DNA from: Octopus sinensis
Lineage: Eukaryota
Direction: 5' to 3'
Assembly (NCBI RefSeq): GCF_006345805.1
Contig: NC_042999.1
Span: forward strand, 110,856,001 to 110,920,000
DNA length: 64,000 nucleotides
The notes under the pieces were generated by a model. That model was not told the origin of the DNA and ran no database searches. It worked only from the letters and a program-made list of their open reading frames with translations. Below, in pieces: positions 1 through 64,000 of this stretch. How positions within the stretch are numbered: position 1 is the first letter of the stretch; every line of letters starts with the position of its first letter. The position numbers and the translations under genes were made by a program.

Positions 1-183
1 AAACATATACATATCTACCTACATATATATATATATACACACACATACATATACATACACACACACTCATATATATGTGTATATATACATATATATATGT
101 ATATATATAATATATACGTAGATATAATATATATATATTTATATATATATATTATATATATGAGTGTATATATATATATAGAG

Positions 184-261
<78 letters not shown>

Positions 262-473
262 GTGTTTCACCTTTAAACTGTTGTTTGTCTTGTTCTTGTA
301 GTAGTTGTTGATGTTGTCTGGTGGTGGAAGTTGGGGGCAGCAGTGATGTCTTTCATCAGAAGTTCATTCTGTTGTCCTTGTTGATTAGTCAGTTGTTCTT
401 TCATTTCATTTCATTCCATTTTATATTCTAATATTGTTGCTGTTGTTGTTATTACTACCGCACTTGTACATTT

Positions 474-567
<94 letters not shown>

Positions 568-732
568 GAATATATGTATATATGTGTATATATGTGTGTG
601 TGTGTGTGTGTGTGTATTTATGTATTATGCATCTATATATCTCTATATATAAATATGTATAGACATATATATATAATTATATATATGTGTACACACACAT
701 ACATTCATATATATATACATGTATGTATAAAT

Positions 733-765
<33 letters not shown>

Positions 766-2139
766 TATAATATATATATATATATAATATAGATATAGAT
801 ATATATACATATATATGTATATATATGGATGTGAGTGTGTGTGTGTATGTATATATGTATGTGACTTTAAATCACTGCAGCACTATTTGTTGTTATTGTT
901 GTTATTGTTGTATATCCTTGTCTTTTTCATTTTGATGTTGTTGCTGCCGTAGTAGATTTTTCTTTTTTTTTCCCCTGTTTTTTTTTTATTTTTTATTTTT
1001 ACTTGTTTTTGTTATAGTCATACGATTTTGTTCTTGATTATGTTGTAGTGTTTGCTGTTGTTGTTGTTGTTGTTGGGTGTTGTTTTATTGTAGTCTCAAT
1101 AACCTTTCCCCATAATCCCTCACTTCTCTACCATTCTTCTTATTGTTGATCTTTGTTCAGTTTTGTTGATCTCATTGCTGTTGTTGTTGTTGTTATCTAA
1201 CCAAACTACACTGCCCTGTGCTGCCCTGCCTCATCCCGCTCCTTGACTTCACTAATCCTTTTTTATTTGTTAATTTTCTTTGGTCCTCTAATTACAGTTG
1301 CTCCTGTTGTTGTTATTGCTTCCTTCTCTATTATTTTATTACTCTTTTTTTTATTTTGTTGTTGTTTTTGTTCCTCATCTCCTTTCTTCCTTTCTTTCTC
1401 ATTTTATTGCTTTGTCAATATTACTTTTGCTTTTATATTTTTTTTTCATTAATGTATTTTTTTGTATATTTTTAGTTAGAATGTGTTTGTCTTATTGTTT
1501 TAGAGCTATTATCTGTATTGTTCTTTATATATTTTTAATCTATTTCTTTCCTGTTTCTCTCTCTCTCTTTCTACATCTTTCTTCTCCCTTCATCTCCTCC
1601 TCTCTTACTACCACCCCTTTTTTTTTTACAATCCTAATTGATAATAAATTCCTCTTGTTCATCGGAATAGTTACAGAAATAGTTACATGGCTGGTCTGTC
1701 TGCGACACAGTAATAGAGTAGAATAGGTTCGACCATATTCCTCCCATCAGCACCCCTACCACCACCACCACCACCACCACTACCATTACCAAACAAACAC
1801 TATCATCAGTACGAAAGTAAAAGTTTCAGTAATTCACCACCACCAACTGCTAAACCTTAAAAATATCAATTTCTGTCATAGACCAAGGCCAAAGATTTGG
1901 GGTTAAGAGTATAATTGATTATATCAACCCCAATAATTTGACTTGTACATTATTTTATTGGCCCCTAGACATTAAAATTAATAAACATTTATCTTAAAAT
2001 ACGCAATAAAGCAAATATAATATTAAAGCAAAAATAATTCAAATTCTCTAAGTACTTGGGATTATATAGACCCTTCACAGTACAGCTTGTATAGTACTAG
2101 TTCTAAGGTCAAATCCCATTAGAGGTTGTCTTTGATATA

Positions 2140-2560
2140 TCATCATCATCGTTTAATATTTGCCTTCCATGCTCGCATGGGTGGGATGGTTTCACAAGAG
2201 CCAGCCAAGTAGAAACCTTCACCAGACTTTTGTGACTGTTTTGACAGGATTTTTACAGCTGAATGCCCTTCTTAACATCAACCACTCGGCAGAATGGACT
2301 TAGTACTTTTTATGTGGCACAAGCACAGATGAGGTCAGTTTTGGTAAGGTTCTTACAGCTAGATGCCCTTCCTAACATCAACCATCCAGCAGAGTGGACT
2401 TAGTGCTTTTTACATGGCACAAGCACAGGCGAGGTCAGTTTAGGCAAGGGTTTTACAGCTGGATGTCCTTTCGAACACCAACCACTTTTACAGTGTAGAC
2501 TGGGTGCTTTTGAGTGGCACCTGCACTGACAGGGTCACCAGGTACTTGCAAGACAAAAAA
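2140..2560 (-). mobile_element. RTE-type 3'UTR copy with an internal 100-bp tandem repeat
   Basis: (CAT)n end at 2141. The ATGCCCTT-type motif recurs at about 2262, 2362 and 2462. Confidence 0.7.
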
Positions 2561-2611
2561 AAAATTTTCAAGAGAGGAGGAGGTGATCTTGTAACAGATG
2601 ATGAAAGGTTA

Positions 2612-3320
2612 AATAATCCTTTTTACTGTTGGCATGCAGCCTGAACTTTTGTGGGAAGCGCAAGTTGATTATATCAACCTCACTAATCAAGTAGTATTTA
2701 TTTTATCAACCCTGTTTTCAACCCTGAAAGGATGAAAATTACAATCAGCCTTGATGGGATTCAAGATCAGAATTTAAAATTGGATGAAATACTGCAAAAC
2801 TTTTTGTCCAGTGTGCTAATGTTTCTGCCAGCTTTCCACCTTGATAACAATAATCATAATAAGGCTTTCTGCTATAGGCACAAGAGCTGAAAGTTTTAGT
2901 GAGGGATAAGTTGATTACATCGATTCCAGTGTTTCACTGGTACTTAATTTATTGACTTTGAAAAGATGAAAGTCAAAGTCAGTCTCGGTGAAATTTGAAC
3001 TCAAAATGCGAAGATAGGCAAAATACTTCTAGGCATTTCACAAGATGTACTAATGGTTCTGCTATTCTGCCACCTTAATAATAATCATCATAACCCTTTC
3101 TACTATAGGCACAAGGCCTGGAATTTGTGAGGTGGGGATAGTCAATTTCATCGGCCTCTGTACTTCACTGGTGCTTAATTTATTGACTACAAAAGTGTGA
3201 ACAGCAAAATCAACTGCGGTGGAATTTGATCTCAGAACATAAAGGCAGATGACATGCCACTAAACATTTTGCCTGACATGCTAATGATGCTACCAGCTTG
3301 CCACCTTGACAATGATCATA
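2612..3320 (-). mobile_element. Head-to-tail stack of three family D SINEs
   Basis: Three reverse-complement copies separated by short (AAT)n. Further copies lie at about 14560-14690-, 49800-50046+ and 53893-54075+. Confidence 0.75.
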
Positions 3321-3454
3321 ATAAATACATATCTTATTCTCATCTCTTGCAGACAAAGATTTCAGTTGAACTTTTATTAGCAGGACCATTCCAGCGTGAT
3401 CGTTACCTGCATCATCTCACTAGCACTTGTGCTGGTGGCAAATGAAAAAAAAAA

Positions 3455-3740
3455 CATTTGAGCGAGGTGCAGCTGGACTGGCTCCTGTGCAGGTGGTACA
3501 TAAAAAGCACCATTTGAGATTGGCCATTGTCAGTATCACCTGACTGACCCATGTGCCGGTGGCTTGTAAAAGCACCCACTACACTCTCGGAGTGGTTGGC
3601 GTTAGGAAGGGCATCCAGTTGTAGAAATTCTGCCAGATCAGATTGGAGTCTGGTACAGCCATCTGGTTCGCCAGACCTCAGTCAAATCGTGCAACCCATG
3701 CTAGCAAGGAAAGCGGACGTTAAACGATGATGATGATGAT
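3455..3740 (+). mobile_element. RTE-type 3'UTR copy with (GAT)n tail
   Basis: AAAAGCACCCACTACACTCTCGGAGTGGTTGGCGTTAGGAAGGGCATCC...AACGATGATGATG. Confidence 0.7.
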
Positions 3741-4683
3741 TCTCAAAAATCTCATTGCCATGAACCAACGATAATCACTAAAATTTTTAATGATCTCATA
3801 AATATTAATTCAGCGCAACACTAAAAACGATGCATGTTGACATGTCACAAGTTAAAGTGATAGACCTTTCATAAGATAAAATCTTTGAATGCTCTTCCAA
3901 AATTGCCAGCACTCACCGCTTTCCAAGCAAGTTTATAACACTTCCCAAAGTCTACTGCTACTGAAATGTTTTTAACTATTGCTCTCCTTCATTTGCAATC
4001 CCTTTTTTCACATTCTCTTGCTATTATATGGCAAAATTAAGTATACCACATGTGCCTATTCACATGTATATATTGTGACTGCGTGACAAAAAGTTCACTT
4101 CTCAGCCACATGGTTCCAGGTTCAGTCCCACTGCATGGCACCTTGGGCAAATGTCTTCTATTATAGCCCTGGGCTGACCAAAGCCCTCTGAGTAGATTTA
4201 GTAGACAAGACAGAAACTGAAAGATACCCATCACACACATTAACATAATAAACACACACATATATATATACACACATATATATACATACATATATATGCA
4301 TACATATACATACATATATATCAATGTATATGTATAAATACACACATACACACACACAAACACACACACACACAAACACATACACATACACACACTCATG
4401 TATTAATAACAATAATCCTTGGATAGAATTTATAAACATTTAATGCATCACTATGCACATTTCCACAAATCACATCTCTTAAGTTCATTGTCCATATTCC
4501 TGGGATGAGTACTGTTCAGTCTGTAGTATCCATGTTATATCTTTAGGGGATATAACATTAATGGATATACAGCAGATAGATGTTCATCCCTTTTTACCAG
4601 TATGAAGATTAATGCCTTCAGACAGCAGTAGTAGTAGCAGCAATAGCTGTATCATCTTCATCATCATCATTATCATTATCATT

Positions 4684-5540
4684 ATTTCAGGCCTAGTAGA
4701 AAGGATTATTATTATTATTACTATTATTATTATCATAAGGTGGCGAGCTGGCAAAATCGTTAGCATTTCAGTCTTTTGGGATTGATAAATTAAGTACCAG
4801 TGAAATACTGGGGTTGATGTAATCAAATAGTCACCTACCCTGAAATTTCAGGCTTTGTACCTTTAGTAGAATTGATTATTATTTTTATCACATTTAAGGC
4901 AGCAAGCTGACAGAATCGTTAGCATGCTGAGTAAAATGCTTAGCAGTATTTCGTCAGTCACTGCATTCTGAGTTCAAATTCTACCAAGGTCGACTTTGTC
5001 TTTCATCCTTTTGGGGTGGATAAAATAAGTGCCAGTTGAACACTGGGATTGATGTAATCGACTTATTCCCTTCCCCGAAATTGCAGGCCTTGGACTTATA
5101 TTCTGCATTCAAATTCTGCTGAAGTCGACTTTGCTTTTCATCTTTTTGAGTCTCTGACATAAGTACCAGTTGAGCACTGGGGTCAATGTAATTGACTAGC
5201 TTCTTCCTGCAAATTTCAGGCCTTGTGCCTATAGTAGAAAGGATTATTATTATTATTATTATTAGTAGTAGTAGTAGTAGTAGTAGTCACCATAGAAGTA
5301 GTAGTAGTAAAGCAGTGAGCTGGCAGAATCATGAGCATGCCAGGTAACATGCTTAGCAGCATTTCAGTCTCTACATTCTGATTTCAAATTCTGTTGAGGT
5401 CGACTTTGCTTTTCATCCTTTTAGGGTCAGTAAATTAAGTACCAGTGAAACACTGGGGTTGATGTAATTGATTAGTCCCCTCCCTCCAAATTTCAGGTCC
5501 TATGCCTTTAGGAGAAAGGATTATTATTATTATAATTATT
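4684..5540 (+). mobile_element. Head-to-tail stack of four tRNA-derived SINEs (family D) with (ATT)n tails
   Basis: GAGCTGGCAGAATCG (A-box), GTTCAAATTC (B-box) and AGTAGAAAGG(ATT)n recur. Copies start at about 4735, 4895, 5093 and 5308. Confidence 0.8.
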
Positions 5541-5780
5541 ATTCAAGTTTCACTTGAAAAGGAAATTGAGAATAGAGAGGGAAGTGCTGCCTTGAGTGAG
5601 TTTATTGAAAGGTTGGTGAAAGTTGCAAAAATAGCAAGAATGGAGAGAAGGAATCGGAGAGAACACTTGTGCCTGAGGTTTCAGGGAAATCTCGGACAGT
5701 GGGGTTCCTTGATTATCCCTAGAAGCCTTCCTCTTTCAGGAGGGCCACATCTCAATCCTCCTACCTGCCACATTTATTTT
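5541..5780 (+). pseudogene. Probable L1/Tx1-like LINE 3' end
   Basis: FHLKRKLRIEREVLP, then a frameshift, then SEFIERLVKVAKIARM. This resembles Tx1-like ORF2 C-termini (from memory, not searched). Confidence 0.45.
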
Positions 5781-5972
5781 TAACCCTTTCTATACCAAAC
5801 CGACTGAAACTGCCTCTAGCTTTGTAGTACAAATGTTTTGCTTTCATAAGTTTTGAATTAAAATCTTCCCCCAAACCTTAGTCACAATTTATTTTCCTAA
5901 CACTAGCTTAATCATATAACTAAGTTATTTTAATAAATTCTTTGTTATATTCAAAATTATTTGAGAGAAACA
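5781..5972 (+). mobile_element. piggyBac-like MITE fragment truncated by a SINE
   Basis: Begins TTAA|CCCTTTC. The right end is absent where SINE A starts. Confidence 0.4.
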
Positions 5973-6378
5973 TAGAGCAGGAGTGGCTGTGTGGTAAGTA
6001 GCTTGCTAACCAACCACATGGTTCCGGGTTCAGTCCCACTGCGTGGCATCTTGGGCAAGTGTCTTCTGCTATAGCCCCGGGCCGACCAATGCCTTGTGAG
6101 TGGATTTGGTAGACGGAAACTGAAAGAAGCCTGTCGTATATATGTATATATATATATGTATGTGTGTTTGTGTGTTTGTGTTTGTCTCCCTAGCATTGTT
6201 TGACAACTGATGCTGGTGTGTTTATGTCCCCGTCACTTTGCAGTTCGGCAAAAGAGACCAATAGAATAAGTACTGGGCATACTAAGAATAAGTCCCGGGG
6301 TCGATTTGCTCGACTAAAGGTGGTGCTCCAGCATGGCCGCAGTCAAATGACTGAAACAAGTAAAAGGGTAAAAGAGTA
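5973..6378 (+). mobile_element. tRNA-derived bipartite SINE (family A) with an internal (TA/TG) microsatellite
   Basis: A-box-like TGGCTGTGTGGTAAG and B-box-like GGTTCAGTCC. Other copies or halves lie at about 4072-4240+, 7905-8305-, 9370-9740-, 11010-11385+, 16545-16950+, 42660-43020-, 61440-61590+ and 62185-62350+. Confidence 0.85.
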
Positions 6379-6468
6379 TGTAAATCCCCACAATTTGTCT
6401 GTCTTTGTATTGTCTCTTTCAACCTTTGCCCTTTTGGCAAATATATGAAATCATTAATATCATTATTA

Positions 6469-6880
6469 TACTCTTTTACTTGTTTCAGTCATTTGACTGT
6501 AGCCATGCCGGAGCATTGCCTTTTAGTCGAGCAAATCAACCCCAGGACTTATTCTTTGTAAGCCTAGTACTTATTCTATTGGTCTCTTTTGCCAAACCGC
6601 TAAGTTACGGGGATGTAAACACACCAGCATCGGTTGTCAAGCTATGTTGTGGGGGACAAACACAGACACACAAACATATACACACACATACACACATATA
6701 TATATATACATATATACGACAGGCTTCTTTCAGTTTCCATCTACCAAATCCACTCACAAGGCTTTGGTCAGTCCGAGGCTATAGTAGGAGACACTTGCCC
6801 AAGGTGCCATGCAGAGGGACTGAACCCGGAACCATGTGGTTGTTAAGCAAGCTACTTACCACACAGCCACTCCTATGCCT
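6469..6880 (-). mobile_element. SINE family A, inverted relative to the 5973-6378 copy
   Basis: Reverse complement of the family A head and tail. Confidence 0.85.
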
Positions 6881-6926
6881 ATTTCTCCTTCTTCTTCTTC
6901 TCTTCTTCTTCTTCTTCTTCTTCTTC

Positions 6927-6962
<36 letters not shown>

Positions 6963-6974
6963 TATTATTATTAT

Positions 6975-7011
<37 letters not shown>

Positions 7012-7012
7012 G

Positions 7013-7048
<36 letters not shown>

Positions 7049-7378
7049 GTTAGTAAGTAAGTAAGAAAATAAGAAAGCAGTGGCATTGCTACTGCTGACA
7101 TAGTGGCAATTCTTGTGTCTCTTTTAGTAGAAATTAGTTGTAGACACAGCATAGCCACACCCAGTTTATATAAACATAGCAGCGATAAATATTGGAAACT
7201 CCCAAAGTGGCATTTGATGATGCCAAAAGACAGGCAGAAAAACTGACCAATGGCTAGCTAGATTTTTTGTGTAGATTTCTGGACTGGCTGCTGTATCAGT
7301 AGACATCCCAATAATTCACTAGAAAGCTGACCATAGATGTTTTTGCTTGTATGTGTGCATGTGTGTGTGTGTGTGTGT

Positions 7379-7417
<39 letters not shown>

Positions 7418-7484
7418 GTATGTGTGTATATATACATATATATATACATACATATCTTTATATATGTATGTGTGTGTATGTGTT

Positions 7485-7516
<32 letters not shown>

Positions 7517-7667
7517 TATATACATACATATATACATTTATATGCACACACACATATATATAGATAGATAGATAGAGATATATCTGTGCATACATATATG
7601 TATACATATTAATACACAGTATATGCATAGTTTGTGTAAGTGTGTGTTAGAGAGGAAGAGAGAGAGA

Positions 7668-7709
<42 letters not shown>

Positions 7710-8410
7710 TTATATTTATATATATAAATACAAACATTTAAACAGACACACATACGCACACACGCACATATATACATGCATATATATTTTACATGTATAT
7801 AATACAAAATATATATATAGGCTGAATATTTGAGCTTGCAAAATAATCAGGAAATAATTTTAAAATGTAGTCAAAAATGTACTGCAGGGTTTATATGTAT
7901 CTTCGTTTATTCTTTTACTTGTTCCAGTCATTTGACTATGGCACCACCTTAAGTCGAACAATTCGACCCCAGGACTTATTCTTTGCAAGACTAGGTCTTA
8001 TTCTATTTGACATTTTTTTTCTGCCAAACAGCTAAGTTATGAGAATGTAAACACATCAGCATCGGTTGTCAAACGATGGTGGGGTGGGAGAAACACAGAC
8101 ACATGAATACATACATATATATGTGTGTTTGTGTGTGTATGATGGGCTTCTTTCAGTTTCCGTCTACCAAATCCACTCACAAGGCTTTGGTCAACCTGAT
8201 GGTATAGTATAAGACACTTGCCCAAGGTGCCATGTAGTAGGACTGAACTAGGAACCATGTGGTTGGGATGCAAACTTTTTACCATACAACCACTCCTGTG
8301 CCTGTATATGCATATACATATATATATATATATATATATAATATATATATATAATATTTATATAAACACACACACATACATATGTATGTATATTTTTATA
8401 TCTATATCAG

Positions 8411-8445
<35 letters not shown>

Positions 8446-8468
8446 ATATATATATAATATATATATAT

Positions 8469-8499
<31 letters not shown>

Positions 8500-8652
8500 G
8501 TATGGATATACATATATATACATATATATATATATGTATGCATATACATATATAATATATATATATATATATATATAATATTTATATAAACACACACACA
8601 TACATATGTATGTATATTTTTATATCTATATCAGTATCTATCTATCTATCTA

Positions 8653-8703
<51 letters not shown>

Positions 8704-10663
8704 CTATCTATCTATCTATCTATATATATATATAATATATATATACATATATATATATGTATGGATATATGTATATGTATATATATATTTATATACATAT
8801 ACATATATATACATAGATATATATATAATATATACACACACACACACACACACACATATATATGTATATATATTTTTATATCTATATCAATGTCTGTCTA
8901 TCTATTTATCTATCTATATATCTTTACTTATAGACATGAGTGTGTGTGTGTGCATGTGAGTCTGTGTGTGGGTGAATGCATGTACTTGCGTAAATAAGGA
9001 ATGGATTTTCTTGAAGACTTGATATATTAATGGCATGACTATTTTCAATTAGTAACTTTTTAAGAATTTTTCATACTTCCTCATTAAACCTATGTTTAGT
9101 TTGGAACAATAGTGTTCTGAAATTTATTAATCTATTAATGTTCTGAGGCTTTCATCATCCCATTTTCGTAATACAGTGTTTGTGTTAAAGACACGTTGAC
9201 CTCATGTTTTGTGGTAAGACACAAAGGATCTTGGAAATAATTCTATATTAGTTAAAATTATAAACATTAGATTTAAATTTATGGAACGGTGTCTCAGAAA
9301 TATATTCCTTCAATGCTGAATTCAAAATTACATCTCAGGGGTTTCTAAGAGATTTTGTGATAAATCTTTTATCTCTTACATGTTTCAGTCATTGGCCTGG
9401 CTGTGGCCATACTGGACTACCACCTTGTGCACATTATTTAAGCCTGGTACTTACTTTTAGCCAAACTGCAAAGTTATGGGTGTCATAAATAATTTAAAGC
9501 CAGTTGTCAAGCAGCGAAAGGGGACAAACACATGCACACACTCACACACACACATACTCACTCACTCACAGAAGTATGGTGAGATTATTTCAGTTTCCAT
9601 TTACCAAATCCACTCACTACTCTTCCATTGGCTGAGTCTATAGACAAAAATACTTGCACAAGGTACAATACAGAGAGTCTGAACCAGGAATTATATTGTT
9701 GAGAAGCAAACGTCTTAGACACAGTTACACCTGTACCTGTATCAGTGTGTTTAAATTAGGTTTTTATTTTACTAATCATAAATCTTCTGTAGTTATTCTT
9801 TGCATTTTTGTAGAATACTGTATGAAATTTGTAATGTAATCAACTAGTGTTTCCTTACTAGTTTTATGATGCGTAATGCAGTGGCCCATCTTTCTCTATA
9901 TGCATGGTCAACAGAAGAGGTAGAGTCATAGTTGAATATCTGATGTAACAGTTTGAGTCATGATGTTTACAACTTTTATGTTTACATTGAGATTGAAATT
10001 TATTTACTACATTGATTGTTTGAAGCATTGTATTCTATGGTTTAATAACTTCTGATTTCATGTTAGTGAGTGGATATTACATTATAGTATTATGGTAATA
10101 TATTCTATCTATGAGTTTGTAATTAGGTGTGATATATGTTAATGGTCTTATGAGATTTTAGTGATATAGTCATTCTTTTTATAGCCAGAGTGCATTTGGT
10201 TCATGTCATATGTAAATGTGTGGTCTATGTATATGTGTGGCTTATGTTTTTAGTGGGTGTTACAGGAATGTGGGTGAATTTATTCATGTGTTGTTCAATT
10301 ACCTAATCCACTAATCTATTAGAATACACACTATTAACTTATTTTTGTCTCATTATGTATTTACAATAAGTAGTCAGCACAATGCATTATAATGCAATAC
10401 ACAAAATAATATTGGTTATAAAACATTAGTTGAAAGTGTTGTCATTTTATATAGACTTTCGCAAAGCATGCAAAAAATAACAATATAAAGTTCACTAACA
10501 GCAAAATACAAACCGAAATTAGCTACATTGATACATAATATAAAATATTACGACATCTACTAGAACCACTATTGTTTAATTGTATAACTGGTGTTGATAA
10601 AAAGTAACAGTATAAACAGAGGGACAAAAAGTAGATAGCTACCTCAGCTGGAAGCAAGAGAGA

Positions 10664-10803
10664 AAGAGAGAGGAGAAGAAGAAGAAGAAGAAGAAGGAGA
10701 AGGAGGAGGAGGAGGAGGAGGAGGAGGAGAAGAAGAAGAAGAAGAAGAAGAAGAAGAAGAAGAAGAAGAAGAAGAAGAAGAAGAAGAAGAAGAAGAAGAA
10801 GAG
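10664..10803 (+). repeat. (GAA/GGA)n polypurine tract
   Basis: About 140 bp of uninterrupted purines. Confidence 0.9.
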
Positions 10804-11666
10804 TAGTTGAAGGAAAGAGGATGATGAAGTTGTAGTTGTTTGGTCTACTCAAGTTACAGAGAAATGTATATAAATGAAGTGGAACCAAGGATTGCATAAG
10901 GTGAGTCGAAGATAGAGAAGGGTAGTGGAGGAATATAGTGAGTGGACACAAGTAGAGGGAGAAGGTTTTAAGAAAATATGATATGTTGTTGGGAAGATAT
11001 ATATATATATAGGTGAAGATGTGGCTGTGTGGTAAAGAGCTTGCTTCCCAACCACATGGTTCCGGGTTCAGTCCTACTGCATGCCACCTTGTGCAAGTGT
11101 CTTCTACTATAGCCTCGGGCTAACCAAAGCCCTGTGAGTGGATTTGGTAGATGGAAACCGAAAGAAGCCCGTCGTGTGTCTGTATTCGTGTCCCCACCCT
11201 CACTTGACAACCAATGTTGGTGTGTGTACGTCCCTGTAACTTAGCATTTCGGCAAAAGATACTGATAGAACAAGTATTAGGGTTACAGTAGAATAAGTCC
11301 TGGGGTAGAATTGTTCAACTAAAGGCGGTGCTCCAGCATGGCTGCAGTCAAATGACTGAAACAAGTAAAAAAATAAAAGAATCAGGAGTGAGAGTGCGGG
11401 TGAAAGCAAATAAGCTCAGTACAGGTAACACCAAGTAGTGGTCAAATGGATGTTAAATTAAACTCTAACTTCTTCATCCAAAGGTCGCATACCGATGATA
11501 TTATGCACATATCACTTATGAATATGGTTATTACATCAGTTATGGGCATCTTGAAACAGTTGTTGAGATAAAACTTTATGAAATTTTTTTCTTCGTTTTA
11601 TAATCTGTATTTTGTGCTTCAAGTCACAATCCAAACAGTGTTTATCAACCTTACTACCTCTCTCTC

Positions 11667-11701
<35 letters not shown>

Positions 11702-12059
11702 CACACACAGTCACAAATATATATGCACACACACATGTGTATATATGTATGTGTATGCACATGTGTATATTTTGAGTGTGCAGCAGTTTATTGAATTGCT
11801 GGAATAAGTAACAGTGTTTCGGTTGTCTTTGAGCTTGGCATAATACTGATCAAAGGGTTAAAAACGTACAAAATATATATCATTATATTTATGAAATAGT
11901 AAAGTAATGGCTTAATAGTGAGGAAAATATACAGAAAATTGAGTAGAGCTGTACCCGCAATGGTTGTTACTTGCTAGAAATAATAGTCACTAGTCTCTAT
12001 CATGTTAGTAAAAAAGAATATGTTTGATATACCAGCTTCACATAGAAGCCCATCCAAAG

Positions 12060-12545
12060 TACTTTGGGACACAGGACGGCCTGCTGTGCTTACCTTGAAT
12101 CGTAGGGCGACCTGCTCTGCTTGAAGAGACCTATTGAATCAAGTACATCAACATCAAAAAATCAAATGGAAATTGTAGTTGTGATACCTGTGCTGGTGGT
12201 ACACAAAAAGCACCATTCGAACGTGGCAGATGCCAGTGCCGCCTTGACTGGCTTCCATGCTGGTGGCATGTAAAAAGCACCATCCGAACGTGGCCGATGC
12301 CAGCGTCGCCTTGACTGGCTTCCATGCCAGTGGCATGTAAAAAGCACCACCCGGACGTGACTGATGCCAGCGCCGCCTTGACTGGCTTCCATGCCGGTGG
12401 CATGTAAAAAGCACCCACTACACTCATGGAGTGGTTGGCATTAGGAAAGGCATCCAGTTGTAGAAACACAGCCATATCAGACTGGAGCCTGGTGCAGCCT
12501 CCTGGCTTCCCAGACCCTGCTAGCATGGAAAACGGATGATGATGA
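12060..12545 (+). mobile_element. RTE-type 3'UTR copy with three 67-bp internal repeats
   Basis: AAGCACC recurs with a 67-bp period (CACC at 12211, 12278, 12345, 12412). It ends in a (GAT)n tail. Confidence 0.75.
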
Positions 12546-13160
12546 GGTTACACTTGAAAAATAGACGGGATGGAATGCAATGTTTGGATCAAATGTCTGG
12601 TTTGCTGGATCAGGAATAACTCAGGGCTAAACAACACCAGAAATAATAATGAAAATAGCAACCTGTACACCATCATAGAGAATCATTCCCAAGAATACAA
12701 ACAGAGGAAGACACATGTAAAAGACAATTTGTTAGTTTGCCAATGCACATAGGGTTGTATGAGAAATTAATGTATGCATATACAGATGCACATGATTGAA
12801 TCAGCCCATAAATTGCAGATATAAGAAAATTACTGCCAAAGGTTATAACATTATCAACACAATTTATTCTACTTTTATTTTATGGATATTTTTTCAAAAA
12901 TTTCTTAACTTCTTTTTTTTTTAACACCAGTTCTTCAGAATGAAAGATTTTTCTCATTTCAAGCAATAAATATTTTCTACAATATATTCACTTGATTATC
13001 ATAATGGCAATTGTTTATTTCAATGCCAATAATTTCCCTTTACTTCATCAAACAAAAGTAATGAAATTATCCAAAATATTAACAATTCCTCCTTTTATTT
13101 TACATTGTTATTGTTACTAATATTTTTGCTGCTAATAATATTAATAATAATTATAGAAGC

Positions 13161-13205
<45 letters not shown>

Positions 13206-14398
13206 GTATTTTTGCTTATGTGGTTATCAATTGCATATGCATTGTTCATTTATTTACATTAATATTCTTGTTCTTGATGTTGATATTGTGGATGTTGAAA
13301 TATTTACTTTTTTTCTACATAATATACACATACATATATGTGCATGTGTACGTGCATGTGTGTATGTATATATACACATATGCAAACATATTTGTATATA
13401 CATATATATATGTGTATGTGTGTATGCATGTATATATATATATGTTTATATATGTATATATATATATATTTCACCCTTTTTGTATATTATATATATATGT
13501 ACGTATGTATGTATATAAACTTTTATGATCCTCTTTCTTGAAAATGTGTGAAAAATATATAAGAAATTTTCAAATATTCTTCCTATTATTATTGCTATTC
13601 TTTTTATGACTGTAACCATTGAATGAATTTTATATCATGATAAATATACAAGAATGCATGCATGTATGAACACACATACCCATTACCCATATTTTATATA
13701 TTATATCATATTATATCATATTATATATATATATATATATATTAAATATGGTATATATATATATATTATATAAATGTATAATATGAAATATTTAAATTCA
13801 TCTATATATATGCAGTTTGTATTGCTTTCTTGATGAATATTTAAAGAAATATATTTTACTTATGTCATATATCGAAGTTGTTACAAAAGCATAAATATTA
13901 ATTGCAGCAAATTTGCAGTTTGTTATGATTGAAAAAAAAAACAAAAACAAACAAACGATATATATATATACATCGTTTGTTTGTATGTATGTATGTATGT
14001 ATGTATGTATGTATGTATGTATGTATGTATGTATGTATGTATGTATGCATGTATGTATGTATATATGTATGTATGAATGTATGCATGTATGTATATGCAT
14101 GTGTATATGGATGATTGCATAATTCATATAAAATTTTATTTCATGTGCTAAAGGTCAAATTTGGGAGCTACTAAAATAGGTTATCAACAAAACTTTTGAT
14201 ATTAAGATCTGAAGGGATCAGTTCACATTTATCTATCTGGATATATCATATTTATACAGATATTGGATTGTGTAAATGCCCGCATTATGAATTTATGTGT
14301 ATGTATGTGTGTGTGTGTGAGTGTGTGTGTATGTGTGTGGTGTGTGTTTGTTGGTGCATGTGTATGTGTGTGTATGCATGTATAGACATGAATGACTT

Positions 14399-14439
<41 letters not shown>

Positions 14440-14688
14440 TTTCCTTGACATCATTGCCACCAGAATTCCTATAAGCATTCTCATCATTTTCATCAACACT
14501 TTCTTCATTATTTCTGAAGTCTATATTGTAATAATAATAGTAATAATGATAATAATGATGATTTCAAATTTTGGCACAAGGCTAGCAACTTCAGGGGTGG
14601 AGCTAAGTCAATCACATTGACCCCAGTTTTCAGCAGGTACTTACTTTATCGACCCTGAAAGGATGAAAGGTAAAGCCAACTTTGGCAG

Positions 14689-14743
<55 letters not shown>

Positions 14744-14753
14744 GAAGAAGAAG

Positions 14754-14785
<32 letters not shown>

Positions 14786-14921
14786 CAATAATAATAATAA
14801 TAACAACAACAACAACAATAATAATAATTAAAAGTAAGATGCCAGGTCAATACATATAGAGATCTCTAGATTTGGGCATTGTATTGTGCTACTGTGTTGG
14901 TAAGCATATGTATGTGGCCTA

Positions 14922-15230
14922 AAGCTATATGGCGCAGTGGTTAGAGCATCGGCCTCACAATCATGAGATAGTAAATTCAATTCTTGGACCAGGCTGTGTG
15001 TTGTGTTCTTGAGCAAGACACTTTGTTTCATGTTGCTCCAGTTCACTTAGCTGTAGAAATGAGTTGTGACATCACAGGTGCCAAGCTGTATCAACTTTGC
15101 TTTTCCTTTGGATAATATCAGTGGCATTGAGAGGGAGGCTGATATGCATGGGTGACAGCTAGTCTTCCATAAACAAACTTGCCCGGACTTGTGCCATGGA
15201 GAGTAACTTTCTAGGTGCAATACCATGGTC
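14922..15230 (+). mobile_element. tRNA-derived SINE (family E)
   Basis: GCAGTGGTTAGAGCA..GTGTTCTTGAGCAAGACACTT..CTTTCTAGGTGCAAT. Other copies lie at about 40195-40540-, 45225-45555- and 48370-48580-. Confidence 0.8.
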
Positions 15231-15263
15231 TTTACCCTTTTAGAAAAAAACAAAAAATTATTG

Positions 15264-15294
<31 letters not shown>

Positions 15295-15690
15295 CCCACT
15301 ACAGAAATACGTTGTGCTGAAATCGAGGAAAGTTAGCCAACAGAATTTTTATAAAAAGTTCGTTATTTCTATATTGAATCAATTTCGGAATTAATCTCAT
15401 AATAGATTTTTTCCTCGTCAGTAGAAAATACGAATAGAAATAAATGAAATACTTACACGCGCCCATGGAAAAAAGCCGAAGCAAAAGTCATAAGTACACA
15501 TAAGTACCCCAGATATATCTAAATATAAAATCCTTTGGTTAGCCTCAGCACACGTGTGAACTGTTCTTCACCACAGCTTATAGTGGTTACCAGTCCCTAT
15601 AGCGAATAGTAATAAATCTACTACTAATATAGGATGAAGTTTTTTTACAGAATGAAGGTATTTTATATATATATATATATTTATATATAT

Positions 15691-15877
<187 letters not shown>

Positions 15878-17549
15878 TGTATATAGAGAGAGCCACCATG
15901 CCTTATTAACAAAGATCACCATTAATGATCTGAATGTTTCTTGTAAATATGTGATTTTTGATCAGAAAAATACATTCATATCTCATAAGATGGGAAGCTG
16001 TTACAATAATTTATTTTCTGTATGATTTTAGCACACAAAAAGTGCTCAACATCAAATAATAAATTGAAATCAAATTGAAACTCAAATGAAGAAGTTTTTA
16101 TATAAATCAATACCAATCTAAAAAGATATATCACCATTTAGTTTAACAAATACCATCTCCAAAACAATGTTGAATGCAATATCTAAGTAAAAACATATGT
16201 ACTTGCATAATACATAGAATTTGTTATAGAACACAAATTGAAACAGATATCAAAATAAACATACATAGATTAGACCAATTTCTGTTGTGTGTTCTAAGTG
16301 TATGTCAATACATTTTAGTTTTTTCACAAAATTCATTAACTTCAAATGTAGATATAAATAATAGCTCATAAAATTTCAGGTAAAAAATCCTTAGACAGAA
16401 AGCAATGGACAAAGTTATCCTTGGGAATTATTCCGTGTCAGTCATAAATTGGATAGCTGTGATACCACTACATCTGAAAGTAATATAAATAAATCTTTTA
16501 CTTTTATATTGCAATGAACACTATTTTTTTTTCTTTTTGGTGTAAGAAGTTTGCTTTCCAACCACATGGTTCTGGGTTCTGTCCCACTGTGTGGCACCTT
16601 GAGTGAGTGTCTTCTACTATAGCCTTGGGCTGACCAAAACCTTGTAAATGGATTTGGTAGATGGAAACTAAAAGAAGCCTATCATATATGTATGTGTGTG
16701 TGTGTGTGCGTGTGTGTGTGTGTGCGTGTGTGTGTGTGTGTATCTGTGTTTGTCCCCCACCACTGCTTGACAACCAGTGCCAGTGTGTTTATGTCCCTGT
16801 AACTTAGCCGTTCAGCAAAGGCGGCTGATAGAATGAATACTAGGTTTAACTAAGAAATAAGTACTGGGGTTGATTCATTCAACACCTATTAATTCTACAA
16901 GGTGGTACCCCAGCATGCCTGCGGTTTAATGACTGTAACAAGTAAAAAAAACAAAAAAAAATATGCAATTTCCTGAATAGAAAACTATAGCCATCACTGT
17001 AACTAACCTATGGACTTTAAGAGATAGACTAAACTGGCGAAAGAATGCAACATGGCCAGGGAGTCATAATGCATGGCTTGCACATGATATTTCTAAGAAT
17101 GTAGGTCCATATTTCATACTTTATTATTCAGCTGACTACCTGATGCCATATAGGATTGGTAGATCAAAGATGATCTGGAACTACACAGAAACAACAAAAT
17201 CTGCACTTAGTCCCATTAATTAATTCACCTATGTGACTAGCACCCAATACTTGGATTGCTATGCAAGTTAGATAAACTAATCTAGTTCTGTCTCACTATG
17301 TATATATAATAAATATTTATTAACTACAAATATATTTGGGGTCAGGAATGGACAACAAATCTCTGATAAAATTTTTACAATAACTGAAGCTGGTGAAGCT
17401 TTTACTATTTCTGGATACACGTGGTTAAAAATTAATGATCTAACCATGATGTTTTCTTATTTCTAGCATGGCTAAATGTGTTTAATAAGTTTACCGTACA
17501 TTTCTACATATTTAATCATTTTGTAGAGTTTTATTAATTCATTTATATA

Positions 17550-18777
17550 CAGGGTGCATAAGGTATTTGAGGACATGCCTTTCTTTAGGTCATTGCTGCA
17601 TTTTTTACTAACTCTGTATAATGTTTGTTTCAGAAAATAATAAAGGTAGACCCTCAGCATACTCAGGAAATGAAGAGTCATGCTGTTATTGTGGTTATAA
17701 AGGCTGAGCATAGCAATATAGAAATATCTTGATTTTTAAAAGTCGCCAGATCGTTCATCTACAAAGTTTGTAAGGAGCTAGAGACTGAGGATAGAAATGT
17801 ATCACCAGTATCAAAACAAAAAGCATTCTAAATTGCTCTGAAATCATCAGAACACCTGAATTTATCCAGTAAGTTCAACAGACCATTGATTACAATTCCA
17901 GAAAGTTCATGGGATCAATTGCAAAAGATCTCCAGGTGTCAGAAGGAACAGTCAGAAATGTTGTCAATGAAGACATCAGATATAAGTCTAATATGATGAA
18001 GAAAGGTCAATTTGTCAGAAAAGACAAAAGAAAATCACTACATCAGATCTAAAAGGCTCTTAAACAAACTGAAAAATCCAGCAGAAATAGATTTGATTTG
18101 GTTTTTCTCAAATGAGAAAAGCTTTGACCAAGATCAAAAAGTTAACAGATAAAATGACAGATGGTTATGTGCAGACCTTTCTGAAGTTTCAAGTGTTATG
18201 CATACAAAATTTCCTGCAACTGTCATGGTTTTAGCAGTTGTCGGCAATGAAGGATATATGATGCCTCCTTACTTCTTTCTGCGAGACCTTAGATTTAAAT
18301 CTGCCAGCTACATTGAGGTCCTGAAAATAATTGTTAAGTCCTGGATAGACAGTATATGCAATGGAAGGCTATATGTGTTTCAGTAAGACTTTGCACTATC
18401 GCACATGACTCTAGTAACACAGGAATGGATGGCTGAAAATTTTCATGATCACATAACTACTAACATTTGGCCTCCTAATTCCCCAAATATCAATCCATTG
18501 GACTATTACATGTGGAGTGAAAGATTCTTTGAAAGCTGCTATAGTCAGAGTAATGTCTAAAATGAAGCAGGACGACTTTATTTGAGCATATAGATGATTT
18601 AGATCTCATACAGAAGCAGTTGTTGAAGCTGAAGATGACTTTAGTGAATAACATCATAGAAAATGAGTTTTATTATTATCTTCATAGCATGTTTGATAAA
18701 TAAAGATATCATCTGTTATCATATATCTGTTTTTTTTTATAAACATAAATCTGTCCTCAAATATCTTATGTACCCTG
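17550..18777 (+). mobile_element. Tc1/mariner maT-type (DD37D) DNA transposon, full length but decayed
   Basis: TIRs of about 27 bp (CAGGGTGCATAAGGTATTTGAGGACA / TGTCCTCAAATATCTTATGTACCCTG) are flanked by TA. Relic transposase WFFSNEK..HTKFPATVMVL..YVFQ*DFALSH..WPPNSPNINPLDY has 37 residues between the last two D, with several stops and frameshifts. Confidence 0.9.
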
Positions 18778-19751
18778 TATATACACACTCACTCACACAC
18801 ACACACATACACACACACGCACACACACACACACACACACACATGCTTATATACATACAAACACACATACATACATAACTAAATACATATTTACAACCTA
18901 TAGCTTGAGATAGAAATGTGTGAGTGTGTGTGTGTGTGCATGTGTTGTATTATCAAAATATGAATGTCTAAAAATTTAATCAGTTTTGTTAATGATTTTT
19001 CACATTTTATAATTAGCCCTTAATATTCCATTCAGAACAATAATGTTTGTAAATCTAACGACACTTAAAGACTTTCTCAATTTCATTTTCTGAATGAAGA
19101 CGGGAAAGGAAATAGGGAAAAATTATTAACCTTGAACAGTGTCATGTTTCAAATATGACGTTTGAAAGAAAGGCTGCATATACATACATACATACATACA
19201 TATATACATATATACATACATACATACATACATACATACATACATACATACATACATACGTACGTACGTACGTACATACATACATACATACATACATACG
19301 TACAGACGTACATAAATAAATAAATAAATACATACATACATACAAACATATAAATATTATATATATATATATATACACACATCCACACACACATACACAT
19401 AATACATATGTATATATTATATATGTGTGTATATGTGTGCGAACGTGTGTCTGCATGTGCATGTGCGTGTGTGTGTATATATATATATGAACATATAAAT
19501 ACATATATACATACATCATCAATATATAAATAAATCTATAGGCATGTGTCATATGTGAGCATATTTTTATATATGCATGTGTGTATAAATGTATATCTAT
19601 CTACCTATCTTTCTATCTATCAGTCTGTCTATCTATCTTTCTCTCTCCCTATGTGTGTATATATATATGCTTACATATATATACACACATATTTATATGC
19701 ATGTATATATATATAGGCATATATATAAATGTAAATATAATTATATATATA

Positions 19752-19804
<53 letters not shown>

Positions 19805-20416
19805 TATATATAAATATAAATATATATATGTGTGTGTGTGTATTATATATGCATATATATATATGCTTGATGAAGGTTGTATATTGATAACAAAGGAATA
19901 AGATTACTACAAGATAGAATGAGAATGGATCATTTATTTTCTTTTTTTATTTGTCCTCTATGTTAATTATAATTGTGGGTATATAATTACACCTGAGCAG
20001 AGGATGAGAAAAGGTGAAACAGAAGTGGGTGGGGACTAAACAAATGAAGAAGGAAGAAATAATAAATAGGTGAAAGAAAAGGAAAACTTGCATAGATTGA
20101 GATAGAAATATGAAGAAAGATAGGAGAAATTTGGGGAGCGGGGAAAAAAAAGTAGAACTCCAACTTGAATATGTGAAATAGAGAAATCAGGCAAAGAAGA
20201 TGGGAAAGAAATAGTCAAAAGGAGAGGAAGAGAATAAGAAGGAAAAAATATGAGACATAAAATGTCAAATGAAGAAGGAAAAAGAGTGAGATAAGTAAAA
20301 ATATTTGGAATTTGAGATAGATTACATACATAGTAGATACCAATGCATGGATAAATAGATAAATAGACAGAGACAGAAAAATGGCTAAATAGACAGGCTA
20401 ACAGACAGGCAGATTA

Positions 20417-20465
<49 letters not shown>

Positions 20466-20518
20466 GAGATATATAGATACACTGATTGATTGATTGATTA
20501 ATTGATTGATAGAGAGAA

Positions 20519-20555
<37 letters not shown>

Positions 20556-21234
20556 TTAGATAAAACATATATATATATATACATAGAGAGAAAAAAAGAT
20601 GGAAATATATGAATACATAAATAAATGGAGATAAACAGATATGTGGGTAGGTAAATAAATATATATATATGTATGCATACACACACGCACACACACACAC
20701 ACACATACACATATCAGTATAGTGATAGATAAATAGACAGTTGGATGGGAAGACCATTTGATAAATAGATAGCGAAATAGATGGATCAACAGATATCGCT
20801 GCATAGATGGATGAATGGATAAAGGGATATTCAAAGGAAACAATTAGTAATAAGGTTAAGAGTTGGAAAGACCCATAGAGACAGAGAAGCAGAAGGAGAT
20901 AGGAATCAAAGACTAAGGCTAAGTGCACAAATCAAAGTCAAATGCAAGTTGTTACTTCCTACCCATCTGTATATCACATATATTATCATATCTCTCATGT
21001 TTTATATGTATATCTGTCTTTATAGCTGTCTCTCACTCTCACTATGTTTGAAAATATAAGGACACAGATAGTGTGTCGTATAGCCAGCTAGAATCGATGT
21101 TTTTTGGGGCTAAAACAACAGTAACATCATCCCTTTCAGGACAGCTACATTATGTTGGCAAATAGCATTTACTTTAAAGAAATGTTACTGAATATCTCTC
21201 TTTGAGAGATTTAGAAATAATATTCTATTTTTAG

Positions 21235-21485
21235 GCACAGGAGTGGCCGTGTGGTAAGTAGCTTGCTTATCAACCACATGGTTTCGGGTTCAGTCTCACT
21301 GCGTGGCACCTTGGGTAAGTGTTTTCTACTGTAGTCTTGGGCAGACCAAAGCCTTGTGAATGGATTTGGTAGACAGAAACTGAAAGAAGCCTATCGTATA
21401 TATATATATATTATATATATATATATACGACGGCTTCTTATATATATATATATATATATAATATATATATATACGACAGGCTTCT

Positions 21486-21516
<31 letters not shown>

Positions 21517-21740
21517 TATAATATATATATATATATTATATATATATATATGTTTGTGTGTCTGTGTTTGAACCACTACCATCGCTTGACAACTGTTGTT
21601 GTTGTGTTTAATACCCTGTAACATTAGCGGTTCGGCAAAAGAGATTGATAGAATAAGTACTAGGCTTACAAAGAATAAGTCCTGGGGTTGATTTCTTTGA
21701 CTAAAAGGCAGTGCTCCAGCATGGCAGCAGTCAGATGATT
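21235..21740 (+). mobile_element. SINE family A with a rearranged internal microsatellite
   Basis: Family A head and tail are present, with inverted fragments inside the (TA)n. Confidence 0.85.
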
Positions 21741-21847
21741 AACAACAAATACATATGTATATATGAATATATACATATATATATGAGTATTATATGTATG
21801 TATGTATGTGTATATGTATATATATATCATCATCATCATCATCATCA

Positions 21848-22335
21848 TTGTCATCATCATTGTTTAATGACTGCCTTCCATGCTGGCATGGGTTGCACGG
21901 TTTGACATGGACTTGTCTAGCAGGGAGCTATCTGTTGTTGCATGGTTTCTATGGCTTGATGCCCTTCCTAATGCCAACCACTTAACAAAGTGTGCTGGGT
22001 GCTTTTTATATGCCACCAGCACAGGTGCATTTATGCAACACTAGTATCGGTGCATTCACACAGTACCGACACAGGTGCTATTTATGTGGCACCAGCACCT
22101 GAAAGGACAACCTTGTATGTGTGAAAGACAGCAACTTTACTTAGCTTTACATGTCTTACCAAGTACAGCAAATTGCCACAACCCTCAGTTCCTCATCATT
22201 TCCTCACTGAGGCCCAGTGTCCAAAGATTCTTTCTCACCACATCATCCCATGTCTCCCTGGGTCTATCCCTTCAACAGGTCACCTCCATTACTAGAACCT
22301 GGCACTTCTTTCTGCGGCTGTCCTCATATTCATTT
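21848..22335 (-). mobile_element. 5'-truncated RTE-clade LINE 3' end with 3'UTR and (GAT)n tail
   Basis: KKCQVLVMEVTC*RDRPRETWDDVVRKNLWTLGLSEEMMRN*GLWQFAVLGKT, then a UTR with GGCA..TAAAAAGCACC and a (GAT)n tail. Confidence 0.8.
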
Positions 22336-22612
22336 ATCATTTTTTAAACAGGAAGTCGCTATTGTTAACAGTGACTTCAAAGTGATATTTTTGTTTAACA
22401 ATAATAAATTTGTACTCTACAAAAGTATAGCGTAACCATCATATTTAATATAAAATTGTTTTTGTAATAAGTGAAAGTAGAAACAAACATTAACATGCGT
22501 ACACACACACACACACACACACATACACATTTACATACATATGTATATTGATAGTAGCTCTAGCCCATGGCTTGCAGTATATATATATGCATAAAAATAC
22601 ATACATATGTAT

Positions 22613-22644
<32 letters not shown>

Positions 22645-22668
22645 GTATACACACAGACATACATATGA

Positions 22669-22711
<43 letters not shown>

Positions 22712-22861
22712 ATATATATATACATACATACTAAATATATGTATATATATATATATACATATATACATATTTGTGCATGTATGTGTTTGTGTCTGTGTGT
22801 ATGTATGGATGTGTGTGTCTGTATATTTCATAAACAAATGCATATTATCTCTCTCTCTCTC

Positions 22862-22902
<41 letters not shown>

Positions 22903-23508
22903 ATGTATGCATATGTATTTGTGTGCATGTATATATGTATATGAACAAAAAATTAGAACATAAATTGACAGCAGAATGTTATAAAAATATAGATAGGACA
23001 AAGACGAGAGGAGACATAGAGAAAGAATAAAATGTGTATGAAGGCAGGAGAGAAAAAATAATGAACATGTGAATATACTTAGGTAAGTTTATTTATTAAA
23101 CATAGATTTATATACATACATACATAGATACAGAAATATGTATATACTCATGCAAAAATAATACATACTTGCATGCATGTATTCATAACTACATACATAC
23201 ATGCTCAACTTCATACACTTTTTTTTTTTAGCTCATTTGGATTTACACACATAAATATATGACGTTTTGAACATATCTTTTGTAATATTTTTTTTATTTA
23301 TCATCTTAGATCTAAAGAATTTCCAGATAAAAAAAAAATTTTCCAAGGATTAACACAGTAAAATAGCTTAATATAGATGAAAGTATATGGTAAATTGAAT
23401 AATCATATATCATCTTAATTAATAATTATGATCTAGTAATTATACATCTACCCCAGCCCCTACATTCAAATAATCACACTCTCATTTACAACTCTATTTA
23501 TATGTATG

Positions 23509-23590
<82 letters not shown>

Positions 23591-23628
23591 GATGAAACAC
23601 ATGTGAATATACATAGCTTAATATATGT

Positions 23629-23952
23629 GAAGGCATGTAGCTGAGTGGTTAGGGTATTTGGCTCATAAACATAAGGTCGTGAGTTCAATTCTTGGTGATG
23701 AATTGTGTCCTTTAGCATGACATTTTATTTCACATTGCTCCAGTTCACTCATCTGACAAAAATGAGTAGTACCTGTATTTGAAAAGGGACAACCTTGTTA
23801 TCTTTTGTGTATCATGCTGAATCTCCCCGAGAACTACATTAAGTATATGTGTGTCTGTGGAGTGCTCAACCTCTTGCATGTTAATTTCATGACCAGGCTG
23901 TTCTGTTGATTGGATCAACTGAAACCCTTGCCATTGTAACCAACTGGGTGCC

Positions 23953-23953
<1 letters not shown>
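23629..23953 (+). mobile_element. tRNA-derived SINE (family F)
   Basis: tRNA-like head plus a body containing GAGAACTACATTAAG..GTCTGTGGAGTGCTCA. A second copy lies at 60249-60567+. Confidence 0.8.
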
Positions 23954-23980
<27 letters not shown>

Positions 23981-23984
<4 letters not shown>

Positions 23985-24523
23985 AACAATTCATAAATAA
24001 GGGCAAACGAAAAAATTTCTAATGCCAAATATGCCAAAAAATTGGATATATTGTCCATTAACCATTTAATTTTTTCACAATACGCATGCTACTCGAAAAA
24101 AGGCTGACAGAAATTTCTTAAAATTTCCATTATTACCATATCGGACCAATTTCAGGGTTAGCTCATAACAGCCCTCCCTTCGTCAGGGATACATGTGGCA
24201 AAAGAAATAAATGAGATACTTACTCATACCCATGGAAGAAGCAAACACTAAGTCATGAGCACAATTAAGTACCCCAAATACATCCAAAATAGAAATACTC
24301 TTTTGCCACATGTATCACTGACAAAGGGAGGGCTGTTATGAGCTAACCCTGAAATCGGTCCGATATGGTAATAATGGAATTTTTTAGAAATTTCTGTCAG
24401 CCTTTTTTCGAGTAGCGTGCGTATTGTGAAAAAATTATATGGTTAATGGACAATATGTCCAATTTTTCGGCATATTTGGCATTAGAAATTTTTTCGTTTG
24501 CCCTTATTTATGAATTGTTTATA
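23981..24523. mobile_element. MITE / fold-back element with 225-bp inverted arms
   Basis: 23981-24205 is a near-perfect reverse complement of 24299-24523, with a 93-bp spacer. Confidence 0.9.
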
Positions 24524-25000
24524 AATTTAACCTTTAAAGGTATTTTTTAATATGCTGGCCATTGATAAAATTTTTTTCTAAAACAATTTTATCCTACATT
24601 AAATATATGTATATATATATATATATACATATATGTGTGTATGTGTGTGCAGTCAGTAAGCAGAGCTATTAGAACATCAGATAAAACATGTGTCCAACCT
24701 ATTTTCAAATCCCCACTGTAAAGTACTTTGTCTTCCATTGTGTTTGGCAACAGTAAAACAATAAAATAAGTACAAATCAGTTAAAAAGCAAAAGTAAAAT
24801 CACCTTCTCAAGTCATACTGACTCACAAAGTCTGGTTTTCTGGTTTCCTTGAGTTATAAATTCTGCACCTGGATGGGACACTGGTCCATCTCAAGATTAC
24901 TCATTTTTGCCATCTGAGTGGACTGGAGCAACATAAAGTGAAGTACATCATTTACACTATTTACATTTGACGGAAGCTTGTCCTCATCTTGTTTGTTGTT

Positions 25001-25046
25001 AACACAACGTTTCGGCTGATATACTCTCCTGCCTTCTTCAGATGTC
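25001..25046 (-). ncRNA. Minimal type I hammerhead ribozyme motif (Penelope-associated type)
   Basis: GACAU-CUGAAGA-A-GGC[14 nt]GCC-GAAA-CG-UU-GUGUU. Helix III is the palindrome ACGU. Confidence 0.6.
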
Positions 25047-25115
25047 TTGGGGAAATTCTGAACCTGGGTTTTCATTCCTAAGGTGTTTTTCGATCTTATT
25101 ATTATTATTATTATC

Positions 25116-25154
<39 letters not shown>

Positions 25155-25177
25155 GTTATTATTGTTATTGTTATTGT

Positions 25178-25255
25178 TCAGGTCACTGCTTGGAATCGAA
25201 CTCAGAATCTTGGGGTTAGTAGCTCGTGCTCTTAACCACTACGTTATATGCCTGT
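25178..25255 (-). mobile_element. Short tRNA-like SINE head with (AAT)n tail
   Basis: GGCATATAACGTAGTGGTTAAGAGCAC..GAGTTCGATTCCAAGCAGTGACC followed by (AAY)n. Confidence 0.6.
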
Positions 25256-25504
25256 GAAGTGTTTGCTAAAGAATACAATGTGCTGGCTGGTTCAGGTATC
25301 GAAACCACAATCTTATGATCAACACCCTAACCACTAAGCCATGCACCTCCACTTGTCCAGTATTGGTGCAGTCCTCTCACCCAGAAACTGGCATATCTGA
25401 ATGGTTCCTTGATTCAAGAATTTAAGGGTTGAGATTGGGTTTGTGTCTGCTCATAGCTACATAAAACAATTAGCAAATGCCTGGTATAGATAAGCATATA
25501 TTCT

Positions 25505-26050
25505 TTTATCCTTTTATTTGTTTCAGTCATTTGATTGCGGCCATGCTGGAGCTCCACCTTCAGTCAAACAAATTGACCCCAGGACTTATTCTTTGTAAAC
25601 CTAGTACTTATTCTAACACACCAGCATTGGTTGTCAAGTGATGGCGGGGGTGGGGGACAAACACAAACATACAAATACATATACGAGTCGTCTATAATTA
25701 ATCCAGAGGCTGGGTTTTCGTTATTTTCTGCCTTGTTTTGCCATATACAGCTTACAAATTCTGTTTGTTTGTGGAGACTTTTTACTAGTAGAGGAAATAG
25801 TGACCAATTTTGGCTGCTATTTCTAATATTTTCGGTATGTGGTTTTGAGCAACTTGTTGCATTTAACCCTTTATTATAATTATATATATATATATATATT
25901 TACACTCTTCTTTCAGTTTCTGTCTACCAAATCCACTCACAAGGCTTTGGTTGGCTTGAGAAGACACTTGCCCAAGGTGCCACACAATGAGACTGAACCC
26001 AGAACCATGTGGTTGGGAAGCAAGCTTCTGACCACACAGCCACTCTTACA
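25505..26050 (-). mobile_element. SINE family A split by ~185 bp of unrelated sequence
   Basis: Tail at 25505-25680, head at 25905-26050, with foreign sequence at about 25683-25868. Confidence 0.7.
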
Positions 26051-27589
26051 TCTATATGCACATAAATACATATACATATATGAACATATGTACATACATA
26101 TATTCATGCATACAGACACACTTATATACATACATATGTACATACATAAGTTGATACATTCTTACATACAAACATAGATACATACATGCATACATACATA
26201 TATACATACATACAAATATACATACATACATACATACATACATACATACATACATACATACATACATAGATGCCTTTTCAGTGTCCTATCAAATTCACTA
26301 ACTAGGCCTTTGTTGGCCCTGGGCTACAAGAGAAGACCTTTATCCAAGATGGCATGCAGTGGGAAGGAAGTGTGTATGCATGTGTGCATATGTGAAAGGA
26401 CAAGAGAGAGAGAGAGAATGAGAGAGAATGAGAGAGAGAGAGAGAGGGAGAGAGAGAAAGAATGAGAGAGAAAGAATGAGAGAGAATGAGACAGAGAGAG
26501 AGAGAGAGTCATACAGACAGGCAGAGACAGAGACAGAGATGAAAATAGTTCCACAGTTTGACTTGTGATAAATGTAGCAGTAAAAAGCATTTTTAACTAA
26601 ACAGTTTTATTTTTTATGTTCTCCACTGGTTTTAGTGCAAGGGCTAACATATAAACCTACGAATATGTAGCACCTTGAGTTCTGATTATTTCTTATGTGA
26701 CAACATCACACTATGTTGCAGTCTTTTCACTGTTTTTTACTAAAGACTTTAATTAACACCATCATTATCCTGATCACGAAAATCAGGAAATCAGTGATGA
26801 TGATGATGATGATGATGATGATGGTGCCACTGATGCTGTTGATGAGAAAGGTGATGGTGATGATGATGGTGATGATGATGATGATGATAATGACGATGAG
26901 AATGACGACGACGATGATGATGGTGGTTGTTGTGTTGTTGGTGATGATGATGATGATGACGATCACCATGACGATGTCAACGACGACGATGATAATGATG
27001 AGGATGATGATGACAATGATGATGATGATGAGAAGGAGGAGGACAATGACAAGGTATGCAAAGTTCGTTAGTTAACACCTCCCATTCACTTTTGGCAAAC
27101 TTGTACAACAAAAAAAACATCATATCACGGCCATCTTCATCCACATTATCATTGTCCTTATTTCCTCCTCTGCTTTCATTTCACTTTTCCCCCTTTTTCA
27201 TCATCATCATCATCCTTCTCAACATTATGAGAAAAGCAATCATCATTGTCATCATTGTTTTCATTATCATCTTCATCATCATCACCGTTGTCATCATCGT
27301 TATTATCATTGTTGTCTTATCCCAACTATTCTCCACTGTCACTCTCATCACTGCCATCTAATCCAGTCTTACATCATGAAATGCTGCAATTTCTTATTAA
27401 TACTTGTATTTGAAATCTTTACATAAGAACATGGTAAATCCAGGATTTTTCTCTACCTTTCCAAAATATTATCAAAATTTACTATCTATATCATTGACAA
27501 ATATCAATTGTAAGAGTTGCAATGTGAGTTTGATGCTGATTTCATGATCAAAGTTTCACTTGAACTGAACTATTTTGCTAATTTCTCAC

Positions 27590-27670
27590 ACAGTTTGCTT
27601 TGGATTTTCTTCAACTACATTTTTTTTCAAAAGCTCAGTATTGACAGAATTTGTCCAGATTAAGGGTAAT
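27590..27670 (-). CDS. Candidate internal exon (phase 2 to 2)
   Basis: Acceptor tttctctcttgcag, donor gtgaga. The only open frame reads LPLIWTNSVNTELLKKNVVEENPKQT. Confidence 0.4.
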
Positions 27671-28970
27671 CTGCAAGAGAGAAATTTTCTTGAGGAAAAA
27701 ATGATCATGTCCAATGAGTCTGGGCTAAACTCATTTCAAAAGGATAGAACTTATATTAACTTAACTTCTATGGTATAAAGTATTCTATAAAGACTAACAA
27801 AAAAATTAAGAATGTGAAATTAATACATATTTTACATAAATATTGAAAAGGTACCCACAAAATAATTATGGCAAAAATGTGAGAGGTTTTTTTTCCTAAC
27901 ATAATATGTATGTTTGTGTATAATATGGTATTATTTGATTCTCTGTCTGAAGAATTTCTAATAGGATATTTCTTACATGTCTATCTAAGATGTTAATCTT
28001 TGTAATGTCTATTAGCAAATGAAACATGTGTAATAGTAAATAAATAATATGAAAAAGTTTCTAGAATCCTGTTTTGTTGTATGTATGTATGTATGTATGT
28101 ATGTATGTATGTATGTATGTATGTATGTATGTATGTTTGTACATGTGTATGTATGTATGTATGTATGTATGTGTGTATGCATGGATATATAATAATTAAT
28201 TTGAAATTTCTAATCATGGAGAGTAATCACAACCTGATGAGTACAAGTGCTTATTTGAACTTGAAATTAATTGTTGTTACAGACATTTAGATGAGAAATT
28301 GTAATATATTTAGGAACCTATATACAGAACTTCATTCTCTAAAATGTATCCTGATAACGACTGTAAATGTGATAAGAGAAAGATTTAGCTTCTATTTCTA
28401 GCCTCATATCAGAACTTTTCAAGTAAAGCTATTAGCTATCCAGTGCCTGGAACACTTTTGGCATCACTGAAAATGTTATGCAATGTTTTTTCAAGGAGAT
28501 AGGATATGATACGAGGTAGATTGTGGTGATCTTTCTAGCAGTTTGAAAGACCATACTTAATGCTTTTCTCTGTCTGTGAAGAAGATAGAAATTCATAGCT
28601 TCAGGGATCAGTATTAAGCAAAGGCTCATAATCCACCGTCTGAGTAAAGTCTAACTATATTTGCCATTTATCTCACTTATTATCTAAGTAATATTCTGCA
28701 TGGCATGGCAAGGCATATGTTTTTTATGTCAGTGCCATAAACTACAAGAATTCCAAGTGCTTTTACTGTAGATTTAGAAATGCAAAACAGATAACTAGAT
28801 GAATCTCTTTATACATAAGGTCTGTTAAGGAAATTGAAACTTTTCACTTGCATTGACATTTTGTAAGTCTGAAGAAAAAGAAGTAGGAAAGAAAATAGAA
28901 TTGTTATACACTTCAGTATTTAACTTACAGTTACCAATGTCAGAAGGAATAATAATAATAACGGTAGTAA

Positions 28971-29033
<63 letters not shown>

Positions 29034-29093
29034 CAGCAGCAGAAGCAGCAGAAGCAGTAGCAGCAGCAGCAGCAGTAGTAGTGGTGGTGGTGA

Positions 29094-29155
<62 letters not shown>

Positions 29156-29385
29156 AAATAAAAAAAAAAACTTCTTATTGATAACAGCGAAAATATATAC
29201 AAAGATACATATGCAGTTATAGACAAAAATATACATGTTTGATGCCATCAAGAGGTAGGCCCCGAAATGGCATGCATTCTCTTCTGATGACTCTCTATGC
29301 TTTCTGGCTTCCAGTATGTAGAACTTTCAACTGGTAGCACTTGCATGTGCAAGTTGTTTGCAAAACATATATATATATGTATATA

Positions 29386-29897
29386 TCTATATATATAAAA
29401 CTGTAGTTGTGTGAGTGTCTGTCCCCTTCGATTTAGATTCCTAACTACTCCCACATTTTGCGGTGCAGTTTAACCAAATTCGGGTATCTTATAGTCGTGA
29501 TTCATATTGAGCCTGTCTGAGTATTAGCGTGCATCTACAATGAGTCTACGATTTTTAAAATAATTTAACATCATTTTTTATTCCATTTTAATGCATAATT
29601 TTTCGTGTGTCGATGGCGGCGGAGTTGGCGTCCATGGTCACACCTGCACCTGTTTGCTTCTCCCCCTTCTTCCCTCCCTCTTGAAGGTATGGGGAAGGGA
29701 GTGTAAGGAATTCAATGTCATAAAGCGTTGTCAAGGAGACCAGCGTTCTTTTAGAACAATGACTTCATGGCTTGAAGACACCAAAACAGAAATGGCTAAG
29801 AAAGCCTGAATTGGCATCTATAAGGGAAGTAACTCTCTAAAAATGCTTATATAGTTATTTCCCTTACAAACCCGAGCAACGCCGGGCGATACTGCTA

Positions 29898-29898
<1 letters not shown>
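29386..29898 (+). mobile_element. Non-autonomous Helitron
   Basis: 5' A|TCTATATATATAAAACTG. 3' hairpin CCCGAGCAACGCCGGG followed by CTAG|T. Confidence 0.85.
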
Positions 29899-29940
<42 letters not shown>

Positions 29941-30325
29941 TATTTATATATAAGAAATAATTGAGATTGAGTTGAAGCACCTAGTCAGTTCGATATTATC
30001 CGCACAGCTCGAAGTAAGGTGAATAAAATCAAAATAAGCAACAGGATATCAAGAAATGATGCAGTATGACCGTTTCAAGTGGCTTCATTTAATTGAACAA
30101 TGCAATCATTATATCAATTTAAAAAATTGACTACACTTCCAAGAATCGCATGAGTCCCATTGGGGTCATAGCTTGTAAAGGATTGTGATTAAAATTCTAT
30201 TTGTTTATATATTTGTGTAGCTGATGATGGCACTGTATTTGAATCCTGTTGCTTATTTTGATTTTATATATATGTATATTTTTCTTTCCTCTGTCTTCCC
30301 TTCTCTGGATCTTTCCTTCTCCTAT

Positions 30326-30360
30326 GTTTCCGACGAAGAGCTCCACTCGAAACGTTAAAC
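30326..30360 (+). ncRNA. Minimal hammerhead motif with a U4>C core change
   Basis: GUUU-CCGACGA-A-GAG-cucca-CUC-GAAA-CG-UU-AAAC. Confidence 0.55.
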
Positions 30361-30458
30361 CCTTCTTTTTTCCTTCTTTCCTGAGTGTCTAATAATACTA
30401 TATTTGTTCCACATCCTCGTGTTGTGTTTTTTTTGTGCTTTCTTGTTTGGATTAACTT

Positions 30459-30496
<38 letters not shown>

Positions 30497-31009
30497 CACA
30501 CACATATATATTTATATATGCATACATATGTATGCATATATACAAGCTTATCTGTATACATAATCCTAGCTGGTGGGGGTGCTTGCCTCCCCTTCGCAAA
30601 ATGTGCCAAAGCCGACAGGAAACGTCGATGCTTTCTAGGGCTGAATAGTGGTGGTGTAATTCCCTTTACGGGACTGTCACGTTATGTTGACAGTATACAA
30701 CCACTCTATCGCTCCACCACTGCTCATGTCTCTTTGAGACATTTAGAAATTCAATATTTCTAATATATATATATATAAATATGTGTATATGTCTGTGTGT
30801 ATGATTTGTATAAATATGTGTTTGTGTGTGTGTACATTTGTGTGTGAGTGTGTGTGTGTGGGGGGGTGCATACACTGGAACATGACTGTCATTACATAAA
30901 CCTGATGATTGCATAATGCATGAAAGTACTAGTTTAATTGTAAAACTGTAAAAATTGTAAAAGTAAGAAATACTAAAACATGAAAATCAGACTTTTAGAA
31001 TTTCACTGA

Positions 31010-31069
<60 letters not shown>

Positions 31070-31583
31070 TGCACACACATATATGCACACACACAATGTG
31101 ATTTTATAAGGTAGTGTTGGAAAAGTCAATATTCTCTGTGCCAAGTGAACAAATAACAGTTAATCATGTAGAGTTAAATAACTGAGACTGACCTGTGTAT
31201 CTTCATGAGGGTATCTATATCCAGCCAAGCTGATAATCATCTTTTGAGGCATTAAACACATCAAAACAAATAATACACACACAATCACATGCACACTCAC
31301 ACATACACATGTATATTCATTATATGTGTATACATGTATTATGTGTGTATATATATTGACATGCGCACAAATATATATGTATGTATATGTATGTGTGTAT
31401 GCATGTTTGTATGTATGTATATAAGTGCATATGTACATATGATTGTAAGGTTGTTTGTCACCATGTATGATATATGAAATTATACACACATATAAACAAT
31501 AGCTATTAGATAAAAGACAAATTGCTTAGTATATTATGAATTTCTGCATTTATGTGTTGTGTAAGTCTGTGTGTATGTGCATG

Positions 31584-31630
<47 letters not shown>

Positions 31631-31687
31631 GTGTGTGTCTGTATGTATGTACATATGTAAAACTAGATATATGCATGTCTATCTATC

Positions 31688-31718
<31 letters not shown>

Positions 31719-33815
31719 TTACACATGCATGTATGCTTGCATATATAATTTATTCTTGCTTAATTATGAATGGGTGTAGGTTGTGTCTGTACTTGAACAC
31801 ACTGGTTTATAATTTGCCATTTCTAAATTAATTTCCAGTGTGTACATGACACTCAAACACACACACAAACAATCATTTGCTATAGATGACATATATAAAC
31901 TATCAAAAAAAAAAACTCACATAAATGTACAGAACCTATTATACAAAACCACATACATTAATGCACACACTGACACAAGCTCTTTCAATAATGCCTTCAG
32001 CTTTTATTATTAACCCTTGCTTTATTCATTTTTTCTTCTTCATCCAGTTCTGTGTATTACTTCCATCAATCAGCTACCAAACTGTAGTAATTTAAGGGAA
32101 ATTTGACTATTATTTTCTGATTCCATTTTTTTTTCCCTTTCTTATTATTTCTTATTTTTATTTACCAATATCTCTTCTAATCTCATATCTGATGAACAGC
32201 CATATATAAACCAAAGCAATGAATTTATGAGCAAATAGTTTTATCTGTCCTAATGACTCATATTAGCTAATGTATTATAATGGATTAGAATATATCATTG
32301 TACTTTATAATGCATTTGCTTGGATTCCAATCACATTTCTTTGTAATTGAAGATTAACTTTTTCTTTATAACAATGATGATGATGATGATGATGATGATA
32401 ACAATAATAATGATGATGATAATAATAATAAAAACAACAACACTGATTATTATGATTATCATCATTATTATCATTATAATTATAATAAAAATAATGTAAA
32501 ATAATAAAAATAATGCAAAAATGACACTTCTTACATCTATTGCTTGTATATACATATATTCTTCTACGTTTATCTCTTTCTATCTATTTATCTCTCTATC
32601 TATGTTACATCTAAATTTTAGTAAAGTTTCTCAGAAAAATGTATGGATGAATTTTGTTAAATGGCATATGTATACAATAATATGAACTTCAAAATACTTA
32701 TATATCAAATATGAATGACACCAAGAAATACATAAATATATAAATTTGTAAATAATAAATCGAAGAATACAAAAAATATATTCTTGACAATTTTTGTATT
32801 ATGTTTTTCAGGGATTTTTCAACATTATTTTATTATTCCTTTTCAAGTATTATTTTAATTTTATATATATTTATTATTGATATATATTTTGTTTTGGTTT
32901 TCTTTAATATGTTTTCAGATTTTTTTTTTCCCATATTTCAACATAGTAGGCTGTTGGTTTATCTTAGATACATTTTTACTGATATTGAGTCATATAATAT
33001 CTTATCTAGAAGAATATCAAACTATATAATAAAGCGTTTCAATTGTAAAAGATTTAATGCTATTTTTCCCCGACCCAAAATACTTGATGGAGTTTGGGCT
33101 ACTTGTAAACAGAATAGTTACAATGACATAAAACCATCATTATATGAAGGACTTGCAGTAGTCTCTAGTAAATCATTGGGAAAATAAATTGGCAAATCTT
33201 CTATTGTGAATCTGAAAAGTATTTTATTTTATTTTATTTTATTTTATTTTTTTACCATTAGAAGAATTGGAGCAAAATATAAAAATGAGTGCTTCACAAC
33301 AATGACAACAACAGCAATAATATTAACAATGATTATGATGATTATAATAATGATGATGATGAAGAGGAGGAAGAGAGGGTGGATAATTACCATGAGGGTG
33401 GTGGTGTAGTTGTAGTGGTGGTGGTGGTGGTGGTAGTTGAGATGATGATGATGTATTTAAACATATATATATATTCACGAGTGGGAGATATGAGGTACTG
33501 ATACACACAGAGAGAACTGTTGTATGTTACAGCTGATAATATAGAGAGACGCAAACATACACCTAATTGAACATATACAAATATATTCAAAGAAGAGATG
33601 TACTCACACACACAGACACACACACACATATATATACATATACAGACATATACATATATATATGTATACATATGCATAGTTATATATATATATTTATATA
33701 TATATATCTACATATATAAATAGTATATATATGTGTATACTGTGTGTGAATATGTGTGTGTATACAAATACATAAATATATATATATATATATATGTATA
33801 ACATATATATATACA

Positions 33816-33851
<36 letters not shown>

Positions 33852-35535
33852 CATATATATACATATATATATATATACATATATAGTTGTGTGTATATAC
33901 ATATGTATGTATATATAGATAGATACATACATACATAATATATGTATGCATATTTATTTGTATGTACACACACACACATATATATATGTAAATATGTATA
34001 TATATATATATATGTATGTATATATATATATATATATATATACATGTGCACATACACACATACACACACATATATATATAAAGAGGCAGTGACCACTACA
34101 CACATGCTTACACATACATATGCACACTCGTACGAATAATCATTCACATCACACAGTCAACCTCATTAAATATATCTTGAAACATCCACCACCATCCCTT
34201 TGTCCCATCCCCAACTGTTTGCCTAATATCCCAGACTGCCAAAATGACTATGTATGAATGAACACCTATAAATCCAAATATTTATAATAAAAATCTGAAT
34301 TCAATTCAATTACGATTTATTTCTCATTTATGACATTTAATATTTCTATTTGCTTTCATTAAGGGAAAAAAAAACAAATTCTCCAGCTTCTCTTCATTGT
34401 CGAAGATTCAGTGCAAAATCATAATTTATTGAGAAGTCACTATAAAATGCATTTAGTTGCAATGATGCTGATCAAAGTTCTTGTTTTGGTTTGTTTTGGT
34501 TTTGTTCTTGTAGAGCAGTGGTCGTGGTGATGGTTGTGATGGTGGTTTCATAGTGATGGTTGGTAGAGGGTCGTTTAAGTTACTGACTGGACAGTTAGCT
34601 GACAGGATTGTTGGAAAGAAGAGGAATAAATTAAAAACAGACAAAAAAAGCCCAAAAGAAAACAAAAAAAATTAAGGGAAGAAATTGTTGAAAAATAAGA
34701 GAATTCTGGTTGGGGAGGAGTTTGGGGATTAATAAAATCTTATTAACACGTTTGCTTTATTATAAACATGGAGAGATTATAAATAAAACTAAACTCATAC
34801 ATATTTAGCAAACAGCAGTGTGAGATTCACATTGTTTTGCCTGACAATCAACAAATATTCTAGGTTTTCTGGTATGTTTTTGTGTATATCTGTAGTACAT
34901 GTATGTGTATGTGCTTATGTGTGTGTGTGAGAGAGAGGGAAAGAGAGCAAGAGAAAGAGTGAGTGAGCAAGATAGAAAGAGAAAATGAGTGAGCATTGGT
35001 GTGTTTGTGTGTATGCATGGACAAGTCATCAAAAAGTCCACTTTGCAGCTACAGCACTAGGAGTTTGATCCCACTGTGTGAAGACCCATTGAATGGATAG
35101 CATTGGAAACGCAATGAATCAGCTCTCTCCACACATTGTTAGACACTGATTATGTCTTCCACTGTTGCAGTTATCATATTAACTCCAGGGCTTATTTTCT
35201 ACTTTGAAGATTGATGCATTTTTTTTCTTTTAATAATCTTTTTGTTAAGGGACTTAAATGGTGATGAACTTTTACCAAACAAGTGTTACCACAAGGGGCA
35301 AGACACAATCAAACAGACACACAAATATTCACTCCCCACACATACATCTGTTGTGCTTGTATATATATGCATATATATATATATATACAAGCACAAGATG
35401 TATATATGCATATATGCATATAAGTATACAAATGTATATATATATATATATGTATATACATATATATATATATATTGTATATATATATACACACATATAT
35501 ATATATGTATATATGTAGACATATATATATATATC

Positions 35536-35616
<81 letters not shown>

Positions 35617-35625
35617 TATATATAT

Positions 35626-35656
<31 letters not shown>

Positions 35657-36266
35657 CATATATGTATATAAAATTAAATTTTCTTATAAAGTATGTTTTA
35701 AGTATACTTCACAATATATGGACTGCATTAAGAAGTGCTCCTTGTGAGCTAAATCAAAGGATAAGGGAATCTATCAAATTATTACCATGTAGGATTTCAT
35801 CATGAAGGAAGCCATCCTGATGAGGAGGGCATTATGTTTCTGTATTTGGAATACTTAAAATGCTATTTATACTTTTATTGTACCTCTGAAACAGATATCC
35901 TTTACCTGAATTCACCCAAATCTGTATATATCTGTTTAATCTACCTATTTATTAACCTATTTACCCCTGAATTTTTAAATTTTGAACTCTCATCTGACAT
36001 TATGTATAAACATCAAATTCTTAATCAATTCAAACGGTTTCTTTTGGAAGCCTTGACCTCGAACTTTTATCTCTTTATTTGTCACTCCTCCATTCTGTAC
36101 ATGAACCCAACGTATATGATGCACAATTTTCACATATGACTTTTACATGTAATTTCATTCACTGATTTATAAATTTACATATATATATATTTATTTCATT
36201 GTGTATTTTAAATTATGCTTTGGTATTTGTATTGATTGCCTGGATGTGTTCCTTCTATAATTTGCC

Positions 36267-36312
<46 letters not shown>

Positions 36313-36314
36313 TG

Positions 36315-36519
36315 TACATACATATAAGAGGGATGACCACTAAGTGGACATCCAATATGCTAGATGTAGACCCCATATGGTCTGACCACTAAGAAAAGAT
36401 TGTTCTCAAGAAAATTCAGCAAACACCAGAACAATCTTTTCTTAGTGGTCAGACCATATGGGGTCTACATCTAGCATAATGGATGTCCACTTAGTGGTCA
36501 TCCTTCTTATATGTATGTA
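36315..36519. repeat. Near-perfect fold-back palindrome with 92-bp arms and a 21-bp loop
   Basis: 36315-36406 pairs with 36428-36519. Confidence 0.9.
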
Positions 36520-36643
36520 ATATAATTTTTTCTGAATCTTCAGACTACTTCAATATGCTTCGCCACTGGTTTTAAATTGATATTAATCAAATTAATATTC
36601 AATTTTCACCCTTATTATTTAAATTATATATGCATGTATGTAT

Positions 36644-36676
<33 letters not shown>

Positions 36677-36684
36677 TATATACA

Positions 36685-36738
<54 letters not shown>

Positions 36739-36784
36739 CATATATATACATATATACATATATATATACATTTATATAAATACA

Positions 36785-36817
<33 letters not shown>

Positions 36818-37561
36818 GTATGTATAGTTTTGATTACACGGGATCAATAAATCAATATGTGATTGAGGCATATCAAATGCTGCTGCTGCTACTACTACTA
36901 CTACCAGGAACAAAATATGCTGGAATGGATTGGATGAACCAAATTCATGCCAGTTCTTATTTGGAGATACGTTTCCAAAAAGTGTCAGAGGACAATGTCT
37001 CACTCATATGTTTTATTTTCAGTATGACATTTATGCCCTTCTAAGCACCATACAGAGTTTACCGGGTGAAAACTAATGAGTAATCTGTATGCTACATTCT
37101 CTCAGTTGTTTCTGAACCAGTTTACTATGTTCTAGACCAATACTAGAGAGATTGTTTTTGTTCCTTGCATGTGTAACCAGTCTTATCTGCTCTCTGTTAT
37201 CTCTGTTTATTCAGGGTGAACATGAGTGGTGGTGAATAGAAGAGACAAAAAAGAATAATGACTGAGATATGAAAGAAAAAGTATATATGCGCATATTTTT
37301 TGTGTGTCTGTGTGTGTTTGAATGTGTGTATAGTAATTCTACAAGGAAAATGTTGACAGATACTTTAAAGTTTCAATTACGCAGCCTTCATTGGGTAACA
37401 TTGCCAAAACTTGTAAAAATAAAATATGTTGTTCTATTGAAAGATCTTGTGTCATCCTTTGGTTAAAGGTTTAACTATTTTTACGTAAATTTATACATAA
37501 AAAACAATTCTTCTTCTCCTTCATGAATGACAAATGAAGATTCAGTAAAATAAAGCAGTGA

Positions 37562-37735
37562 TCATGTTCTATGGACACACATGTGTCTCTTGAGTCCTGC
37601 TGGTGCCTTACAAACCTTTTGACAAATAAAACAGGTTGAGGACTCAGTTTGCTCAAGGGCTAGTGGAACAGTTACTACCTGTTTTCTTAAGTGGATGGCA
37701 ATGCCAGCTTTGCTCCATGCCACAAAACCATGATG
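37562..37735 (-). pseudogene. Single terminal C2H2 zinc finger, probably an RTE-type LINE C-terminus
   Basis: 57 open codons ending CFICQKVCKAPAGLKRHMCVHRT* (C-x2-C-x12-H-x3-H). It lies next to the Helitron at 37759. Confidence 0.6.
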
Positions 37736-37758
37736 TTATATATATATTTATATATATA

Positions 37759-38328
37759 CTAGCAGTATAGCCCGGCGTTGCTCGAGTTTGGTTTTTAGTT
37801 GTGCTTAAAATAGCAGGCTTTGATGTCGCGTTTACAAAGTTTTGACACAGTTTCAATCTATGAATAAAAGTATAGTGTGGCAATGCTCGAGTTTGCTCTG
37901 AATGTGCATTGGATGAGCTGATCCATCATTCACTCAAAACCAATGACATCACAAAAAATTCTTTTTGACCCTCTAGATTTGAAATTTTTGAAAAGTAAAA
38001 ATTTTGCATTATGTAGCTTGTTATTCTCTTTAAAGGAACATTTTTCTGGTTGAAATACACAGAAAAATGGCAACACAGCAGTAAAAAAATTGTAAAAAAT
38101 AGGTATTTTCATAGAAAAAAAAAACCTTTTTGATGTAAATAATTTTTGGTCTTAACATGGTCCGATTTGAACTTTTTCTTCTACAGAATAAAGAGCAAGC
38201 CTTCTTCTATCATTCTCTCAATTTTGGTCAACTTGCGCCGCAGGGTCTTGGAGGAGATAGTGTTAGTTGACGGCTACCAAACCTGCCATAAACACACACA
38301 CAGACAACTTCAGCTTTATATGTATAGA
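37759..38328 (-). mobile_element. Non-autonomous Helitron with an extra 3' segment
   Basis: 5' A|TCTATACATATAAAGCTGAAG. 3' CTCGAGCAACGCCGGG..CTAG|T. The 5' ~350 bp match the 44-kb copy. Confidence 0.85.
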
Positions 38329-38451
38329 TATATGTGTATGTGTGTGTATATATATGTATATATATATGTATGTATGTATGTATGTATCTATGTATTTGTG
38401 TTTATATGTATATTATATGTTTTGATAAATCATTTTGTGGTATTACTTTAA

Positions 38452-38764
38452 AGAAATTTGTTGTGTAAGGCTAGAACAATGCAAGAAGGTGTAAAGTACA
38501 TTACAATAGGAAAAAGGAAACAAAATGAAGTTGCAGCTTTACTTTGTATTCCTATATTTCAGGGTATAAACTTTCTCTTCAGGGCATTTATAAAAGTGAG
38601 GGATCAACAATATTTTGATCCCCCATTTTTCCAAATGTCCTGAAGAAAGGGTTATAGCCCTGAAATATAGAAATACAAGCTAAAACTGCTACTTTGTTTA
38701 GTTTTCCTTTTGTAGTTTACTTTGTACCTTCTCACATAGTTCCAGCCTTACACAATAAATCTCT
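38452..38764. mobile_element. Palindromic MITE with TTAA target duplication (Kolobok-like termini)
   Basis: TTAA|AGAAATTTGTTGTGTAAGGCTAGAAC ... GTTCCAGCCTTACACAATAAATCTCT|TTAA. The imperfect inverted symmetry runs to the centre. Confidence 0.7.
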
Positions 38765-38907
38765 TTAATACATATGAATATATATATACACACACATATA
38801 TTTATATGCATATATATATATATACATACACACATCTATTTATATGTAAATATATATATATATACATATATATATATACACACATGTGTATATATATATA
38901 TATATGC

Positions 38908-38988
<81 letters not shown>

Positions 38989-41050
38989 CACATATATATA
39001 TATACACATACACACACATTTATATGCTCATATATATGTATATACATGTGTGTGTGTGAGGAACAATAAAAATTTTAAGTGAGATACCATCTTATCCAAC
39101 TTGTTTGTCTAATTAATATTTTCTTTGTATGCCATGCTGTTCACTAATGAATGACTTTCATCTTGATCTTTGTTTACGAATTTCAAGATAAATACTTTGA
39201 CTAGATTTAGAAACTGTACTTCTTTATCTTTTTATTTTTTATCCCAGTGGTATTTCATTATATTCTTAACATTTCTAAAACAATGGAAACAATATCGTAA
39301 AATAGTTGCTACTGCCCTGAAGTCTTCTTTTAACTAAATGACTTAAAATAATTTTTTATTTTTATTTTTAATTACCATGTTTAAATCTAAAAATCTTACA
39401 TAATAGCTATTTTATATTTCATAATAGTTTGTTGTATTTTAATACTTTAGTTTTTAATTCTATAAAAGTTAATTACTCGTGTGATACTCAAGTTCATTTC
39501 CCAAAATATATTAAGTTATGACTTATGGCAATTTTAGTTGTTGAGTAGCCATAGCATTTTATTATATTTGTCTATTTGTTTTTTGTTGTTGTTTTTTTTT
39601 CAATTTCGTGCAGTTGTGAATCATAAACTTCATCGTTATCAAGTTTTTAAAGCGAAATTCATTAAGTCACACACACTGATGATTCCCCTCAAGTCAGTGA
39701 CGTTACAGAGATATAAATAGCTTGATATTAACCCTTACCATACAAGTCACTTCTAAACTGTGTGGGTATAACTTTAAGATAAACAATCTAAGTGATTTGA
39801 TAGAGACTCAATCTGTTAAAAATAGTAGCTAAATCTTACTGGTTTAAAAATGGGAGAACACATTGCTTGTAACTGGAAATTATTATACTTTAGTCATATT
39901 TTGGTCATATTGTCTTTCAACAGTTTTCATGGAATTGTGGTGCTTGCTTGTGTCCTGGACAAGAATTGTCACAAAAGATTGTGTCAGTAGTAGGGTGATG
40001 ACATGAAATGTGATAGGGAAACTAAATATGATACCGTCTTCTGAGAACTGCCAAAAACTGATCATAATGGTAAATTCTTTTCTGGGAAGTCGCCAGAGGT
40101 CACCTATTGATTTAAAGGTGCAAAGAGGTATAGCTCCAGATGACAAGGGAAAAGGAAGCAAAAAGCTCCTGGGATGGACATAGGGTGAGGATGAAAGGGT
40201 GAGGGTGACACCCTTCAGTCATGAATGACCATGGAATCACACCTAGAAAGTTACCATCTGAGGTACAAGTCCGGGCAAGTTTGTTTATGGAAGACCGGCA
40301 GTTGCCCATGCATACTGGACTCCCCTCTCCCCACCATTGATGTCATTCAAAGGAAAGGCAAAGGTCAATATAGCTTGGCACCAGTGATATTGTAACTCAT
40401 TTCTACAGGTGACTGAACTGGAGCAATGTGAAATAAATTGTTTGCTCAAGAACACAACATGCAGCCTGGTCCGAGAATCAAACTCACAACCTCATGATTG
40501 TAAGCTTAATGGTCTAATCACTGAGCCAGGTGCCTTCATTAGGGATGGACATAACAGAACAAACATTTGATCATAGGTCTGCTCAACCAAGAATATCTTT
40601 TATCTTTTATCCTTTACTTGTTTTAGATTGCAGCCATGCTGGGGCAACAACTTGAAGAATTTTAGTTGAATAAATCAGCTACACATATACATATAGACAT
40701 ATACGGACTTCATTCAGTCTCTGCAAACTAAACCCACTCATAATGCTTTTGTTGATCCAGGGCTACAATAAAAGACATTTTCTCAAGGTGCAACACTGGG
40801 ACTGAACCCAAAACGAAGTGTTTAGGAAGTGAACTTCTTAACCTGCCAGCCATGCCTGTGCCTGTTAGAATTTACAAAGCTTCATGGGTGCCCAACATAT
40901 AAACATATACCCTAAATTTTCACATATCCTATTTATCTCATTTTTTAATGAAAAATATTTAATCAAATTCTACTTACAGTAATGATTTCTAACATAGGCA
41001 CAAGGTTACAAATCTACTTAGAATAATGAAAAACAAAGTCAGCCACTTAC

Positions 41051-41143
41051 GCAACTCTGATCAATAATGAATTGAAGCAGTTGTAATGCTCCTTCTGGTT
41101 CAATACCTCACTCAGACCAAAGCCGTTCATGCCTAACTGTGAG
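41051..41143 (-). CDS. Candidate internal exon (phase 2 to 2)
   Basis: Acceptor ttttgttttcgatgatag, donor GC|gtaagt. The only open frame reads SQLGMNGFGLSEVLNQKEHYNCFNSLLIRV. Confidence 0.4.
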
Positions 41144-41360
41144 CTATCATCGAAAACAAAAGCAATCAATGATCTTTCTTAATAATATCTTAAGTTTGTT
41201 ATATGGTATATTTTTGCAGAAAGAAAGAAAGAAAAAATTCAAAAGAATAACCTACAATGTTCAGTAAAGAAGTATCTTTGGAACTTGGATTCTTCAGTTT
41301 TCAATGAACCGACATATATTAATGTATTCTTTGAAAGAGTTGATTTTCTTCCACCAAAGA

Positions 41361-41419
<59 letters not shown>

Positions 41420-41570
41420 TCTCTCCCTCCTTCTCTATTTATAAAGCAATATCTATATTTATATAGATATTATATGTGATATTTTGATAGTTTAATGATT
41501 TTTATCATATTATATATGTGTATGTGTATGCATGCATACACAGATACACACACGCACACACACACACACA

Positions 41571-41626
<56 letters not shown>

Positions 41627-41857
41627 TGGGTATAATTGAATATATTACGCCAAAAGAGAAGAGCAATAGCATAAGAGTTGGGATGTTCCAACATTTGATA
41701 AATAGTCATGAGTTCAAACCTACTTGTTCTGGTTTGTCTGTTTTGTTCCATTTTCTTTTTTTCTGCTAACTGACACTAATGATATGGATGTATACACACA
41801 AACACGCTTACATGCATATATATATATATATATATATATATACATGCATGTTAGGGA

Positions 41858-42139
41858 GTGACACTTCTTCATACAGATCTCCTTGTCCATCTGCAGCACA
41901 TGACCATACCAGTGCAGTCATCTCTCTTGCACACCACATCTGATGCTTCTTATATCCAACATTTCTCTCAGGACGTTTACACTCTGTAGTGTGTGCACAC
42001 TGACATTACATATTCAGCAGATCATACTAACTTCATTTCTTTAAAGCCTACACATGTCTTCAGCAGTCATAGTCCATGTTTCACTGCTGTGTAGCATGGT
42101 AGTTTGCACACATGCATTGTACAATATACCTTTCACTCT
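41858..42139 (-). pseudogene. RTE LINE RT-thumb/C-terminal fragment
   Basis: RVKGILYNACVQTTMLHSSETWTMTAEDMCRL*RNEVSMIC*..LHWYGHVLQMD. Confidence 0.8.
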
Positions 42140-42377
42140 GATTGTTGTATATCATTGCCTGGTTCTTAGCAACAAATTCGGGAGTTCTTTTCATATCAGA
42201 ATGATCAGAGTGAGTTTTCTGAGCTGCAGTACCTTCATAATCCCCATTAGACTCATCCATGGTGCTATTTTTCTCACAGACAGTGCCAAACTAACCCTAC
42301 TATAATGTGTAGTTGGCAAAATCAATAACAAAGGGCAAAATAAAAAATATAAAATGGCACAATTTACCCATTGCACG

Positions 42378-42380
<3 letters not shown>
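42140..42380 (-). mobile_element. Left-end fragment of a second Tc1/mariner element
   Basis: TA|CAGCGTGCAATGGGTAAATTG terminus at 42380. Relic DESNGDYEGTAAQKTHSDHSDMKRTPEFVAKNQAMIYNN resembles a Tc1/mariner transposase N-terminal region. Confidence 0.7.
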
Positions 42381-42425
<45 letters not shown>

Positions 42426-42621
42426 AAACAAGTCAAGATAGGAAATGCTAAATTAATTTTATAAAGAACATTTCGGTACCGGTTTCGGTCATTTTGAGAC
42501 CTTTTCAACTGTAACGATTAAATAATTAAATTTAGAAAAATTAAAAGAAAAGTTTTTTTAAAGGAATATTTGTATAGTGTTCAAATATAAGTGGCATTTT
42601 CCTTGTTTCTGCCTTTACTAT

Positions 42622-42659
<38 letters not shown>

Positions 42660-43479
42660 TTATTTTATTGTTCTTTTTATTTGTTTCAGTCATTTGACTA
42701 TGGTCATGCTGGAGCACTGCCTTTAGTTGACAAATCAACCCCAGGACTTATTCTTTGTAAGCTTAGTACTTATTCTATCGGTCTCTTTTGCTGAACCATG
42801 AAGTTACAGGGATATAAACATACCAGCATCGGTTGTCAAGTGATGGTGGGGGGACAAACACATGCACACATACACACACATACACATACATACACACAGT
42901 TTCTGCCTACCAAAGGCTATAGTAGAAGACACTTGTCCAAGGTGCCATGCAGTGGGACTGAACCTAGAACCATGTGGTTGGTAAGCAAACTTCTTACCAC
43001 ACAGCCACCCCTGTGCCTACCCACACATTCACACGCACGCACACACACACACACGCACACATACATATATATATACTGTCCCAAAAGAAAGTGGACCTTT
43101 TAAAATGTAACATTTTTGTGTCACTTGCAATTTAGTTAGACTTGTCTCTTGTAAAATAATTCACTTCACTGTTGATGCAATGCTTCCAACGTTTTCCAAG
43201 ATGATAGAGCCAAGCCATACTTTAACAAGGCACAGAATTGTGGAATTTACCAAACCCAAAATATCCTAGATTATGAGTCAACTTGATATATCCCCTAACC
43301 AGGAGTTGGTAATATTGCCTAATTGTCATTACTGGCTGGCTTCTTCTTCTTGCAACATTTCCAAAATATCCCAAACCATGGAAATCAGCTACAAGAAACT
43401 ATTTCTAAATAGCATCAACCTGAGAAAGTAATTGCCTTAGAAAACGACTCTGATTTGCCATCTTCTATAAGGCACAATC

Positions 43480-43785
43480 GTCTGAGAATTTTGACTTTGC
43501 AAGCTGCAACAAGTATGACCAGGCTTTGCCCCAGCTCCCTTTCAGGGTTGGTGAAAGCAATGTGGTGGACAACGAAAAACCTGGCTGATGACAGTCAAGG
43601 TTGATCTGGAACCCAGCCTAGACCCCATATCTACAGCGTTCGCTGCTGGAATAAAGAGTGGTTGGAGATTACGCGGTCATTAGCCTCAAATCACCAGGTC
43701 TGGTCTACGTTTGTGAGAGGTGCAGCATTGAGAATGGATGAAGCCAGCTCAACCCAGGGTGAATGCTGTCTCAAGACAAGACAAT
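43480..43785 (+). pseudogene. RTE-like LINE 3' fragment
   Basis: RKTWLMTVKVDLEPSL, then a frameshift, then RWNKEWLEITRSLASNHQVWSTFVRGA. Confidence 0.65.
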
Positions 43786-44018
43786 AAAAACCAATAATTG
43801 AAGTGGTCATATGTTCTTCCACAATCTTTAACAATGTCCCTATTGTTAGGAGTGTTACTACAATTTTTGCATGTTTAATTTTATCAAGTAACAACAGAGA
43901 AAATTTACTTAACTTATAAATATAAATTCTACAGCTTGTATTGAATACTGTTTTCTATTTGCCAAAATAAACAAATAAACACATGCAAACATTAATATAT
44001 TCCACATGCACACCCTTA

Positions 44019-44396
44019 TCTTCTATATATATAAAGCTGAAGTTGTCTGTGTGTGGTAGGTTTGGTAGCCTCCAACTAACACTATCTCCTCCTAGACCCC
44101 GCGGCACAAGTTGACCAAAATTGAGAGTATGATAGAAGAAGGCTTGCTCTTTATTCCATAGAAGATAAAATTCAAATCAGACCATGTTAAGACCCAAAAT
44201 TGTTTACATAAAAAAGGTGCTTTTTTTTTTATGAAAATTTTTTGACTGCTGTGTCGCCATTTTTCGGTGTATTTCAACCCGAAAAATGTTCGCTTAAAGA
44301 GAATAACAAGCTACATAATGCAAAATTTTTACTTTTCAAAAATTCAAATTCTAAAGGGTCACAACAAACCCGAGCAACGCCGGGTGATGCTGCTAG
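44019..44396 (+). mobile_element. Non-autonomous Helitron
   Basis: 5' A|TCTTCTATATATATAAAGCTGAAG. 3' CCCGAGCAACGCCGGG..CTAG|T. Confidence 0.85.
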
Positions 44397-45619
44397 TATT
44401 TATATATGTTCTGTTTGCATGTGTGACTATGTGATCATGTGTGTAAAGATGTGAAACTGCTGATGTTTTAACAGCTGAATCATTGTCAACACCCTTAATT
44501 CTGAAGGTGCTAGCAAAATAATTTCAAGATCAAAGTCTTCAAGACCCCACCATATTAAACTTCTTCATAAGATGAAAATTGTAACATTAAGAATATTTGT
44601 CAAAGCTCAACTAATCACAAATTGTGTGATTTTCCTAATTAGAAATTAGCAATTTTTCTTTTACAGTTACCATCATTTATGATTTTTTTATATCATCAGT
44701 ATCATCATCATCACCACCACCATCACCATCATCATCATCACCACCATCACCACCATCATCACCATCATCATCATCACCACCACCACCACAATCATCATCG
44801 TTGTTGTTGTTATCATCATCATTGTCATCGTCGTTCTTGTTATCGTCATCATCATCATTATTGTTGCTATTATTATCATTATATCAAATACTTAAAAAAA
44901 TATTTTGTTCTAATATTTCTTATACGGTTTTGTTTTCTGTCATCATTTACATAAATTTCTTATCCTGTCATATTGTTGTTATAATTACTAGTGTCATTTT
45001 TTCATATACATGTGGAATGGTAAACTTAAAAAGAAAAAGAAAACAAATTTAAACTTTAACTATATTAAAAAACCAAATCTAATAAAACAATAAAAATGAT
45101 TATTTATCAATGATTCACATTCGCTATTTTAAACTAAAATCATAAGATATTATCAATCAAAAGTTTTGAGATCTAAGGATTTGCTTTTTCCTTTTTTATG
45201 TTTAGGTAGGGTAACAAGTAAAGATCCTTTCGGTCATTAATGACCATGGGATTGCATCTAGAAAGTTCCCATCTGAGGCACAAGTCCGGGCAAGGTTGTT
45301 TAGGGAAGACCAGTAGTCATCCATGCATACAGGCCTCCCCTCTCCACACCACTGATGTTATCCAAAAGAAAAGCAAAGGCCAATACAGATTGGTACCAAT
45401 AATGTTGCAACCCATTTCTACAGCTGACTGAACTGGAGCAAAGCGAAATAAAGTGTCTTGCTCAAGAACAAAACACACAGTCTGGTCCAGGAATCGAACA
45501 CACTACTTCATGATTGTGAGCCCAACGCTCTAACCACTGTGCCATGCACCCTCACATCTTTAGATATAGATGGACGCCATCTATTTGACTAAAAAGAAAA
45601 AAATTAGATTAAAATATCA

Positions 45620-45875
45620 TTCACATCCTCTTCCAGAGTTTCATCACTCCTGAAGGAGAAACCCTTCCCTGGACCCCTTCCACTGCTGTCTCTCTGGCCA
45701 GTTGTGGCAGTGGGTGAGATCATCTTACCATTTTCTCTTTGATCAAACTCTTGATCTTGACCATTGTCTTGGCGTCCATTCTGTCCATTTGTTGTCCTTT
45801 AGTTACACAACGTCACCAGCCCATCTATATTTGTTCTCCTTGATAGTTCCTAAGATGTTACACCTAGATAACATA
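45620..45875 (-). pseudogene. RTE LINE 3' fragment
   Basis: ILGTIKENKYRWAGDVV*LKDNKWTEWTPRQWSRSRV*SKRKW*DDL..WKGSREGFLLQE. Confidence 0.75.
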
Positions 45876-46846
45876 CACCAATAAAATATCATATGAATGT
45901 ATAATTATGGTTAGATAGAGACAGAGTTTGATACATGATCTTTTTCTTGAACAAGACAAATAATTAAATTAAGACATCATTTGAATGTATAATTATACAC
46001 GTATGCCATCATCTTTTAATGTCAGTTTTCATGGTAAAAGCTGGACCACAGGTATGGGTTGGATATGTTTCTACTATAATAATACTTTTGTGTTTCAACT
46101 CTGAGTGAGAATATGTGTTTGCATGTAAAATGATGGTATGTGAATGTGTGTGTGTGTGTGTGTGTGCGTGTGTGTGTGTGTGCGTGTGTGTGTGCATGTG
46201 TGTGTGTGTGTGCGTGTGTGCGTGTGTGCAATGGAAGCAGGATGGTGAACATTCAATGCCGAAAAGAAAAATCAAGCAGTGTTTCAACTCTTTGTGCGTA
46301 TATGTGTGTATGTGAACATGTATACAAGGGAAGTATGTGAATGTTTCTATGTGTGAACTAGCATTCTTTCAATACCAAATGATGATCAAAGTCACATCTC
46401 AAAAGACATCCATTGACAAGTGTATTAATTTGATTTGCCATCCATATTTATTTATAAAATACTACAATTAGCTGTAGTATGGGGCCAGCTAGTAATAATA
46501 TAATTTTGTAATATTTTCTGGAAGTTAGATCCAATTTCTACATCTGTTTTCATTGTCTTATATATTACTTAGTGATAAAGGGTTAAAAATATGATGTTAA
46601 TATCAAGAATTCATTAAAAGTTGGCAATAATTGATGTTGTGGTTGATTTTTATTTTTTAATTACTTTTTAAAGAAATTTAAAAATTATATTAGTATTTTT
46701 ATCTTATAATTTACTTTTTAATTTTGCTGTTTTTATTGTATTTAAAAAATTTTGCACTTCTTTGTAGACAGAAATTCGTACACACACACAAACACATACA
46801 TACATGCATACATACATACATACATACATACATGCATGCATGCATG

Positions 46847-46878
<32 letters not shown>

Positions 46879-47191
46879 CATACATACATACATATATACA
46901 TACATATATTTACATGCATTATGCATATGTGTATGCATATATATATTCAAATACTTTCATATATATATTTATATCAAAGTGCATATGGTTACCCTTTCAT
47001 TTTTCTATGTTTTTTTATATTTACAGTTCTCATTGTATTTTTTCCCCCACTTTTCTTGTGTCTTCTTTGAAATAATTATCTTGTTTGCCATGGTGAATAA
47101 TAACTGATTAGGTAAAATATTGTGAAAATTAAACTCTACAACAAAAATCAATCCTTTCTGTCACTGAAATTTCTCAAAAACTAATCAAATG

Positions 47192-47241
<50 letters not shown>

Positions 47242-47367
47242 ATTATATATATATATATATGTATGTATATATATATATATATATACACATACATGTGTAT
47301 GTGTGAGTGTACCCGTTCATATAAACGTATATATACATGTGTGTGTGTGTATATATACATACATACA

Positions 47368-47403
<36 letters not shown>

Positions 47404-47660
47404 CATATATATAATTTAACAAAGGAAGTAATTTGTAAAAGAAAAATGGAAAGTGATATGTTCAAGGGAAAAAAATATTGCAGCATAATTTTTTTAAATA
47501 ATGTTTAAAAAATCAACTGATTAAAATGTAGGTTGAAAAGACAATAAAATATTTCTTTAATTTAGAGGGATTTTGTGAGCATTTTAAAAATTCTTTTTTG
47601 TTTTTACTTTTTTCATGAAACTGACAAAGTGTAAGTTAGTGAGAGTGAAAGGGAAAGAAT

Positions 47661-47729
<69 letters not shown>

Positions 47730-47844
47730 ATAGATAAATAGATAGAGACAGAGACACAGACAGACAAATACAGAGATGTGGCAAGAATGATGACAGAGAG
47801 GATGAGTGTTGGAGTAATAAAAGTAACTTATTAACTTATCAACT

Positions 47845-48145
47845 TTCATCATCATCATCATCATCGTTTAACGTCCGCTTTCCATGCTAGCATGGGTTGG
47901 ATGATTTGACTGAGGCCTGGCGAACCAGATGGCTGTACCAGACCCCAATCTGATCTGGTATTGTTTCTACAGCTGGATGCTCTTCCTAATGTCAACCACT
48001 CTGTGAGTGTAGTGGGTGCTTTTATGCGCCACCAGCATGAGGGCCCAGTCAGGCAGTACTAGCAGCAGCCATGCTCAAATGGTGCTTTTTATGTGCCACC
48101 TGCACAGAAGCCAGTCCAGCGGAACTGGCAACGACCTCGCTCGTC
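47845..48145 (-). mobile_element. RTE-type 3'UTR copy
   Basis: (CAT)n GTTTAACGTCCGCTTTCCATGCTAGCATGGGTTGG, matching the copies at 3.5 and 12.5 kb. Confidence 0.7.
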
Positions 48146-48174
48146 AGATGAAATTCTAATCCAAGACTGATATA

Positions 48175-48220
<46 letters not shown>

Positions 48221-48789
48221 CGTTGTGAAAGGGATAAATAGATCTTATATGCATATATGTATACATGTAGGTAAGTAGATAGGTAGATATGTATTTATGC
48301 ATGTTTGTACATATGAATATAAGCAAGTAGCTATGTAAGTATATATATATGTGAAGGGTAAAGGGTAAAGACTCCACTCAGTCATGAATGACCATGGGAT
48401 TGTACCTAGAAAGTTCCCCTCTGAGTTACAAGTTTGAGCAAGGTTGATTGTGGAAGACCAGTAGTCGCCCATGCATAACATTCTTCCTTATTTGTGTCAC
48501 TAATGTCCAAAGGAAAGTCAAGGTTGATACAAATTCGAACCAGTGATATTGCAAGTCATTTCTACAGCTGAGCAAACTCAGTGAAGATGCTAGTGAAAAC
48601 ACATGGCTCTTTATACACACACACTTACATACATATAAGTATATATATATATATAGAGAGAGAGGGAGATGAGTTACAGGATTCTTTAGAATCTAGGTAT
48701 ATCAACATGTAGGGCATCAAGATTGGCTGGGCACTGCCTTGTTCCATCATGGCTATTGGTGAACTTGTCACTTTCTATTTCTGTCTTAC

Positions 48790-48845
48790 CTGTTCATATG
48801 TTCAAATCCTATCTGATGGCTTTTGGAGAATGTATTGATTAAATG
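48790..48845 (-). CDS. Candidate internal exon of an unidentified host gene (phase 0 to 2)
   Basis: Acceptor ctgtttctgcag, donor CAG|gtaaga. The only open frame reads HLINTFSKSHQIGFEHMN. Confidence 0.4.
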
Positions 48846-50046
48846 CTGCAGAAACAGTTGTCGGCAATTTACAACCCCATTTGTGTTCTTTACATATATA
48901 TTAAATAAGTATAGGGGTAGTAAGAAGTTTACTTCCGAACCACATAGTTTTGGATTCAGTGCCATTGTATAGCACCATTGGTATGTGTCTTCTATTATAG
49001 CCTTGATTTGACTAAAGTCTTGTGACTGGATTTGGTGGGCCATATATGTCTGTATGTGCATTTGTGTGAGTGTTACTGTCTCTTTGACTTGACCACACAG
49101 GATAGTTGTAAATGAGTGTCACCATCATGCAAGTGGTGTCTCTTGTTTCCAATCTTCTGTGAAAATATGTCTGATCATGAGAAATATTAATTTACTTGGA
49201 AACAGGTGAGAGTTGGTGTCAAGGAGGGTATCTGACCATAGAAATTTGTTTCAATAAATTCTGTCAAAACCATATAAGCATGAAAAAGTGGATGTTAAAT
49301 CAGTGATGTGTTAGCAACAAGAATTTTAATGCAATCAATGCATTTATAATAATTTGTGTCAATTTGTGATTAAAAAAAAAACAAAAAAAAAACAAGCGAA
49401 AAACAGCCAGAATTAAATGAAATATTTTTTACATCATGAAAAAACCTGATACTATTTCTCAGCACATTGTATTTACACTTTGCCTTCTAAGAATTTTGTA
49501 TAAATATCCATCTGCAATATAGTAGGTAGGTAGCAAATTTGGTAGAATGTTAGTTTATTTATTTAAATAATACCCTGTTGTATTTTGTTATGATTTTTGA
49601 TATTCCAGGTTCAACTGCTGGCCATTTCGATGTGGCTTTCATAGATTGATAAAATACTAATGACATTAGAGTAGTCATTCCCACAAAGATAATGACCCAA
49701 CTTAAACAAATGACTAAAACCAGTGCAAGAATTAGAACAAAACTCATCTGGTGTTTATCCATCTGTCTTGTAGGATTTGTTCCAACTCTTTCATTATAAT
49801 TTCAACTCCTGTCAAGGTCAACTCAGCTTTTTATATGTCCAGAGTTGATAAAATAAAGTTCTAGTCAAGTACTGGGGTTAATTATATTCCACTAAAATCA
49901 TTGGCTTTGTGCCTAAATTAGAAACCATTATCTTCATCATTATTATTATTAGTGTAGTACGAGATTTGTAGAATTGAGAAAGTGTTGAAAAGACTGCCTT
50001 GCAGTATTTTGTTCCAATGCTTTACCTTTTGTGTTCAAATTCTTCC

Positions 50047-50391
50047 AATAATAGTGGTTCTGTCGAATTTTTTACATACCATGCTATGTTGTTTTCTTCT
50101 GCCCTAATGCTGTGTTTACATCCAATTAGTCCTCTTTCCCAGCTCTTTCTTGGTACATATAGTCTGTCTGTGTCACGATTTGGATGGAGTATCCTATATC
50201 TAGTTAGCAACTTCTTTGTCTTTCTGTCTAAGCTGTTTAGTTCATCTACTGTCCATGCAATTACCCCTGCTCCATATCTAAAGAGTGAAACCGCCCAAGT
50301 GATGATAGCTTCAATCTTATTCCGTCTGTGTAATTTAGACTTACGGATCAGTCTCAGTCTGCACAATTACTCCACCTTAAATTTTTCTGAC

Positions 50392-50393
<2 letters not shown>
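50047..50393 (-). pseudogene. Older R4/Dong-like RT fragment from a different subfamily
   Basis: RLRLIRKSKLHRRNKIEAIITWAVSLFRYGAGVIAWTVDELNSLDRKTKKLL..HPNRDTDRLYVPRKSWERGL aligns by eye to RVRSILKTELNAKNK..LSKIDRKTRKIL..HPKSDIERLYIQRIEGGRGL of the 875-aa ORF. An in-frame TAA lies just upstream. Confidence 0.85.
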
Positions 50394-50425
<32 letters not shown>

Positions 50426-50519
50426 TAGTTTTATTTTTATAGCATGCTTTCACTTCACTACCGAGCGCAGCTCTGTGTGCCTTGGGTATGTGCTGTAATT
50501 TGTTGTGATGCTCTGATGG

Positions 50520-53147
50520 TTATTGTATGGAAAGTGTTCTGCGTAGGATGTGTGCAGTGCCTAGTAGTGCAATTTTCTGTATGTTATATGTGTTTGTAAG
50601 TCCTGGTGTTTTTGTTATGTATTTGTCTGAATATTTTTTTATCATGCCTAATGCACCTACTATGATAGGAATTGTTTCTGTTTTCAGGTTCCACATTCTA
50701 GTTACCTCTATTTCCAGGTCTTTGTATTTTGAGAGTTTCTCCATTTCTTTTAGAGACACGTTGTCATCTGCCGGTATTGATACATCAATTAGAAAGCATT
50801 TTTTTTCTTCATGATCTCTGACAACTATATCTGGTCTGTTGGCCTTAATTTCTCTATCTGTGTGTATCGGCATATCCCAGAGTATGGTTGCTTTCTCGTT
50901 TTCTGTGACCTTTTCTGGTGTGTGCCTATACCATCTTTTTTCTGTTGTTATTCCATAATGTTGGCATAGCTTCCAATGTATGTAGGTTCCAACTCTGTCA
51001 TGTCTGTGAATATATTCCTTCTTAGCCAGGACTGGGCAGCTAGAGATAATATGATTTATTGTTTCTTGTCCATCTACACATATTCTGCAGTTACTTGTAA
51101 TATTTCTTTTCATTACATGTTTTTGGTAATTTCTGGTGGGGAGGCTTTGGTCTTGTGCTGCAATTAAAAATCCCTCTGTTTCTGCTTTGAGTCCTGAGCT
51201 TCTCAACCATTGCTGGGATTTTTCTTTGTCTATTTCTTTTGCGTTTAGTTTAGTCCAGTATTTACCATGAAGGGGTTTTTCTTGCCATCGTTTTATCATG
51301 GCTCGTTGCTGTTCTATTTTTAGTTTGGATTTCATTTGTTTTATAGCTTTTGTTGTTTCTTCATCATCTTCTTCTTCTTCTTTGTGTTTATTAGGTGGTA
51401 TGATTTCTTGTTTGTATTTGTCAGCTTCCTTAAATACTGAGAACAGTTTTTTGTTTTGCTCGTGTTTTGCTGCTATCTGGATCAGTTTTCCTTCCTTCTG
51501 AAGTAGGTATTTTTGCAGTCCTATGGTGGTTATTTTATAGTAGTTTTCCAGCTGTATAAGGCCTCTACCACCTTCTATACGTTGTATATATAGTCTTTCT
51601 ATGTCAGATTTTGGGTGATGCATCCTAGATCCTGTCAGTATTTTTCTTGTTTTCCTATCTATTTTGGACAGATCATTTCGTGTCCAGTTAAGGATATTGT
51701 AGCTGTAACTTATAACTGGGACAGCTAAAGTGTTGATACCTATTATCTTGTTTTTAGCATTGAGCTCTGTTTTAAGTATTGATCTAACTCGTCTATAATA
51801 TTCTTTTTTTATTTTCTCTTTCATTTGTGTGTGTTGTGTCTTATCTAGTTCATGGATTCCTAAGTATTTGTAAGTTTGGCTTTGGTCTAATTCTTTTATT
51901 TCATTGGTTTTATCTAGTGTGATGTTGTTACTCTTAACTAGTTTTCCTCTTTTCATGGTTACTTTGGCGCATTTTTCTAATCCAAATTTCATATCTATTT
52001 CTTTGGTAAATCCATGAACTGTCTTTAATAGTGTTTCCAGCTGTTTGTCATTTGCAGCATATAGTTTTAGGTCATCCATATATAAAAGGTGGCTGATCGT
52101 TTTGCCGTAACATTTATATCCGCATCCAGTTCTATTTAGCATATCAGATAGAGGTGACAGTGCCAAGCAGAAAAGGAGTGGAGAGAGCGTGTCTCCCTGG
52201 AATATTCCTCTTCTAATGGGGATGTCTTTGGTTTTCATGAGTCCCTCTTTTGTTTGGAGGTGTAGGACTGTTTGCCATTTATTCATAGAGTGCTCTATGA
52301 ATTTTATGATTGTTGGTGCTACTTTGTTAATGGCTAGTGTTTCGAGGATCCATGTGTGGGGGATGCTATCAAACGCCTTTTTGTAGTCAATCCAGGCCAT
52401 ACTGAGGCCTTTCTTCTTTCTGTGGCTGTCTTCAGTTACGGCTTTATTAATCATTAGTTGATCTTTACAGCCATATGAGCCTTTGCGGCATCCTTTCTGC
52501 TCTTTTGGGAACAGTTTGTTTTCGTCCAGGTGCTTGTTCAGCCTTTGCGATATCACTGCAGTAAATGCCTTGAACATAGTAGGGAGGCAGGTTATTGGTC
52601 TGTAGTTTTCTGGTTTTGTTGTTTCATTTGATTTGGGAATTAAGATGGTTTTCCCCTTCGTGAGCCATTCAGGCATTGTCTCTGGCTCTGCTAGTATGCT
52701 GTTAAAGTTTTCAGCCAGCTTTTTGTGCATTCCTGTTAGATATTTCAACCAGAAGTTGGGGATCTTGTCATGCCCAGGTGCCTTCCAGTTGCTTAGTTTT
52801 TGCAGTGCCTGGGTGACCTCTTCAGTTGTTATGGGGGTCCAAAGTTGTTCAGATGCCGAGTTTGTTATTTTCATACTCCTTTTTTTTGGCTGTTCGTTCG
52901 CCGACCATATTTCTTTCCAGAATTCTTCCAATTCTTCTGCCGTTGGTGCTGCAGTGACTTCTATTTTATTTTTGCCCAGTTCTTGGTAGAACTTTTTGGG
53001 GTCGGCGTTGAACTTTTTGTTCTGTTCAAAGAAGCGTTGGCGTTTCTCGTACCGGCGGATCCTTTGAGCTTTGGCAAGGATATCTTGCTTCAGCTTTTCT
53101 TTTATCTCCGGCAAATCTTTTTCTGTGATGTTATATTTGCGGAGCAT
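50520..53147 (-). CDS. R4/Dong-clade non-LTR retrotransposon protein (RT + CCHC + restriction-like endonuclease), N-terminally truncated
   Basis: 875 codons without a stop. RT motifs KAPGHD, NYRPITCL, WIDYKKAFDSIPH, RGIFQGDTLSPLLF and YMDD. C-terminal CRIC..ETINHIISSC knuckle, RHD, and PDIVV..CFLIDVSIP..KLSKYKDL endonuclease motif. Confidence 0.95.
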   Translation of the reverse strand: MLRKYNITEKDLPEIKEKLKQDILAKAQRIRRYEKRQRFFEQNKKFNADPKKFYQELGKNKIEVTAAPTAEELEEFWKEIWSANEQPKKRSMKITNSASEQLWTPITTEEVTQALQKLSNWKAPGHDKIPNFWLKYLTGMHKKLAENFNSILAEPETMPEWLTKGKTILIPKSNETTKPENYRPITCLPTMFKAFTAVISQRLNKHLDENKLFPKEQKGCRKGSYGCKDQLMINKAVTEDSHRKKKGLSMAWIDYKKAFDSIPHTWILETLAINKVAPTIIKFIEHSMNKWQTVLHLQTKEGLMKTKDIPIRRGIFQGDTLSPLLFCLALSPLSDMLNRTGCGYKCYGKTISHLLYMDDLKLYAANDKQLETLLKTVHGFTKEIDMKFGLEKCAKVTMKRGKLVKSNNITLDKTNEIKELDQSQTYKYLGIHELDKTQHTQMKEKIKKEYYRRVRSILKTELNAKNKIIGINTLAVPVISYSYNILNWTRNDLSKIDRKTRKILTGSRMHHPKSDIERLYIQRIEGGRGLIQLENYYKITTIGLQKYLLQKEGKLIQIAAKHEQNKKLFSVFKEADKYKQEIIPPNKHKEEEEDDEETTKAIKQMKSKLKIEQQRAMIKRWQEKPLHGKYWTKLNAKEIDKEKSQQWLRSSGLKAETEGFLIAAQDQSLPTRNYQKHVMKRNITSNCRICVDGQETINHIISSCPVLAKKEYIHRHDRVGTYIHWKLCQHYGITTEKRWYRHTPEKVTENEKATILWDMPIHTDREIKANRPDIVVRDHEEKKCFLIDVSIPADDNVSLKEMEKLSKYKDLEIEVTRMWNLKTETIPIIVGALGMIKKYSDKYITKTPGLTNTYNIQKIALLGTAHILRRTLSIQ

Positions 53148-53156
53148 TTTTGTTCT

Positions 53157-53814
53157 CTTTTTGTTGCTCAGTAGCGTTGCTTGTTTGCTGATCTTTTTGT
53201 TGCTCAGTAGCGTTGCTTGTTTGCTGATTATTTTTGTTGCTCAGTAGCGTTGCTTGTTTGCTGATCTTTTTGTTGCTCAGTAGCGTTGCTTGTTTGCTGA
53301 TTATTTTTGTTGCTCAGTAGCGTTGCTTGTTTGCTGATCTTTTTGTTGCTCAGTAGCGTTGCTTGTTTGCTGATTATTTTTGTTGCTCAGTAGCGTTGCT
53401 TGTTTGCTGATCTTTTTGTTGCTCAGTAGCGTTGCTTGTTTGCTGATTATTTTTGTTGCTCAGTAGCGTTGCTTGTTTGCTGATCTTTTTGTTGCTCAGT
53501 AGCGTTGCTTGTTTGCTGATTATTTTTGTTGCTCAGTAGCGTTGCTTGTTTGCTGATCTTTTTGTTGCTCAGTAGCGTTGCTTGTTTGCTGATTATTTTT
53601 GTTGCTCAGTAGCGTTGCTTGTTTGCTGATCTTTTTGTTGCTCAGTAGCGTTGCTTGTTTGCTGATTATTTTTGTTGCTCAGTAGCGTTGCTTGTTTGCT
53701 GATCTTTTTGTTGCTCAGTAGCGTTGCTTGTTTGCTGATTATTCTTTTTGTTGCTCAGTAGCATTGCTTGTTTGCTGATTATTTTTGTTGCTCAGTAGCG
53801 TTGCTTGTTTGCTG

Positions 53815-53816
<2 letters not shown>
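53157..53816 (-). repeat. 18-unit tandem array of 36-bp (A) and 37-bp (B) units at the LINE 5' end
   Basis: On the plus strand A=CTTTTTGTTGCTCAGTAGCGTTGCTTGTTTGCTGAT, and B has TA in place of the first C. Order from 53157: A, A, (B,A)x7, a 40-bp variant, B. There are no spacers. Confidence 0.95.
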
Positions 53817-53868
<52 letters not shown>

Positions 53869-54077
53869 TTTACCATTATTATTATTATTATCATAAGGCA
53901 ATCAAGCAGAATTGTTAGCACATTCTGAATTTAAATTCCACCAAGGCTGACTCTGCTTTTCATCTTTTCAGGGTCAATAAAATAAGTGCCAATTGTGTAC
54001 TGGAGTCGATGTAATCAACTATCCCGCTCCCCCAAATTTCAGTCCTTGTGCCTATAGTAGAAAGGATTATGTTGATA

Positions 54078-54373
54078 TTATTATTATAGAAACAAAGCTC
54101 AGGTTTTGTCTTATTCCTTGTAGGATTCTTTTGGTTAGCAGGTTACTGTCTGTAACCTTAGGTATTCACATGCTTTCAGCAGTATTTCAAGTGCTTAAAA
54201 CCCTCTCGATAATTGTTGCTGCCCCTAAGAGGCAAACTATCTGTAGGAGCTCTACCAGGCATTCTATTTCAATCTCCTTCAGCCATTTGTCTATATCTTG
54301 GCTACTGTTCCCAATGCACCAATTATTATAGGCACAACCTTTACTGTTCACATGCTCCAAATTCTTTCTTTTC
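54078..54373 (-). pseudogene. Third R4/Dong-like 3' fragment with (TAA)n tail
   Basis: Translates as RIWSM*TVKVVPIIIGALGTVAK, then a frameshift, then IDKWLKEIEIECLVELLQIVCLLGAATIIERVLST*. This is homologous to the C-terminus of the long ORF. Short TAA repeats lie on both sides. Confidence 0.8.
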
Positions 54374-54387
54374 TATTATTATTAATA

Positions 54388-54758
54388 TTATTACCTCCGC
54401 CTTAGTGAAGGCAGGTGTATTGTTTCAGCTGTGTTTATTTGTTTGTTTATCCATGGACAAGATATCTCAAGAACTGCTGGATGGATTCAGATGAAACTTT
54501 CAGGGATGTTTGGACTTGTGACTAGCACAAACTGATTAGATTTTGGGATCAATCCAGTACTGGACAAGGATTCTAGATTATTTTTCCTGTTTTTTTTTTA
54601 CTTAATTTCTGAGAGCGACCAGGTTCATTTTTAGTATTCTCGTTTGTTAGAGCAGTTGAGTTTAGTTCAGATATTCTCATTTTAAAAATCATCTCTGGCT
54701 AATCGATGAGAGGACATTGGTGTTGCCTTGGTGGAGGTTTCCACTCTCTGAGTGCTCT
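54388..54758 (+). mobile_element. Helentron-associated (HINE/DINE-1-like) non-autonomous element
   Basis: Sub-terminal inverted repeats ACCTCCGCC (54393) and GGTGGAGGT (54730), a 5' local hairpin, a (TTTG)-like tract, and a 3' hairpin CACTC-TCT-GAGTG. It sits in (TTA)n. Confidence 0.7.
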
Positions 54759-54777
54759 TATTATTATTGTTGTTGTT

Positions 54778-54831
<54 letters not shown>

Positions 54832-55304
54832 ATTATTATTATTATTATTATTACACTGGTTCCTTACAAAAACAACAACAAATTAATTGCGTAAAAGGTG
54901 AGAGATATAGCTGGTGTTACAAACAGCATTGTATTCCTTATTTATCAATTTGAGTGATGCTAACACAAAAGTGTTCTTGGCAAGATCAATCCAATCTTCA
55001 CCAGAATTATTATCTTGCTACTGTATTATAAACAATCAACACAACTATAAAAAGTAAATTTTATTACAGAAATAACAAGAATTTTATGAAAAACTATTAC
55101 ATTATCTAATTTTATATTGTTTTTTTTATTTGAACTAAAACACTTTGTCTTTATACATTTTTATACCCATACATATATAAATACATTCATATATATGTAT
55201 GTATGTATGTATGTATATATGTCTGTCTGTATGTATTCATTTATACATGCATATAAACACAAATATGTACATCCATACAAATATACACATACAAGGCCAC
55301 AAGC

Positions 55305-55342
<38 letters not shown>

Positions 55343-55421
55343 CATATGTATGCATATACATATATGTGTGTGTATATATATATATTTGCATGTATATGTA
55401 TGTATATACATATATATGCAC

Positions 55422-55465
<44 letters not shown>

Positions 55466-55467
55466 TA

Positions 55468-55564
<97 letters not shown>

Positions 55565-55829
55565 ATAAGTATATACATACACACACACATGTATATACAT
55601 ATGTACACACTCACGCACACACTTTTGAGGGGAATAATGGTGAATAAGAAAATTGAAAGAAAGACTTAAAGAAAAAAAGCAAATCCTGTTATTTTTTTCT
55701 GTCTCGATAAAATAAATTATAAATACAAAGAAATCAACAAGAAATAATTGAATAACTATAAATACTAGGTTTTGTGTGTTCTTTATGGAAAGGTTAATGA
55801 TGACAGTAACAGAGCAAGAAAGTTTTCGT

Positions 55830-56300
55830 TCCTATTTTTTTTATTTGTCTGAGAAGGGGTAGAAAGTGCCTATGACCTTTGCCAGCCCTCACAGCCTGGT
55901 GAGAGTAATGTTATTGATGTTTAATTTGAACATGTGCAGGAGGAACATGGGTAGGGAAGGAATTTAGGAGGCTTGATTCTCTGGTGAGCAGTGATTGAAT
56001 AATCTGTTCCATGTAGGATCTGAAGAAATAAGACATAGTAAGGATGAAGAAAAAATGATGAGACAGGAGTGGTAACGGTATGTATTTGTATGAAATGGTA
56101 TCCAGCTTACTAGCTCAGGGATGCTGTTAGTGTAGTATCAGTTGAAGAGAATGACTGGAAAAATAATACATCTCTGAGTCAGTTATCATCTGCTGTAGAG
56201 TTTTGGTGTGTCTCTTGGATGTGGTCTAGAATGTTTCTAATGCTTTTGCAGGTGCTATTGCAGGAACACAACTGCAGATAAGTGAGCAGTGTTTCAATCT
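55830..56300 (-). pseudogene. Possible decayed APE-endonuclease region of a LINE
   Basis: SIRNILDHIQETH resembles the APE (L/I)QETH motif. The remainder is heavily decayed. Confidence 0.3.
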
Positions 56301-57910
56301 GAATTACATTTCTACATGTGAAAACTGGAGTATTTAATGAATCAGTAGAATGCATTCTAGTTGTTATGATGCAAATCTGGCAACACAAGATTGTCATGGG
56401 AAATTGTTACAGTTTGTAACCTAGCATTTCGAGGCAGCATTGATCATGTATAAGAAATATATGAATCATAAACATTTCCAATGGGGCTAAGCATTCTGTT
56501 TGCATTGGAAAATGTTTGAAGTCTCTTTTTGTAGGAAAAGAAAAAAAAAATTTTTTACTAATGTAAAGCTGGTGTGAGTCTTTTGAAGTGAATTTTGGTT
56601 TTTAAATAATTTTATGATCAGTACCATAGTATATGTTTTATTGAGTGAAAGAGACAAATAAAGAAAAATATGCCAAAGTAATGAGCTATTTTATACTTTT
56701 GCCTTGCAGGGCATTATTCCATGGCTGAAGATAAAGATAGTAAACATTAGCAGGTTTCTGAATAATTATAGTTCTTAAGCAAAGCAAAAATTAGAAACCA
56801 GATTAAACTAGTGATGATCTGTGTTGCCAAAACTCTAGCAAAATTTGTGAGTTTAGATAAGTCTTGTCTACCATGAGAAGAAGAATTGGTAGTCGTCAGA
56901 GATTTAGATAGAATCCCGCACATTATTTGTTTCAACTGTATGCGTTCTGTGTTCAAATCCCACTGAGGTCAGCTTTACCTTTCATCATTTCAGAGCCAAT
57001 AAAACAGTACCAATGCAGAGTGGCAGATTGTTGGAAGCACAAAAGATCAAACTGAATGCCATGCACTATTTCTTCTGACTCTTTGCTTTTTTAGTTCAGA
57101 TCACACCGTGGCATTCATGGGTGGAAGATTTAATCCATCCCCCAGTTTAACACAACTACCTTGAGTACCTTTTGTAGATTCCCACCACCACCACCATCAC
57201 CAATGCCACCACTCTTTTACAAGCATTTGGTCGCCAGTTTGGAGATAACTTCTCCTCCTTTCACCTGTCATAGAGAAACTGTGAAGGGTCACAGCCCCTG
57301 CTTAATCTTGTGACTGAAAGACCAAAGTAAATAGAGGAATACTGAACATTATTCAAAAAAGCAGAAACATGTTTAGAATTACTTCCCATACATACAAAAA
57401 ATGTGAATTGGAGGGGTGGGGTGAATATTAGTCCTCAACTATTGTATTTGCTTTCCTGTGTGCATATACTGTTTTTTTTGTGTGTGTTCCATACATATGT
57501 GTTAAAAATAATATATGATAATATCAAAATAGTTAGTTACATCACTGCAAAAACATTCTAAGAATCTGGACAATCTTTCGTTTTGGAAATATCTATTTCT
57601 AGCAGCTTGTATAATTTTACAGTGGCCTTATTCTTGGTTGGTTAGTTTATTAAAAACTTCTAGAGAGGTCCACATCATAAATAACAAAAAAAAAACAAGC
57701 AAAAGAAAAGAAGGAATATATCTTTGTTATTCACTTACAGTTCTTTATGGATATTCCTGATATTCATGTAATTCGTGTGTAGGTTATTATTTTTTTTTTT
57801 TTGTCCTTGCTGTTATTCTAGTTGTTGTTTTAAATCTTAAAGCATTTTATAAAATAAATAAATAAGATTTATAGTGAGGCAATAACAATTTTTGAAAACT
57901 AATGATCACA

Positions 57911-57941
<31 letters not shown>

Positions 57942-58736
57942 CGATGTGAATAATAATAATAATGATGATGCTGATGATGGTGATAACGATGAGGATGCTG
58001 ATGATGCTGATGATGAAGATGTGGATGTGGATGATGATTTTGATGGTGGTGGTAATAATAATAAAGGTAATAATAACAGCAACAACAAGAACAATAATAA
58101 TAATAAATAATAAAAAATAATGATGATAATGATGATAATGATAATAATAATATATCGAATCTAGAAAGAAAGACCATAAAATATATTTTTTAAAGAATTA
58201 AATAAATAAGAAAGAATTAAAAGATTAAATGCAAAAGTAAAAAAAAATTGGAAAATGTGAAACAAAATGTTAGTTGGAATTGGTAAAGCAACCAACAGAA
58301 ATTAGCAAGGTGTGAAGAATAGAGTAAGTATTTCTGTGGATGATTGGCAATGAGTTCTGAAATAGATAAAGAAAAGCAGAAGCAAAACTATAGAACCACC
58401 TAACTGCACCAAATTGTCCAATAAGGCTTGATCAGAAGTCATGCCAAGTGGAATGGAAATATCAATGTAAACTATTTTCTTTCTTTCCTAGTCTTATTTC
58501 TATTTACTATAGATTTTTACTCTTTTATTTCGAAAACAAAATCCTGTGCAATACTGATTTATAAAGAAAAGATAAAGAAAAAATTAAAAAAATTAAAAAG
58601 AAGACAAAAAATAGTAAGTATTCAAACTAGTAAAAATTAATGAAGTCTTTAATTGCACGCATTACAAAACAGAATTGAGAAGTCCATTCATAGAACTAAC
58701 TGAATGTACACTTAAAAAAATATACATATATTTGTG

Positions 58737-58781
<45 letters not shown>

Positions 58782-61366
58782 GTATACATATATATACATA
58801 TACATACATTTATGAATATGTATATGTATGCATGTACATACATATATATATATATGTATGTATAAATATATGTATATGTATCTATGCACACATATGTACA
58901 TACATACATGCATACATACACATATACACACAAACATGTATGTATATGCATATATATATATATGTGTGTACAAGTGTGACTTCAAATTTTTGAATATGTA
59001 CGTGTGTGTCTGTGTACATCTGTATAAGTGTATATAAATATATGTGTGCGTATATATTCCTAAAATGCTTTCTAAATTGTATGTATGTTGCAAATAAATA
59101 ATATACTGGTGTTGATGTGTTTAATTTCAAGGCTTGAAAGTTTTGCTGTATTTGTAAAAGAAATATTGTTAATTTTCTTAATGTGTTTAATGTATTGTGC
59201 AAATAAAATCAGGAAGAATTGGCTAACTATTGAGATATAGCAAATTTTATGATGCATTTGGCCTATATTTCTAAAACCAAAACCTAAAAAAAAAAAACGG
59301 AAAAAGCCAAAAAAAAAGAGAGGAAAAATGACTAGAAAAGAAATATTTCTTATTGTTAAGATTCTTTGTAATGCTTTTAGCATTATGAAAATACACTTGG
59401 TTAAACAGTAATGACACAAGACATGCTTGAATATATGTAATATAACCTGTATGGTATATTTGTTTTTTCCCTTTTGTTAATAATGGTTACAGATAGTTCC
59501 TTAGGATATCGAAAAGAATAAACCATCTAAAAATGACTTTTGATTTTGTTTCGCTTCCCTAAGTCAGACTTGGTCAAAGATCTTGTTAATATCTAGAACC
59601 AGGTCTACAAATGCATGAAAAGTCTATTTATTATTTTGTTGTTTGTTTATCATTACACACACACACACACGCATTTATATATATTTATATATATTTTAGA
59701 TATATATCATGTATATGTTTAGCAATAGTATTTTATGGTGAATATTATACTGGATGTTTGCTTATGAAATATTTTTTTATCTTCTAACACTCTCAGATGT
59801 GCAAATTTAAATCAATGTTTAAAGTTGAGCCCACTCTATACTTCACACATACATATACACACACATGTACTCACACATACTCACATATACATACATACAT
59901 GTTTGTTTATTATTTATTTAACCTTTTGGTTGTCTCAGTCAATGGACTGTCATCAACCTGAGACACCAACTTCAAGGAACTTTCTTTTTTTAGTTGATTA
60001 ACTATCAACCCAAGTACTTCGTGTAATTTTTTATTTTACAAATACTGGAAGGAAGAAAAGCAAAGTAGACTTAGGTGGAGCTTAGAACTCAAAACATAAA
60101 GATACATTATAAAACAACACAAAGTATTGTGTCTGATGCTCTTCAGGTTATGACATCTACCCACTGATGTTTATGCATACAAATACGCACACATTTATAA
60201 GTGTATGTATGCATGTTGGTAAAATGCATATATATATATTAAATAAGTGAAGGCATATGGCTTAGTGGTTAGGGGCATCCAGCTCATAATTCTAAGGTCA
60301 TGAGTTTAATTCCTTGTGACATGTGTGCTTGAACAAGATACTTTATTCCTATTGTCAAAGTCCACTCATCTGGCAAAAATGAGTAGTGCCTGTATTTTAA
60401 AGGGACAGCTTTGTTATGTTCTGTATCATGCCAAATCTCCTTGAGAACTACATTAAGGGTACACATGTCTGTGGAGTGCTCAGTCACTTGCCCGTTAACT
60501 TCACGAGCAGGCTGTTCTGTTGATTGGATCAAGTAGAACCCTCGTCAATGTAACTGACAGAGTGCCAGTGATATATGTAGGTGACTTTAAACTGCACCCA
60601 CTAGTGGGGCTTTGGTTTAGGTGTTTGAGACTTTTAAAGAGTGTAGAAGCATCTCTTAGCCATTATTGTTCCCAGCTCTAATCTGACCCAGCATAGTAAC
60701 ATCTGCCAGGGTTTCGGTTATGGATTAAGTAGCATATGTGATGAAATCCATCTGAGCTTGGGGATGCAAAAAGACCCTTGGTTGGTGTTAGGGCATGCAG
60801 AAAACCCACAGGGAGTGAAGGACACTTAGCAGTTGTCACATCCTTCTAGGTAAGACCAGTCTAAAGTAAAACCTGTGGTTTCACCTGATTACTGTTATCT
60901 TGTTCTGGCCTGTCACTAGATCCTAATCACGGTGACTCAGAGAGTAACACTCATGTGGTACAAGTGTTCATCTCTATAACTCAGTGACATACGGATGTCC
61001 CCTTACGATGATCTCATTTGTTATCCCACTTATTGAAATTCCTATGGTAATAGAAGACTGGTGATGTGTGGAAACCAAAGCTGTCAAAGCATGCAGTAAG
61101 TTACAACTTTCTACTGTTTCTGATGCTTTAAACCATATAGATCTTCAGTGAGACTGAATTGTCATCTGAGAGGTCATGGATGGAAAGTCAGAAATGCCAA
61201 TGGCAATGAGGAACTGCAAGGGACTGGCAACTATGTGTGAAAATGGGACAATCACCATGTATATAGAGTGGTGGGTAGGTTTGTTGGTAGATAGACAGGT
61301 ATGCATATTGGTGAGAGAAATGCAAATCAGTATTTATAATCATAAAACATATATTTGTGTGTGCGT

Positions 61367-61428
<62 letters not shown>

Positions 61429-62368
61429 GTGCGTGTGTGTGTGTGTATGTTTGTGTGTCTGTGTTTGTCCCCACCATCACTTGACAACCAATACCGGTGT
61501 GTTTATGTCCCTGAAACTTAGCAGTTTGACAAAAGAGACTGATAGAATAAGGGTTGATAGATGTGGGGTTGATTTGTTTGACTTGAGAGGATGGGTACAC
61601 AAGAACATTTATGTTTCATCTCACAGAAAAAGATGAAGAAATTAGCCACAAGGCAATGAGATTTCTATAATTCCTCATGCAATAAATTACTCAAAAAATA
61701 AAATACTGCAGCCCTCCCCCCACTAAAAAAGAGAAACAAAAAAACTATCTGAATAATTATAGCTCTTCCCAAATGGGATACCAAATAGGGGGATAGTTAT
61801 TGTTGTTGTTTGATACAATTTTAGACCTGAGTGAGCAGAACTATGATCAAAGGTATTTCAGCAGTGACTGTTGGAGATATTCCAAGACAGTTCCACATTG
61901 CAAACTTAAAGCCACAATGTTCAAAAATATCGAATCTTATATCACATTGCTGGTCTGGCTTTGAGGTTCTTATTCAAGGCTATTTTTATATGTCCAATGA
62001 ACTAAATCCCTCTTTACCTAGCATTGAGGTTCTTGTCTGTGACTGATTTTATATATACAAAGGACTCACAAATATATACACACACACACATATAGACAGA
62101 GATAGATATATACACATATACATATAAGTATATATATATATATATACACTCACACACACACACATACATATATATATTGTATATAGGTGCAGCAGTGGCT
62201 GTATGATAAGTAGCTTGCTTACGAACTACATGGTTCTGGGTTCAGTCCCACTGCATGGCACCTTAGGCAAGAGTCTTCTACTACAGCCTTGGGCTGACCA
62301 AAGCCTTGTGAGTGGATTTAGTAGACGGAAACTGAAAGAAGCCCATCATATAGATATATATACATATA

Positions 62369-62829
62369 TATATATTGTTTTATTTAGGAATGGTCATTTT
62401 GCCAGTTTAGCCAATAAAAACACATGCACTATATATTTGGTGTTATTTTGCTTCAGTGTTATTTATTTTTTACATTAATCTTAATCTTATTTCGGCCAGA
62501 GTTCTTTCGTCAAACTCCTGTGACCGCATCAGTGGTCCTTTGTTTTCTTCTTTCTTATTTGTGTCTCTCTTTACTCACCGTCAGCCATTTTGTATTTCTA
62601 TTGTATGTCTTCATTTGCACATGCTTATATCTCTATGTGCATCTATGTTTATTTAGTGTGTGTGTGTGGGGGGGATGCCTGTAATATTTGTATCTTCTGT
62701 TTATATATGTTCATGTAATTTGTTTTTGTTGTTGTTGTTTTTGTTTATTCTTATTTTGTTCATGTGTTTACATCCAAATATTATTATTATCATTACGTAT
62801 GCTTGTATGTATGTATAACAACAATACTA

Positions 62830-62862
<33 letters not shown>

Positions 62863-62912
62863 TTTATTGGCTAAACTGGCAAAATGACCATTCCGAAATA
62901 TAACAATATATA
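62369..62912. mobile_element. Element with 51-bp inverted termini and Penelope-like internal sequence
   Basis: 62369-62419 and 62862-62912 are inverted repeats with 2 mismatches. A degenerate hammerhead motif lies inside. Confidence 0.6.
62496..62535 (-). ncRNA. Degenerate minimal hammerhead motif
   Basis: CCA-CUGAUGCG-GUCA[8 nt]UGAC-GAAA-GAAC-UC-UGG. Confidence 0.4.
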
Positions 62913-62918
62913 AACGTA

Positions 62919-62973
<55 letters not shown>

Positions 62974-62984
62974 AATCTCTCACC

Positions 62985-63190
62985 AGATCATCCTACATGC
63001 ATCCGCTTGATGCAGAAGCTGTAGGCTGGAAAAGGCCCCATGACAGGCCACATACAAGATGGCTGTACATAATTAAGAAAGACCTTCAGAGGCTCAACAT
63101 CCTCTTGGAGGATGCAGATGGTCTAGCACAGGATTACCAGTGATGGAGGGCACCAGTGGACCTGGTCATCTCTAAACATGATTGATGATG
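62985..63190 (+). pseudogene. RTE LINE 3' fragment
   Basis: GWKRPHDRPHTRWLYIIKKDLQRLNILLEDADGLAQDYQ*WRAPVDLV. Confidence 0.75.
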
Positions 63191-63455
63191 CATCTGAGAC
63201 CCCTAACTTGGAATTATCATCAGCAAGACCATGAGTGAGAGAGTTTGATATTTGTATCCAATGAATCCACTGGTGTATTACCTATATTTAATCATGAGCA
63301 TTAGTGTTAATGCTCGTAAGTGATAGGTAAAGACAAGAATAAACTAAGGTTTACCAATATTCAAGGTAAGCAGAAAATGGATACAAGATTGATGAATAAT
63401 AATTGATTTACATCAATTATCATTTATTAATTAATTACAAAAAGACAGAATCTCA

Positions 63456-63567
63456 ACTTACAGCTGTTTCGGTTAGCCTGATTCCCAGGCTTAACCATAA
63501 TAATAATTATTATTATCATTGTAAGTAATTAATTATACCAACTTGAATCAGGGAACTTCATCAGAGT
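63456..63567 (-). ncRNA. Hammerhead motif with an extended helix II
   Basis: ACU-CUGAUGA-A-GUUCCCUGAUUC...GAAUCAGGCUAAC-C-GAAA-CAGCUG-UA-AGU. Helix III is the palindrome ACAGCUGU. Confidence 0.5.
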
Positions 63568-63626
63568 GGTAAAGTAAATAAAATAAGGTTTGTGATTCAA
63601 ATCTTCTACTTTCCTTATACATACAT

Positions 63627-63657
<31 letters not shown>

Positions 63658-63677
63658 AATATATATATATATAAATA

Positions 63678-63728
<51 letters not shown>

Positions 63729-63736
63729 ATATATAT

Positions 63737-63790
<54 letters not shown>

Positions 63791-64000
63791 ATATATATAT
63801 GGCCACAGTATTTGGGATGAAACTGAAATGCATAAGTGAATATATACACATACACTCATGTATGCAGTTGCTAACGTTGCACACATCATTTCCTTTTCCT
63901 TGCTTATATAGATACCGTTTTTAATTATTTTGTTGTCATTACTAATGTTAAGGTAACACCCAAATGAACTATCTGTTGTGACAGTTTCAGACAAAACAAA

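What the first reader, a model, noticed from the sequence alone, without database searches (positions are those of the whole stretch)
53147..53867. Self-derived 36/37-bp alternating array at the 5' end of an intact-ORF R4/Dong retrotransposon
Seen: 18 near-identical units abut the RT ORF. On the element strand, unit A reads ATCAGCAAACAAGCAACGCTACTGAGCAACAAAAAG, which encodes ISKQATLLSNKK and continues in frame into RTK-MLRK. The repeat is therefore the element's own coding sequence at the truncation point. Unit B ends in ATA instead of AG, re-creating the TAATAATC target junction, so target-like bases are interleaved with element sequence. The units alternate strictly as a 73-bp higher-order repeat. 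Inference: repeated template jumping or re-priming at the 5' junction using AAT microhomology produced an AB dimer that was then amplified, so a site-specific LINE seeded a new minisatellite. A TGA in unit 3 closes the upstream frame, leaving Met 53147 as the start of a protein that still has the RT and endonuclease. The array could act as a replacement 5'UTR (speculative).
Basis: partly seen in the sequence, partly recalled or inferred. Interest (0 to 1): 0.8.

Follow-up and report, generated by a model that had tools for sequence, protein, structure and literature searches.

The report
Minisatellite grown from truncated Dong retrotransposon
A jumping gene landed incomplete in a TAA repeat, and its first 36 bases were later copied 18 times into a small local repeat array; the array is real and tidy, but it is an ordinary kind of event with no sign of a function.

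Summary
The array is real. Eighteen head-to-tail 36/37/40-bp units lie on the minus strand at 53157-53816, including seven identical 73-bp AB dimers. The 36-mer occurs nowhere else in the window.

The array sits between a (TAA)n tract and an intact 875-codon ORF (50520-53147) that has the RT motifs, a CCHC knuckle and a PD..D..K restriction-like endonuclease. Relatives at about 54% identity have single ORFs of about 1200 aa and are flanked by (TAA)n, as Dong elements are. This copy is therefore 5'-truncated and lacks about 320 N-terminal residues.

The unit runs in frame into the ORF. Its peptide ISKQATLLSNKK lines up with the relatives' E-[ILM]-S-K-G segment, with modest statistics (13 of 300 shuffles score as well). 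Its base composition matches the element's sense strand. Junction types b and c repeat 4 nt of the target junction (AATA|ATCAGC).

The perfect dimer periodicity means most of the growth was DNA-level amplification, not serial RT jumps. Truncated relatives have clean (TAA)n junctions, and full-length relatives have unique 5'UTRs.

I found no evidence of promoter or UTR function. The protein lacks the conserved N-terminal region, so the copy is probably dead on arrival. Whether other copies in the source genome carry the array could not be tested. Interest is low to moderate.

The parts
53817..53891 (-). (TAA)n microsatellite at the 5' side of the element, interrupted once by GGTAAAAA. This is the target tract. 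The 'AT' of the first ATCAGC could belong to either the tract or the element (2-nt microhomology).
53780..53816 (-). Unit 1, type B (37 bp), ending AAAAATA. It abuts the (TAA)n tract.
53740..53779 (-). Unit 2, type C (40 bp), ending AAAAAG+AATA. It carries a private C>T change (CAATGC) that creates the only ATG in the array.
53193..53739 (-). Units 3-17: seven 100%-identical 73-bp AB dimers (A = 36 bp ending AAAAAG; B = 37 bp ending AAAAATA) plus one further A unit.
53157..53192 (-). Unit 18 (type A). It is contiguous and in frame with the ORF and encodes ISKQATLLSNKK. It is presumably the original 5' end of the truncated insertion.
53148..53156 (-). AGAACAAAA (codons RTK) between the last unit and Met 53147. 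It is part of the ancestral ORF.
50520..53147 (-). Intact 875-codon ORF including the stop. It is the C-terminal ~73% of a Dong-type polyprotein. Its Met is an internal residue of the ancestral ORF.
51852..52640 (-). Reverse transcriptase domain (residues 170-432, RVT_1; YMDD at 356-359).
51036..51089 (-). CCHC zinc knuckle (C687, C690, H699, C704).
50727..50834 (-). Restriction-like endonuclease core (P772-D773 ... D788 ... K804/K807). These columns are invariant across relatives, and the alignment to R2 structures runs through residue 856.
50423..50519 (-). 3' UTR (97 bp), ending ...AAAACTACTG before the (TAA)n tract.
50394..50422 (-). (TAA)n at the 3' junction of the element.

Best explanation
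A young, 5'-truncated Dong-type LINE (R4/R2 superclade, restriction-like endonuclease) inserted by target-primed reverse transcription into a (TAA)n tract that began as the tail of a SINE-like repeat. The insertion broke off inside the ORF at the codons for ISKQATLLSNKK and joined the target through AT/AAT microhomology.

The first 36 bp of the insertion then became a local minisatellite. A few short duplications, at least two of them spanning the target-element boundary, carried 2-4 target bases (TA, AATA) into unit junctions and created three junction types (a, b, c). One 73-bp AB dimer was then amplified by replication slippage or unequal sister-chromatid exchange to seven identical copies. 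The older B and C variants were left at the 5' edge.

The array has no demonstrated function. The ORF is intact because the copy is young, but it lacks about 320 conserved N-terminal residues and the 5'UTR, so the copy is most likely dead on arrival.

Shown: the array anatomy, the truncation, the family assignment, and the target-like fillers. Inferred: self-derivation of the unit (moderately supported), the order of events, the DNA-level amplification, and the lack of function.
For: - Array anatomy and uniqueness.
- (TAA)n on both sides of the element.
- RT, CCHC and PD..D..K motifs, and homology to R2 structures over residues 96-856.
- Relatives are about 1200 aa, and our Met aligns to their residue ~320-350. 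The ~890-900-aa database relatives are themselves truncated or stop-mutated copies.
- Relatives are (TAA)n-flanked: 30 of 42 have (TAA)>=4 within 600 bp downstream.
- Dong elements target TAA microsatellites (PMC3812793).
- Unit peptide against the relatives' E-[ILM]-S-K-G...K-x-R segment. Profile score 58.6 against shuffles at 56.06 +/- 1.22, with 13 of 300 as good.
- Unit composition is A50/C25/G17/T8, against A43/C20/G18/T19 for the ORF sense strand and A33/T35 for the window.
- b and c junctions repeat AATA|ATCAGC from the target junction.
- Seven identical dimers indicate amplification of one dimer.
- Truncated relatives have clean junctions.
- 5'-truncated R2 junctions typically show 1-5 nt microhomology or added bases (PMC2718515).
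- Minisatellites commonly start by slippage between short repeats inside transposable elements and then expand by slippage or unequal exchange (PMC6947457).
Against: - Homology of a 12-residue peptide is statistically weak (about p = 0.04 against composition-preserving shuffles).
- No second copy of this lineage was available, so I could not show that full-length copies carry the 36-mer once.
- Microhomology at the inferred duplication endpoints is only 1-2 nt.
- No simple series of unequal exchanges reproduces the exact order b c a (b a)x7 without an extra event.
- Perfect identity of the dimers could partly reflect assembly polishing.
Confidence: 0.68

Rival explanations
1. The first repeats were made during integration. 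After reaching the 5' end of a broken RNA, the Dong RT switched between the (TAA)n top strand and the RNA. It re-primed in the A5 tract using cDNA ends such as ...GATTA(TT) and laid down several units with target-derived fillers. Later DNA-level amplification only multiplied the AB dimer.
For: - b and c junctions carry bases identical to the target junction.
- All three junction types lie at the very 5' end of a TPRT product.
- R2-type RTs add non-templated bases and jump templates at RNA 5' ends (PMC2718515, citing in-vitro work).
- One relative (L006) also has a short-unit array directly abutting a truncated 5' end.
Against: - Fifteen strictly alternating junctions cannot come from independent stochastic jumps, so at most 2-3 junctions could be RT-made.
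- Known R2 jumps go to the 3' ends of acceptor RNAs, not to an internal site 36 nt downstream (my own knowledge of the Bibillo and Eickbush work).
- At least four other 5'-truncated relatives have plain junctions.
- The L006 unit is not evidently self-derived.
- The same fillers follow from slippage that spans the junction.
Confidence: 0.2
2. The array is an inherited feature of a transcribed, N-terminally shortened sublineage. It would be a monomer-type 5'UTR or promoter, as in mouse L1, so that Met 53147 starts a working protein and the array drives or stabilises its mRNA.
For: - The ORF is intact over 875 codons, with all family-invariant RT and endonuclease residues.
- Some relatives have short tandem repeats in their 5'UTRs (L045, 29 bp x 3.3).
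- Each unit starts with TCAG, which resembles an initiator core (from memory, untested).
Against: - The array abuts mid-ORF sequence, not a 5'UTR.
- The missing ~320 residues include a domain conserved across relatives.
- Full-length relatives have unique 5'UTRs.
- The unit is found nowhere else in the window or in the metagenome and viral collections.
- The array RNA has no structure above shuffles.
- The Met is not a conserved start.
Confidence: 0.07
3. The array is not derived from the element. It would be a pre-existing or captured minisatellite (or a template switch to another RNA) that happens to be in frame for two units.
For: The peptide similarity is only marginally better than composition-matched shuffles (13 of 300). 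L006 shows that a non-self array can sit at a truncated 5' end.
Against: - The array lies between the (TAA)n tract and the ORF with no other sequence in between.
- The ISK...KK positions match the family segment in register with the following KYNI anchor.
- Its strand composition matches the element, not the host.
- Its junction fillers copy this particular target junction.
Confidence: 0.05

Closest known systems
Dong (Bombyx mori) and Dong-like elements of the R4 clade, including DongBg of the snail Biomphalaria
   Same: It has a single ORF with RT followed by a CCHC knuckle and a PD..D..K restriction-like endonuclease, and no AP endonuclease. It is inserted in a (TAA)n microsatellite with (TAA)n on both sides, and frequent 5' truncation is typical of the group (PMC3812793).
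   Different: This copy lacks the 5'UTR and about 320 N-terminal residues, and it carries a 660-bp array of its own first 36 bp. Placement next to the Dong and R4 reference sequences by phylogeny was not done.
Transposon-derived minisatellites (Alu-, B1- and LTR-derived; Haber and Louis slippage model)
   Same: A short segment of a transposable element was duplicated and then expanded head-to-tail into tens of copies with higher-order periodicity and divergent edge units (PMC6947457).
   Different: The seed lies exactly at the 5' integration junction of a site-specific LINE, and two junction types include target bases. The flanking direct repeats are only 1-2 nt.
5' junction variation of R2/R1 insertions (microhomology, non-templated bases, short target duplications)
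   Same: There is AT/AAT microhomology at the target-element junction of a 5'-truncated copy, and extra target-like bases are present (PMC2718515).
   Different: The described R2/R1 junctions carry a few extra bases or one short target duplication, not an 18-unit array of element sequence.
Mouse L1 5'UTR monomer arrays
   Same: There are tandem repeats at the 5' end of a LINE, upstream of the coding region.
   Different: L1 monomers are about 200 bp, are shared by all members of a subfamily, and have promoter activity. Here the units are 36 bp, seen at one locus only, abut mid-ORF sequence, and have no evidence of activity.

Membership tests
R4/Dong clade of restriction-like-endonuclease non-LTR retrotransposons | Reverse transcriptase of non-LTR type in a single ORF | tested here: met
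   RVT_1 E = 2e-32 over residues 170-432. Homology to R2 proteins 9nl3, 9dou and 8gh6.
R4/Dong clade of restriction-like-endonuclease non-LTR retrotransposons | CCHC knuckle plus PD..D..K endonuclease C-terminal to the RT, and no AP endonuclease | tested here: met
   C687, C690, H699, C704, P772, D773, D788 and K804/K807 are invariant in alignment A1. The alignment to R2 structures runs to residue 856. Pfam finds no Exo_endo_phos domain in this ORF or in full-length relatives.
R4/Dong clade of restriction-like-endonuclease non-LTR retrotransposons | Insertion into (TAA)n microsatellites (Dong) | tested here: met
   (TAA)n at 53817-53891 and 50394-50422. Relatives are flanked likewise. Literature: PMC3812793.
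R4/Dong clade of restriction-like-endonuclease non-LTR retrotransposons | Phylogenetic grouping with the Dong and R4 reference RT sequences rather than R2, NeSL, CRE or Hero | not tested
   No reference sequences were available in the tools. Assignment rests on target and domain order only.
R4/Dong clade of restriction-like-endonuclease non-LTR retrotransposons | Full-length, autonomous copy (5'UTR plus complete ~1200-aa ORF) | tested here: not met
   Our Met aligns to residue ~320-350 of the relatives. The conserved N-terminal domain is absent.
Transposon-derived minisatellite | Head-to-tail array of 10-100-bp units | tested here: met
   18 units of 36/37/40 bp.
Transposon-derived minisatellite | Unit derived from the adjoining element's sequence | tested here: inconclusive
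   The unit is in frame and similar to the relatives' segment, but the profile test is only marginal (13 of 300 shuffles). Composition fits the element. No same-lineage full-length copy was available.
Transposon-derived minisatellite | Copy-number polymorphism between individuals | not testable with these tools
   Only one assembled sequence is available.
LINE 5'UTR monomer array (L1-type promoter repeats) | Array shared by members of the subfamily and placed upstream of a complete ORF | tested here: not met
   The 36-mer is absent elsewhere in the window and in the collections searched. Full-length relatives have unique 5'UTRs. The array abuts mid-ORF sequence. Caveat: the source genome itself could not be searched.
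LINE 5'UTR monomer array (L1-type promoter repeats) | Promoter activity | not testable with these tools
   No expression data were available.
RT template-jump concatemers | Independent junctions with variable non-templated or microhomology bases | tested here: inconclusive
   Three junction types exist, two of them target-like. However, 14 of the 17 junctions belong to seven identical dimers, which points to DNA-level amplification.

The most novel reading that the evidence does not exclude
The seed repeats (junction types a, b and c) were written by the Dong reverse transcriptase itself. In this reading, reiterative re-priming at the 5' end of a truncated template, alternating with the (TAA)n top strand, acted as a telomerase-like or DRT2-like 'stutter' by a eukaryotic site-specific LINE in vivo. 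Such elements would then seed minisatellites at their integration junctions as a regular by-product.
Probability: 0.12. Interest if true: 0.6.

Novelty: new member of a known kind. Interest (0 to 1): 0.25.

Why it matters
This is a clean, datable example of a minisatellite born at a retrotransposon integration junction. The edge units still record how it started, with target bases inside unit junctions. If many truncated Dong copies in the source genome show the same thing, it would point to an RT-driven route to tandem repeats in a genome already very rich in micro- and minisatellites. As a single locus it is a nice illustration, not a new principle.

Tried and rejected
- Exact 24-mer of the unit against metagenome contigs and viral contigs: no hits.
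- Exact look-up of the ORF product in the gene-position collection: not on record. The best protein relatives are only 54-57% identical, so no same-lineage copy could be examined.
- Idea that ~890-aa relatives mark an ORF1/ORF2 boundary at our Met: rejected. L001 is a truncated copy next to (TAA)n, and L002 has an in-frame stop.
- TRF survey of 85 related loci for self-derived 5' arrays: none like ours. The L006 16-mer array is not evidently self-derived.
- Identity of the missing N-terminal domain: Pfam and PDB sequence searches gave nothing. The AlphaFold model is confident (pLDDT 87, four helices), but Foldseek against the PDB gave no significant match (best E = 1.5). My Myb/SANT guess is therefore unconfirmed.
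- Rfam and ARAGORN on the window and on relatives' 5'UTRs, looking for an HDV-like ribozyme or tRNA-like end: nothing.
- RNA fold of the array: no structure above shuffles.
- Host identity: a cephalopod, possibly an octopus, is suggested only by my memory of its SINE and by the microsatellite richness. It was not tested.
Full report
**Observation**

The repeat is real. Tandem Repeats Finder reports 53158-53820 with period 73, 9.0 copies and 98% matches. On the minus (element) strand, splitting at ATCAGC gives 18 units spanning 53157-53816.

The order from the 5' end is:
- B: 37 bp, ending AAAAATA.
- C: 40 bp, ending AAAAAG+AATA, with one C>T change.
- (A, B) x7, where A is 36 bp ending AAAAAG.
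- A, then a final A that runs straight into AGAACAAAA-ATG.

The seven AB dimers are 100% identical. The 36-mer with up to 3 mismatches occurs 18 times, all inside the array, against zero in 100 shuffles. 'Strictly alternating' is therefore nearly right, but not at either edge.

The upstream frame reads ...Y*ATKIISKQATLLSNKKISKQATLLSNKKRTKMLRK.

**The element**

ORF 50520-53147 (minus strand, 875 aa) has RVT_1 (E = 2e-32) and a weak zf-RVT hit. It aligns over residues 96-856 with solved R2 proteins (9nl3, 9dou). It keeps the family-invariant YMDD, the CCHC knuckle (C687, C690, H699, C704) and the PD..D..K motif (P772, D773, D788, K804/K807). No AP endonuclease is found in it or in full-length relatives.

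The element (50423-53816, 3394 bp) is bounded by (TAA)n at 53817-53891 and 50394-50422. TAA microsatellites are the known target of Dong elements, including one from a snail (PMC3812793).

Relatives retrieved from public assemblies are likewise (TAA)n-flanked. L003-L005 are examples. Among relatives with a complete C-terminus and enough downstream sequence, 30 of 42 have (TAA)>=4 within 600 bp downstream. The Dong/R4-type assignment is supported by domain order and target. I did not do a phylogeny with reference sequences.

**Truncation**

The closest database relatives (54-57% identity) are mostly 1190-1250 aa, and our Met aligns to their residue ~320-350. I checked whether relatives of about 890-905 aa signal a natural ORF boundary at this point, and they do not. 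L001 is another truncated copy directly next to (TAA)n, and L002 is a longer copy with an in-frame stop.

This copy therefore lacks the 5'UTR and about 320 N-terminal residues. The missing part includes a conserved domain (W..EEY...W...DANKLAN.RRDI). That domain folds confidently as four helices (pLDDT 87) but has no significant PDB match by sequence or fold. Its role in DNA binding is my guess, by analogy with the R2 N-terminus.

An intact 875-codon frame mainly says the insertion is young.

**Is the unit the element's own sequence?**

Three lines of evidence agree, and none is decisive.
- The last unit is contiguous and in frame with the ORF.
- In register with the conserved KYNI anchor, ISKQATLLSNKK-RTK aligns with the relatives' E-[ILM]-[SE]-[KR]-[GN]...K-x-R segment. 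An example is P0011, EISKNTDNVNEKKRKSIFKKHNI. In a profile built from 92 relatives the real peptide raises the score to 58.6 bits, against 56.06 +/- 1.22 for composition-preserving shuffles. Thirteen of 300 shuffles do as well.
- The unit's composition (A50/C25/G17/T8) resembles the ORF sense strand (A43/C20/G18/T19) and not the window (A33/T35).

I rate self-derivation as likely (about 0.85). The proof would be a full-length copy of the same lineage.

**Junctions**

Three junction types exist:
- a = AAAAAG|ATCAGC
- b = AAAAA|TA|ATCAGC
- c = AAAAAG|AATA|ATCAGC

The target junction is ...TAATAATA|ATCAGC. Types b and c both repeat its last 4 nt (AATA), and type a repeats none. Type b equals type c minus 3 nt, so the two may not be independent.

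A 37-bp or 40-bp duplication whose left end lies inside the (TAA)n tract reproduces b or c exactly. This can be read as polymerase slippage after integration, or as RT switching between the target and the RNA during integration. The sequence alone cannot separate these.

What it does show is that 14 of the 17 junctions belong to seven identical dimers. That cannot arise from independent stochastic jumps and requires amplification of one 73-bp dimer by replication slippage or unequal exchange, the standard route for minisatellites (PMC6947457). The variant B and C units at the 5' edge fit the usual pattern of unhomogenised array ends. Microhomology of 1-5 nt and extra bases are typical of 5'-truncated R2 junctions (PMC2718515).

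**Is an array a regular feature?**

Full-length relatives have unique 5'UTRs of about 180-470 bp after the (TAA)n tract. Truncated relatives L001, L023, L060, L063, L077 and L079 show plain (TAA)n-element junctions.

A TRF survey of 85 related loci found nothing comparable. Two loci came closest: a 16-bp x 15 array abutting a truncated copy in L006, whose unit is not evidently self-derived, and short repeats inside the 5'UTR of L045.

The unit has no exact 24-mer match in the metagenome or viral collections, and the ORF product is not on record.

**Function**

Nothing supports a 5'UTR or promoter role. The array RNA is no more structured than shuffles (z = +0.49), Rfam finds nothing, and the array abuts mid-ORF sequence.

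**Context**

The (TAA)n tract appears to be the tail of a SINE-like repeat. Copies ending in (ATT)n on the plus strand lie at 49798-49949 and 53892-54095, among at least 10 in the window. Two other Dong-like scraps lie in the same tails: 50025-50393 and 54193-54365.

The genome is extremely microsatellite-rich. From memory the SINE looks cephalopod, but I did not test this. For orientation only: in Octopus vulgaris, Dong-R4 is reported as the LINE group with the most recent insertions. There are 1129 of them, and 4.73 Mb divided by 1129 gives about 4.2 kb each (PMC13282606). That is longer than this 3.4-kb copy.

**Verdict**

This is a young, truncated, probably dead Dong-type insertion whose 5'-terminal 36 bp seeded a local minisatellite. 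The bulk of the array is DNA-level amplification, and an RT contribution to the first repeats is possible but unproven. It is a new member of a known kind, and I score interest at 0.25.

Noticed in passing
window 49798-49949, 53892-54095; also 2613-3237 (-), 4694-5542 (+), 14537-14685, 56945-57014: A SINE-like repeat of about 170 bp that ends in (ATT)n on its own strand. The Dong-type copies sit in these tails, so the SINE tails serve as landing pads. The shared TAA-type 3' end raises the question of whether Dong mobilises this SINE. At 2.6-3.2 kb and 4.7-5.5 kb the SINE-like units are themselves arranged in tandem.
   Followed up: partly
window 50025-50393 (-): An older, degenerate Dong-like fragment from the region after the RT domain, with 37-44% aa identity to the main copy and its relatives. 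It lies immediately 3' of the main element and is separated from it only by the (TAA)n at 50394-50422. This means successive insertions into one microsatellite.
   Followed up: partly
window 54193-54365 (-): A short scrap matching the C-terminus of Dong-like proteins (P0002 residues 1147-1203), next to an (ATT)n at about 54079-54090.
   Followed up: no
window 2253-2520 and 12205-12415: Other longer-unit tandem repeats (100 bp x 2.7 and 67 bp x 3.1) that look derived from interspersed repeats. Small arrays derived from transposable elements may be common in this genome.
   Followed up: no
L006 192-429 (WLWI01025636.1): A 16-bp x 15 tandem array (TGGTGCATATTCAACA) directly abuts the 5' end of a truncated Dong-like relative, with no (TAA)n in between. 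The unit is not evidently derived from the element.
   Followed up: partly
L045 80-640: A full-length relative has (TAA)n, then a 5' end that looks tRNA-like by eye (ARAGORN and Rfam negative), and a 29-bp x 3.3 repeat inside its 5'UTR.
   Followed up: partly
N-terminal ~95 residues around W..EEY of full-length relatives (alignment A2): A conserved domain that is absent from the window copy. It is predicted as a confident four-helix unit (pLDDT 87) but has no significant sequence or fold match in the PDB.
   Followed up: yes
window, whole: The window is extremely dense in micro- and minisatellites (59 TRF rows scoring 100 or more in 64 kb) and has about 32% G+C. No long host ORFs were seen.
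   Followed up: no
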